63,320 bases of DNA, filler included, from Cercozoa sp. M6MM (GCA_040357565.1; 10 parts of 10 records of this genome joined end to end with filler, not necessarily neighbours in it), one strand, 5' to 3'. Positions 1-63,320 are shown, counted from the first letter of the whole stretch. Numbers and translations: made by a program. Notes: a model not told the origin generated them from the letters alone.

Positions 1-38
1 CATTTACCCTCCATTTAACGCCTCCATACTTCGGACAG

Positions 39-902
39 TGTTCCCTGGTCGTCGCGCGAACCGCTGGAGACGCCGCGTCGCTTGCTGTAGCTTCCTGCAT
101 TGTTTGTACTCTCTGTTCCCCTCCCTCACCCCTCCTTCCCGTAGATGGCCGAGGCGCGAGGTGGAGAACATTCGACAGATCGTGAAAGAAATGAAATATC
201 GTCGTATGCCGGTCGATTCGGACTTTGGGCGTTTCTACCGCTTGCCTCTGGTATTGTGGCTTTAACCCACACACATACACACACATACACACACACCTTT
301 TGCCCCTCATAGGAACGACTCTCATCTACCCGACCAATCGGTTCGGAAACGCTGCCGTCACACGGGTGTGTGCATTGCTTCCGCAGCCTGTGGTATACCC
401 TTTAAACACCCCCCCCCCCCGCCCCACCCCTTTACCCCCCCCCCCCACCCCCTGTCGTAGGTACGCGCCAGGTGGCATCGACTTCCGTAAGAAGAACGCT
501 ATTGGTGGCGATACCGTAGGACTCCCTTTGCTCCCTTACCTCCTACCCCCTACCCCTACTACTGGTACATGCAGTGGGTCTCAATCACCGAGTACCCTGC
601 CGACGGGTCAGGTCCGCGTATTCGCTGCCTCATGAGTTACGGCAACTCGAGTCGTCGCTCCTCGAAGAACTACTTTGGTAGTGTAATCTTGTACCCTGCC
701 CCCCCCCCCGGGCCCCCCCCCCCCCCCCACAGACCAGATGCGCATGTTCGCCAAGAAGGAGCTGCGCGATTGCCCCTTCGAACGCGCCGACGTCGAGCGC
801 ATCGCCACCGAGCGCGAGTCGGTGCGAGTGACGGTTCCGATCGTTCAAGAAAACCGTCATACTACTGAGTCATCACTGAGACACCTGGTCCAACGTCAGT
901 AA
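39..902 (+). CDS. Penicillin/cephalosporin (GL-7-ACA)/acyl-homoserine-lactone acylase family Ntn-hydrolase, 3' part (beta-subunit C-terminus), spliced, 5' end outside window
   Basis: Manual splicing gives VPWSSREPLETPRRL..WPRREVENIRQIVKEMKYRRMPVDSDFGRFYRLPL|GTTLIYPTNRFGNAAVTR|YAPGGIDFRKKNAIGGDT|WVSITEYPADGSGPRIRCLMSYGNSSRRSSKNYF|DQMRMFAKKELRDCPFERADVERIA, stop TAA 900-902. The G(D/E)TWV..IE, LMSYGNS and Y.DQ motifs match the recalled C-terminus of Penicil_amidase enzymes. Confidence 0.75.
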
Positions 903-1338
903 ACGTCATTTAGCCATTTCGCACATCATAGATCGGGCTCGACTACAGTTTGGTAGTGACGTCAGTTCAGTTCAGTTTGCCATAAATTTTCATGGCTAGT
1001 GCAAACCTGCAACTTTCAGTACAGCGTCACAGCTTAACTACGACCAGTGCTGGACTTGCCTAGGATCACTAGGGTGTCGTATGTACAGTGTTCTGTACAA
1101 CATTCGATTGAATGTCGTATGTAAGTTTACAGTGGTTTGTAAAATCTAAATGAAGATAAAATCACATTTTACATCTATGGTGAGGGATACAACACGTCAC
1201 TTTTAGTTTGCTTTGGTTGGATCGTCACGGTCACGTCACAACGCGAGCGAAGGCAGGCGGCGCTTTCATGTTACATGGGGACCGAGTGGACGGAGACGGG
1301 GCGAGTTTGGTCGCTTTGGGGACCCTCAACTCGGAGCT

Positions 1339-2088
1339 TTAGAACGTGAAACGGTAGACGTTGGGACCGCAGATGACGGGCAGCTGGTCGCAGTCGTCGC
1401 CAGCCAGACGCTCGCACAGGTTGTCCTTGATGCCGAGGAACTGCGACGGGATCGCGTCGCGCAGCAGCGTCCACATGCACCTGCTTACATCGAAATGATA
1501 AAGGTGAGGCACTTGGAGTTCAAACAAAGATTGTACTTGGTCAGCGGGGCATCCTTGGCCTTCTGCACGAGAGCCTGGGCGTCGGCGAGGATATCGCCGT
1601 TGGTGATGAGCTCCTTGACCTCACCCGGGCACGTCGTCGTGTTCTTGAAATCGTTGTGACCGAAGAGGTCCGTTGATAGGTCGACCGTCTCGGCAAAGTT
1701 CTCGCCGAGGTGGGCAACTAAATTTACAAGTGAAGAAGGGACGAGGTAAGGCTACTCAAGCATGGAAACAATGGAGTAGCAGCAGACGCACCGACAGCCA
1801 CGAGCGACTTGTACTGCGGGGAGTCCTTAGAGAACGGGCCCGTGTACTCATCGGCACCGTCCTTGCCACACGCGTCGATATCGTAGCAGCCCATCAGCGA
1901 GACGCCAATGTTCGCTGAGAAAACAATACATGATACAATTGAGCCACGTCGACGTACACCCAGTCCTTGAAACAGAAGATATACCGTAGTTGGGCGGGGC
2001 GTGGGCACCCATCACAAAGCCTGGGTAGGGCCATGCGCCACCCTTGACCGGCTTGTCGTTGAGCGACTTCGGGCCGAGGAACACCTCT

Positions 2089-2124
<36 letters not shown>

Positions 2125-2933
2125 ACTTATGTTCATAAGATACACAAATTCTACAACATAAATTTTAAAAAGCGCGAGTACCGGTGCCGTTGGGCGACGG
2201 CCAGTACGAATCGAGCGAGTCTTCCACATCGTTCCAGAAGGGACGGCCCTATCCACAGTACCGTCGTAAGATAGGGTAAAAAATATATTGTAGTGTATGC
2301 AAATCTGTGTTGTAAGTTTATATTTAGGGTACCTGGTAGACGGTGCCGTCAGTGCCGATCACCAGCTGGTAACCGACATCACACCAGCCACGGCCATCCT
2401 GGTGGAAGTCCTGAATGGCGACCATCTGCTCGTCATCAGGGGAGCCCCACGCAGTGTGGTGAATCGTGATCTTGTTCACGTCGGCCTGCGGAATGATCTC
2501 GGTCAGCTTGTCGACGCAGTTGCACGCAGCATTGCCAGCGTCGTTCCAGACGCGAGCACCCCAGTCGCCACGGGTCTGCAAAGAGGAAGATCCAAAGCCA
2601 CATGTGATCGGAGTATGGGTGGGTGAAGGAGCATGGGGAGGGGGCAAGAAATTTTAAATTTACCTTAAAGGGCACAGTGTTCAGCACGTAGTGCTCGAGC
2701 GCGCTCGATTCCGCACCGTAGTCGGGGATCACACCCCAGGCTAAGTGAATCATTACAAGTCAGTTTGAGCACTAATGTGTCACTTATTTCCAGCACTCCA
2801 ACCAATGTGAAAGTGCCGCAAAAATGCGCGCAAACACCACTGCGAGAGAACAAGTGATACCACTGCACTTCGTGCCGACTTCACCGGCTGAGACAGCAGC
2901 GGCACCGAGGGCAACAGACGCGAGAAGCTTCAT
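1339..2933 (-). CDS. Secreted PGRP-like N-acetylmuramoyl-L-alanine amidase (Amidase_2 / T7-lysozyme fold), paralogue 1, multi-exon
   Basis: Signal peptide MKLLASVALGAAAVSA. Motifs TRGDWGAR, ITIHHTA, IQDFHQDGRGWCDVGYQLVIGTDGTVYQ|GR, GAHAPPNY|ANIGVSLMGCY and FGHNDFKNTTTCPG contain the Zn ligands His, His, Cys and the catalytic Tyr. Stop TAA at 1339. Confidence 0.92.
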
Positions 2934-3646
2934 CTTGACGTAAGAACAAGAAGGAACGGGAAGCGGTGACTATGTTGTGCAGTGACTTGGCTGGCAAGAC
3001 GCGCACCTCGAACAGTGAGAACAAGAAAGAACAAGAAAGAACAAAAGACAAAGGCGATGTGTCCCGAAGGCGGGAGGAACGAGCCAGCGCTCCATCATTG
3101 CAACGGCATTGCAACGGGTGCTGGGCTGGCCGGCACTGATGCTGCTCCCAGTGAACACGGAAATCACTCGCAGCAACCGCTAAGTGAGATGTAACGGCGC
3201 CAGTGCCCACCAATGATGCAATGATGCGACCAACTGCGGTTGTGACGGCCAGAAACCGGTTGTTTGGCCATAAAGGAGCGACCCGTATCTGATCACGCGA
3301 CACTGAAACCGTTTCAGGCACCGACTCCCAACATCGCTGTCCGAACGATACTCGTGCGGGTCGTAGCGATAACAAGTGCAAAATAGTATCAAGGACGCCC
3401 ATTGACGTGTTGAAAGCCGCCTCGAGTGCGCAAAGCCTGGGATTTGCAGGAGGCCAGCTTTGGAGAGGCAAAGTTGACACACATTCGTGCTCACGTTTCT
3501 ACTACGAACCACTCCAGTGTCTCCTTTGAACGGTGCTATGTAAATTGATCAACACAACCTGGCAGTGCAGCTGAGCATGATGTTGAGATTGGGTTATTGT
3601 GTGAATCGTGCTGTGTGAGCCACAGTGAGAGAGGCACGACATACAG
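2934..3646. promoter_or_regulatory. Putative bidirectional promoter between PGRP-1 and class C GPCR-1 (about 713 bp ATG to ATG)
   Basis: Divergent start codons at 2933 (-) and 3647 (+). No specific cis motif identified. Confidence 0.5.
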
Positions 3647-4884
3647 ATGCTTCGGGCGTCAGTGCTGCTCTGCGCGGTGCTCAGTGTCATTGACGCGCGG
3701 ACATTTCGCATTGGCGTGATTTTCAAGAACAAGCGATGGCTTGAGGTGGGTCGCGCTCATGTTCGCGTGTTCGCTGAGCACCGAGCAACCTGATAGATGT
3801 CGGTTGTTTGTCAGGCTTACAATATGACAAAGCTCGTGGTCGAGGAGATCAACAACAGCACCGAAGTCTTGCCGAACGACACGCTCGAGCTCGTTTACGA
3901 TCCTGCAGCTGACAACGCGGCCGAGGTGCGTTGTGCGTCTCCGCTGAGCAATGTTGTCATTTCTTTTTCCATATTCGCAGTGGTCATCATCACTGCCGTA
4001 CAAATGTTACGTGAGTTTTCTTTCAGTGTTTCTTCAAGCTAGTTTTGCGAAATTAGCTTGTGTGTAAGCACAGAACAACCACGAAAGGTTCGACCTCATT
4101 TCAAAGGTGGACGACGTTACGTTTGAGGTCACTTGCGACGAGTTCTATGGTGCATCGAGATTCTCTTTGGCGGCTAACTGGGATGATGCTGTGAATTCTA
4201 ACTGAACAGAGCCACTGTTCGGTCCGTCTAAGTTTCCGTCGAACTACACTCGTGGCAACTTCAGCATCAGTCTTTTCCTGCAGAACCATGTCTCAGAGGT
4301 AAATTACAGGATTGGCTTTTTTCTTGCTGGTGTTCAACTGAATTGACTCCAGGCACTCGCTCTGACCATGGGTGTCAGCCGCGGCCTTGACATTGATGCT
4401 GGCTCTTTTCCACACAACGCATCGTTGCAAAGTGAAGCCCAGGCTGTCGATGTGGTATGTCTCCATTCTCTCATTTCCTTCCCTTGTACAGTAGATTTGG
4501 TGCACTTGTATCTCAGATTGTGACGTCGACTCTGTCTGCACACACAGCTCAGTTCCTGGACTACATGAGCATGATGTACTCCCCGTGCATGTGCTAGTGT
4601 CTCTGTCCATTGGATGTCCCCGTTGTCTCTGTGTGCAGCAAGATGCCAGTAGTGGGTTGGATCTCCAACGCCGGCACACTTGTGAACAAGAACGTGCGCA
4701 GTCACAGCGGCTGGTTACAGCGTGTCACACAAAACGACGACCACTCACAAATGGCCGTGATCTCCTTCCTTCAGCGACTCGGAGTGGAGCGCGTCGGTGT
4801 CGTGTACTTGCCGACTGATGACGCCGGTATCGCCGTGCGCGACCGTCTTGCAGTGGTATCCCTGTGTGTGTGTGTGTGTGTGCG

Positions 4885-4915
<31 letters not shown>

Positions 4916-7900
4916 TGTGTGTGCCAAAGTAAACGTGCTGTAGCATTTCCGAGTCGTGAGTTTCGAACTGCCAGACGTGCTGCTGGAGCATGCGCTGTCT
5001 GACAAAGGCAGCGAACTGTACAAGTCGGTACAAACTCTCGAGTCTTGTCAAATAAGATAATGTGTTGTACATTTTCTTTCCGCAGGTGGCCGACACGATC
5101 CGTGAGTCAGGCGTGCGTGTCCTTGTCATTTGGCCTAGCTGGGCCATTCAGGTATTTTGTCTGCAGTTCGTATTCTCCTTGAATCTTATGGTCGTACTCT
5201 AGGGCACGATTCGTTGGCTTGGCGCACACAACATCATTGGCGATCCCCGCTACACCGTGATCATGTCGACGGACGCCAAAACTGTACCATTGCGAGTTCC
5301 TGTACGTTTGCTGCTCGTCGCATCAGTACTTTTGTTGTTGTGCACAGTACGCATACCGCGAGTTCATCCTTGCGAGCAACAGCACGCTGCTGTCGCTGCC
5401 GCTGAACTCGTCAATCACGGGCATTGAGACGTACGATAGCACTTCAGTTCGAGTGTTAAAGCCTCGATGACATGCATTCTGTCTGTGCTCAGTGACCGTA
5501 CCGATGAAGAAGCCATCGCACACTACCGCAGTCGCATGGTCGGCTTGTTCTATGCCTCGGCCGTGAACAACGACGATGCGACGCCAACAAACACGACGCT
5601 TCGTGTACTGCAGCTTGCGTGTCTACTGCAAATTATTCTCTGATACTCTTTGGCGTGCACTGTAGTACAAAGAACAGGCCCCAGCGGAAGCGACCGGTGT
5701 CGACAGCATCATCGCGTCGCTCGAGGACATGGTACCTCTCGCTGTTGGAATCGCACGCATTTTTCCAAGCATCTCTGTGCCATAGGTTCGCACAGCCGCC
5801 ATGGGAATCGACGCCGCCGTCAAGTGGGTCAACGAGGAGAATGCCCAGCGCGACGCGAGTGATCAACTTGAGCTCACGCGTGAGCACATTCGCGACCAAA
5901 TGCGCACCGTGTCGATCTACTCTTCTCGATACGGTACGGTGTGCTCGGAGCTTTGTTCACACTACTCCCATACGTGAGCAACTGTCTAAAGGAAACCTAA
6001 CCTTCCTGCCGAATGGTGATCCCGACGTGCCATTTGCGATTGTGAACTTTCGTCCCAACGCAGAGGCGTCTGATGGACTGGAGGCGGTGCGAGTGGGACA
6101 CTTTGCACCCTCTTTCATTCAGTCCGAGCAGGAGGTGTTGCCGCTCGAAATGACGGAGGAGCAGAAGCAAGGCATTCGTTGGGCAGACGGCATCGTGGGC
6201 TACCAGAACTCGCCCTTTGTCGTACCGTCCCTGCTTTTATAATTTTACGGTAAAAGATCTCTGAAATCACGATGGAATATGTAGCCAGTGGAACTGCCCT
6301 TGGCTGGCATGTTCGAGTTGCTCGACTTTTTCGGCTGGTCGCGTGTCGGTGTCGTCATCAACGCGGCCGATCCCGAGGTGCAGAGTGTGCGCGACGCCTT
6401 CGCAACGCGAGCGGTATCCCATTTTTCAGTCCTTCCTGTTTGCCCTTTGTCCAGCTTGAATGTATCTCCTTTTCCATCATCAGAACATGGAAGCCGTGTT
6501 CTACGGTGCGCCGGACCAGCCGTACGACGAGGTGTACCGCAACAGCGGTCAGTACGACTCTCTGGCGGAGCGACTGATGGAAAGCGACCTGCGCATCATC
6601 GTTCTGTGGCCGTCTTGGAACGCGGAGCCGCTGCTGCGCTGGCTCACGATTAAGGGGGTACCATGCTTTCCATGTTTGATACTTTGATCTATCGGTGTGA
6701 CCAATCAATGTGCTCGTTTCTTTGTGCAGATCATTGGCAATGACCGATTCACTTTTATTCTGGCGCCGACTGCGACGCGCGTTGCCTCGTACTCTTTGTC
6801 GTATCATACCCTCCCTTATCTAGCCTTACGAACTGTCTGACAGACTGGTGTACGGTGGTACCAACGATCTGATGGACAACTCGCCTGCGACGCTGCAGCG
6901 TGGTGTTGGCATGTTCTCTCTCACGGTAAGTCTTTTTTCAAGCAATTTTGAGTGAGAATGACTGTATCTTTGGATGGTGCAGGTTGCTGATGAGGTCGTG
7001 CTGATGCACAACTGGCGATCGGACCCGAGCAACACTGTATTTTGCCTTGACATGGGGAGTTTAGTCCTTCGATATGGGGTCTATGTATTCTTGGTGTAGA
7101 AGGTGACCCCAGTGCCGTTCGCAACGCTTGAATCGACGACAGCGGACTTCAAGGTGTTCAACGACGCCGCCGATGTTGTGTGGTCTGATAACCAGATTGG
7201 TCTGCTAAACCGGCCTCTGTCAACGCCCGTGGTCATCAAGAAGGTGCCGTTTCTCTTCAGTTTCTTGTTGGACCTTTGACATGACATGTGTTGCCCTGCA
7301 GACACGGCCCATGGACAGTGGCGTGCGCGTGACCCTGTTGGCACTCTCGTTGATCGGTATCGTCGCGTGTGTCGGCACCTTCTTCTTCCTGGTGGCTAAG
7401 CGTCACTTGCGTTACATCCGAATGTCGTCCTGGAAGGTACTACCTTTGGATGAGTGTACCCTGTAGAGGAAGAGAGAGAGAGTGTGTGGTTTTTTGCTTC
7501 CGTAGATCAACAGCGTCGTTCTGTTCGGTCTCATTGTGGCCTGCATTGGCGTCATCATGCTCGGTATCGGGTCCGAACAGGTCGCCGACTACGACGAGTC
7601 ACTCGGATACATTCCCTTCAACGTGGACGAAAGTGCCTTTCTCGGCGTTTGCAACGCCCGGATTTGGCTGCTGCCGATTGCTTTCACTCTGACGTTTGGC
7701 GGTTTGTTCAGGTAGGTTTCGAACGTAGGATTTTGCCCTGTCTTGGTTCTGCAGGTTTACTGCCTTGTATCAACAGCAAGACGTTCCGCGTGTGGCGTAT
7801 CTTTGTGAACCACCAGTTCAATGTGCGGAGTATCGGCGACATCCGACTGCTCGGCATGGTCGGCTTGCTGCTGTTCGTGGACGTGCTTACCATGGCGGCC

Positions 7901-8802
7901 TTCCACATCAGTAGCTCGTTCGAGCGCACTTTGACTGTCGAGAACGAGGTAGGGCGCGAAATGTTATGCTTTCTTACTGTTAGGTGTGTTGAAACTCTGC
8001 TGGACTGGTGGGCAGGTGCCCTTCCCCATCGAGGGCAACTTGGATGCCACAGAGCAGTTCTACTACGAGCACTGCAGTGCCGACGGTTTGGACACGTTCA
8101 TGGGCCTGTTCATTGTGACCAAGGGTCTGCTGCTCGTGTTCGGTCTGTGGATGGCATCGGAGACACGCAACGTCGAGATGTACCTTGTGCTTTCATGCAT
8201 GATACCTCGTGGTTTGTAATGTGCCTTTTGGGGTGTGGACAGTCCGGCACTCAACGACAGTCGCAGCATCGCGACTTGTGTCTACGTGGTGGCGCAGGTG
8301 TCGCTCATCATGATGCCCGTGTCGTTTGTGTTCGACGAGAACGACGGCCAACAGTCGCGCTACCTGTTGGTGGGCCTATGCGTGCTCACGATGGTGTACT
8401 CTGTGCTCGGCCTGCTCTTCGTGCCCAAGATCTACAATGTACTACACCTAGAACAATTACTTGTAGACATAGACAGTGTAGTATGCTGTTTGTTGACTGT
8501 ACCAAACAGGTGTTTACGGGCCAAGCTGAGAAACTCACGACGGTGATGTCGATGAACTCGTTGAGTGGCACAAATGGCACGGCCAGTGTCGTGAGCGGCA
8601 CCGTCAAGCGCACGGCCACTCTGCGAACCAACACCAACACAGTAAGTGGCTATCCCACTGTACCGCAGCAGAAGCATGCATACATACTTACTGCACTGTG
8701 TTTGTGCAGTCTTCGACAGCAGAAACGGGCGATGTCGAGCTGCAGATCGTCCAGAGTGAGGCAGGAGGCTCCACTGTTGTCAGCACCGCACTGACGTCAT
8801 GA
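3647..8802 (+). CDS. Class C (GABA-B-like) GPCR: signal peptide, Venus-flytrap ectodomain with internal duplication, 7tm_3; more than 25 exons
   Basis: N-terminus MLRASVLLCAVLSVIDARTFRIGVIF..|AYNMTKLVVEEINNSTEVLPNDTLELVY is a typical VFT start. Also LDFFGWSRVGVV. The 7TM has GABA-B hallmarks RYIRMSS, CNARIWLLPIAFTLTFGGLF|SKTFRVWRIF, ETRNVE|IPALNDSRSIATCVY and LLFVPKIY. Stop TGA 8800-8802. Confidence 0.9.
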
Positions 8803-10403
8803 GCACACAATGAAATCATGCCAAGTGTACAGACACGAGTGCACAGATACGGAGATATCCAAACCATCTACCATAGCAACCATAGCAACAACAATCACAC
8901 TCACGACACTGACATTCACAGTTCGGTTTTCATTTCTTCCTCCGCTCTTTGTCACCTTGGCTGCCTGCATTGATATCGCCGTCAGTCCAAGTTGCACTGT
9001 ACTTGGTCCACGCCAGTCCGGAACGTTTGCTTGTAATATAATAGAATGAACAACCAAATCGAGCGTTATCTAATTTCGAGGTTCTTTGAAGAAAGTGCTG
9101 AGTTTCACCGCAAGACGGCCACTCACTTTTAGCAATACGCTTTCAAGTATGTATGTATGTATGTATGTATGCATGCATGTATGTATGTATCGTATGCATG
9201 CATGCATGTATGCATGTGTATGGCGTGTGAGCGTATGTTTTTTCTTTGTTTAAATAGCAACAACAAAAACCAAAAAATATGTCACCATAGCGCTCAAAGA
9301 CATGAATGGAATCCAAAATTGGACGAGTACATCGTAACAATTAGAACGCGGCAAAGAAGGTGTAACTTACGTCACAAAACCCTAAGTACCGGAGGTCAAG
9401 ATCTGCCCAGCATCAGCGTTTGACTTGGGGATAGCTAAACATTGTAGCGGCCGCCGACACTCTCACAGAGGACATGGCAGACATTTATTTGAGCTGGCTA
9501 CATATATGGAAAACAGACAGATCTCTCAGCACAGCCCAAGATTAGAGCTTAGATGCAAACCATAGTATTTAGCTACTGTTTGACATGCCTTGGTTCGCCC
9601 AAACGTCTTTGCTGCCAGCGTGGGGTCAAAAATGCCGAGTCGCGGCAGTTTCTCCACGTTTGACTGAAAGGCCACTGCGTGACCCGAGTTTCACCAGTGT
9701 TTGGCCCTGGCGGCGAGTTTTTGACCTGCGTCATTCCGCGCAATTGCCAATTTAGTTGTTTCTTTGCCGAAACTCGAATCGGCGAAGACCCGGATTGTCG
9801 CTGGGGTAGTAACACGGGCGTGCTGCATCCGAGACCCCGCTTCGCACGCGTCCAAGCGAAGGCTACCAACAGACGTACGAAATGGACGAACCGGTAGAAT
9901 ATTTGAAAGTAATGTAAACACCACACTCTCTTGAGTTGAGACTTTACCAACCCGCCAGTTGACAAGACATGGTTCAAGCAATAGGTCAGAAGCGTCAAGA
10001 AGACCGCTAAGCAAGGTGGGCTGATTTTTGTGCTGGCCAGAGCTGTGTGTCTCAGTACGCTACGAGGGCATGTACATTGGGTGTGTGTTGTGTCTGCGAG
10101 TTCGCATGCAACGCCAAAAGGCGGGTTTCGACCTTTTTTGTCGTGGCTGATTTTGGTTTCTGTTTTGGTTTGTTGTTGGGCCGTTTTCGCGTTGTCGCGC
10201 TTTGCCATGAATGCAATGACCCACCTTTGAGTAGGAAACGCTTTCATGATGGAAAACACCACTGAGATGATTGCCGTCATCGTTGGCATTCTTTTCATCG
10301 CCATCGTCCGTGCCTGTACCATTCTTCGTTCGCTAGCATCAATAAGCCAGCCTTGACCCCCCCCCAATGTAGACAAGAAGAGCACGGTTGTACCCAAGAT
10401 CCC

Positions 10404-10503
10404 NNNNNNNNNNNNNNNNNNNNNNNNNNNNNNNNNNNNNNNNNNNNTTAATTAATTAANNNNNNNNNNNNNNNNNNNNNNNNNNNNNNNNNNNNNNNNN
10501 NNN
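10404..10503. other. Artificial contig-joining spacer (N-run + TTAATTAATTAA + N-run); also at 27270-27369, 30861-30960, 35463-35562, 45567-45666, 50569-50668, 55133-55232, 56969-57068, 62016-62115
   Basis: Identical 100-nt construct with stop codons in all six frames, occurring nine times. Confidence 0.97.
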
Positions 10504-10586
<83 letters not shown>

Positions 10587-10789
10587 AAACCCGAAAAATC
10601 TGGCGCCCATTCCACAAGAGCGGCCCAAGAGAGCTACGGAAAAAATGTTACCTATTTACGATCTTGGTGCTCTAAATTTTGACTAAAAGATATCATTTGC
10701 CCGGTATTGTTTTTGAGAAGCGCTGAGCACTGGGCTGTGAGCTGCCACAATCAATGATCCAGCAGCTGTGTTTCTTGTTTCGAGTGCAG

Positions 10790-14298
<3,509 letters not shown>

Positions 14299-14604
14299 CA
14301 GTGTACCTTGTGTTCCTCGGTTGTTGCGTTAGACACGACACACGACAACGACAGTCAGGACAGTGCCCACGAACATCATTAACACACGGCCGCGGGCTGC
14401 TTCTGTCTTGTAAATCCTGTTTGTGATCTTCCACGATGTGTACAACTGGTGCTTATTCCTGTAATTTGAAGGGAGCTGGAGACGAGGCCGCCCAGCACAG
14501 GCTCAGGAACAATCACTTTTCGCCAAGAGAAAAGCGGACCTTCGGAGACCTGGCACCTTACCACTCCAGTAAGAGTTCTTGTGTCTCGCAATAACTTTTG
14601 TGCG

Positions 14605-15659
14605 ATGTCTGCTGAGTTTTTGAGTTTAGTTCGTGGCGACGCTGTCGGCACTGCTGCGAAGAAAGCATCGTCGTGCCTTCGATCTCCTCTTTCCCGAGTT
14701 TGTTTCTGCAGGTAGTTTCTGCCCTCTCTCTCCCGCACACATGTGCTGGTCTCGCAAAATGCGCTTCGAGGTGAATTGTACCAAACGCAGAACTCGTGCG
14801 AGCGCGTTTCCAGAACGAACTCACGGATCACTTCACGATGCTGGACGTGATTCCGCTCATGGAGCCGACTCGCGTGCCGGTCGAAAAAGTGAAACCTGGT
14901 ACTGCAAGTATGATATTGGCTGCTTGTTTTCGTGTTATGTATGACATGTGTGCTAGTTCGAACGCCAACGCAACTTGAGAGCAGTAGCAGCGACGAAGGT
15001 CACTACAGGTGCGTGGCCACTTTGTATGCGTCTTTGTAGTTGCGTGCATGCGGGTACGTGTAATTTTCATACAGTGCGACGACGCCGCTGCGGTCTGCCA
15101 ACAAGCCCAAAGTTCACAGGTATTTTTCGTTGTGTTGACATGTCGACTGATGTGGTCTGTGGGTGTGATGTCCGCAGCGACGATGATGAAGACATCCGAG
15201 CTCTTGCAAAATTTCCGTATCACATTTTTCTTCGGCGTAGAGGATTTGTATGGTTTGGTTGTATCGTATGCGCAGGCACAGTGTCATGTTTGAATGGGCT
15301 GGCGGCGGTTCCAGCGATGGGAATGACAGTGATACCAGCCTAGCCACTCGACGCAGACGATCGCGCCGGTATTTGCGTGATAATGACGTGATTTGTGCAC
15401 ACTATTGCGCGTATGTAGGCGACGCACGTTGCGACACAAGCGAAAGCACATGCGACGTCAAGCGCAACGTCAAGCGCAACGACGCAGCCCACAGCGCATA
15501 AAAGCACCTACGGCACTGCAACAGCGTCAGCGTCAGCATCGGCGTCTCAAGCAGCGCCAGCGTCTGTCGGCCTCCGGAACGATTTCCGACCGCGACCCTG
15601 AAGACGAGATTGAAGCTGGCAACGACGCCGATGACGAGATCGAGCTTCAGGGCTACTAA
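14605..15659 (+). CDS. Hypothetical multi-exon protein with Arg/Gln-rich and acidic C-terminus
   Basis: Exon-like pieces between GT-AG introns ending ..SDRDPEDEIEAGNDADDEIELQGY*. No recognisable domain. Confidence 0.35.
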
Positions 15660-16032
15660 TAGCTGCTTGGCTAATCCACTGTAAACGGCAGCAGCAGCAG
15701 CACTGGTTGCAGAGCAGTTGTACTGCACTTTTACGGTACAGTACAGTACTGTATCTTCTTTTAATACTGGTACAGTATGCAGTACAATTGTACGGGAGAG
15801 TACTCGGTCTGCACGGTGGCACATTAACCCCCAGGCTTGTGCGGTAGTGCACACAAAGTGTAGCAGCGGTTGTTCTGCTTAGTGCGAGACGCGTGCGGAC
15901 TGCGAAACGAGACTGGCGCGTCACCTGGTCTTGTCTCGAGTTTTGTGCTGCTTGCTGCTGTCTGGCGAGCGAGGCTGAACCCTGAAGCGCTTCCTTTGAT
16001 CACAGAACCTTTTGATCACACATTAGTCCATC

Positions 16033-17700
16033 ATGTCGGTATGCCTGCGATTTCTGTGCGTTTGTCATGCGCGTGAGTCCAACTTATGTAGAATGCATTG
16101 CTGATTCCGGCAATGTGCGTGCTGATCGGCATGTCCGGCATGTTTTCGGTACCATCTTTTAGGTTCATGGTTAGCCGGACACTGTGTATTTTTTGTTCGC
16201 CAGGGTCTCACGCTTGGCCTGTTGGGTCTCGATTTAAAAGGCCTGGAGATCGTGCAAAATGTATGTTTTCTTCCTGTCTTGCCATGCGGTGTCACTTCTT
16301 TCGTACGCTCCAGGGTGATGATCCGAAATTGGCGACCTTCGCTCGCAAAATTATGACGGTATGCCGCTGTTTTTCAGTGTGCCTGCGTGCGTGTTTATAT
16401 ATATATACATTATATAATATATGTGTATATCTGTGTCTGTGTCTGTGTCTGTGTCTGTGTCTGTGTCTGTGTCTGTGTCTGTGTCTGTGTGTCTGCGTGT
16501 GTGTCTGTGGCTATGTACGTGTGTGTAGGTGCGTCGCCATGGCAACTGGTTGCTTTGCACGCTGCTGCTGGGCAATGTTTGTGTCAATGCTGCACTGACA
16601 CTCATTGTCGACCAACTGTTCAAGAGTCTGAGCGCCGTTGTGGTATTCCGTTTCGTCACATGTGCACCTGACCGCTTGATGTTGTCTGGTGTCAGGGCCT
16701 CATTGTATCGACAGCGTTGATCACCACTTTTGGTGAAATTATTCCGCAGGTGCTTTGTTTTGTCCTATCTTCAGTTGTGCCCTAACTTACGATCTTGTCC
16801 AGGCCGTGTGTGCGCGTCATGCCCTCGCCATTGGCGCGCGCGTGGTTTGGCCGGTGCGCTTCCTGATGTTGTTGATGTCGCCCATCGCATGGCCTGCTTC
16901 TTGGCTTCTCGACAAGCTGCTTGGTATGATCGTGTTTTGTCTTCATAATGGAACGTGTTTTGTCTGCATTGTGTGTATTTATTTTGTTTTAGGCGAGGAA
17001 CTTGGCACGATCTACAGCAACGAGGAGTTGCGCCATCTTATCGAAATGCACGCTGACGACATCGAGGTGGCCGACACTTTTCGATTGATGGCTCTGGTCT
17101 TTGTTGATGGTTTTGTCCGCAGGCGCAACTGCAGCCAGAGGTTGCCGGCACGATGAAGGGCGCTTTAGACTTTGGCAAGAAGCAGGTGCTGTGTGCTGTG
17201 TTTGTTTGTTGTTGTCCCACCTTTGACGTTTGTGCAGGTGCGCGATGTGATGACTCCGTGGGACAAAGTGTTCACGTTGCCGCAGTCGGCCCGGCTCGAC
17301 TTTTCCGTGCTCACGGTTGGTTTTCTGGTGGCGCGTGCGCGCGCATGTATGTATGTATATGTGTGCTGTTCATATGCTATTGCAGGACATTTTCAAATCT
17401 GGTCACTCGCGAATCCCGTAGTTTGAACTTGCACCAGTTTGTATCTCCTTTTAAATTGTGTTGCAGGTGTGTCGACGAACACGGCAATGTTGTCGGATTG
17501 CTTCATGTGAAGGACCTCGTGCTGCTCGATCCTGAAGATGAGACGCCTGTGAGCACGCTGTTGCAACTTTACGGCCGCTCGGTGCAGAAGGTGTTTCCGG
17601 ACGAGAAGTTGGATGGCGTCATGCGTCAGTTTCGCTCGGGCAAGTCGCACCTCGCAGTTGTCCACGATGTGGTAGGCTGCTGTACTTTCTATGTTACGCC

Positions 17701-17750
<50 letters not shown>

Positions 17751-19532
17751 ACCTGCGTGCTTGCTTGCAGAGCAACGAAGGGCCGGGTGACCCGTTCTAC
17801 TTCTTGGTTGGTATCGTGACGCTCGAGGATCTCGTCGAGGCCATTCTCAACTACGAGATTGTTGATGAGTTCGACAACTTTGTGGATATGCGCGATCCGA
17901 CACACACTGCCATCAACCGTGAGAGCCGTACTTTCGCTTTGCTCTTGGTAGCCATCCATTTCGCAAGGACTCGGTTTTGCCATGCAGGAATCGACAACGC
18001 CTTGTCGCTCTTTGACTACCGCCGTCGACTGCCGCACGCGAACATCACGCCACAAGAAGCACAGGCTGTGTTCTTCCACTTGAGTGGGTACCTTCACCGT
18101 TCTAGGGGGGTATTTGGGCATTTTTGGAGGAGGTATTTTGTGGTGATGCCGCGTTCTCTTTCAGAACTGTGGATCTCTTCCTTCCGGAAAACCGCGCCGT
18201 TGATGTTGACGCCTTTAAACACATGATTGCTCGTGCCCGTGTGATCGAAGTGTCAGTGGACGAGACGGACAAGAACGCTGCCCAGCGCGCAAAACAGCCG
18301 CTCGAGGATAACGGCTGGCTGCTCTATGAGAGAGGTACTGCTGATGCATGATCGGCACAGATCGCACGTGTGTGCACCCTTTTGTTGTGTGATTTTTTGT
18401 GAATCTTTGATGTGTCTGTGTCTTTGTCTGTGCGGTTTTCTGTGTGCCTTTGTCTGTGTCTACGTGTATGTGTCTGTGTTAGGCCGGCCGACGGAGTACT
18501 TTTCGTTGTTGCTCGATGGTCGTGTGCGTATCCAGGGTGAGAGCTTTCCATCCCACTCACGTGAAGTTCATTTAATTTTTCTGCCTGCAGCTGGTCGCGA
18601 AGGTTTCGAATCAGAAGTCGCTCGGTACGCCACGGACGAAGCTTTTGTGGGCCGTTGTATGCTTGTTTGTTGTGCAGTTGGTCATCTCTGTGTGCCGACT
18701 GTCTGGAAACTGTGCCAAAGGAAGGCATCAATCGACTCGATGAGTTGCCGGCCTTCGCGCCGGATTACACTGCCACCTTGGTCCGTCTGTCTCATCTTCT
18801 GCCAAGTGAAACATGTAGCCGAGTGATGCCTGTTGTTTGTTTTTCTGCAGGTTCGCAACGCACGTGTGCTCCGTATTAGCCGCCAGGACTATGCGCGAGC
18901 CATTAAGGAAACCCGTCATGCCAAGGCGTTGCTGGAACAGGTACCTTTGTCATTTAAGCTCCTTCTTTCAGTCCTGTGACGTGTTTTGATGACAGGATCC
19001 GCTCCGTATTGAAGGCTCTGCGGTACCTAGAGCTGTGCGTACATTTAGCTGCCCCTTTTTTTATTCGTTGCATGTGTTAGGTCGCCACCACGCGAAGGAT
19101 ACGATCGGCGTCGCGTGCGGCTGCACGGTATGTGTGTCCTTAGTATTTGATTTAATAATATAAGAACGAATTGTTTGCGCAGCTCTAAAGCACGCGCCCC
19201 CAGCATGGAATTGACCGAGTTGTCAAATAGCCGCGCGAAGCAACCTTCAAAAGAGGAAGATTTGGACACGAAGGAAGAGCTGGAGGCCAAGTTTGAGGAC
19301 GATTGTCGTGGAGAAGACGCTGGTGACGATGACACTGCTGGTGTTGGTGTTGATGCGGAGGAGGCCGAGGTTCTCAATTCCGACAACGACTCTAAGAAGG
19401 ACACTCAGGCTGTATTATGTCACTACATTTTAAATTTGCGGCATACACCTGTGTATCATGTAGGAGACGGACACAGTTGCAACTGACGAACCTCTTCTCA
19501 AGAACAATCCCATTTCTGGTTCGAGTGACTGA
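16033..19532 (+). CDS. CNNM: CNNM/CorB-family metal (Mg2+) transporter: DUF21 + CBS pair + CNBH-like domain
   Basis: GMSGMFS|GLTLGLLGLD, HGNWLLCTLLLGNVCVN, FGEIIPQ|AVCARH, GALDFGKKQ|VRDVMTP, SGHSRIP, GKSHLAVV, GIVTLEDLVEAILNYEIVDEFD, LLLDGRV, FAPDYTA. Confidence 0.93.
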
Positions 19533-19737
19533 TCGATGCCTGTGACGTATCGTTGATGCCAGGTGCGCGCAGCGCAATAGAGAGTAGACTCGTCCATCAA
19601 TTTGTGACAACATCCGTGATTTGGTTGTTAATGAACTGAATTAATTGCCTTTCGAGGGTCTTGCGGCGAGAGCAAGTACCAAGCTTCCTCAATCAACAGA
19701 GTAAACTCCAACTTCACCTTTTCACACAACTGAGGTC

Positions 19738-22700
19738 ATGTTCCGCGCGGAGGACCTGGTTCTAAGACAAGCGAGATCGACCAGCAATATAGTTACTGAT
19801 CCGAATGGTGGTCCGGTGGGCAAACGGGAAAAATAAAGCATGACCAAAACGACGCCACTTGTCTGGCTGGGAGTGGTACAGTAGAATGCCACGCGAGTGT
19901 TGGTTACAACGTGTTGCACCATGCCTGCGACTTGTGGCGCTGTGTGACGTGCTGGGCGATCTTTTGGGCGAATGCAATCTGGTCTGATAAATTATCTGAT
20001 GTGTTTTTGGTGTGGGTGCAGATCCGCAAGTTGTTAATGTATCATTCAGAACTTAATCGCCGAAGCTGCGCCATTAATACGGCGTCTCTATGCCACAACC
20101 CGGTCAGTGTCGGAAATAGGTTAACTTCTTGAGTCAGTGTTTTGCAGATCTATCTATTCGTGTTGTGCTTGCTCAGAGACTGATTTACAAGATTCACACG
20201 CGCATGTTAAACATGTTTTGCGCCAAAACGGAACTGTGCCAGCCTTGCAGCGGTTGTGCGAGCATCTCGACGAACAGGACGTGTCACCTGCGGACTATTT
20301 TCGGGAGGTAGCTTTGACGATTTCGCGTGCTTTTTTCTGGTGTTTTAGTCGCAATATTTGGTTCAGCGGAGACGAACTGTGTCTGTCAATGATGAGCGCC
20401 TTTTTGCAAAGCGAATTTTAGACGCGGCACGAGTCGGGCTTCCCTCAAGTGATTGTTTGCACGGCGGAACACAGAGTATATATATATATATATATATATA
20501 AATATATACCAACACTTTTAATATCTTCTCCGTGCGCAGTTCAAACAGACTCAGGAACCTGCAATCAGGTACACACATACACGCGCGCGCACGCACGCAC
20601 GTCCAATCATTTTTTAATTTTAGTTTGTTCCTGGCTCTTCGGCCTCGCGCATATGCGGCGAAAGTTGTTGGCTGCGATTTTGCTCTGTATTTGGCATCAA
20701 TGCTCTTCGTGCTGCAGTTGACTACGCTTCTGTTTCTAGGTTGTGGGTGCAAGCGTCTTGTTGCCGCTTTTGACGAAATGTGTTGTGGTTGAGGTTCTGC
20801 CTGTGCAGGCACTTTCTCAAAAGAAGAGACCGCACCACCGAGAGCAACAACTGATTCAGATTTGCGGGCCGCCGCTGGACACATTTGCGCAGCAATTAAA
20901 GGTGCTAGGACGCCAAAAATGGCCAGCATACCGTCAGGAAGCAGGAGCGGAAAGAAAAAGGAAGCAGCAGCGAAAATCACGTCGTAAAGATAATTTCCTT
21001 CAACGAGCATCTGTTTTCTTCTCAACTTCGAGAGCCGGTGTTCGTCCTTTAGCGTCATCGGTGTGTCTCGTGCTAATTTTCAATGATCTCGTGTAGTATT
21101 TGTGCCTCTGCTGTGACAGCCTGGTGGAGTTATGCCAAACGACCTCCTGCCCTCCAGCCACGAGCTGCTTGCTGGCCAGGTGCTTTGTCCATATTCATGC
21201 ATTTTGATGCGAGTCCCGTTGCTTACATCTGGTCGTTTGATGTTCATTCTAACATAATGATCATTGTATGTTATGCAGCTCGCACACGCTGTCAGATGCC
21301 TCCTTGATAACCGTTTGCTGTCGAAAAGGAAGAGAAGGGGTCGTCGGCGGCAAGTTCCGTCATGCTTGCGTCGACTTTGTTCTCGAGCGCGTCGAATCAA
21401 TGGTTGTCGTCGTTTGCGGCAGCTTTTTGCGTGTGACGTTAGTTCATGGTCTCTCTTGCTTTGCTCCCTCTTATTCCTATTTTATTTGTGCATATGCAGT
21501 GCACCAATACCGCGAAACCGGGTTTTCTCCGCAGTGCGGGGTGTCGTTCGAGCTATGCTTGGCTGTGACTTCTGTTGCGGTAGCTTTGTAGATACTATCT
21601 GGGTTTCCTATGCGATGTTTTTTCGCTTACAGCTTCGAATCGTCGAGTCTTTGCGCGATTGCTCCACAGATTTTTGTTTTTGCCCCGCCATCACACGTTG
21701 TCACTCCAAGAGTGTGTCAAGGACTTTTCGCTTTCGCGAGAACGTTGGCTTCGCCAGTTCAGTTGTGATCCCTGTAAAGTTGTCAATCATCAAGTTTTAG
21801 TCTGCTTCGACATTTCTGTTTGTTTGTCAGTCAATTTCTCGCCCCGCGCTCGCGCTCATTTGCATACGAGATTCGTCTGCTGGTTGTTGATGCACGTCGT
21901 GACTCCACTTGTGAGGGTATTGTGACTGTTTCAAGTTCTTTTATTGATGAAACATATACAATAGCGGCATTTTTATGTCACTGAAACTGGCGACTCATCT
22001 CTCCCCCTCTACTTTGGACACGCTCAATGGAAGTGCATCGTTCAAAATAGCGGTGTCGTGGAAAGACTTTTTGCGCCGCTTGTTGTGTGCTTTTTCTCCT
22101 TGGTTTCTCTGTGGTTGACCATAATGGTATCATCGTAGAAAGAAGAGCTACTCGTATTGGCGTCGCGAGGCCAGCGGATGAAAACTCGGCTGATGCGACA
22201 ACGTGCACAAACAAGTCGTGGACTGATGTGCTACTCTTTTTTGTTCGCCTTTTTTTTTACCGTGCTGCCCACAGCACAACGTCTGCGTCGGAGCTCTTCA
22301 GTCTGGGCCGTTTGCGTCTCTTGCCAAAGAAACGAGCATGGATGAAACGCGCCGTTGAAGGTATATTTGCTATGATCCTCGTGTTTTTTTTTTCTGTGCA
22401 TTTGATTCGCAGCTCCACTTCACACTGTGTTTCGGCCGGTGGTGAATTACGGTTCCAACAAGGAGCAGTCCAGTTTACAACAACTGTTGCAGCCTGTGCT
22501 CGTGTACTGCGATAGCGTTCTTTTATTTTCTTGTGAGAGTGAAAATTCTGTTGGTTGTAGCGCACTGAAACGCCAGAGCCAGCGTACACAACACAGCCTG
22601 GGTGCTGCGTCATCAATTTCTAATTTTGCCCGTCAGTATCGTCGCTTTGCTGCATCTCGCGCCCACGTGTTAGGTATTTGGTTTCAGTTCGACAAAGCAC

Positions 22701-24623
22701 GAGTGTGAATATGCAAACTGGCTGTTCTCACAGAAGGACAGCCTATCGTCCGTACGGTTGTACATTTCGACATCGAAAAGTATCGCGTTTGTCCATAATT
22801 GGATTATATGGGGCAACTCTGGTGCGTATTTATTTTCAATGATGGCATAGGTGCTATGATTCGATTGATGCGACAGTAGCAGAGCGGTTGTGTGGATCTG
22901 TATTGTTTGGCGATCAACTGAAAGGCGACCATTTGTGCTTTACCAAACTGGCATTCGTGGACAAACGTGGCCACAAGCGCTTTTTCACGTCATGTGAACC
23001 TCCTGAGTAACGCTCTATTCCCGTTTGTCCTTGTGTTCAAGTCGTGTTCATGTGTATATGGACAGAACGTTGGGTGACATTGAGTTGCACAACGACAGCA
23101 AAGTGGCACGGCTATGGTTGAACAATGCGATCACTGCATCGTCGATTTCGCTGTTTGAACTGTTTCGACGAGCGCGTGCGTCCCTGCGACGCAATATCGT
23201 TCGTTTTCAAGGTTTGTCAAAGCTCTTTAGTCTTTCTACTGCTCCACATATATTTTTGTGTAGGAAAGTTTTGGCGGCAAGAAAGAGGAATACCCCAGGG
23301 TGGCAAAGTGTCGCGCTTCCTGTGTGATCTTTTTTTGCACGCAGCTCTTCAAAGACATGAGATACGCATGAAGCGTGCGTCTGAGGTATAATGTTTCCAT
23401 TCAATGGATGTGCAAAATAAGAGGCTTGTTTTAGAAACACGGCCTTACTTGGAAGTGCTTTCGTGTCTTCGATGACTTCCTGCTGGTCATTGATCGTGCA
23501 AAAGACCACAGCTCAATTGATCCGGACTGGTACTTTGTTCATTGCCTGTTTTTCGAGCAGCATATTTCTTACATTGCAGGGGAGACGTTTTTGCAAGGCA
23601 TTACGTGCAAAATCTAAAACACGAGCTTGGTCGCCGAGGATTAAAACTCAATGCCCAAAAGCGGGAAGTGTGCACAGTGGAGGTAGTGTCGCTAAGCTTG
23701 AGTAAGTACTTTGTGGTGTGTGTTTGTGTGTCTGTGTCTGTGTCTATCTGTGTCTGTGTCTATCTGTGTCTATCTGTGTCTGTGTCTGTGTGTCTATGTA
23801 TGCATCGGACTGTTACCTTTGTACGGGACAGGGTGGAATGGCAGCTCGGGCGAGTGTTGCGTTTATTGGACTAAAAATTGACGTCGGCACTTTACAGGTA
23901 TTTACAGGTACAAACTCGTCCAAAAAGACTCGTGTTAAATGTGTTGTTTTTTTTCAGGTCAGTGTCGATCACGGAAGAAAACTGCCGCGGGGACGTTTTG
24001 ATTTTGCCTTTTCTGTTCGACAAGTCTCAAATATTGACTCATTGTGTCGAACATTAAACGGGTACTTTTTGGCAGTCATTTGGTCCAGCTGTACGGATAA
24101 GTTGACAATGGTTGCAGTTATCTTGGAGGACGTGTGTCGGAGCTTATCGTAAGTTGTGGAGTTAACTCCGTGAAACGTGTTCAACGGAATGTGTCAGAAG
24201 TACTTCGCTTTTCATCGCTGCACTGAGAGGGTGTGTTTGTTGCCGACAATGCTGTTTGTGTAGCTTTGTATCATGACATGGATTCGATTGAGGCGCACAC
24301 CTTCTGTCAATCTTTCTTGGCCCAGTCTGTCGTCTGCAATTGAAGAGGCAGTGGAAAGTCTGTGCAGCTATCTCCACTCCTACCGGTGCGTATTGGCGCG
24401 ATGTCAAGTGCGCATCCTTGCATGGCAAGCAGTACTGGTTGTATTTTCTCACTCCAATGATGCTGTTCGGGGCGCATTGTGTCATATCCACACACAAAGA
24501 CGTGCTCTTCAAGCTTATAATACACAGAAGACAAAGAAGCGCCGCATTTGGTATTCGCTCCAAGAGTGTGCGCGGTTTGCACAGTTGTTTGTCACCAAAA
24601 ACAAGCCTAACAGTTGCAGTTAG
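19738..24623 (+). CDS. TERT: Telomerase reverse transcriptase, multi-exon, ends approximate
   Basis: Motifs in the expected order: T RHFYVTET (about 21965), 1 GRLRLLPKK (about 22306), 2 FRPVVNY (about 22430), A HFDIEK|CYDSI (22763-22865), B' RGIPQGGKVSRFLCDLFL (about 23285), C FRVFDDFLL (about 23460), D RRGLKLNAQK, E FIGLKIDVGTLQ (about 23862). Confidence 0.88.
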
Positions 24624-25118
24624 TTAGTTCAGTCTGCTAACGTAAGAAACCAACCATTATGTTACCGCAGTGTTACCGCAGCCCTCTCAGCTAGGGATCA
24701 GGCCTTGGTAAATTAAGGGTACTTTGCCAGTGATTTTGGCGTGGTATTTTTTGTTTTGGTCTTTGCTACCCAACTGCTCATCCGACCACAGAATCCGCTT
24801 CCGATTCCTTCCATCGGATTGTCCGCTAGTTGGGACGCTCGTCCTCGAGTGCGAAGTCGGGTAGGTAGTGCCGGTGAGGCGGCGGGCCCATATCGGGGTT
24901 GGTCGCCATGCTCTTGTTTCCCTCCCATGGCGAGAATTGCAAACCCGATGTCCCGCTGCGTCGAGCGCGAGAGCGAGGGACTGAGCTCGCAATTACTTTG
25001 TTGTTGCGAACCCCTGCGGTGCGGAATTCTGCCATTGTCTGAACTTGTTGAACGAACTGCCTGCTGCTTGCTGCGGAGCACTTAAGCACACACAATGTCG
25101 ACTGTGGCATAGTTGTCC

Positions 25119-26048
25119 TTAGTAATCCGAGCTGAGGATGGCGTGGCGCGCGCCAGCGATGTCGGCATCCTCGTCGAGGTAGCGCAGGCAGGCCGCGGAT
25201 CTCCAGCGGCCGAGCAGCATGATCTCCTGGATCGGCACGCCCTTTGCGTGCAGGTGCGTGGCCTTGCCTCTGCGAAAGCCGTGAGTGCCGATGCGCTTGC
25301 CCTCGAGCGGCTTGATGCCGAGCTGCTTGCAGCGCCGTTTGAGCTCGCTCTGCATGTCAGCGTATGACATGGTGGACATCAGAGGCATGTCGTTGCTGAA
25401 GTGGCCGCTCCGCTTGTGGTGCCGGAACACGTGCCGCATCAGAGTCGGCACGTCGAGCTCGTCGGTGCGGCGTGCACGCACGACAGCCACGTCCCTGGCT
25501 CGCATCTTGGGCTTGGGAATCACCACGCGGTATCGGTCGGCGCCGACCGGACGCACGTCGCCGAATTGCATCTTGCGCTTGCGTGCGCCTCCGAACACTG
25601 CGCCTGCTCGCGCGCACAAGTCCCACAGCATGGCGCACGCCAGTGCGAACTCGGCTGCCCGCAGCTCGCTCAAGTCGTGGCTCTTGACGATGCGCTTCAC
25701 CTCGCTGAGCGTGAAGGGATGCGCCTGTGTCTCGTCGCCGGGGCAGACGCGAGTCGCTCCTGCCAGGACCATTGAGATCACGCTGCTGCGCTCGACCGGT
25801 GCTCCTCGGTTGCAGAGATCGTACTTGATCGCGGACCAATCGTTCTTGAGAGTGCTGGCAGAGACGAGCATGCTGCGGTCGGAGAGGAACTCGGCCACGT
25901 CGAACTCGCGGGCTTGCTCGGGCGTGACACCGTTGTCCTTGCACCATCCCCGAAACGCTGTTAGGGAGGATGCGTACTTCTTGCGTGTGCTGGGTGTGAC
26001 TCGCTCCAGCAGAAGTCTCGCTAGTGCCGCGCTCGTAGCTCTCACCAC
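25119..26048 (-). CDS. Tyrosine recombinase (phage-integrase family) of the YR retroelement
   Basis: STRKKYASSLTAFRGWC N-terminal helical domain. Catalytic set: R (CARAG), K (PKPK), HGFRRGKAT, GRWRS and RY. Confidence 0.9.
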   Translation of the reverse strand: MVRATSAALARLLLERVTPSTRKKYASSLTAFRGWCKDNGVTPEQAREFDVAEFLSDRSMLVSASTLKNDWSAIKYDLCNRGAPVERSSVISMVLAGATRVCPGDETQAHPFTLSEVKRIVKSHDLSELRAAEFALACAMLWDLCARAGAVFGGARKRKMQFGDVRPVGADRYRVVIPKPKMRARDVAVVRARRTDELDVPTLMRHVFRHHKRSGHFSNDMPLMSTMSYADMQSELKRRCKQLGIKPLEGKRIGTHGFRRGKATHLHAKGVPIQEIMLLGRWRSAACLRYLDEDADIAGARHAILSSDY

Positions 26049-26238
26049 CCAGGTGCCCTCGAGCTTAAAGAGAAACAGCGGCCTTGCTGAGCCCGACCAG
26101 GCGTCCTGCCGGACAACAAGGAGCAGTGATCAATGAGAGACTCTTGGCGGGTTGTATTGAGTGGGATGGGAATTGAGAGATGGGACAAGGCGGGGAAGAA
26201 CTGGTGTTTCTGGGTAAAACTATCTATGCGGAGTGAGC

Positions 26239-27204
26239 TCACTGCAGAGTGAGGATCGAGTCGAGTAGCTCAAAGATCTGCCTAGTGGTGCGTGATGCAT
26301 CGGCAGCAAAGTCTGCTGACTTGCGTAGGCTGCGCCAGAAGCGATTGTGCTTGATCACACGCGGGCACATCGGCTCTGCTTTGAGCTGCACGCCGGCCGC
26401 CTCTGCGTGGCGACGCGCGGCAGGCATGTCGTCGCGACTCAGCGCGTCGGCCACCTTGTTGTCCTTGCCGGGGATGTGCTTGGGCCAGAAGCGCGCGTCG
26501 GTGCCGAACATGACGCCCTGCATGAGCAGCAGCGCTGCTCGCACCTGCTTGTTCTTGGCGCGGCCCGACCGCGATTGCAGCACGAAGTTGTTGGAGTCTG
26601 TGAGCGCCGATCGAGACCTGTGTGCCGGAAAACGCTGTGGCCAGCGGTCTCGCCGCCAGGCGTCCACGAGCCAGCCGAGTGCGTGTGCCCAGGCCTCGAG
26701 GCCGTTGTTGTCAGTGCCGAACTCTGCTGGGAGCTGCACCGCCAGCCAGTCGCCGGTGTCCTCGAGGTGCACGCCGGCGATGCGGAAGCTGCCTGCCGTG
26801 TCGGTGCTAAAGTTGGCGTGGACCGCCGACTCGCAGTGCAGCAGGAAGGCGTTGTGCTGCTTCGCTTGTCCGCGCTGCTCGACCTGCAGCATGAAGCAAG
26901 CGGCTTCCCTCACGCCGTTGCTCAGGTTGCAGGGCCTGCTTGGTCTCGCGTGCCTTGGCACGGCATTCGCGGCGTGGTGCGCAGGCGCCAGGAACGGCTG
27001 GCCGATGCTGTACATGCGCGCGCGCCAGGCCGCCTTGCCTGCAAACTCCTGCATCGCGACGAGTGTGATCGTCTGCTGGCCCGTGGTGGCCAGTTTCAGG
27101 CACAGCTTGATGAAGGCCGCCGCCTTCTTCTCTCGCGTCCACACCACGCCGGTGAGTGCGTCGTAGTTTGCGCCGACAAAGTCGAACACGCGGCTGGGTG
27201 GTAG
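26239..27204 (-). CDS. RT C-terminus + DIRS1-type RNase H (pol fragment)
   Basis: PPSRVFDFVGANYD (RT end), FSTDTAG, NNGLEAWA, LTDSNN and KHIPGKDNKVADALSR give the RNase H D-E-D-D set. Confidence 0.82.
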   Translation of the reverse strand, partial: LPPSRVFDFVGANYDALTGVVWTREKKAAAFIKLCLKLATTGQQTITLVAMQEFAGKAAWRARMYSIGQPFLAPAHHAANAVPRHARPSRPCNLSNGVREAACFMLQVEQRGQAKQHNAFLLHCESAVHANFSTDTAGSFRIAGVHLEDTGDWLAVQLPAEFGTDNNGLEAWAHALGWLVDAWRRDRWPQRFPAHRSRSALTDSNNFVLQSRSGRAKNKQVRAALLLMQGVMFGTDARFWPKHIPGKDNKVADALSRDDMPAARRHAEAAGVQLKAEPMCPRVIKHNRFWRSLRKSADFAADASRTTRQIFELLDSILTLQ

Positions 27205-27656
27205 GAATGTGAGAATCAACATTCTGCAATTGCAATTTGCAAAAATGCGGAAGGAGCGCCGGAGTGACANNNNNNNNNNNNNNNNNNNNNNNNNNNNNNN
27301 NNNNNNNNNNNNNTTAATTAATTAANNNNNNNNNNNNNNNNNNNNNNNNNNNNNNNNNNNNNNNNNNNNTATGTTTTTCTTTCTTTCTCTGTGTCTATGT
27401 GTCTATGTTTCGCTATGTGTATATATATATCTGTATATATGTTAAAAAAATATGTGTATATTTACATAGATTATAAAGAGATTATAAAGAGATTATGAAG
27501 ATATTATCCATATGATCTGTATTATCTATGCATTCTATATATATGTATATAGATTATATAGATATTATCCATATTATATTATCACACATATCATATTATC
27601 TTATATATATATATATATAATGTTATTCGTGCATTCTCTGTGTCAATGTGTCGAAG

Positions 27657-27855
27657 GTGCGCCATGGCACTGCTGCACTCGCGCGTGCGACGCGTCTTTG
27701 TGCTGCGGCGGCAGGCGACGGGCGCCCTCGGCAGCTGGCACTCGCTGCACGTGCTGTCGCAGCTGAACCACCGACTGCAGGTCTTCCTGGTGCTGCCCAG
27801 CAACGGTAGTCTGAATCTCCATGTGCCGCCCCTTGCCGACTCTGTCGCTGTATGA
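27657..27855 (+). CDS. ADAT3: tRNA adenosine-34 deaminase non-catalytic subunit ADAT3/Tad3, last exon
   Basis: After the AG acceptor: CAMALLHSRVRRVFVL..GALGSWHSLHVLSQLNHRLQVF, the characteristic Tad3/ADAT3 C-terminus. Confidence 0.8.
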
Positions 27856-28316
27856 CGTTTTCGAATTTTGAGGAATTTACAGTCCTCGAATCTTGAGTAA
27901 TTTACGAGTAATAACTCAAAAATGGTGAGTTAGTTAGTTGAGTCTTCTGGGAAACCAACTATGTAGTTCCCCTGCACCAGTTTGGGGTGGGTCACAAGAG
28001 CATGGCCGTGTCTACCGCCCGCTTAGGGTAGGACCATACAACTCCCCTTTTGACGTTCCCCAGACACCGAAGTCGACTTCATGGTTGGTGCAGGTAGCGG
28101 CTACAAGTACAGAGGCGTCGCAGGGCGTGCGTCGGGTCGTCCCGTCGTCGTCCTCCCGTCTCTCCACTTGATAACGAAGCAAGCAATCAGACATAGACTT
28201 AGACTGCCGTGAGTGGTGGCCTAGTCTATGTCGGGGACCTCTCGGTCCGTTGTCTGGTGGGAGGCTGCTTGGTGCATTCTGTGAGTGTTGCTAGGTTCTC
28301 AGGGTGTAGGTCACAA

Positions 28317-29706
28317 CTAACCGAGAGCAGAGCGAAGTCGGGAGTCGCGTCGGGCCCGTCGATCACAGTATTGGGACTGTCGGGAGTCAAGGTCTTTCAG
28401 TATCTGCTGTTCCAATTCCGGGTTCACGTTGCCGTTCTCACGAAACAAGCGAATCATGTTGGTTTTCAGAAGTGTCATGGCTACCAAGACCGAAATTGTG
28501 TCATGGTCTGGGAAGCCGCCTTGGTCGCAGTGATACTTGTAAACAGCTCCGACCGACTTTTCGAATACTTCGTCGTCGATTGGCTCGTGAAAATGATCTG
28601 TTACAGACTTGACCCGTTTTTCCACTTCGCGGAGGAGCACTTCGCGGAGGAGCAGTTCCGCCTCAAGAGCACGCTCGATCGTCGGACAGAAGTGCACACG
28701 AAACTCATGCATCTGCTCTCCATCGTCGAACCCCGATCTTGGCTAAAAACACTCAGCTGCAGGTCCTGCAGAGACAGGCACAGTCGTTAATTAGGACTGT
28801 ACCATTGTCGACGTTGGATGTTCATACTCACCGCGACAGAGAATGTGGTCACCTTGCATCAGGAGAAACTTGAGGTCATCACCCGGTGCGCGTAGTACGT
28901 GGCGAATCTGCAATGCAACACAGACAGTAACCACAGGCACAGGCTGGGGTGTTTTATGACGTTTACCTCGCACTCGGCGTTGATGTTGTGCAATTGTAGC
29001 AAAGCAGAAACACGAGACAACAACTCATTCATCGTAAAGTTTGCGAAGGCCAACTCAGCAAGCTGCTTGGTCGTGAAACCAAACTGCGGTCCGTCGAACA
29101 CCAACTCCTCCAGCAGCTGAGCCAAGCAACTCTTCAGGGAGGAGCGAATGTGTTTCGGGTCAATTTTAATTGACGATGGGAGCTTGACCAAGTAGTTTTG
29201 GTGCAAAGCGTCCTCCAAGTCAAACCACTGCACACAACTCCAGTATCAGGTGATAACATGTACCAGCCTGGCGAGTTACCATTGGGACGAGTGAGTGTTT
29301 GTAAACCAACTTTCCTACCGAACAGTCACCCGACACGTCCTGGGATATTATATATATATATATATATATATAAATTGATTTGATCAATGTAGGTATCTGT
29401 TGTGTGCGGACGAAGTACCTTGCGTAATCTGGCAAGTGCTTCATCGTCGGCAGTTTCGTGGGCCACGACATGGACATTACAGTTCTTGATAATTTTGACT
29501 GCGAGCGAACAACAGAGGACACATCCAGTAAACTCGTTGACAGGAAACACAGTACGAAGAAGCAGGTCAGCCAAGGCGGCGTGGCCGACAAGGAAACGCA
29601 CGGGCTCGTCAGGATTGGCAGCGGTGGCCATGACAGCAGCCTTGAGGATGTCCTTAAAAGACTCGTCGACACCGGCAATCGAAATAGCCTTGTTCAGCGC
29701 CTCGCG

Positions 29707-29755
<49 letters not shown>

Positions 29756-29765
29756 NNNNNNNNNN

Positions 29766-29817
<52 letters not shown>

Positions 29818-30713
29818 TATACACACACATATACACACGCACATACACACACACGCGCGCGCACAAAACGATATGTCCATAGCTTATATATATATATATA
29901 TATATGTCTAATACAATCAAGCCGCAGTACCGCATGTTGGACTTCGACATCGGGACCGTCCGTGGGGAACTTCCACTGAGCGGAATCCACGGGCTCAGCA
30001 GTTTCGGGCGCGCACTCAAGAGGGAGCGTGAACTCAACGAGTCGTCGCAGAATGTTGCTCGACCGATCAGGCCACTTGCTGTCCGGGTTTGCTGAGCACG
30101 TGAACATCAAGAGTAGGCACAGAGCACTGCAGTGCTGACCTACTCACCCACATGGGATTTAAAGAAAAGGAAGAATATACCGTGCTTTCGAGGGAAGAAC
30201 ATGTTGAGAACGGCAGAAACGTCATCCTTCTTTTCGATCTTGAATTTCGGGTCCTCCGGGTCAGTATAGATGTTGCTGCTGCCGAAGTCGCCGAGCTTGA
30301 CATCACCGTCGCGGCTGTCTCCAGTCAGAAATCGATACCACAAACGCAGAAAAATGTACGCACACAATGCGCGCAGACAAAATCAGGTACAGAAACACGT
30401 TGTGGCGGTTCGTGAGGTCGGTGTGCGTCATGAGGTTGTCGTGCATGTGCAGCACGGCGCTTGCAAGCTGCTGCAGCCAGCGAATGCGCTGTTCGTCCGT
30501 GCAAGTGTCCAACACTTCGTCGAGACTGCCGTCACAGAGCTCCAACTGAACAAGCCACACGGACACTGACAACAACGCAGAATGCTTCAGTTTGCTATAC
30601 GATCACAAAAGCGCCAATGGGCTTGCGCTTATCGTTCTCGGCAGTCTCGTTCACTCGTGCTACCATCGCGCCGTAGTACTTCATGATGTTTGGGTGGGGG
30701 TTGCGGGTCAACC
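28317..30713 (-). CDS. Protein kinase with long uncharacterised C-terminal extension, 5' end cut off by contig break
   Basis: HPNIMKYYG, IV|LELCDGSLDEVL, LQQLASAVLHMHDNLMTHTDLTNRHNVF, VKLGDFG. Further exon-like ORFs run to a stop at 28317. Confidence 0.65.
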
Positions 30714-30781
30714 TGACAGACACCGAGAGGATCATGCGCACACGGGTACAGACACAGACACAGACAGACAGACACAAACAC

Positions 30782-30860
<79 letters not shown>

Positions 30861-30960
30861 NNNNNNNNNNNNNNNNNNNNNNNNNNNNNNNNNNNNNNNN
30901 NNNNTTAATTAATTAANNNNNNNNNNNNNNNNNNNNNNNNNNNNNNNNNNNNNNNNNNNN

Positions 30961-32595
30961 AGTGGCTACCCAAAGGACCTCTCGGTGGCAGGCACCTGTC
31001 TGGCTGTGCCGCTGGCCGATCTGACTGCGTGTGCCGGTGCCGTTTGCATGCCGGGGCATGTGTGTCAGACACTGGTGTCAGGCACGGGTTGCGCACTGCC
31101 ACCCGGTGCAACAGGTTGCGGCAGTGTCGGCGACGATGACAACTGCGCAGGTGCCGCCGAGTGTGTCGACGTGGGTGGCACTCCCACCTGCTTGGTTCCG
31201 ACCGGTGGAGCCTGCCAGGCCAGCAAGCAGTGTCAAGGACTCATGGCGTGTGTGAGCGGAACATGTCAAGCGCTTGATATCACATTCACCCCTTGTGGCG
31301 CCACAGGCTCGCTCGGACCATCCAGTTCTGACTGTGCCGCAGAGCATGCGGCGACTGGATTCGCCTCGCGCCTGCGCGTGAGTAACAGCGGTTCTGACAT
31401 GGGGGCACAATTCTTCTCGCTGCCAGCTGACGGGTGCTACGAAATCACTGCCGTCGGAGCTTCCGTACGTTGGCTCGGTTCAGATTAGCGCTGCTGTAGT
31501 ACATGAGGACGTGTGTATAAACATAGGGTGGTCTTGATACCGATGGCTCCGTTGGTACGACGGGTTTCGGGGCTCAGGCAGTCGGACGGTATTTGTTGTC
31601 CGAAAACGACGAACTGATTGTGGTCGTCGGACAGCAGGGCGAAAGTGTCGAAAACTGCGGCGGTGGAGGTCTGATTCTTAATTTCTTGTATCTCGGTCCA
31701 CAACTGTTCTTGCGCAAAGGCGGCTCGAGCATGGCACTGTTGCCAGGACCAGGGGGTTTTTTAGACGACGCAACAGAGAAAGTTCTGGTAGTCGCTGGAG
31801 CAGGGTGCGTTTCGGTTTTTCTCCTTGTGTGTTTGAATTGTGCGATCCTGATGACCGCGGCTAACTTTAAACTGACACTTAGCGGTGGAGAGGGCGACGA
31901 ACAGAGTATGGCAGGAACACCTGCGGCAAATGGGCTGGGTGGAGGAGATGGCTGCGATGCATCGTACTGTTTTGATCAAACTGCCGAGAAAAGGCACCGT
32001 TCATTTGAGTAAACTGTAACTTACATGGAGACAGGATAGTGACTCAAGGTACCGAGGGTCGACAAACGTCATGCACGGTGAAAGTTACAGCAAAGATCGA
32101 CGGTGCTGGGTCTACCACAAGCACCGCCACTGGAGGTAATTTCAACTTGAACTGATCAACTTGAACTGATCTAAGCTTACTGCCGAGTGTCAATATATAT
32201 TGACACCTCCACGCAGGGAAGGGCTACACCTCTTTGTTGTCATCGTTCTCTGGCAAACTTAACGACGCCGACGGCGGATTCGGAGGTATATTTTGAATCC
32301 TGTAAAGGTAGAGTTAGGACACTGTATAATAGGTGGGGGAGGATGCCAGGACACGCAGGGCTTTGGGGCCACCAACACTGGAGGCAGTGGCGGCGGTGCA
32401 GGGGGTTATTCCGGAGGCGACGCGGGAGACTCTGTTTCTGCTGGGACTGGCGGCCATGGCGGTGGTGCTGGTGGAAGCACCGTCGCCGGAACTTTGCTCG
32501 ATACTTTGGTCTCTGTGACATCGCCTGCGCCGTTTCCGTACGCAAACATGAATGACGGTCGTGTTCGAGTCATGTACATTGGCCTGTCGTGCTGA
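30961..32595 (+). CDS. Cys-rich repeats + ALK/LTK-type glycine-rich (TNF-like/Gly_rich) domain protein, 5' partial
   Basis: ITFTPCGATGSLGPSSSDC..GAQFFSLPADGCYEITAVGAS|GG..GFGAQAVGRYLLSENDELIVVVGQQG..VLVVAGAG|GG..GGGAGGYSGG..GGAGGS..DGRVRV, matching the recalled ALK/LTK ectodomain pattern. Confidence 0.75.
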
Positions 32596-33329
32596 AGCTT
32601 ATCGATTGTTCCTGTCTGGCATAAGTTAGTTTGTTAGTTTTCTACTTAAGTGTCGTTCGTCCCATCTAGTCTTCGCGGACGTCAGACGAAAGTGCGGGAG
32701 TATGTCTTCAGTCGTGCCGTTGGCAGTCGAGATCGGAGAATTCGGAGTCATATGGTCGTGCGTGCAGTCGAAGCGAGTCGGCGGCGCGCGAGTCTGTCGT
32801 TAGTTAGTTCAGTCTTCGAGCAAGAACGTTTAACGTTTAACGTAAGCCTGCCGCTTCTGGCGACTGTCATTTTTGGCACTCTAAAATTACACGTCGTGCT
32901 TCCCCAGATCGGTTAGGGTATGAAGACACTGGAGGGCTCGGGGCGGTGACAACATAGTAAGCTCCTTCAGTGGGCCGGTTCGTTTCTGGCGGCCGACGGG
33001 AGCGCCGGCTCCAACTACCGCTGACGGAAAACCATATCAATAAAGCTTGCACTGTATTGCAAGCACCCTAAACATACTCGGGCGTGTGTCCGTCGCTGCT
33101 TTGTACCTACCAGCGGCTCTAGCGCGCCGATCAACGGGTGGTAGTGCCTCATCAGTGATTTTTTAGACCAAGCGGCCACCTGCAGGTCTGCTAGCCAGCA
33201 TTCAGATTGCTTGGTTGCATTGTTAGTGTACAGATCACACCATTGCAGCTGCAGTCGTGCCTGTGGCCGATTGCCGTTTCTCTCAGGCTTTTTTTGCCTT
33301 TTTCGTAGGGGCTGTTTTGCCATTGATTC

Positions 33330-35462
33330 ATATGTCAATTCTCGTGCGCAGATCATGCTGGAGCTGTATCTCAGCTTCAACGTGACGCTTCAAATCGGCA
33401 ACGATGCTGGTATATCCTTCTTGCTTGAAAAGACTATGGTGCTTTATTTGATGTGTCAACAGATGCGCTTGCATTGTTAAATATCGACGTTCACCGTCAT
33501 GTGTTCCGCTACTGGTATGGAATGTCTTTGCTATCAATGATCAGCCTTCACGTTTGCCATTTCCCTTCTCCATCATATTGATTGCATGCTCGAGATTGCG
33601 GTTCAATTGTGATTTTGCAGGCTGCGCGACTCGCGAGATGAGCCGTTTCTGCAGGTGAAATTTCGCTTCTGTCCTGTCTTGCAAACACGTGAATAGACAC
33701 GCTGTTTATGCATGTATCTGTTTGTGTTAATGTTGAGTATGAAAAAGCAGGTGCCATTCTCGACAGTGGTGTCGCTGACGTCGCAGACGCGCGGTCCCAA
33801 CACGTTCGAATTCACGCACAGCGCCAATGGCGGGGTACCTTGATCTTCCTTTTGTTTTATCCTCCTTATATCCCCATTATTCTCATTATTCTATGCTTTC
33901 TCTTCAATATCTTTTTGTCCTAACATATATCTTCCTTGCACCCCAAGCCTAAACCTGTTGATGTGTTACTTCTTGTTGACTGTTCAGACGGAGCGCGTGC
34001 TGCACAAGTTCGCGACGGCGCAGGAGCGCGAGATGGTCGAGTCGTTGATGGACTTCCTCGTGAAGGACCCGAATCGGAATCCGCTGCTCTTTGAGCCGGT
34101 CCAAGTGGGCTTTTTCCTTTCTTACCCCCCTTTACCCCCCCCCCATTTAGCCTCTTTGCCCCCTGTTTACCTCCCTGTTACTCATCTAACCCTTACCCCC
34201 AGGTGCAACTGCAAGGTGCGGCGAAACTGAAGCGTGGCAAGAGCAAGATGGCTCGAAGAGACTCGGTTCATTTAATCCTGGTGGCTGGCCGACTGCTCAT
34301 GTATCGCTCCGAGGTAGCTTCTACCCTTTACCCCCCCGTACCCCCTCCTGTACCCCCTTGTGTACCCCCATGTGTACCATTGGCAGGACGACGAAGTGCC
34401 TCGAGTGGCGGCATCGCTTTCGCAGAGCGAGTCGCGCAAGGAAGGTCGCAAGACTCTGGTGCTCGTGACGCGGGAGGTGGATGCCAAGGTAGTTTTGTCC
34501 CCCTTTCTCCCCTCCCCCTTATCCCCTTTCCGCCCAGGGACGTGAGGTGTCGTACACACTGTCATTCTCGTCGCAAGAGGAACGCGACTCATGGCACTCG
34601 ACTCTGAGCATACAGCGCACCAAGTCAGTTTACCCCCCACCTCCCTTACCCTCACATCCCTTGCCCCCCACCTCCCTTGCCCCCCACCTCCCTTACCCCC
34701 ACCTCCCTTACCCCACCTCCCTTACCCCCCTGTTATCCCTTCCAGAATGGCGCACATGGAGGCGTCGCAGCCGACGAATTTCGTGCAGTTCCACGGCAGT
34801 CTGGTCAATGAGAATGAGCTGCAGATTATGCTGCTCTGCCCTGACGGCAGCAAGCGCGTGCTGTCGACTATTGAGGTTTCACCCCCCCTCTTTATACCCC
34901 CCTCTTTACCCCTCTTTCCCCCCTTTTTACCCCTTCTTTAGCCCTCTTTATCCCCTCTTTACTCCCCTGTTTACCCCCTGTTTACCCCCCTGTTTACCCC
35001 CTTTTTACCCCCTCTTTTACCCCCCCCCCGACAGGTGTCGGACGATGGTGCCACGCTGGATGACATTCGGCAGGTGCGGGCCGACATCGAAGACTGTCCC
35101 GGCGACTTTGTCTTCCTCACCGGTGAGGACGGCATGCCGGTGCCGAGTGCCGACGAGAAGACGCGCACTCTGTAGTCTTGGCTTTGCTCCCTGCTCATTT
35201 TACCCCCCTTCACTCCCCATTTACCCCCCTTCACTCCCCATTTACCTCCCCTTCACTCCCCATTTACCCCCCCCTTCACTCCCCCATTTACCCCCCAGGC
35301 GGTCGTTCTGGCCGCGCGTGCTGATCAAGGAGACGCAGCCGATGGCGCTGCCGGCCGATCTGCCGAAACCGCCGCAGCGCAAACGAAACGCGCGAAACGT
35401 CGAAGTTCCGCCGCCGCCTGCTGACGAACCTACTGTGGTTTTACCCCCCTCTTTACCCCCCC
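33330..35462 (+). CDS. PH-domain-containing protein, possibly with a ubiquitin-like module, partial
   Basis: LQGAAKLKRGKSKMARRDSVHLILVAGRLLMYRSE..SYTLSFSSQEERDSWHSTL (PH signature), then ATLDDIRQ..DFVFLTGEDG. Confidence 0.55.
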
Positions 35463-35562
35463 NNNNNNNNNNNNNNNNNNNNNNNNNNNNNNNNNNNNNN
35501 NNNNNNTTAATTAATTAANNNNNNNNNNNNNNNNNNNNNNNNNNNNNNNNNNNNNNNNNNNN

Positions 35563-35745
<183 letters not shown>

Positions 35746-35896
35746 ACTTGACTATAGCGTGACGCTATCTGACGACAGTACAGCGAGAGGTCCAACTTTA
35801 CTATGAATCAAAGACTCTTCACTTCGTTCGTTCCGTTTGTTATGCCGCGCCGGACTCGGGCGAACCCTGTGGGTTGTTGGGGAGCTCAACGGACCA

Positions 35897-36985
35897 CTAG
35901 GCTGGGTTTGACGCATCACACCCAGCGCTCTCCGTGTCGTCATTGCTCTCAAGCGCAGCATCGAGTTCGCGATACAGCTGCGCGAGTCGCCGGCGTGCGT
36001 TAGCACTGAGTTCGTGACGTTCGCTGTCGTTGCAATCGTCCTCACTTCTGTCATTGTTGTCATTGCGGCTGTTTTCCTTGGCATCCAATGCGATCGCATG
36101 GGGCGGCACTCGCCGCTCTACCTTTTTAAAGTAGCCGTCTTCGCCTACACAATCCACAGCACATATCCGGCGCGTGCACACAGAAGTTATAAAATGCCTA
36201 CCCGAACTTCGGTAGCGGAGGCAGACTCGTCCTTCGATAAACTCGCGGGAGATTGGGCCCTGAACCAAGCATACATAGATGAGACGACTGGACAGCCAGC
36301 GACAAAACATACCCAGACGCGACTGTCGAGCGAGTGACGCGGGTTGGTTCCCAGCAGCAGCACATGGTGCGACGGCACCTCGCTGCACTCGCGGCGATTG
36401 AAACTGACATTTCGCACGCGGTCGCCCTCGACGTGCGAGATACGTTTGACCTGTGAAAACACGAATTTATGAATATATTTGTGTCTTTTGGAGCTGTTGG
36501 GGAGTGTTTGGTCAGATACCGACAGACCAGACGAAAATGGCTTGCGGCTTATCACCATATCACCCTTGTCACACGCACCTAAGCAGAACATGCGTATGAA
36601 TGCACACAAGCGACCATAAAAGGAACAGGTAGTGTACCAGTGCGTAAAAATACAATCAAATCGCCATCGTGCAGTTCTGGCAGCATACTCCGGCCTCTCA
36701 CTGAACATCCACATCAGGAACATAGGGGCAGCAGCATACGGGTTGTGTACCGGTCTTAAAGGATATCACATTGCGTTCAAGAAAGTCGCGAGTCGCAGTG
36801 CAACCGACGTAAGCGCACTCAAACAACACGGCGCCGTACAAAAACTACGCCAAAGACGAGTAAACCAAAACACAGACAACAACGTCAGCCACAACAACGA
36901 ACCGTGCACACACTCCCGATTACGTTTTGCGAGCTAGCATTAGCGCTGCTACCGAGACGTCGGTAGAGCCTCTGGACATGCTGCA
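35897..36985 (-). CDS. Hypothetical multi-exon protein, divergent from Nop9
   Basis: Exon-like segments VKRISHVEGDRVRNV, GPISREFIEGRVCLRY and an acidic end. No family recognised. Confidence 0.35.
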
Positions 36986-37163
36986 TGACTATACACACCG
37001 CAAAGAAGCGTTTTAGCTTGGCTGTTGGCCTGTTGGTACAGTACAGTACAGTACAGTATACTGCTTTAAAAAAACAAACTTTGATGATCTGGGCCCACTC
37101 TACAGTAGCGGCGAAGCTGCGCTGAAGTGTGCATATTTTGCTGTCATGGGATTTAGAGGTACC

Positions 37164-40100
37164 ATGAGTGCGCTCGCGGAGCGCAGAATGGAGCTCCAGC
37201 GCGCCAAAGGTAGGCATTCTTTAAAATGCATTGATTTTATTGAAGTGACATTGCAGTTTTTGTATCGATATCTGATGTATCAATGCATTGATTTGATTGA
37301 AGTAACATTGCAGTTTTTGTATGTGATTGTATTTCTTTGTATCATCTCGCGTTTACCTTGTTGCATTGTCATTCATATTATAATTACATTGTGTCACATT
37401 AAATTGCATTTCGTATCGCGATTAAAGATCACATTGTATCACATTAAATCACATTGTATCAAATTAAGTCAAATTGTATCGCATTGCGTCGCATTTTGCT
37501 GTACTGGGACTAAAATGTGCAGGCGACTTGCCGAGCGACACGGTTGAGTACATGCGCCGTGCGGACGAGGCGCTTGCGGATCTGTCCAAGGTATGCGGTC
37601 CATCCCAATTTCAACCAGCACCCGAACAGGTTAATCACTTGCGCAGGACGACAATGCTGAAGAGATGGAAGTGCTAGCCGCCAACGTCGTTGCTGAGGTG
37701 TCATATAATTTGCTCCCGAGTTTGATCTATGGTATTTTGTTTGTTTTTCCTCGCAGATTCGGCCTCGCGCAGTCCAATGCTTCCTGAACTCACATACTTC
37801 GCGTACCTTTGTCATAAAGCACATCACGCTTGTATACGTGGTGGGCTCTAACTATTTAGGCATTCTTGAGCATGTCTTCCCGCTCCTGGATGAGTCACAA
37901 CTCCTTGGGATTTTGACGCGCGTTTGCACGCACCTGGTTTGTCTGTACAATATTTCAGGCTGTGCATCCAGTACTTCTATGTTAATAGGGCGCCCTGGCC
38001 TCAGGCCGACAGTCCTCGCATCCTGTGCAAGTGCTTCTGGCTCAAGTGCGTTGGGTTCTTAGGTCATTTGTTGCTGTGGCGTCTCGTATTTTGGATTTGC
38101 CCAGATGCCACGGCTACTTGCGAAAGACAGCGAGCAGCAGGAGCTGCAAAAGCAGCTTGTTTCGCAAATCGTCGAATTTGCCAATGACGTAGCTGACCAG
38201 GTGCCTCATTATGTTCTTACGGTTTCGAGACAGTGTGTGTACTCGTTTGTTTGTGCGGACAGATTAGTGACTTTGCGTCCGACCCGTTCGCCTCGCACGT
38301 TTTGCGTGACTTGTGTCGCTTGCTTGCTGGTCACTGCGCTCTGGGCAAGACCGATCCCTCTGTTGGTATATTCTCTGCGCATTAATTGTGTCGGTTTCTC
38401 ACCTTCATCTTTGTTTTCCCCGACAGACAAGACTGAGCGGTTTGACCGACCCGCCGAATTTGACGACGCTCTTGTTGCAATCGCTAAGGCTGTACCATTA
38501 CCTTTCGCTATGTTTATGCTCAAACGATGGCGTCTGGGTATGTACAGGTGGAATCTTTGGACGATTCGGCGATGAGTGAGATGTGCGATAGCATTGCTGG
38601 GTCCGCCGCATTGCAAATGCTCCTACAGGTAGAGCGCCTCATGCCGTACCTTTTGCGTGTGACAGAGGCAAGCTATCCTATCAAACCTTGTGATGTGTGC
38701 AGGTACTGAAGGAATCGGCGCATTTGCAAGTGTGCACCGACATGTCTGCATCACTGCTTGGTTGGAAAGAGTCTGGTACCCTTCATTTTGCTTTAGCGCG
38801 TATCGAGTGATTGTGAAATCCTATTTGTCGCGTTTAGATCGCGAAGGTGCCCCGTATTTTGCTGACAAAGCCTCGCGCGGTTACGTGCACCGGCTGATCA
38901 CTTCGCGTGCTGGCAGCAGGTATCTTTGCGTTTGTGTCTGTTTCTATTACCTTTCCAATCAATATCTCTTTCAGACTGTCGGAGGTGATTCTGCAGTGTT
39001 TCTCCCCCGAACTCGTCCGCCTGTTCCTGTCACAGCACGTGCTTCCGGAGGTATGCTCTCAACACAGATTGTGCTGTTGCTGATTGTATGTGCAATCAAT
39101 CTCTGTTGTGGTGCTTGTGCAGTTGGCAGCCTTGTCGCGTCATGCCGCCGGTAACTTTGTCGCCCAACAGGCACTTCGCTTGGAGGCCGAGCACCTGCAG
39201 CAGGGCGTGCTGATCCCGTACCTTTGTTCGTGGTGCATGCATGTACACGCGAACGATTTTGACGCGTAGGGAGATGGACTTGTGCAAGCAAGCTGTGCGT
39301 CACACTGTACCGCTGTCCAAGGTACTGAATGGGTGCATCACATGGGAGTTCACACTGCACGGAATTCAGCCTGTTTGTGCTCGTACCATAATGCGTATGC
39401 ATAGGAGTTGATGCAACGCCAGCGCGCTGGTGTCGTGGCTGCCGTGGCTTCGCTGATTGCCGCCGCATCAGTCGCCTCAGATCACTCGGAAGGTGCCGTC
39501 TCACTTTATCACTTATCGTGCTGGTCATTTCTCATGCCGCGTATGTACACACAGAGATGCTGCAGTTGCAGCGGCAGCTGTGCGAGTCATTGCAGGGCAC
39601 GGTGTTGCCAGCCAGTGGTCGCAGCGTGCAGCAGTACCTTTCGACCTCTCCCGGTGCAATGCTGCTGGGCGCGCTGTTTTCGTTTAAGTGCGACGAAGTG
39701 CAATCGTTGCTACAAGCGTACTGTTTCCGCACATGTGGATTCCGTCTGGAGTGTTGAGTTTGACGAGTGAATATACGTGCAGCATGCAAGACATGTCGGA
39801 CCGCGACCTACTGTCGGTGTGCGCGCGCAGCAGCGGCAGTCGCGCCGTCCAGGCATTCTTGCGAAGTGACTCGCTACGCCGGCAACGCAAACTGCGTGCG
39901 CACTTTGTCGCAAAGATCAAGGTCTGTCCGTGCGAGTTGTGTATGGGTGCGGATACGAACTCAGGTATTTCGCAGGACCATGCGGTGGACTTCGCGTGCG
40001 ACAGGTTTGGACACTACGTAATCCAGGAGGCTTACCGATGCGCCGATCTTAAGCTGCGCCGCCGTCTCGCCAACAAATGCGTGCCCGCCTTGTCTCGTCT

Positions 40101-40775
40101 GATGGTGAGGAGAGTATTGTGTGTCTGTGTGTGCGTGTGCGTGTGCGTGTGTATGTGTGCGTGCGTGTGCGTGTGTGTGTGCGTGCGTGTGCGTGTGTGT
40201 GTATGTGTGATTTATTCTGCAAATTGGTATTCGTACATATTTGTGGCAGGGCAACAAGCACGCGTACAAGTTGGCAGAACACATGCGATTGGAACTTCTA
40301 AAGCAGAACGCACCTGAATGGATGCGTGTCATTGGTGCCGAGATCCACAAGGAGCGTGCCGCGCGCAACGTAATTATTATTACTGCATCTGTCATTATCC
40401 TTCTTGTTTGTGTCCTGGTTTTGTGTGATATCACGAAGATGCTGTTGCTGTTGTTGTGTGAAGGAGAAGAAGAGACCGCGAGAGCATGAGCATACGGGGC
40501 AACAGTCGTCGGATGTGATACATGAAGACACGCAAGCGGAAGTTGCCGAAGATACTGCCGCCAATGATGGTGACGACGAGGTTGTTTCCGAGCCTGCTGC
40601 CAAGCGGCGTGACACCGGCAAGGCTAAGGATCTCACGAAGAAGTCCAAGGGTAAAAAACAGAAGGACAAGAAAAAGACGAAGGACAAGAAAAAGACGAAG
40701 GACAAGAAAAAGACGAAGGACAAGAAGAAGGGCAAGAAGAAGGACAAGAAGAAGGCGCCGGCAGCGACAGCGTGA
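37164..40775 (+). CDS. NOP9: Nucleolar protein 9 (Pumilio-repeat, 18S rRNA processing)
   Basis: DTVEYMRRA, EVLAANVVAE, DPFASHVLRDLCRLLAG, HAAGNFVAQQAL, SGSRAVQAFL, FACDRFGHYVIQ and a KKKTKD lysine-repeat tail. Confidence 0.82.
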
Positions 40776-43120
40776 CCGTGATGATTAAAGTGGGAGTTCG
40801 GTTTGCAACGCAGTGCCAAAAAATCTGCAACGATCGGATCTGCCCCGAGAATTTACTCAGTTCTGACGACGTCGGAGGGCCACAACCTGATTCTATACAC
40901 ACACGAAAGTCGATGTGACGGGATTTGTGTTCGGTTTGTAATCAACGTCACGTCATGAAACTGATCATGATCATGAAACCGAACTGAGCGCTAGCCAGTT
41001 CAAGTTATGTCGTGTCACTGGTACGTGTAAGTTTACAACTATTGATATTCGGGTTTTGTTCTTGTTACGGTTATCACCGCACCGTGACAGTATACAACAC
41101 AATCAATCTAACTCGGAATCGAAATGGGTATCGCTAGTAGATCGCGGTTTGTGCTCCCCAAGGGACTTCTTGACGGTGTCAACCTCTGTTAGTGTGCTGT
41201 CAGAGCTTGCGATAGTCTCGGTGACAGATGCCAGAGGTGCAGTTCCGTTGCTATTGCTCTGATCGGCATCCACAATCTCTCCACTCGGTGGGGTTGCACA
41301 CGAAGGTGCGCACAATTGAAGCATCTGGGACATTTCAAGAGTTCATGCGACGGAGGTGCAGCGCAAGGCCGGAAAAGAAGCATACCTCGCTGGGAAGCTT
41401 TGATGAGGCGCGAGCCTCGAATCCCTTCGATACCTGGCCGTCGGCATGAGTTCCGTCCTATGAGTGTATGTTTAAATTGATAAACCGAAGTAAAATAGCC
41501 TAATCGAGACGATAAACAACGATAAATTTTACCTGGTGACTCTGGTTGAGCGGAATGGGCGCCAAGGCGTGTGATACGAAGTAGGGAGGCACTGACATCG
41601 TGAGTGGCGGCACAAATTTGCCGATACCGAGGGGGTTGTGCAGTACACTCAACGGCATCGATGCGCGGCGCCGAGACATCTGTCCTCCCCACTGTGGTCC
41701 TCGCGCACAGAGAGGCAGACAGGAACGAGGCACGTACCTCAGAAAGCGGACGTGAGCAGCGGCGAGACGTTGCGTGGTCTCGGCGCATCGACCAGGTCGA
41801 CACCTTGTGTTTCAGGTGCGTTCCACCCGAAAAGCGCAGCTAATTATATTAATTATAGAAATCAATTTAAATTGACTAAATTACAGTACGTTAACGATAA
41901 AAAGTTGCATACATGGATGTATCAAAGAGTGAATACCACGCTGACGGCAGTGTTATTCGAATCGATGCATGGAACAATGAGCGCACCTTCGCTGTTATCA
42001 CAGGTCAGCAGCGCACTGCCCTTGCGAACGTGCAGGATGTGCGTCGCGTTGGCTTGTCTACCCGCAGGGTCGATACAATTAATCAAATATCGCGCAAAGG
42101 CGAAGCGTGGAAGCACAGTGCACCTGTTCTTTGGTTTGCCGATGTTGACAATTATGATGGCTACGAGACGAAGACGCGTGTTCGACACACTGCCATCTTG
42201 TTGGAACAGAAGGTGCACCTTTGGCAGTTAAAAGCGCATTGCAAAGGACGTTTGATGTTGTCGATATTCTTTTGACCATTAATGCAATTTACCTCCAGAA
42301 ACGTGCCATCTGCGATTCGTAGCTGTGAACCGATTTTCTTCGTCACAGTTTGATTCTATCAAACAAAAGCAGAAAATTCTACAGGCAGGGCATTAAGTCA
42401 GCAGAACCTCAGTTTACAGCATCATTTTCACTTGGCGTGGTGAGTTCCACGTCCTCTTCTGTCACGAGTAGCTACAATACATGACCACAACAAGTATCTT
42501 GTTGAGTGTTGGGATTTTATCGTGTGAGGCTTTACCGTACTGTCGCCCACGCGCAGCTTCAAAACGAAGGGTGGAATTGCTGCTACAATTATACGCTTAC
42601 ATACAAGTATGTGAAATGAAATTTCTGGGGAATACCTCCAGCTTTGAGGTAGCTGTCATCATCCTTCAGTCGACGACGTTTGTTGGCTACACTGGCAATA
42701 CGTTTGAAACTACCCAAGCGTAGACATAACTCAATCGAAAGTAAACCCTCGGGCTGCTTGTCCTCGTCGTCGACGAAGTCTATTGCCGCAGATTTCTTGC
42801 GCCAGCGACGCCGCGGTCTCTTCTTGCCTGTTTCGTCCTGCAGATACACATAAGTTCCATTTTTTGTCCAGCATTAGTTAGAGGAGTGCGGCTGACATCT
42901 GTGTCGTCATCTTCGTCGTTTAGTGCTTTTGGCGAGTTGCTCAACAAGTTGCATCGAAAGGCAGCGACCTATTCAAAAAATTAATGCACACAGCTGTCAG
43001 TTGTGAAAGGTGTTGGTGTGCGGACATGATGATCAACAGGCGGAACCGTGAAACGCAACGATGCGTGTTTCAGCACTTCAATGCGACGGCAAGCTCGCAC
43101 CTAATTTACAGACACATCCG

Positions 43121-43151
<31 letters not shown>

Positions 43152-45495
43152 TACTACTCATGGGTTCAATGCACCTTGAAGTCTTTGATCATACGAAACT
43201 TGTACGAACGAAGACCTTGCACGGCGGAGCAGCGACTGTGGTTGGATAGTATATATAACAGAGTGAATGAGGTAGTTTCAAGAGGTACGAGTCAGGTCCA
43301 CTGCGACTAATTGAGTAGCCCCAGGTCGTGAGTTGCAACTCCACTGCCTCGCGTGTAGTTGGACGTCTGTCAAGTCAGACAGAGAATTCTCAGTCAATGC
43401 ACATACTGAGTTTAGAGTACTGTACCCATCGACGAGCCAGCAGCGTGCATTCGCGCCACCTCTCAAGCGACAGTTGGGTACCAAGTCGTCGCTTAGCCTT
43501 CAGAAGTTTAAACATGGCATCATGGGGTCACATGTAGAGTAAATTGCTACGCCGGTAAATATACCTTTGTTCGGTGCCGCTGCTCAGTCCTCGTACGCCA
43601 AGCATAGACAAAGGCATTATTGACGCGAAGCTTTGCAAGGATTGGCTGTGTGATAAACGCGAACGGGGGGCATAGTGTCCTGTCAATATGCTGGGTGAGC
43701 GAGGTGATACCGCGAGATATGTTGGCCAGTTAGAGAGGTCTTAACGGATCGGATCGGCGGGAGCATTGGCTGCACATTCAAGTACCAAGAAAATATGTCA
43801 AATATAGTCTCTTTTCGCAGACTCCCGGAGGAAGAGTCGTGACAGGCTCACTGTAAGTTTACCATTGAAACGGATTCCTTGAACGAGTCATGCGGTGCTG
43901 TTGTGCCAGACGATCTGTTGCCCTTGGGGATGAACGATGTGTCTAGTGACTGCCCAGTTGATTATAAATCATACCCTAGGAACAATGCTTTTAGTTTGAA
44001 AAACTGTAAATTATAAATTTACAGGCACGAGAAATGGAAGCGGAGTGGACAGATCGTTTCCGACGTCTGACTCGATAGAAGAAAACACACCGAGACCGAC
44101 CGGCATTGGCGACATGTCCTACACCATCGGATGACATGATGCAGGGCGGTGATGAACGATGAACTGCTCGGTGGAACAACATACCAAAGTCAGTGGAGTC
44201 GGCGTTGCCGGCAGCAGCGACTGAGTCTTTCCATCAGTCGTGCTTCCCGCTCCTACCATGGACCAGAAGGACCCTGGCAGCGGTGATATCGAATCCATTT
44301 GGTTGAACGCTAGCCCTGCACATCAGCAGATTTCCAGAACAACCATCTCCTTCAGACACTCAGTTTAAATTCGAATATCGGCACCTCTGCTTGAGCAACT
44401 GAACGTTGTGTCTTGCTCTAAAATTAGTTGCAGACCAAAACTAGCAGCAGGGTGTCTTCAATTGCCCTGCGCAGCGTAGTTGCACTACCAACTTTGCACT
44501 ACCTTCGTGTTGAGGAAAGTGCAGGAAACCCGAAACGCAGCACGCCTCGCGCCACAAACTGTAACGGTATGACCTGACCAGAAGACCTATGAGAGAGTCA
44601 TCACAAAAGAAAAAGTCTCTCGCTGCCCGTGTGGCAAACGCATTTTCGGTCATCAGAGGAACGAACTTTTTGAGAGCAAAACACAAACCGTTGTTTTAAA
44701 TTACCGCACGTTCGCACGTGAGTGGTTCAAGCAATGCACGACGCGGCCCAACTGCGTACCGTGTTGGCCCAAGGCGACAAAGCAGCATACTGCACACGGC
44801 GCTAGTGTCCGACGGGATTGGCACGTTGCTTTGCAAAACTGCATGCCGAGTTGCGTCCGGTGTCCGTCTAAATCCGAAACTGATGCCGTATTGGTATATG
44901 TATTGCTACCCAGCGAGTCGATGCTATGGACGAGACCTGATACCGTCTCTTCAGTTCAGCTCGGCGAAGCTAGGTACAGTACATCGTTCGGTTATATTAA
45001 CGGTCCAGCCCCGTCAGCCGCGCGAGCGATTCAGTTCAATAATTTCAAGGCTGGGTATGTATATCGTCTCAATCTGATCCAATCGGATGGGTCCGCTTTT
45101 AAGTTGTCGGGTACGCGATGACGTCACCACACAACTGCGACTTAAACGATACGTACGATCCAACAAATGAAAAAAAGCCGGTGCGATCGCATGTTCATGG
45201 CATCAGATCGATCGCATACGATAAGGTGATTGCAAACAGCGTCGAAATCACTCAGGTTGCACAGCGAAAGCGTCGTCGAGCGTCTGCGATTGTCCGGACA
45301 AGATAGCCCCGAAGACATTGGATCGCGAGCTGCCTCGAACAGAAAAATACAGTCCACGACAAACAAGAACATTAAGCGGATGGAAGGAAAGGTTTGTACA
45401 TAGGCTTCTGCAGCTTGCGCGGGAGGACAGCGACCTTTGGTCCTTGCTTTTCCTCGTCGTCCTTCTCAGCGGTATCTGCAAGATGATAGTCAGCC

Positions 45496-45547
<52 letters not shown>

Positions 45548-46902
45548 CACACACACACACACACAGNNNNNNNNNNNNNNNNNNNNNNNNNNNNNNNNNN
45601 NNNNNNNNNNTTAATTAATTAANNNNNNNNNNNNNNNNNNNNNNNNNNNNNNNNNNNNNNNNNNNNAGCAAGGAACTCGCTGCCGTGTTCTGCTCGTCCT
45701 CTAGTAGCTAGATACAGTACGAACATTCTGACAGTGTCTGGACTGAACTGGACTGGACAGGCCAAGCAAGGTTGGGCTAAGCATTCAAAAGTGATTTGAA
45801 AGCACTCCTATAAATTTAAATAAATTTGACTCGAGCTGCGTCAAAGTACGCGAAACGAGTGCAGCTACTAGTGCAATTGGACTCCGGAGAGTGCACAAAC
45901 AGACGCTCTTAACCAGCAGTGTCAAGACAATTTTGTCCAGTAAGTTTAGTTTCAACGTCGTGCGTTCGTGTGGATTCCGTGAATTCGAACAGTTGGACTG
46001 CAGTAGGCAGCGACAGCGCTGACGACTCGAGCACCCGACAGCCAAAGTGAAGATTCGGACGTCACGCGATACACATTACAGTAAGTAAGCCATCATGCGA
46101 ATCACGCGATGCGATGTCTTGCATCAAAACACAAAAAATATGTGTCATCTCACGCGAGCGCGATTAGAGGTTTAGGAAGCTTTATGACAAAGAAAATACC
46201 GTTGCCAGGTCATGATTGTGCTCAAAAGGTCACTAGTCACCTTGTGGGTGAAGAAACGTCCGGGCGGCAGACTTTTTTGCAAGTCTCGATTTTTGCTCCT
46301 GCTCGAGGGCTTGTCGGAAGGTGTCACGTGGGTTTTGTGAGTTTCCGAGCCACTGCTGCGCCCAACTGACGTCTAATCTATGCACTGTCGTTGCAGTGAG
46401 CCTGGACCTATGTGGCGTGGCGGGCTCTGCGTCACCGTGTTGGTAGTATACCACGCTGACACCCAACGAAATTGTGATTTGTGCTGGTTTTTGTGGCAAA
46501 AATTGAGTGCACGGCACGCGATTTGGACGATTTGAACAAAAAATCCACAAGACTCTCACCACACACACATTGTAGGTTAGACTTGTACAAGAACAAGCGA
46601 GATAAAGCAAGAGAAGTGCCTGGAGCACTAAGAAGACAGAGTTGTGAGCTTTGGGATGGTATGTTTTTCTGTCTTGGCGTAGACTTGAACTGTCTCTGGT
46701 GTCAGAATGCACTGTGGGAGTGCTTTGGTGCTGTTGCGAGTGCCGTGTCATCGTGTTTTTTGCGCGGAGCTTGAGTATCTTTTTGTTTTTGTTTTGTTTT
46801 GTTTTTGTTTTCTGTTGTTGTGTTTGGTTTTGTGTTCTTGTCGGCAACTCGGCATGCCTGGGAGATGTATTGTATTTCATTGCTCATTGTGCGAGTGTGC
46901 AG

Positions 46903-47376
46903 ACTGTCCTGAGCAAATTCATTGGGTGCATGCGTGCGCCCCATCGCAAGGAAGAAGAACCGCGGCAAGAGTTGCAGTTGCCGCAAGAGTCGCCGGCGAC
47001 ACAAGCAGCCGGGTGCGAGCACGAGCGCCACTTGCTGGAACTGCTCGGAAGCGACGAGGCAGCCCGCGAGTGCGTGCGCTTGCAGCTGCAGCGTCAACAG
47101 AAGCGCGGCGTGTCGTTCCGCGTCTGCTGGGAGCGTCGCCAGCAGCGGCAGCGCCGACTGGCGGCAGTTCAACAGACGCATCGCGATCTCGTGGCGCAAC
47201 AGGCGCGCAAGATCGACGTGTGGTCGGTGTCCCGCCTGGTCGCTCGCGTGCACTTCGCGATCGGCCTCTTCCTGGAGAAGGAGTTGCGCCGTGCCATCGC
47301 CATTCGCTCGAGCAGCGCGCAGCCGTGTTCGATCGAGGCGCGTCGCGGCTCGCGTCGTCGTCGTCGTCGTCGTTGA
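46903..47376 (+). CDS. Hypothetical protein, probable last exon
   Basis: GC-rich open frame after an AG acceptor (ERHLLELLGSDEAARECVRLQLQ..). No family recognised. Confidence 0.3.
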   Translation, partial: TVLSKFIGCMRAPHRKEEEPRQELQLPQESPATQAAGCEHERHLLELLGSDEAARECVRLQLQRQQKRGVSFRVCWERRQQRQRRLAAVQQTHRDLVAQQARKIDVWSVSRLVARVHFAIGLFLEKELRRAIAIRSSSAQPCSIEARRGSRRRRRRR

Positions 47377-48308
47377 TCGCCATGCATGTTTGTTTGGCCT
47401 GCCTGACGACACAACAAAAACAAGAAAGAAAAAGGTGTCCACTGAGCCTGCGCACGACGAGTACAGTACAGTACTTCTGTACTCCAACACTGTAGGTTTC
47501 TGGTGTATTTGTACACCACCTTCCGTTCGATTCTCTTAGAGGATACATACGTTTAAAAAACAAAATGTTATCCTCGTTCGTGTTGTGCGACGACTGCTGC
47601 AGCGCTTGCCGCATTTGTGTTGAAGTCTGGGGGGTCTAGCACATTCAAGAGGCGCAATGTGCTTGATGCGCACGTGCTCGCAGAACGTGACAGATACCCA
47701 CGCCCAGACTGCTGCCAAGAAGGCCACCACGGCGACGTGTTCGACGTTATTGTGCGCACTCGGCGTGTTTGCTGTGCTTTCTTTGTCATCATGGCGTGCG
47801 CTGTGAACTTTCATGCAGATGCTCATGGCAACGGTTGCAGCCGACAGCACGAGTTGCGTCTGAACGGACAGATACAAGCATAGCACATCTCTGTGTAGTA
47901 TTTGCAAAGCTACAAAGCAACTTCAAGATACTCAAGATACTGTAAGTTTACTGCAAGATCTAGACTGGGGATACCCAAAAGAAAGGACTCCGATTGAGGC
48001 AGGCTTCCGCAGCGCTGCATTATATGGCTCGCACCTCGAGTACTCGCTGCGTGACGGAAGCCAACCAGTGTCGTGTGAAGACGTTGAAGGACAGAGTCAC
48101 CACCAGTGCTCAAAGCGTGTTTATGCTTGGACAATGAAACCAACCTGGTGTGCGGCGGACTGGACGAAGTCGAGTATCGAGTACAGTAACGAGTTACGTT
48201 AAAGCAAAGGCTCTGGTCAGTCGGAAGCATCGTTGTCACTAGCACTCGCACTAGCACTCTGACTGGTCGGCGTTGAAGTGCCGGTTTTGGTGATGGCCTG
48301 CTGTGCCT

Positions 48309-50568
48309 TCACTTTGGCACTACGCGGCCGGCGCGCCTTTGTGATACAGTTGGGGTAGGTAAGGGAGGTAGGGGGTAGAGAGGGTTAAAGGGAGGGGGGA
48401 GGGGTAAGTACAGCAGCAAGGTCGGTCCAGTCGCGAGTGAATCGCGGCAGTTTGACAGGCACGGCGATGGCGCGGTTTCTGACTTGCAGCAGCAGGTCAC
48501 TCGGCCATGCCTGCTGGTCCTGCAGCAGCAGCTGCACTCTCTGCGGCTGCAGCATGGGTAAACAGGGGGGTAAACAGGGGGGTAACCAGGGGGGTAAACA
48601 GGGGGTAACAACGCACCTTGTTGAACTTGACGCCTTTGGGAACATTGAGCGAACGCAGCTGCAAAAGTCGGTTGATCATTTTGAGGTTCAAGCGGTTCAG
48701 TTCCTCGCGGCTCGGCGTTTCTTGTTGCGTTTCTTGCATTGGCGTTTCTTGTTGCGTTTCTTGCCGTTGCTGTTTTTCTTGCTGTTTTTCTTGTTGAGGC
48801 AGAGGACCGATGTGCACAGAGACGCGTTTCGTTTGTTTAGCTTCGAGTTTCGCTTGTTTAGCTTCGAGTTTCGCTTGTTTAGCTTCGAGTTTCGTTTCTT
48901 TCGCTTCGAGTTTCGCTTCGTCAGCTTTTTCCAGTTCGAAGCTTTCGCTCAGAGCGACGAGATCCTGAATCGCAGCATCTGCTTCGACTTGCTGCTTTCG
49001 CTTTTGCTCTGCTTCTTCTGCTTCTTCTGCTTCGCGTCGCTTTCGCTCTGCTTCGGTTGCTTCGTGTCGCTTTCGCTCTGCTTCAGCTTTTTCGCGAAGC
49101 TGTTGCTCTGTTTCTTCAGTTTCGCGACGTTTCCGCTCTTCTTCAACTGCTTCGCGTTGCTTTCGCTCTTCTTCTTCGCGAAGTTTTCGCTCTGCTTCTT
49201 CGCGAAGCTTTCGCTTTTCTTCTTCGCGAAGCTTTCGCTCTGCTTCTTCGCGAAGCTTTCGCTTTTCTTCTTCGCGAAGCTTTCGCTTTTCTTCTTCGCG
49301 TTGCTTTGCTTCGAGTTGCTTTCGCTCTGCTTCGCTCTGCTTTCTCTTTTGTTCGCGAAGCTTTCGCTCTTCTTCGCGTCGCTTTTCGTCTTGGAGTTGT
49401 TTCTGCAGGAGTGCGACTTGCTCGGCCTGGTATTCGCTGTTGAGTTTCGCTTCGTCGCGCTTCGACTTGAGTCGCTTCGCTTCGGCGACGCGACGCTTCT
49501 TCTATCCGGAGGGAGGTAAAGGGGGAGTGTAAGGGGTAAAGGGGGAAAGGGGTAAAGGGGGCACCAGCAGAGGTTCGTCGTCGGAATCGTCTGAAGAATC
49601 AGAGTCGATTTTTGTTGTTTTTTCCGTTGTTGTTTTCTCTGTTGTTGTTGTTTTTGTTGCTGTTTTTGTTGTTGTTTCCTCCGTTGTTGTTGGTTTTTCA
49701 GTTGTTGGTTTTTCAGTTGTTGTTTTTTCCGGTGTTGTTGTTTTCGATGTCACCGTCACTTCCGCTGCTGTGGAGGAGGGTAAGAGAGGGGGGTAAACAG
49801 GGATGCAAAACCGCAGCTACACTCAGTGGCTTTCGCAACGCGTCTGCGTCGTTTCACAACGCGTTTCAACGAGCGCTCCTCCTTCGCCTGGGGTCGGGGG
49901 GGGGGGTAAAGGGAGCAAAGGGGGTAAACCGGGTGAACCTCCTCAGGCGGAGCGACGGAGAGTCCGTGTCGATGCAGACGCGACTCCACGTGTCGCAGCA
50001 GCTCCTCCGTCTGCTTCACCTTGTGTGCTACGCGCGGATGCAGCAAAATATTTTTTAAGTCCGCGCGGATGCCGGAAAATAGAAAAAAGTCCACGCGGAT
50101 GTCAGAAAATAGAAAAAAACGTCCGAGCGGATGTCGGAAATTTCCAAAACCTCCGCGGGGATGAGGAAAAACACGTCCGCGCGGATGTGGGAAAATACAA
50201 GGGGGGTAAAACAGCACTACGCAGTCGGCGAGAGCGGAAAGCTTGAATCTGCTCGAGCAGCAGAAGTCGCCGCAACTGCAGCTGCGACGGTTCCGCGAAC
50301 TCGCGTTTCTCGAAGCGACGCAGTACCTTGACACACTGACCGGACAACAACCTTGTTTGACCCAACAACAACCCTGTAGGGCACGTGAGCTACCTCAGTG
50401 GCACGATGCGACATCGCCAACTGCATCGCCGTCTGCCGGTCTGTCGGGGGGGGGGGGGAAACGGGGTAGATGGGTAGGGGGTAAGACTACCAAAATCCAC
50501 GGTGCGAATCATCGGATCGGCGCCCAGTTCCAGCAGTCTCTGCACTCGCTCTGCCAGGAGAGAGGGGT
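48309..50568 (-). CDS. Ankyrin-repeat + long charged coiled-coil protein, 5' partial, 3' end uncertain
   Basis: VQRLLELGADPMIRTV|..RQTAMQLAMSHRATEVAHV (ankyrin-like), plus E/K/R repeats RKLREEEKRKLREEAE and AKLEAKQ at about 48830-49500. Confidence 0.55.
50029..50200. repeat. Intronic minisatellite, about 6 degenerate 24-32 bp units with palindromic core TCCGCGCGGA
   Basis: Units include gtccgcgcggatgccggaaaatagaaaaaa, gtccacgcggatgtcagaaaatag.., gtccgagcggatgtcggaaa.. and gtccgcgcggatgtgggaaaa. Confidence 0.8.
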
Positions 50569-50668
50569 NNNNNNNNNNNNNNNNNNNNNNNNNNNNNNNN
50601 NNNNNNNNNNNNTTAATTAATTAANNNNNNNNNNNNNNNNNNNNNNNNNNNNNNNNNNNNNNNNNNNN

Positions 50669-51323
50669 TGTGCAGTGGCTGAAGCAGGACGGAGCGGTGA
50701 TAGATAAACTGCAGGTATACATGCATGTCTTCGCACTTGTCGGCACTATTTCGATGGGTGTGTATTTGCACAGGGCGAAATGGAAGCCAACCGTGTGGCC
50801 GTTCTGGTATACCCTGCCGTACTCCTTCTTTTTGATACGCTTGTTGAGTCTGCTTTGAACACAGCTGTTGTTATTAAACGAGCAACTTGATGAGTGCTTG
50901 GACGAAATGCGACCACCTCCGTACTTGCGACGGTACCTCATTCACATTCGTGCATACACATTCATGTCGTAGTAATCCTTCATTGATGTCTTAAAATGTA
51001 ACTTAGAACACCGGCCCATATGCGAAGAACGTTGCACCCATGCATGCAGTTTGAATACAAGTAAACTTAACGTTTACCCAGAAGAGTTACTGGACTACAG
51101 AGTACTCAACTCTATGTGCAGATGGCTCCAGCGATTTGCGGAAGAGTTGTCGCAAGTCCGCTGGCCGGCGTGGTCGGATAGGTACAGTACCTTTCCTGTG
51201 CGTGTCCCTTCATTTAAGGTCTGTCCCAGAACAACGACGGAAAAGGAAGAGGTTATCCAAAGGAGTCAACGCGTCATGCGGCAGGTGCGGCGAGAGATCA
51301 CGGATATCCTGTCGGTCGAATAG
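50669..51323 (+). CDS. 3' exons of a hypothetical protein
   Basis: Short GT-AG-bounded exons ending ..QVRREITDILSVE*. Confidence 0.35.
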
Positions 51324-51636
51324 GAAACTTGAACTGAAGGGGTCACGCTGTGCGTACTGCGCTGATACGACAGTTGCAGCCGAGTTTCTTCCGTTCGTTT
51401 TTTGATTTATTTTTACTACAACTATGGCGTTTCTACGGCGCAACATATATTTAGTGCGCAACGACAGCGCGAGTTTCACTGCGCAAGTGCGCCGACACCA
51501 TTTGAAAGCACTCTACACGTACTCACAGCATACGTAACTAGCTATCCGTTCATAGGTGCCCACTATTATTGGCGCCACTTGCAAGTGATTTGCGCTGCGT
51601 CACATCCTACGACAACTTCTCTCACGAACCAAAAAA

Positions 51637-53090
51637 ATGAAAGTCATCTTGAACGCTCTTTTGCTCGCCGGCGCCTCTGTGACGGCCATGCCGACCGTGG
51701 ACATGTGTGCTTTGGATGGGTACGGCATGCCAGCATCGCTACCGGTATCGGACGAGAACCACGTGACTGGGGAGGGCGTGCTTGACCCTCGTCTCGCCAG
51801 TCACGAGCTCGCCCTGACGATCGACGACGGGCCTTTCCCGGTGCTTTATCTTTCGTATTGCAGTACGCTTGTACCGTCACAGTTTTCTCCTTTCGTGGCA
51901 GTGGAACACAAACACGGTAGACATGCTCAATGTGCTGCTGCAAAACGACGTCAAGGCGACCTTCTTCGTCATAGGCACCTACGTCGAGGAGCGCCCGGAT
52001 CTCTTGCAGATGATAGTGGATGCCGGGCACGAAGTCGCCGTGCACACCTTCTCGCACAGGGACATGACGATGCTGAATGAGACTGCGCGAGCAGAGGAAA
52101 TTCAGAACACGCTGGTACCGCACATACTGTTGCAACAGTTCATTAGTGTTGATACTGTACGGCATACGGCATGGTATAGGACGCCATTGACGCAGCGCTG
52201 CCGGGTTACCAGCCGAGATACTGGAGACCTCCGTACGGCGCCACTTCCGACGCCATTCGCGACGAGGTGCTCGCCAAATTCGGTCTGGCGCAGGCATTGT
52301 GGACTCTCGACACTGAGGACTGTAAGTTTAAAACCCTGAGCTCTTACTTTAGTACTGTAGACTTCATTTAAGTTTATTGTGGACCGGTGTTGTAGGGAAA
52401 TTTGAGAATACGGTCACAGAGATAGAGGCTACGTTGCTGCAGGGAGCTGGGCACATCGTGCTCCTTCACGACGGCGCGCAAAAGTGCGTTTTCTGTCTAT
52501 ACTGTATCGGTAGTTTTGCCCTGTAAGTTTACTGTTACTGTATGTGTGTGTGTGTGTGCGCCTAGCTCGGACCAATCGGTGCTGGCCGTGCAGAAGGCGT
52601 TACCCGAGTTGCTGGCGCAAGGCGCGGAGCTAAAAACCATGTCGCAGCTCGACCTGCAAGCCAGTGGATGCACAGACGTCGTTGATCCAGACGACGACGG
52701 CGACGCTGTCGACAATACCGACAATGACTGCGACGGTGTGGATGATGACTGCGATATCGCAGACGACGGAGACGACACTCCGGCGCGGAAGAGACGCCGT
52801 CATTTGCGTCGCTTGCGTCGCAAGCTCCGCCGACTGCGACATCGCGCTCACCGCCGTAATTTCAGTTTACTGCGCATGTTGGGGTTTAGATTTTCTACAT
52901 TGTGCCTACAGGACGACACCGCCGGGCCCGTCGTGCCGCTTCGCGTCTGCCCGAATCGAATGTTTCGGATTCCTTGGACTCCGATTCGTCTGAATTGAAG
53001 TCGCACAAGTCGCACAAGTCGTCGAAGTCGTCAGGGTCAGACAAGTCGAACAAATCGCACCAGAGCGACATGTCGGACGATTACTACTGA
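51637..53090 (+). CDS. Secreted CE4/NodB polysaccharide deacetylase (peptidoglycan GlcNAc or chitin deacetylase type) with acidic Cys motif and Arg-rich tail
   Basis: Signal peptide plus all five CE4 motifs: LTIDDGP, HTFSH, WRPPYG, DTED|W and IVLLHD. Confidence 0.9.
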
Positions 53091-54991
53091 ACCTCGACTC
53101 TACTTAAATTTACAGTGCCAACGAGCACCACACATGATACTGCACTTTACTGGGTTACAGTTGTATACTGGCACAGCAACCGGACTGGCGACGCCTCCCC
53201 GAAGACCCTGAACCTGACCGGACCGGATCGGGACTGCATCGCATGTGCACAGCGCTGTCACTGGCAAAAATAAATACTAGTGTAACCAACACAAATTCTA
53301 ACTGCAGCTGTGTTACTGACGCCTCGAGAACCGGTTTTGAGTAATTTACTCGAATTACTCTGGCCTTTTTGAGCACTAAACGCACTCTAACCTACCGAAA
53401 TGGTGCCCACAGTTAATTACCCACAGGATGCACGCCTTGAAATTCTCTAAGCACTCGTGCACTTCGACAATGAAAAATTACTCGCTTGGTATAAATTTTT
53501 GGGCTGGAGTAATGTCAGTAATGTGAGTAATGTGAGTAACTGGCTTGGATACTCCGCGATCCCGAGACTTTGGTTAACCAGAAAAAGATATTTGTATAGC
53601 TCGTTTAACTCAATGTGGGAATTCTCTCAAACTGAAAAAAACTACGTGCACACTACTGCACTTAGTAGGGTACCTGAAAAACTCTCTTTACTAGGATTTG
53701 GTTGTTTCGCTGGCAGCTGTTAAAAAAATAAAGATCTCGAACGTTGCAGCCTGCACTAACTTTACATATCATACGAGTGTACAGTGCTGTGGTTTCATGC
53801 GTGCTGCTGTTCCGTGAGCCAGTTTTCAAAAGCTGTTCGGCTGCACTGGGCCCTCAGTGCCAGGCGGTACTGGTAGGTACGGAAGTGGCCGTTTGGAGAG
53901 TCGAAAGGGTTGCAGCGGGCACTTGGTGCGAATTTTTGTGCTGTATTTATTTCTTTGTTGTTTTTTGTCTTTTTGTTTCATATGTGCATTATGTTGCTTT
54001 GTGTTTCTAGAAGCAGGCGTTTAAAAGAAGAAATGTATTGCAAGTATGGCATCCTACGGCACGAGGTAGAGGTCTATAGACCTGGGGTAAAGTCTGCGTC
54101 CTCTGTCGGTGCGAGGTGATACCGAGGTGATACCTGTCGGAAAGAGGCCGTGTGCTGTCCTTACGCACAAGGTTTCTTTCATGCGTCGACGCAACCGGAC
54201 ACTGACGGATGGAGCGACTTCGCTGGGTATTCGTGTTGTTAAATCCCTTCTTTTTCTCCTGTCCTGCCTAACGATACTAAACAGCGTTTGCGGTGACTCT
54301 GCGATGCTTTCGCAGCTGTCGGCGAAGTACCCCGACTACGCCGACGACAATTCGCTGGTGTGTTTCCTTTAAAAGAACCTCTTAATCTCCATGATGTTTC
54401 TTCGTCAAGACAGGTGAACGACATCATGGAGCAACCGTCGGCTCTGATGCTGCGGGCGGCCAGCGGCCGCAACAAGAAGACCCACGGCTCCTGCGCCCGC
54501 CCGTATCGTGACCTACAGACGCCAGGTGTTTCGAAAAGCAAGTTGCAGCGCGCTCTCCCAGTGGTCTTCGGCGTCATTCTGTAGCTTTAATCACTTCATT
54601 GCCTTCGTATTCGTTTCCGACCTTTCTCATGCACAGTCGAGACGCAAGTCGCTTGTCGACGCACTTACAAGGACTTCTTCTTGCTGCCGCCGTTACATTC
54701 GGCTCTCCGTCTCGTCAAGACAGTGACATTAATTCTGTTTCGGGGGCTTTGGTATTTGACGTCCCTATTCCGTGATGGTGCTGTCCTAGTGTTGCATATA
54801 TTTTGTTCTTCAGCGTGCCTCGTACGACAAGTGGCTTGTCGTGCTGCAACCCGAACAGTTGGTTTCAGCCTGATCTCTCGCTTGGGGAATCGTCGTCTGT
54901 CGAAATGTGTCGTGCGCGTGACGTTGGCCATGCTTGGTATCGGGCCTGTTTGTCGTGTCACAACGCAAGTTCTCTTCTGCCGGTCCAGAAG

Positions 54992-55132
54992 CCGAGTAAC
55001 TCGAGTAATTTATTGGGTAACTCGAGTAATTTATCGGGTAACTCGAGTAATTTGTGAGTAACTTGAGTAATAATCAGAGTAATCTGAGTACTAGCTTGGT
55101 AACTCGAGTAATTCGTTGAGTAACTCGAGTAA
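54992..55132. repeat. About 21-bp tandem repeat (G[G/A]GTAACTCGAGTAATT..) x about 7 at contig end; related GAGTAA clusters at about 27893-27915 and 53336-53541
   Basis: Directly visible. Confidence 0.85.
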
Positions 55133-55267
55133 NNNNNNNNNNNNNNNNNNNNNNNNNNNNNNNNNNNNNNNNNNNNTTAATTAATTAANNNNNNNNNNNN
55201 NNNNNNNNNNNNNNNNNNNNNNNNNNNNNNNNACAGGGGGGGGGTAAACAGGGGTGTAAGGGGATAC

Positions 55268-56583
55268 CGAACGCGGCCGCCGATGTTGTCGAACGAGGCA
55301 GCGAAGGAAGGGAACAGAACGGCCACGGCGCCGGCCTCCTCGGCCAGCTGCGCCACCTCCACCATCGTGCAGCTCTGTGCAGGGGGGTAACAGGGTAACA
55401 GAGGGGTAACAGGGGGGTAACAGGGTAACAGAGGGGTAACAGGGGGGTAACAGGGTAACGATAAAGGGGGGTAACAGGGTAACGGTAAAGGGGGGGTAAC
55501 AGGGTAACGGTAAGGGGGGCAAAACTTACGGCAGGCGACAGGAGCGCCACGATCTTGTTGGTTAGCGACGGCTGACGTTGCACGTCCTGAACACACGGGG
55601 GGGGGGGGGGGGGGGGGGTAAAGGGAGGGTAAGCAGGAGGGGAGTAAAGGGGCATACATCGTCAGTGCACAGCGTGTCGACGAAGACGACGTCGGCAGCG
55701 CCGTCGAACGACTCACCGCCGTAGCTGCACAACAACCACCGCAGCCTTAATTAAGGCTACAAAAAAGAAAAATTCACGAACGTACCGCAGACCGGCAAAG
55801 TCGCGAGCAAAGGCGTACTCCACAAGTGGCTACAATTAAGGGTGTGTACAGACACAAGAACATATCACCCTGTGCAGTGGATGTGTCTACCTGCGAGTTG
55901 GTATCCACCTGGCGCAGCACCGGCTTCTCTGCGGGAAGGTGATCAAAGGGTTAAAATGGTAAGGGGGGTAAACGAGTAAAGGAGGGCACCCTCGTCGAAC
56001 AGACGCGTGTGCACCGGCACCTCAAGCCACTGGTCCAGGGCGATCTCGTAGCCGGCCTGTACAAGCATGGTCAATCCAGTCCAGCTCGTGCACTATCCGA
56101 TTCAGTCCTAGTCCAGTCGATACCTCAATCAGGCGCTCCTTGACGTACTCGATCGACGCGTCGTAGCCCGTGAGAACAGCGCGGCTGCCGTCGTTCTCAT
56201 TCGCAATCTGCTGCAGGTTTCTGAGACACAACAATTTACTGAGACATCATGCGAGTACTGCAACAATCAGGGTACCGCAGGTGCGACACAGCGGCCTCGA
56301 TTTCGACCGAGAGAGCACCACGGGGACTCTCGTAAGTCACTTCAAGCACGCTAAAATTATATTTGCATCACACCGATTGCATCAAACATTTTATCGGAAC
56401 TGCAGTAGGAGCCCAGGGTACACAAAAAGCGTGACAAAGGCGATCACGACGGCCACGATCGCAGCAAACGTCTTTCTGAAGCCCTTGACCGAGTCGGCCG
56501 CTGTTTTTATCACAATAAAACAAGAGAAAAAGTGCGCAGCACAGAGCGACACTACCGTCATCGTAGCGGGAGTAACCACTCAT
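55268..56583 (-). CDS. PA-domain M28 aminopeptidase (Ape3/PaAP-like) with N-terminal signal anchor, 3' end cut off
   Basis: TFAAIVAVVIAFVTLFVYPG (TM), NLQQIANENDGSRAVLTGYDASIEYVKERLIE|AGY, and PA domain KIVALL..CTMVEVAQLAEEAGAVAVLF. Confidence 0.75.
55380..55528. repeat. Intronic telomere-like heterogeneous repeat (G3-7 TAAC[A/G])n
   Basis: ggggggtaacagggtaacagaggggtaacaggggggtaacagggtaaca.. Confidence 0.85.
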
Positions 56584-57068
56584 CTCGTGTGAACAGCACT
56601 GCAAGTGCACACGAAGCAAGCACAATAAACTGCAGCTCGCGGGCGCATGTGCGTTTTATTGCTTTATTTTTTAAGACCAAACAGCGCTCCATCTACAGCT
56701 GGTTTTTCGTACTGTATTGCTGACTGTACTAACTTTTGTATTACAGTGCTGCATCTACTGGGTAGTCACTGCTCCTTTTGTTCGCGATTCTTATACTTGT
56801 AGTCGTTCATAGTGTCGCTGAGGCTTTTGGCGTCGTCTTTTGTCAAAGCGAAACCTCGCACCGGCACGAATGCAGGAACACGGTTTTTGTAGTCTTTGAA
56901 GGCAGGGCCGTACACGATCGCCAGCTTTGCCTCCTCGTTCACGGAGCCAAAACTGTGGGGGGGGGGGGNNNNNNNNNNNNNNNNNNNNNNNNNNNNNNNN
57001 NNNNNNNNNNNNTTAATTAATTAANNNNNNNNNNNNNNNNNNNNNNNNNNNNNNNNNNNNNNNNNNNN

Positions 57069-57111
<43 letters not shown>

Positions 57112-57113
57112 AC

Positions 57114-57892
57114 ATCATGGACATGTAGGGTAGGAAAGCGTCCGTCTGCGTCGACAGCGTGCTCGTGATGACTGCGTCAATCGGCAGCTGCGCCTCCTGG
57201 TTGGTCGCATTGTGCGGGAACATTCCAGCGTTGGCGTTCTGAGTGCGGTCCACGCCCATGGTCAGGGCCATCGCCTGCATGGCAATGGGCATGTAAGTTT
57301 ACATGTCCAAACTGTTTTAAATTTAAACAACAAAGCACGGGTCAAACAACGAAGTTACCTCGGGAAGTTCCTTCTGAAGGTAGAGTGACATTGTAAAGTT
57401 CGCATGCGTGAAGTTCGATGGGAACTTCGACGTCTTGCCGACGCCTAAACAAGTGCAAAACATACAACATCAGTGATTTGGACCTTTTGACACCATGAAG
57501 TCTTGTACCATAGTGACCGTTCTGACATGTAACCTCGAGGGTCACCGGGTCGGGCTGCGAGATCGCGTCGTAGCGCTCAAAGTTGTTGTAACAGTCGTAG
57601 GGCAGGGCAGAAGTCCAGGCTGCCGCAGTGTCAATGTTCGGGTCGTAGACCAGCTCGAGATTGTCACCTGGCAAGATCTCGGGGTCATTGTTGATCTGGT
57701 CGACCACTAGCTTGGAAATGTTGTAGACCTATTCGACACACACAAGACAAAGTAATAAACACCTTGCCCTCCAGTATCGAGAAGGAGGTTTACCTCGAGC
57801 CACCGCCGAGTGCGATAAATGACACCGATCCGGTAGGTCTTGGCCGTGGTCTGCGCGAGCAGCAACAACGTCGCGACGTGAAGCAGCATCAT
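57114..57892 (-). CDS. Class C GPCR-like paralogue 2, N-terminal Venus-flytrap part only (cut by contig end)
   Basis: MMLLHVATLLLLAQTTAKTYRIGVIYRTRRWLE|VYNISKLVVDQINNDPEILPGDNLELVYDP..WTSALPYDCYNNFERYD..SKFPSNFTHANFTMSLYLQ..ALTMGV..FPHNA..TSTLS..YMSM is colinear with GPCR-1. The 7TM is not in the window. Confidence 0.82.
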
Positions 57893-58526
57893 CACGTCGC
57901 GCGAGCGAGACTGGAATTATGACACACGTGTCGAGTCACTCGTGTGACACACTGCACATGTGCCACACAAGCGAGTGTAAGTTACAGTGACTGATACGCA
58001 TCGGTTAAAGCGAGCTAGAGTTGCGACACCTTGTCCCTTCTGACGCTGACAAAGACACGTAAGACTCGCGAAGAAACGGTTTCACACACGGCCTGCCGCG
58101 CTGACAGGACACGCTGGAAACGCCTAAACTGAGCTCCTGAGCCTTGCCCGGACAGAAGTTGCGTCGTATAAGAGTGAGCAAGTGGAAAAACAACCCCGAT
58201 GAAGGGTTCGAACGACCAACGGAGTTGTTGGTCACTCGATAGTCTCGTGGTCGCGATGATTTGTCACCGCAGATCACAGCCACTCTGACCGTTTTTTCTG
58301 AAGAAACGGATACAGGGGTTCCGACTCATTCATTGCTCCTTTCCTCCAGACAACCGCCCACGCGTTTAAACGAGTTCTTAAATGATGCTCAACCTCTAGC
58401 AGCACCACCCCCGCACCTTTGCATCTCACTTTGTTTTGTTTTCTTTCTTATTGTTCCTCTCTACTACTACTGCCCAACACCTTGCACTCGTGCAATACTG
58501 TAACAACAACTGAACAACCATCCAAG
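57893..58526. promoter_or_regulatory. Putative bidirectional promoter between GPCR-2 and PGRP-2 (about 634 bp)
   Basis: Divergent ATGs at 57892 (-) and 58527 (+). Confidence 0.5.
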
Positions 58527-60124
58527 ATGAAGCTCCTCCTTTCGACTCTCGTTGCTTCCGCTGCTGCCGCCGGTCAGGTCGGCGACAAGTGCTCTGGTAA
58601 ATTAACAACTTATCACTTTCTGCACCTCATTTAGTTGCTTCACTTGGTGTTTGTTTTGTGGTGGTCTTGTTGTTTTTCCTTTTGTTTTCTCACGTTCTTC
58701 TTTTCATGATAATAACGTTCGCTTTGTCTTGCGCAGCCTGGGGTGTGATTCCCGACTTTGGCGCCGAAGCGTCGGCGGTCGAGCACTTCGTCCTGAACAC
58801 CGTTCCGTTCCAGGTACCCCTTAAGAGTCCTTCGTGAAGCTGAAGGTTGGCCGGAATGACATCCTATTGTGCCAACAGAGCCGCGCCGACTGGGGCGCGC
58901 GTGTCTGGAACGACGCTGGCAATGCTGGCTGCAACTGCGTCAACAAACTCACGGAGATCATCCCGCAGGCCGACGTGAACAAGATCACGATCCACCACAC
59001 TGCCTTTGGCGACGCCGATGCCGACCAGATCAAGCGCATTCAGAACGGCCACATGGACGGCAACGGGTGGTGCGACGTCGGCTACCAGCTGCTCATTGGC
59101 ACTGACGGCACCGTGTACCAGGTAGAACTGACTGCAGCTTTCCCCCTGGGTTGGGGTGTACGTACATGGAGGGATCTTTGCTTGCAGGGCCGTCCGTTCT
59201 GGAACGATGCCGAGGACGACAGCGCCTTCTGGCCGTCGGCCAACGCCACTCTTTCGGGTACCTCGTATTTATCTACTTTACATCAGATCAGGCCAACATA
59301 CCTCTGTATAATCAGATGTGTTCCTCGGCCCCAAGTCGCTCAACGACAAGCCCGTCAAGGGCGGTGCCTGGCCGTATCCGGGCTTTGTGATGGGTGCCCA
59401 CGCCCCGCCTAACTACGGTGTGTTCAACTGCTCTGTCGTGTGTCAAGTGGAAACATCACGAACAAGACTAAAATGTGCAGGCAACATTGGCGTGTCGCTC
59501 ATGGGCTGCTACGATGCCGAGGAGTGCGGCAAGGACGGCGCCGATCCGTACACGGGTCCGTTCTCGAAGGACTCGCCGCAGTACAAGTCGCTCGTGGCCG
59601 TGATTGCGCACCTGAGCGAGAACTACAAGGCCACGCTCAATGTCGACAGCGACGTCTTTGGTCACCGCGGTACACTCAGGACACCCGACCCTGTTTTGAT
59701 ATCTTGTATGTGCGATGTGACGACAGACCTGAAGAACACCACCGTGTGTCCGGGTGAGGTGCTCGAGCTCATCAGCAACGGCGATCTGGCTGCTGATGCC
59801 GCCGCGCTTGTGCAGACCGCGAACGACGCTCCCAGCACCAAGTAGTTCTTGCTACTTGCTTCCGACTGGTGCATGTATCAACACTGTATGCATGTTTGGT
59901 GTCCCACAGGTGCATGTGGACGCTGTTGCGCGACAAGCTCCCGTCGCAGATGCTCGGTACTTGAGTACCTCAGGAGCAATCAGATTAAGTTTGTCTGACA
60001 CTGTGTATCATCCTTATTGTTGTGCATAGGCATCAAGGACAGAATCTGCGAGCGCATGGCCGGCGACGACTGCGACGGTCTGCCCGTCATCTGCGGACCC
60101 AACATCTACAAGTACAACTTCTAG
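58527..60124 (+). CDS. Secreted PGRP-like N-acetylmuramoyl-L-alanine amidase, paralogue 2
   Basis: MKLLLSTLVASAAAA signal, SRADWGAR, ITIHHTA, GWCDVGYQLLIG, GAHAPPNY|GNIGVSLMG and FGHR|DLKNTTVCPG. Stop TAG 60122-60124. Confidence 0.92.
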
Positions 60125-60468
60125 AACTGCCGGGCCCGGGTGTGTCGTCATGTCGTCTGAGTCTGGCTTGGATTGCATCCTGCCGTCGTGTATTAATTGT
60201 ATCTTTGTTGTTAATGCAACCAACCTGAAGTGTATCCAACGCAATTCCAATAAACCGAACGGCAGTTCAGTTCAATTACTTTAGTTAGTTCGGTCTATTT
60301 TGACAGACACACTTATGCTGCAGCTTTAAGACTTACCGTGGCTAGTCTGCACCGCGCCTGACAGTGCACTCGCCTAGTGGTTTATTCAGTAGTATGTATG
60401 GTACTGTAATGCATGGTACTCATAGCGTATTCAAACTGAAAGCGCCGGCAGAACGACAGACTCGTCAG

Positions 60469-60775
60469 TCACTGAAGTGGTAGGGTCAGGCCTCGCGTGC
60501 TTCGGCTCGTGCACCGACTCGTTGCCGAGGTTGCTGCCGCAGAATGTCGCGGTGCACCGCTTGCAGCAGTTCCTCCTGCCGAAGTGATTCGATGTAAATT
60601 AAACACAGAGCAATGTACGCACGAGTGGGGTTGTAAATTAACATACACTGGGTTCGGGCTGCACAAAGACCGAGGGCGACACGTCGAAAGGCACCGGCAG
60701 TTTCTCCGCCTCTTTTTCCTCGACTTCTTTTTTCGCGGCTGCCTTCTCCTCCATGGATTCTCTGTCACACATGCA

Positions 60776-60812
<37 letters not shown>

Positions 60813-61900
60813 GGTTGTTGATATGTTAATGTCTCTATATGCAGTATACTATACAGTGTAAAAAGTATATGTGCAGATACTGTATACTATGTACAGACAG
60901 TGTAATCTCTGCTGCTCTATCCAGGGGAGAATCCACCGCAGTTCGACCGGCGGCGGAGGCCAGTGGCGTGCCGCAGCAGTCAGCAGCTGCTGGATCATCC
61001 ACTCGATGTGACCCCTCTCGCGCGTGGCTGTGTTGGCGTCCTGCAGTGCCAGAAAGTCGCTCATCAGGATGCCTTGTGTCGGTGTGCTAGCGTTGGTGCC
61101 ACTCGTGTCATCGCCGACAAAGAAGGCGAGTCCGTCGCGTTCGGGCGACAAGTTGACGGCATCAACGACCACCTTGAGCGACGGTGACAACTGCTGCCGG
61201 AACGAAGTCAGTCCGCGCTCGAACCACACGAAGCGTTGCGCCAGCACTCGGAGCCACTCCTTTCTGCTAGCAAGTGGACACGCATATGTGATTGTACTGG
61301 ACTATTCAATAAATAACCCAGGTCAAAAAAGGTCTGTCATACGACTGCAGTTGCTGCCGCAGCAGCTGTTCCTGCTGCTCGTGTATCTCGCGCAGTCGCC
61401 GCAGTCGCCGCTCGAAGAGTTCGTCGAATGCGCCAAAGTAGCGGCGAAGTTGTCTGCACTCACTCAGGCCAAGTTATGCCCTTCTTTAAAAAGAGTTGCG
61501 AGCTGAAATCGACACAGACTGAAATGAAAACTCACTGCAGTTGCAAGACCAGCTTGCCCCAGAACTCTGCAGCCTCCTGTTTTTGCGCGTCAGAAACGGC
61601 CGCGTGTTGCTCTGGATCGAGCTGCTGCAGCATGGTGTGCGGTGCCATGAAGAACGACTCACTTTGGAGTGCAAAGCGATTGACCATCTGACGGAATCGA
61701 TCAGACCGTAGCCAGGCACTCAGTTGACTCCAGTGGGAAAATACAAAAAGTGAACAAACCTGCGGGAGAGTGTCCAGGATGTTTCGCAGTGCCGTGCGCT
61801 GATCGAAAGTTGCCTGCATCGCCAGCGATGCCAATACAAAGTTGTGAAACTGCTCTTCGTCACTAACGGCAGTTTGCAGCACGAGAAAGCACGTGTCGGA
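60469..61900 (-). CDS. Hypothetical multi-exon protein, 5' partial
   Basis: Exon-like frames EEQFHNFVLASLAMQ.., FRQMVNRFALQSESFF.. and WLRVLAQRFVWFERGL... No family recognised. Confidence 0.35.
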
Positions 61901-61949
61901 GAGATCACTCACTCGTGCAGGTGTCAGTTTCTCCCTGCTTGCGGCCACA

Positions 61950-61989
<40 letters not shown>

Positions 61990-62116
61990 GCGCGCGCACA
62001 AGGGAGTGCCACAGCNNNNNNNNNNNNNNNNNNNNNNNNNNNNNNNNNNNNNNNNNNNNTTAATTAATTAANNNNNNNNNNNNNNNNNNNNNNNNNNNNN
62101 NNNNNNNNNNNNNNNC

Positions 62117-63320
62117 TTTGAACAGTTGAAAAAAGACATGCGGTCCGCTCACACCATTTGCAGTCAAGACAAACACTGGCAGACCGACTACAAAACGGGT
62201 TTAGAGCAACTGAACAAGGTCAAGCTTGGTGATCATCTGGTCGCAGAACAAAAGAGTCAACTCCGTTCACTCTTAAAGCAGTTTGCTGAAGTCTTTTCGT
62301 TTCCTCGCACGATGTATACGAAGCCCGCGCATGTTGAAATGAAAGCAGATGCAAAACCTTCGGTGGTGAAACCTCGATTCCGATCACCTAAAGTTGAAGC
62401 TCTGGCAGACAAGCTCTTCGAACAATACCTTGAGGAAGGAGTAGCCAAGCACGTCTTGAGTCCATGGCTAAGCGAAAACGTGTACGTCCGAAAACACGAT
62501 GGTTCTATTCGGGCATGCACCGACTACTCCACGTTGGTGAATCCACAAACAAAGCCAATGAGCTGCGTAATTCCCCGCTCGCGTGACATCTTTGCAGCCA
62601 TGTCACATTTCTCCATTATGTTCCGTCTTGATGCGACAAGAGGTTTCTGGCAAGTTCCGATTGACGAAGCTTCACAAGAGATTTTCGCCTTTCGAACCCG
62701 CAGGGGGCCATTGACGTGGACTCGTCTCCCCTTTGGGTGGGTGAATAGTCCGATGGTCTTCCAAGAGATCATGAACACCACCTTCTCCGAGCTACTTTGG
62801 AACTCTCTTTTCATCTACATCGACGATATCATTGGTGGAGCCAGCTCTTTCGATCAACTGCTAGCAAGGCTGTATCAAGTGTTTACGCGTTGTCGACGAG
62901 TCCGACTTCGGTTGAACCCAACGAAGTGTGCTCTTGCAGTTTTGTCTACCGAAATATTGGGCTTTCGGATTGACCTGCGGCAAGGCACACGATCGATTAG
63001 CCCTGCTCGCGTCGACGCCATCAGCAACTTGCAGTCACCCACGAACAAATCAGAAGTCAGGTCCGCTTTGGGCGCCTTCACATTCTTCCGTGACTTCATC
63101 GACAAATTCTCTGACATTGCGCTGCCACTCACGCACCTATTGCGTGACAACACTACATTCTCATGGTCAGAAGTCGAGCAAGTCGCCTTTGATGCACTCA
63201 AAAGGTCGTTAATCGCAGCACCAGTCTTGTCACTACCCCGTTCCGATCTCCCATTTGTTCTCGCTTTCGACGCAAGCGACACCGCAACGGGCTATGTCCT
63301 CATGCAACATCACGAGGACG
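62117..63320 (+). mobile_element. Ty3/Gypsy LTR-retrotransposon pol (RT + start of RNase H), frame open to the window end
   Basis: SPWLSENVYVRKHDGSIRACTDY, LDATRGFWQVP, RLPFGWVNSP, YIDDII, LNPTKC, ILGF, FDASDTATGYVLMQ. No stop seen in about 400 codons. Confidence 0.93.

Follow-up and report, generated by a model that had tools for sequence, protein, structure and literature searches.

On contig C448 of Cercozoa sp. M6MM (Lemnamoeba sinaloensis, Rhizaria), a gene for a predicted secreted N-acetylmuramoyl-L-alanine amidase and a gene for a class C GPCR are arranged head to head. A single old co-duplication of a segment of approximately 7.2 kb, comprising exactly these two genes, gave both this pair and a second one on contig C78. 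The explanation that we favor, with good though not complete confidence, is that two ordinary genes share a neighborhood through ancestry and went through one joint duplication, which took place long ago and left two copies that both remain intact under purifying selection. The pair most likely consists of a prey-digesting or defense enzyme beside a chemosensory receptor, functions that we infer for both. The amidase would act on bacterial peptidoglycan, whether of prey or of invaders, and cut off its stem peptides inside phagosomes or extracellularly, while the GPCR would sense a small extracellular ligand.

Genomic context

All coordinates refer to the window, that is, the whole stretch of 63,320 nucleotides. 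L. sinaloensis is a marine, amphizoic, bacterivorous amoeba with a genome of 23.67 Mb and 9694 genes (PMC11069148). A chromosome-level assembly has been published (PMC13746701); the draft used here is fragmented and contains redundant contigs. The amidase gene (minus strand, 1339-2933) and the GPCR gene (plus strand, 3647 to approximately 8802) diverge from an intergenic region of 713 nt (2934-3646), in which both promoters presumably lie. The sequence-only reading had placed the two ATGs at 2933 (minus strand) and 3647 (plus strand), 713 bp apart, and this layout was confirmed. The genome is reported to consist of 84% genes and only 6% intergenic DNA (PMC13746701). Close spacing of neighboring genes is therefore expected, and a head-to-head distance of 713 nt is unremarkable.

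A single co-duplication

The region 24330-31286 of C78 is colinear with 1354-8550 of the window across both genes; aligned pieces are 70-86% identical in nucleotide sequence, and the encoded proteins of both genes match exon by exon. Moreover, a 7TM exon and an ectodomain exon of the GPCR each have just one close paralogue, which lies on C78 in both cases (97% and 71% identity, respectively). The earlier claim that the arrangement recurs with clearly diverged paralogues and a joint duplication of amidase and GPCR are both supported by this colinearity and by the restriction of close paralogues of the tested GPCR exons to C78. The duplication is old: dS between the two copies ranges from 0.5 to 1.9, and their intron content differs. 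Both copies of each gene are intact and under purifying selection, with dN/dS lowest in the 7TM domain (0.12), intermediate in the ectodomain (0.18), and highest in the amidase (0.28). Gene orientation is the same in both pairs, and the intergenic regions are of similar length (713 nt in C448, 634 nt in C78). Their DNA can no longer be aligned, short words being the sole similarity. A third Amidase_2 match, on contig C1014, reflects a duplicate contig (100% identity to part of C78) rather than an additional copy.

Since the pairs on C448 and C78 derive from one co-duplication, they count as one independent adjacency and not as two. Independent recurrence of the linkage was not found: besides this one event, a third and more divergent amidase paralogue on contig C1596 lies beside an ABC-transporter gene, whose ABC2_membrane exons precede it in the same orientation, and nothing resembling a GPCR was detected next to it. 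Class C receptors occupy at least 18 loci in the genome, and none of the 16 other contigs with 7tm_3 matches carries an Amidase_2 match. The linkage thus does not extend across the family. Based on two independent amidase lineages with two neighbors each and on 18 receptor loci among 9694 genes, the chance of an amidase adjoining a class C receptor is estimated at approximately 0.7%, a figure that leaves out other gene pairs that might equally have been flagged.

The amidase

The amidase gene (1339-2933, minus strand) comprises eight exons (2933-2861, 2740-2664, 2575-2333, 2248-2182, 2086-1985, 1914-1792, 1717-1537, and 1480-1339) totaling 1008 nt and ending in a TAA stop codon at 1341-1339. 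Its translation equals the public protein P0160 (MHM6MM_005902, 335 aa), which matches the whole Pfam Amidase_2 profile (PF01510, positions 3-131) with 48.8 bits (cut-off 26). Exon 1 (2861-2933) encodes a hydrophobic, signal-peptide-like N-terminal segment (residues 1 to approximately 17), and such a hydrophobic N-terminus is common to the protist homologues in the alignment. Judging by this segment, the enzyme is predicted to be secreted. Exon 3 (2333-2575) contributes the N-terminal half of the catalytic domain, including the HH motif (H89/H90) and Y119, whose columns are invariant across a 40-sequence alignment; by itself, it scores 26.5 bits on Amidase_2. Exon 7 (1537-1717) supplies two zinc ligands, the second histidine (H249) and a cysteine within a Cys-Pro-Gly motif (C258), and continues into a helical linker; these zinc residues were placed by alignment to the PGRP3 structure 4z8i. 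Exon 8 (1339-1480) adds a short four-cysteine extension at the C-terminus, which is 72% identical over 32 aa to the C78 copy and modeled with low confidence (pLDDT below 60).

The best sequence matches among solved structures are PGRPs. In the AlphaFold2 model, the core reaches a pLDDT of 86-96, and a Foldseek search returned PGRP3, PGRP-LB, and PGRP-S first (E 2e-9 to 1e-8) and T7 lysozyme further down (5e-4). All the zinc ligands (His, His, Cys) are present, as is the catalytic tyrosine (H89/H90, Y119, H249, C258), and the C78 copy retains the full set. From its sequence and model, the product is thus assigned as a T7-lysozyme/PGRP-fold zinc amidase of the catalytic type, with predicted activity on peptidoglycan. 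The earlier description of a catalytic-type, secreted amidase is borne out by these residues, the PGRP-LB-like fold, and the signal-peptide-like N-terminus.

A cysteine among the zinc ligands marks catalytic PGRPs. With these enzymes and T7 lysozyme (e.g., Drosophila PGRP-LB), the Lemnamoeba amidase shares the fold (Foldseek E approximately 1e-9, TM-score by target 0.55-0.75) and the Pfam family PF01510; the zinc ligands, the catalytic tyrosine, the marker cysteine, and a signal-peptide-like N-terminus are likewise present. Distinguishing features are an insertion of approximately 40 aa (residues 138-174, low confidence), a spacing between H249 and C258 that is longer by one residue, and the C-terminal extension with its four cysteines.

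In a quick, unrooted IQ-TREE phylogeny of 146 Amidase_2 domains with moderate support, the amidase falls into a protist clade of Lemnamoeba, foraminifera, and other protists (SH-aLRT 94). The sister of this clade (support 88) consists of bacterial amidases named Rhodothermia, Bacteroidota, and Elusimicrobiota, and animal PGRPs lie on the far side of the tree. Membership in the metazoan PGRP clade was therefore rejected. The name PGRP, as used in the sequence-only reading, is appropriate for the fold and the Pfam family but not by phylogeny. At the 80 metagenome loci with relatives, every match was uninterrupted, as bacterial genes would be, with identities of 24-46%, and a GPCR was found at none of the 80 loci. 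PGRP-type genes of undetermined function have been reviewed in another bacterivorous amoeba, Acanthamoeba castellanii (PMC11377244). The likeness is one of description, Acanthamoeba belongs to another supergroup (Amoebozoa), and a linkage of its PGRP genes to GPCRs is absent from that review.

The receptor

For the GPCR gene (3647-8802, plus strand), we built a splice model locally, using conservation with C78 as a guide, and checked its reading frame and splice sites. It encodes 1153 aa in 29 exons, of which exons 1-10 lie at 3647-3745, 3815-3925, 3981-4010, 4074-4149, 4210-4298, 4353-4454, 4517-4584, 4639-4855, 4944-5027, and 5086-5151; exons 11-20 at 5203-5295, 5348-5430, 5493-5620, 5685-5731, 5786-5938, 5979-6221, 6285-6413, 6484-6657, 6730-6788, and 6844-6925; and exons 21-29 at 6983-7036, 7100-7243, 7302-7436, 7506-7711, 7777-7948, 8016-8179, 8243-8438, 8477-8641, and 8710-8802. 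The 28 GT-AG introns are 38-88 nt long. The last two exons are uncertain, with the gene ending at approximately 8802 and a product of approximately 1150 aa.

The signal peptide and the first ectodomain module (3647-6221, plus strand) form what appears to be a divergent, ANF_receptor-like flytrap domain with an insertion of approximately 100 aa after its first helix. The best exon-level Pfam match, a weak one, is that of the stretch 4598-4810 to ANF_receptor (E 0.06, profile positions 73-126). Alignment of 4631-4861 by hhalign to the ANF_receptor exons of six paralogues gave the same register (P 6e-4, probability 29%), and an ESM Atlas search returned ANF_receptor and Peripla_BP_6 clusters (0.90-0.91). 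A six-frame search of the genome yielded no ANF_receptor match to this ectodomain. Taken together, these weak exon-level matches indicate that the ectodomain is probably of the flytrap type.

The second module (6285-7243, plus strand) is a partial internal repeat of the first. The stretch 6481-6660 matches module-1 exons of the C78 receptor (E 8.6e-7), and reciprocally 5074-5157 matches a module-2 exon of that receptor (E 1.3e-5). An Atlas search with 6484-6663 was uninformative. In most class C receptors, the site taken here by module 2 is occupied by a cysteine-rich domain. The whole ectodomain of approximately 767 aa contains only three cysteines, and its sequence indicates that no such domain separates it from the 7TM domain. 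This lineage-specific type of ectodomain was found nowhere else in the genome than in the C448 and C78 receptors, so the ligand is not predictable from other receptors.

The seven-transmembrane domain (7tm_3, PF00003) is encoded by five exons at 7302-8438 on the plus strand. Three colinear 7tm_3 matches at 7314-8429 cover profile positions 4-251 with 33.7, 29.8, and 46.3 bits, two of the three exceeding the cut-off of 33.5 bits. The hydropathy plot of the model has six peaks of at least 1.6, a weaker TM3 segment being read from the sequence, and the class C Pro-Lys-x-Tyr motif of TM7 is present as PKIY at residue 1064. When two of the 7TM exons were compared with solved structures, the only class C proteins among the matches were GABA-B1, GABA-B2, and GPR156 (E 0.006-0.03). 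The earlier identification of a Venus-flytrap, GABA-B-like GPCR accordingly holds for class C membership and for the closest solved structures, which are GABA-B-like; its flytrap part draws on the weak exon-level matches. The receptor resembles the metazoan GABA-B subunits and GPR156 in the 7TM matches of two exons, the apparent lack of a cysteine-rich domain, and the TM7 motif. In contrast to metazoan GABA-B receptors, its ectodomain is not recognizably GABA-B-like, and the per-exon 7TM E values reach only 0.006-0.03.

Ancestry or function

Several observations weigh against neighborhood by ancestry alone. The estimated chance of adjacency is low, the four genes survived long after the duplication in the same orientation and with similar spacing, one near-palindromic 12-mer persists in otherwise unalignable intergenic regions, and the ectodomain of the two amidase-linked receptors is unique in the genome. 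Each of these is also compatible with a functional link. One form of such a link would be a cassette in which the amidase releases stem peptides or denuded glycan and the flytrap of the co-regulated receptor binds the product. Candidate ligands would be peptides of the L-Ala-D-Glu-mDAP type or D-amino acids, the signal would serve prey chemotaxis, phagocytosis, or defense, and the cassette would have been duplicated and diversified as a unit. If true, a protist would be sensing peptidoglycan through a GPCR. We nevertheless consider it unlikely.

Flytrap domains bind amino acids and other small molecules, which suits the proposed ligands. The head-to-head layout with a short common upstream region, the four intact genes of the two cassettes, and the restriction of the ectodomain to the two amidase-linked receptors likewise point in this direction. 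As a functional precedent for prey sensing by a class C receptor, fAR1 (GrlL) of Dictyostelium comes closest: the flytrap domain of this amoebal GABA-B-like receptor recognizes folate and lipopolysaccharide, both as bacterial cues, and drives chemotaxis and phagocytosis (PMC5969738). Compared by description, the Lemnamoeba ectodomain is far larger (approximately 767 aa), with a partial internal repeat and a marginal ANF_receptor match, and no enzyme partner has been described for fAR1.

A candidate cis-element is also present. Apart from small tandem repeats at 3018-3044, 3096-3117, and 3211-3227, the intergenic region contains the near-palindrome TGAAACCGTTTC at 3304-3315, the only 12-nt word common to the C448 and C78 intergenic regions. 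A word shared by both regions would fit co-regulation, but the signal is marginal: the pairwise E value is 0.022, and the genome-wide count equals that of the reversed control pattern (five copies each). The copies include those of both cassettes and a third one on C1014, which duplicates the C78 copy. Further points against a functional cassette are that the single co-duplication leaves only one independent adjacency event, that the amidase paralogue on C1596 is unlinked to a GPCR, and that close neighbors are expected in so gene-dense a genome (PMC13746701). Adjacency is the one observation that suggests that the enzyme makes the ligand of the receptor, a proposal that we regard as unlikely.

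The same adjacency could also reflect the opposite relationship, in which the amidase would destroy the ligand of the neighboring receptor and thereby sharpen or end its response. Drosophila PGRP-LB degrades immunostimulatory peptidoglycan and so limits signaling, and this scavenger amidase is among the closest solved structures. All the weaknesses of a ligand-producing cassette apply here as well, and binding of intact muropeptides by the receptor is purely hypothetical, which makes this reading very improbable. Less credible still is a pairing or recurrence created by mis-assembly, bacterial contamination, or redundant contigs, as the fragmented draft and the identity of C1014 to part of C78 might suggest: the many short GT-AG introns show that neither gene is bacterial, the identity of only 70-86% in aligned pieces and the differing introns mark C448 and C78 as true paralogues rather than redundant contigs or alleles, and the amidase protein is annotated independently on each of the two contigs by NCBI.

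Both genes of the head-to-head pair are new members of known families, and their adjacency as a functional system is unproven, being not above plausible coincidence on present evidence. The contig that carries them (C448; window 1-10403) belongs to a eukaryotic assembly of 23.6 Mb in 2235 contigs. The source organism, Cercozoa sp. M6MM, is an amphizoic marine amoeba of the Apofilosa (Rhizaria) obtained from fish gills (PMC11069148; PMC13746701), and its current name is Lemnamoeba sinaloensis (PMC13746701).

The Amidase

The amidase gene consists of eight exons on the minus strand (1008 nt in total), running from the ATG at 2933 to a stop ending at 1339, and translating them yields exactly the annotated protein P0160 (335 aa). 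Pfam Amidase_2 scores 48.8 bits on this protein with the whole profile spanned, and the solved structures closest to it by sequence are animal PGRPs. The core of its AlphaFold2 model is confident, and Foldseek matches it to amphioxus PGRP3 and Drosophila PGRP-LB (catalytic). Catalytic PGRPs are marked by a cysteine, which corresponds to C258 in P0160; H89/H90, Y119 and H249 are likewise present, and the N-terminus is hydrophobic and signal-peptide-like. Taken together, the profile score, fold, residues and N-terminus justify the label of secreted catalytic amidase that the sequence-only reading had given, and we infer the activity on substrate from them. The protein also contains an insertion of ~40 residues, of low confidence in the model, and its C-terminus is extended by a short stretch that holds four cysteines.

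When exon 3 was used as a query against 1.8 billion protein representatives, a single close cluster was found, from the same organism; the other matches were foraminiferal proteins (Elphidium, Bolivina), protist-like proteins and a large number of bacterial amidases. A tree of 146 domains places the three Lemnamoeba amidases in one clade (SH-aLRT 94) with two foraminiferal proteins and three further proteins. The sister of this clade (88) is a bacterial group with named members from Rhodothermia, Bacteroidota and Elusimicrobiota, and the animal PGRPs are placed across the tree. As a name, "PGRP" therefore suits the fold and the family, but the gene, placed beside bacterial amidases, lies outside the animal PGRP clade. 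A bacterial origin is plausible, but an unrooted tree with moderate support does not prove it. On this topology, the PGRP-fold amidases of Rhizaria include a clade allied to bacterial amidases and not to animal PGRPs. PGRP-type genes were already known from amoebae, with two, of unknown function, in Acanthamoeba (PMC11377244).

The Receptor

The identification of a class C GPCR holds. At 7314-8429 (+), three matches in colinear order span positions 4-251 of the 7tm_3 profile. A splice model, built locally with conservation to the paralogue on contig C78 as a guide, has 29 exons separated by 28 GT-AG introns (38-88 nt) and encodes 1153 aa, the last two exons being uncertain. The model (from 3647 to ~8802 on the plus strand) reads in order as a signal peptide, an ectodomain of ~767 aa and seven hydrophobic helices, TM7 carrying the Pro-Lys-x-Tyr motif of class C. 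Searches were performed exon by exon, and the joined model was used only for checks of frame, splice sites, length and hydropathy. Against solved structures, the only class C matches of two 7TM exons were GABA-B1, GABA-B2 and GPR156; amoebae were already known to have GABA-B-like receptors. On contig C448, the longest open frame (7454-8794, plus strand, 446 aa) is arginine-rich and mostly spurious, the real exon within it being ~7777-7948 alone, with the other 7TM exons in a different frame. Neither this frame nor an ectodomain exon matched a public protein for the receptor among proteins of 0.55-1.75 times the query length.

The ectodomain type was found in the genome only on C448 and C78, and BLAST showed nothing similar in the ectodomains of the other class C genes. 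One of its exons matches ANF_receptor (E 0.06), hhalign aligns it in the same register to ANF_receptor exons from six paralogues (P 6e-4), and the language-model neighbours of the ectodomain are ANF_receptor or Peripla_BP_6 clusters. These observations are weakly consistent with the Venus flytrap proposed for it. The comparison of an ectodomain exon with solved structures returned only noise, Pfam matched none of eight other ectodomain stretches, and the Peripla_BP_6 profile matched nothing in the genome.

There are only three cysteines in the ectodomain, which is thus without a cysteine-rich domain. Most class C receptors have such a domain at the position where, in this receptor, the ~320 residues ahead of TM1 form a partial repeat of the first ectodomain module, as seen in reciprocal cross-matches with C78. 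On C448, the repeat pairs 4944-5295 with 6285-6788; an Atlas search with the second module stayed at chance level. The receptors of C448 and C78 share an ectodomain that is unusual in combining a probable flytrap domain with a partial repeat of it.

One Old Co-duplication

The recurrence of the pair on another contig is borne out. Across both genes, C78:24330-31286 and window 1354-8550 are colinear and identical in orientation, and the region between the two ATGs measures 634 nt on C78 versus 713 nt on C448 (2934-3646). Close paralogues of a 7TM exon (97% identity) and an ectodomain exon (71%) occur on C78 only. The flanks of the two loci show no convincing homology (one marginal match, E 0.005), so the duplicated unit consists of the amidase and receptor genes alone. 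Colinearity, exclusive paralogues and unrelated flanks point to one shared event, in which a unit of ~7.2 kb with just these two genes was duplicated once.

This duplication is old. On conserved blocks, dS between C448 and C78 is lowest in the amidase (0.49), higher in the 7TM domain (0.71) and highest in the ectodomain (1.9), with dN/dS of 0.12-0.28; the intergenic DNA can no longer be aligned, and the copies differ by intron gains or losses. Two C448 introns near 3926-4073 are absent from C78, and one C78 intron falls inside the C448 exon 4639-4855 (regions compared on C78: 26711-26930 and 27462-27735). Against amidase exons 7-8 of C448, the C78 gene shows two additional introns: the first separates the codons of the zinc histidine and zinc cysteine, and the second interrupts the last exon. 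The synonymous divergence thus varies within what is a single duplicated segment, and the last 7TM exon retains 97% protein identity; gene conversion or codon bias may lie behind the uneven dS.

An apparent third copy of the pair was rejected: C1014:1-4932 (L005) is a 100% identical duplicate of C78:22439-27370. The draft assembly thus holds redundant contigs, which inflate copy counts.

Linkage and Its Meaning

Linkage is not general among the paralogues of the two genes. P0082, a third and more divergent amidase gene, follows directly after ABC2_membrane exons on the same strand, and no receptor similarity was found in the 2 kb of contig beside it. The gene, truncated where the contig ends, lies at C1596:30-1051 (-), with the ABCG-like transporter gene at 1751-2533 (-) (L013). 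7tm_3 matches occur on 16 other contigs, none of which has an Amidase_2 match. Given the single co-duplication, the number of independent adjacency events is one. For two amidase lineages, each with two neighbours, and a genome of 9694 genes with 18 receptor loci, the chance of such an adjacency is roughly 0.7%, ignoring the many other pairs that might attract notice. Close gene neighbours are to be expected, since the genome is reported to be 84% genic (PMC13746701).

Both intergenic regions contain one near-palindromic 12-mer (window 3304-3315; pairwise E 0.02), whose genome-wide count equals that of the reversed control; as a possible regulatory element it is a lead, no more. Two other genomic copies lie at C836:3877-3888 and C1195:1414-1425. 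A metagenome scan for relatives yielded only loci with uninterrupted, bacterial-like matches and no GPCR beside them, and the literature searched contains no report of amidase-GPCR adjacency. A search of sequencing runs for the locus found the DNA source and no RNA run.

We consider it probable that the amidase digests prey or acts antibacterially, that the receptor is one of many chemosensors, and that the two are neighbours by descent and were co-duplicated. The proposal that the adjoining receptor senses the product of the amidase is attractive but unlikely. For the recognition of bacteria by free-living and amphizoic amoebae, a single case has been studied well, the class C receptor fAR1 of Dictyostelium. 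Flytrap domains are generally known to bind amino-acid-like ligands. A precedent is offered by fAR1, which senses bacterial folate and lipopolysaccharide (PMC5969738); the basis of the proposal is, however, adjacency alone. The literature searched contains no peptidoglycan-sensing GPCR, and we know of none. If true, a working module would amount to a sensing system that is simple and testable, in a rhizarian that can be cultured and has a small genome, and would tie PGRP-fold enzymes to GPCR signalling outside animals; with the organism in culture, the hypothesis is cheap to test. A variant in which the enzyme would quench the signal, by analogy with PGRP-LB, is very improbable. Still less credible is an assembly artefact, as both genes contain introns and the C448 and C78 copies have diverged.

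Genomic Surroundings

The draft genome has 9694 predicted genes (PMC11069148), and neither genome paper mentions GPCRs or peptidoglycan (PMC11069148, PMC13746701). GH25 and GH24 (phage-type) lysozymes, sought near receptor genes, were not detected genome-wide at exon-level sensitivity, which leaves Amidase_2 as the sole family with genes found among the three searched. The flanks of the pair on C448 (1-1338 and 8803-10403) are without a recognisable gene: neither a 274-aa open frame at 9573-10397 (-), which may run past the contig end, nor proline-rich frames at 195-865 gave a convincing Pfam match. Simple-sequence repeats lie in introns and flanks at 268-296, 2091-2123, 4863-4923 and 9147-9237, and include (TA)17 within an amidase intron, (TG)31 within a receptor intron and (GTAT)17 downstream, which fits the description of this genome as SSR-rich (PMC13746701).
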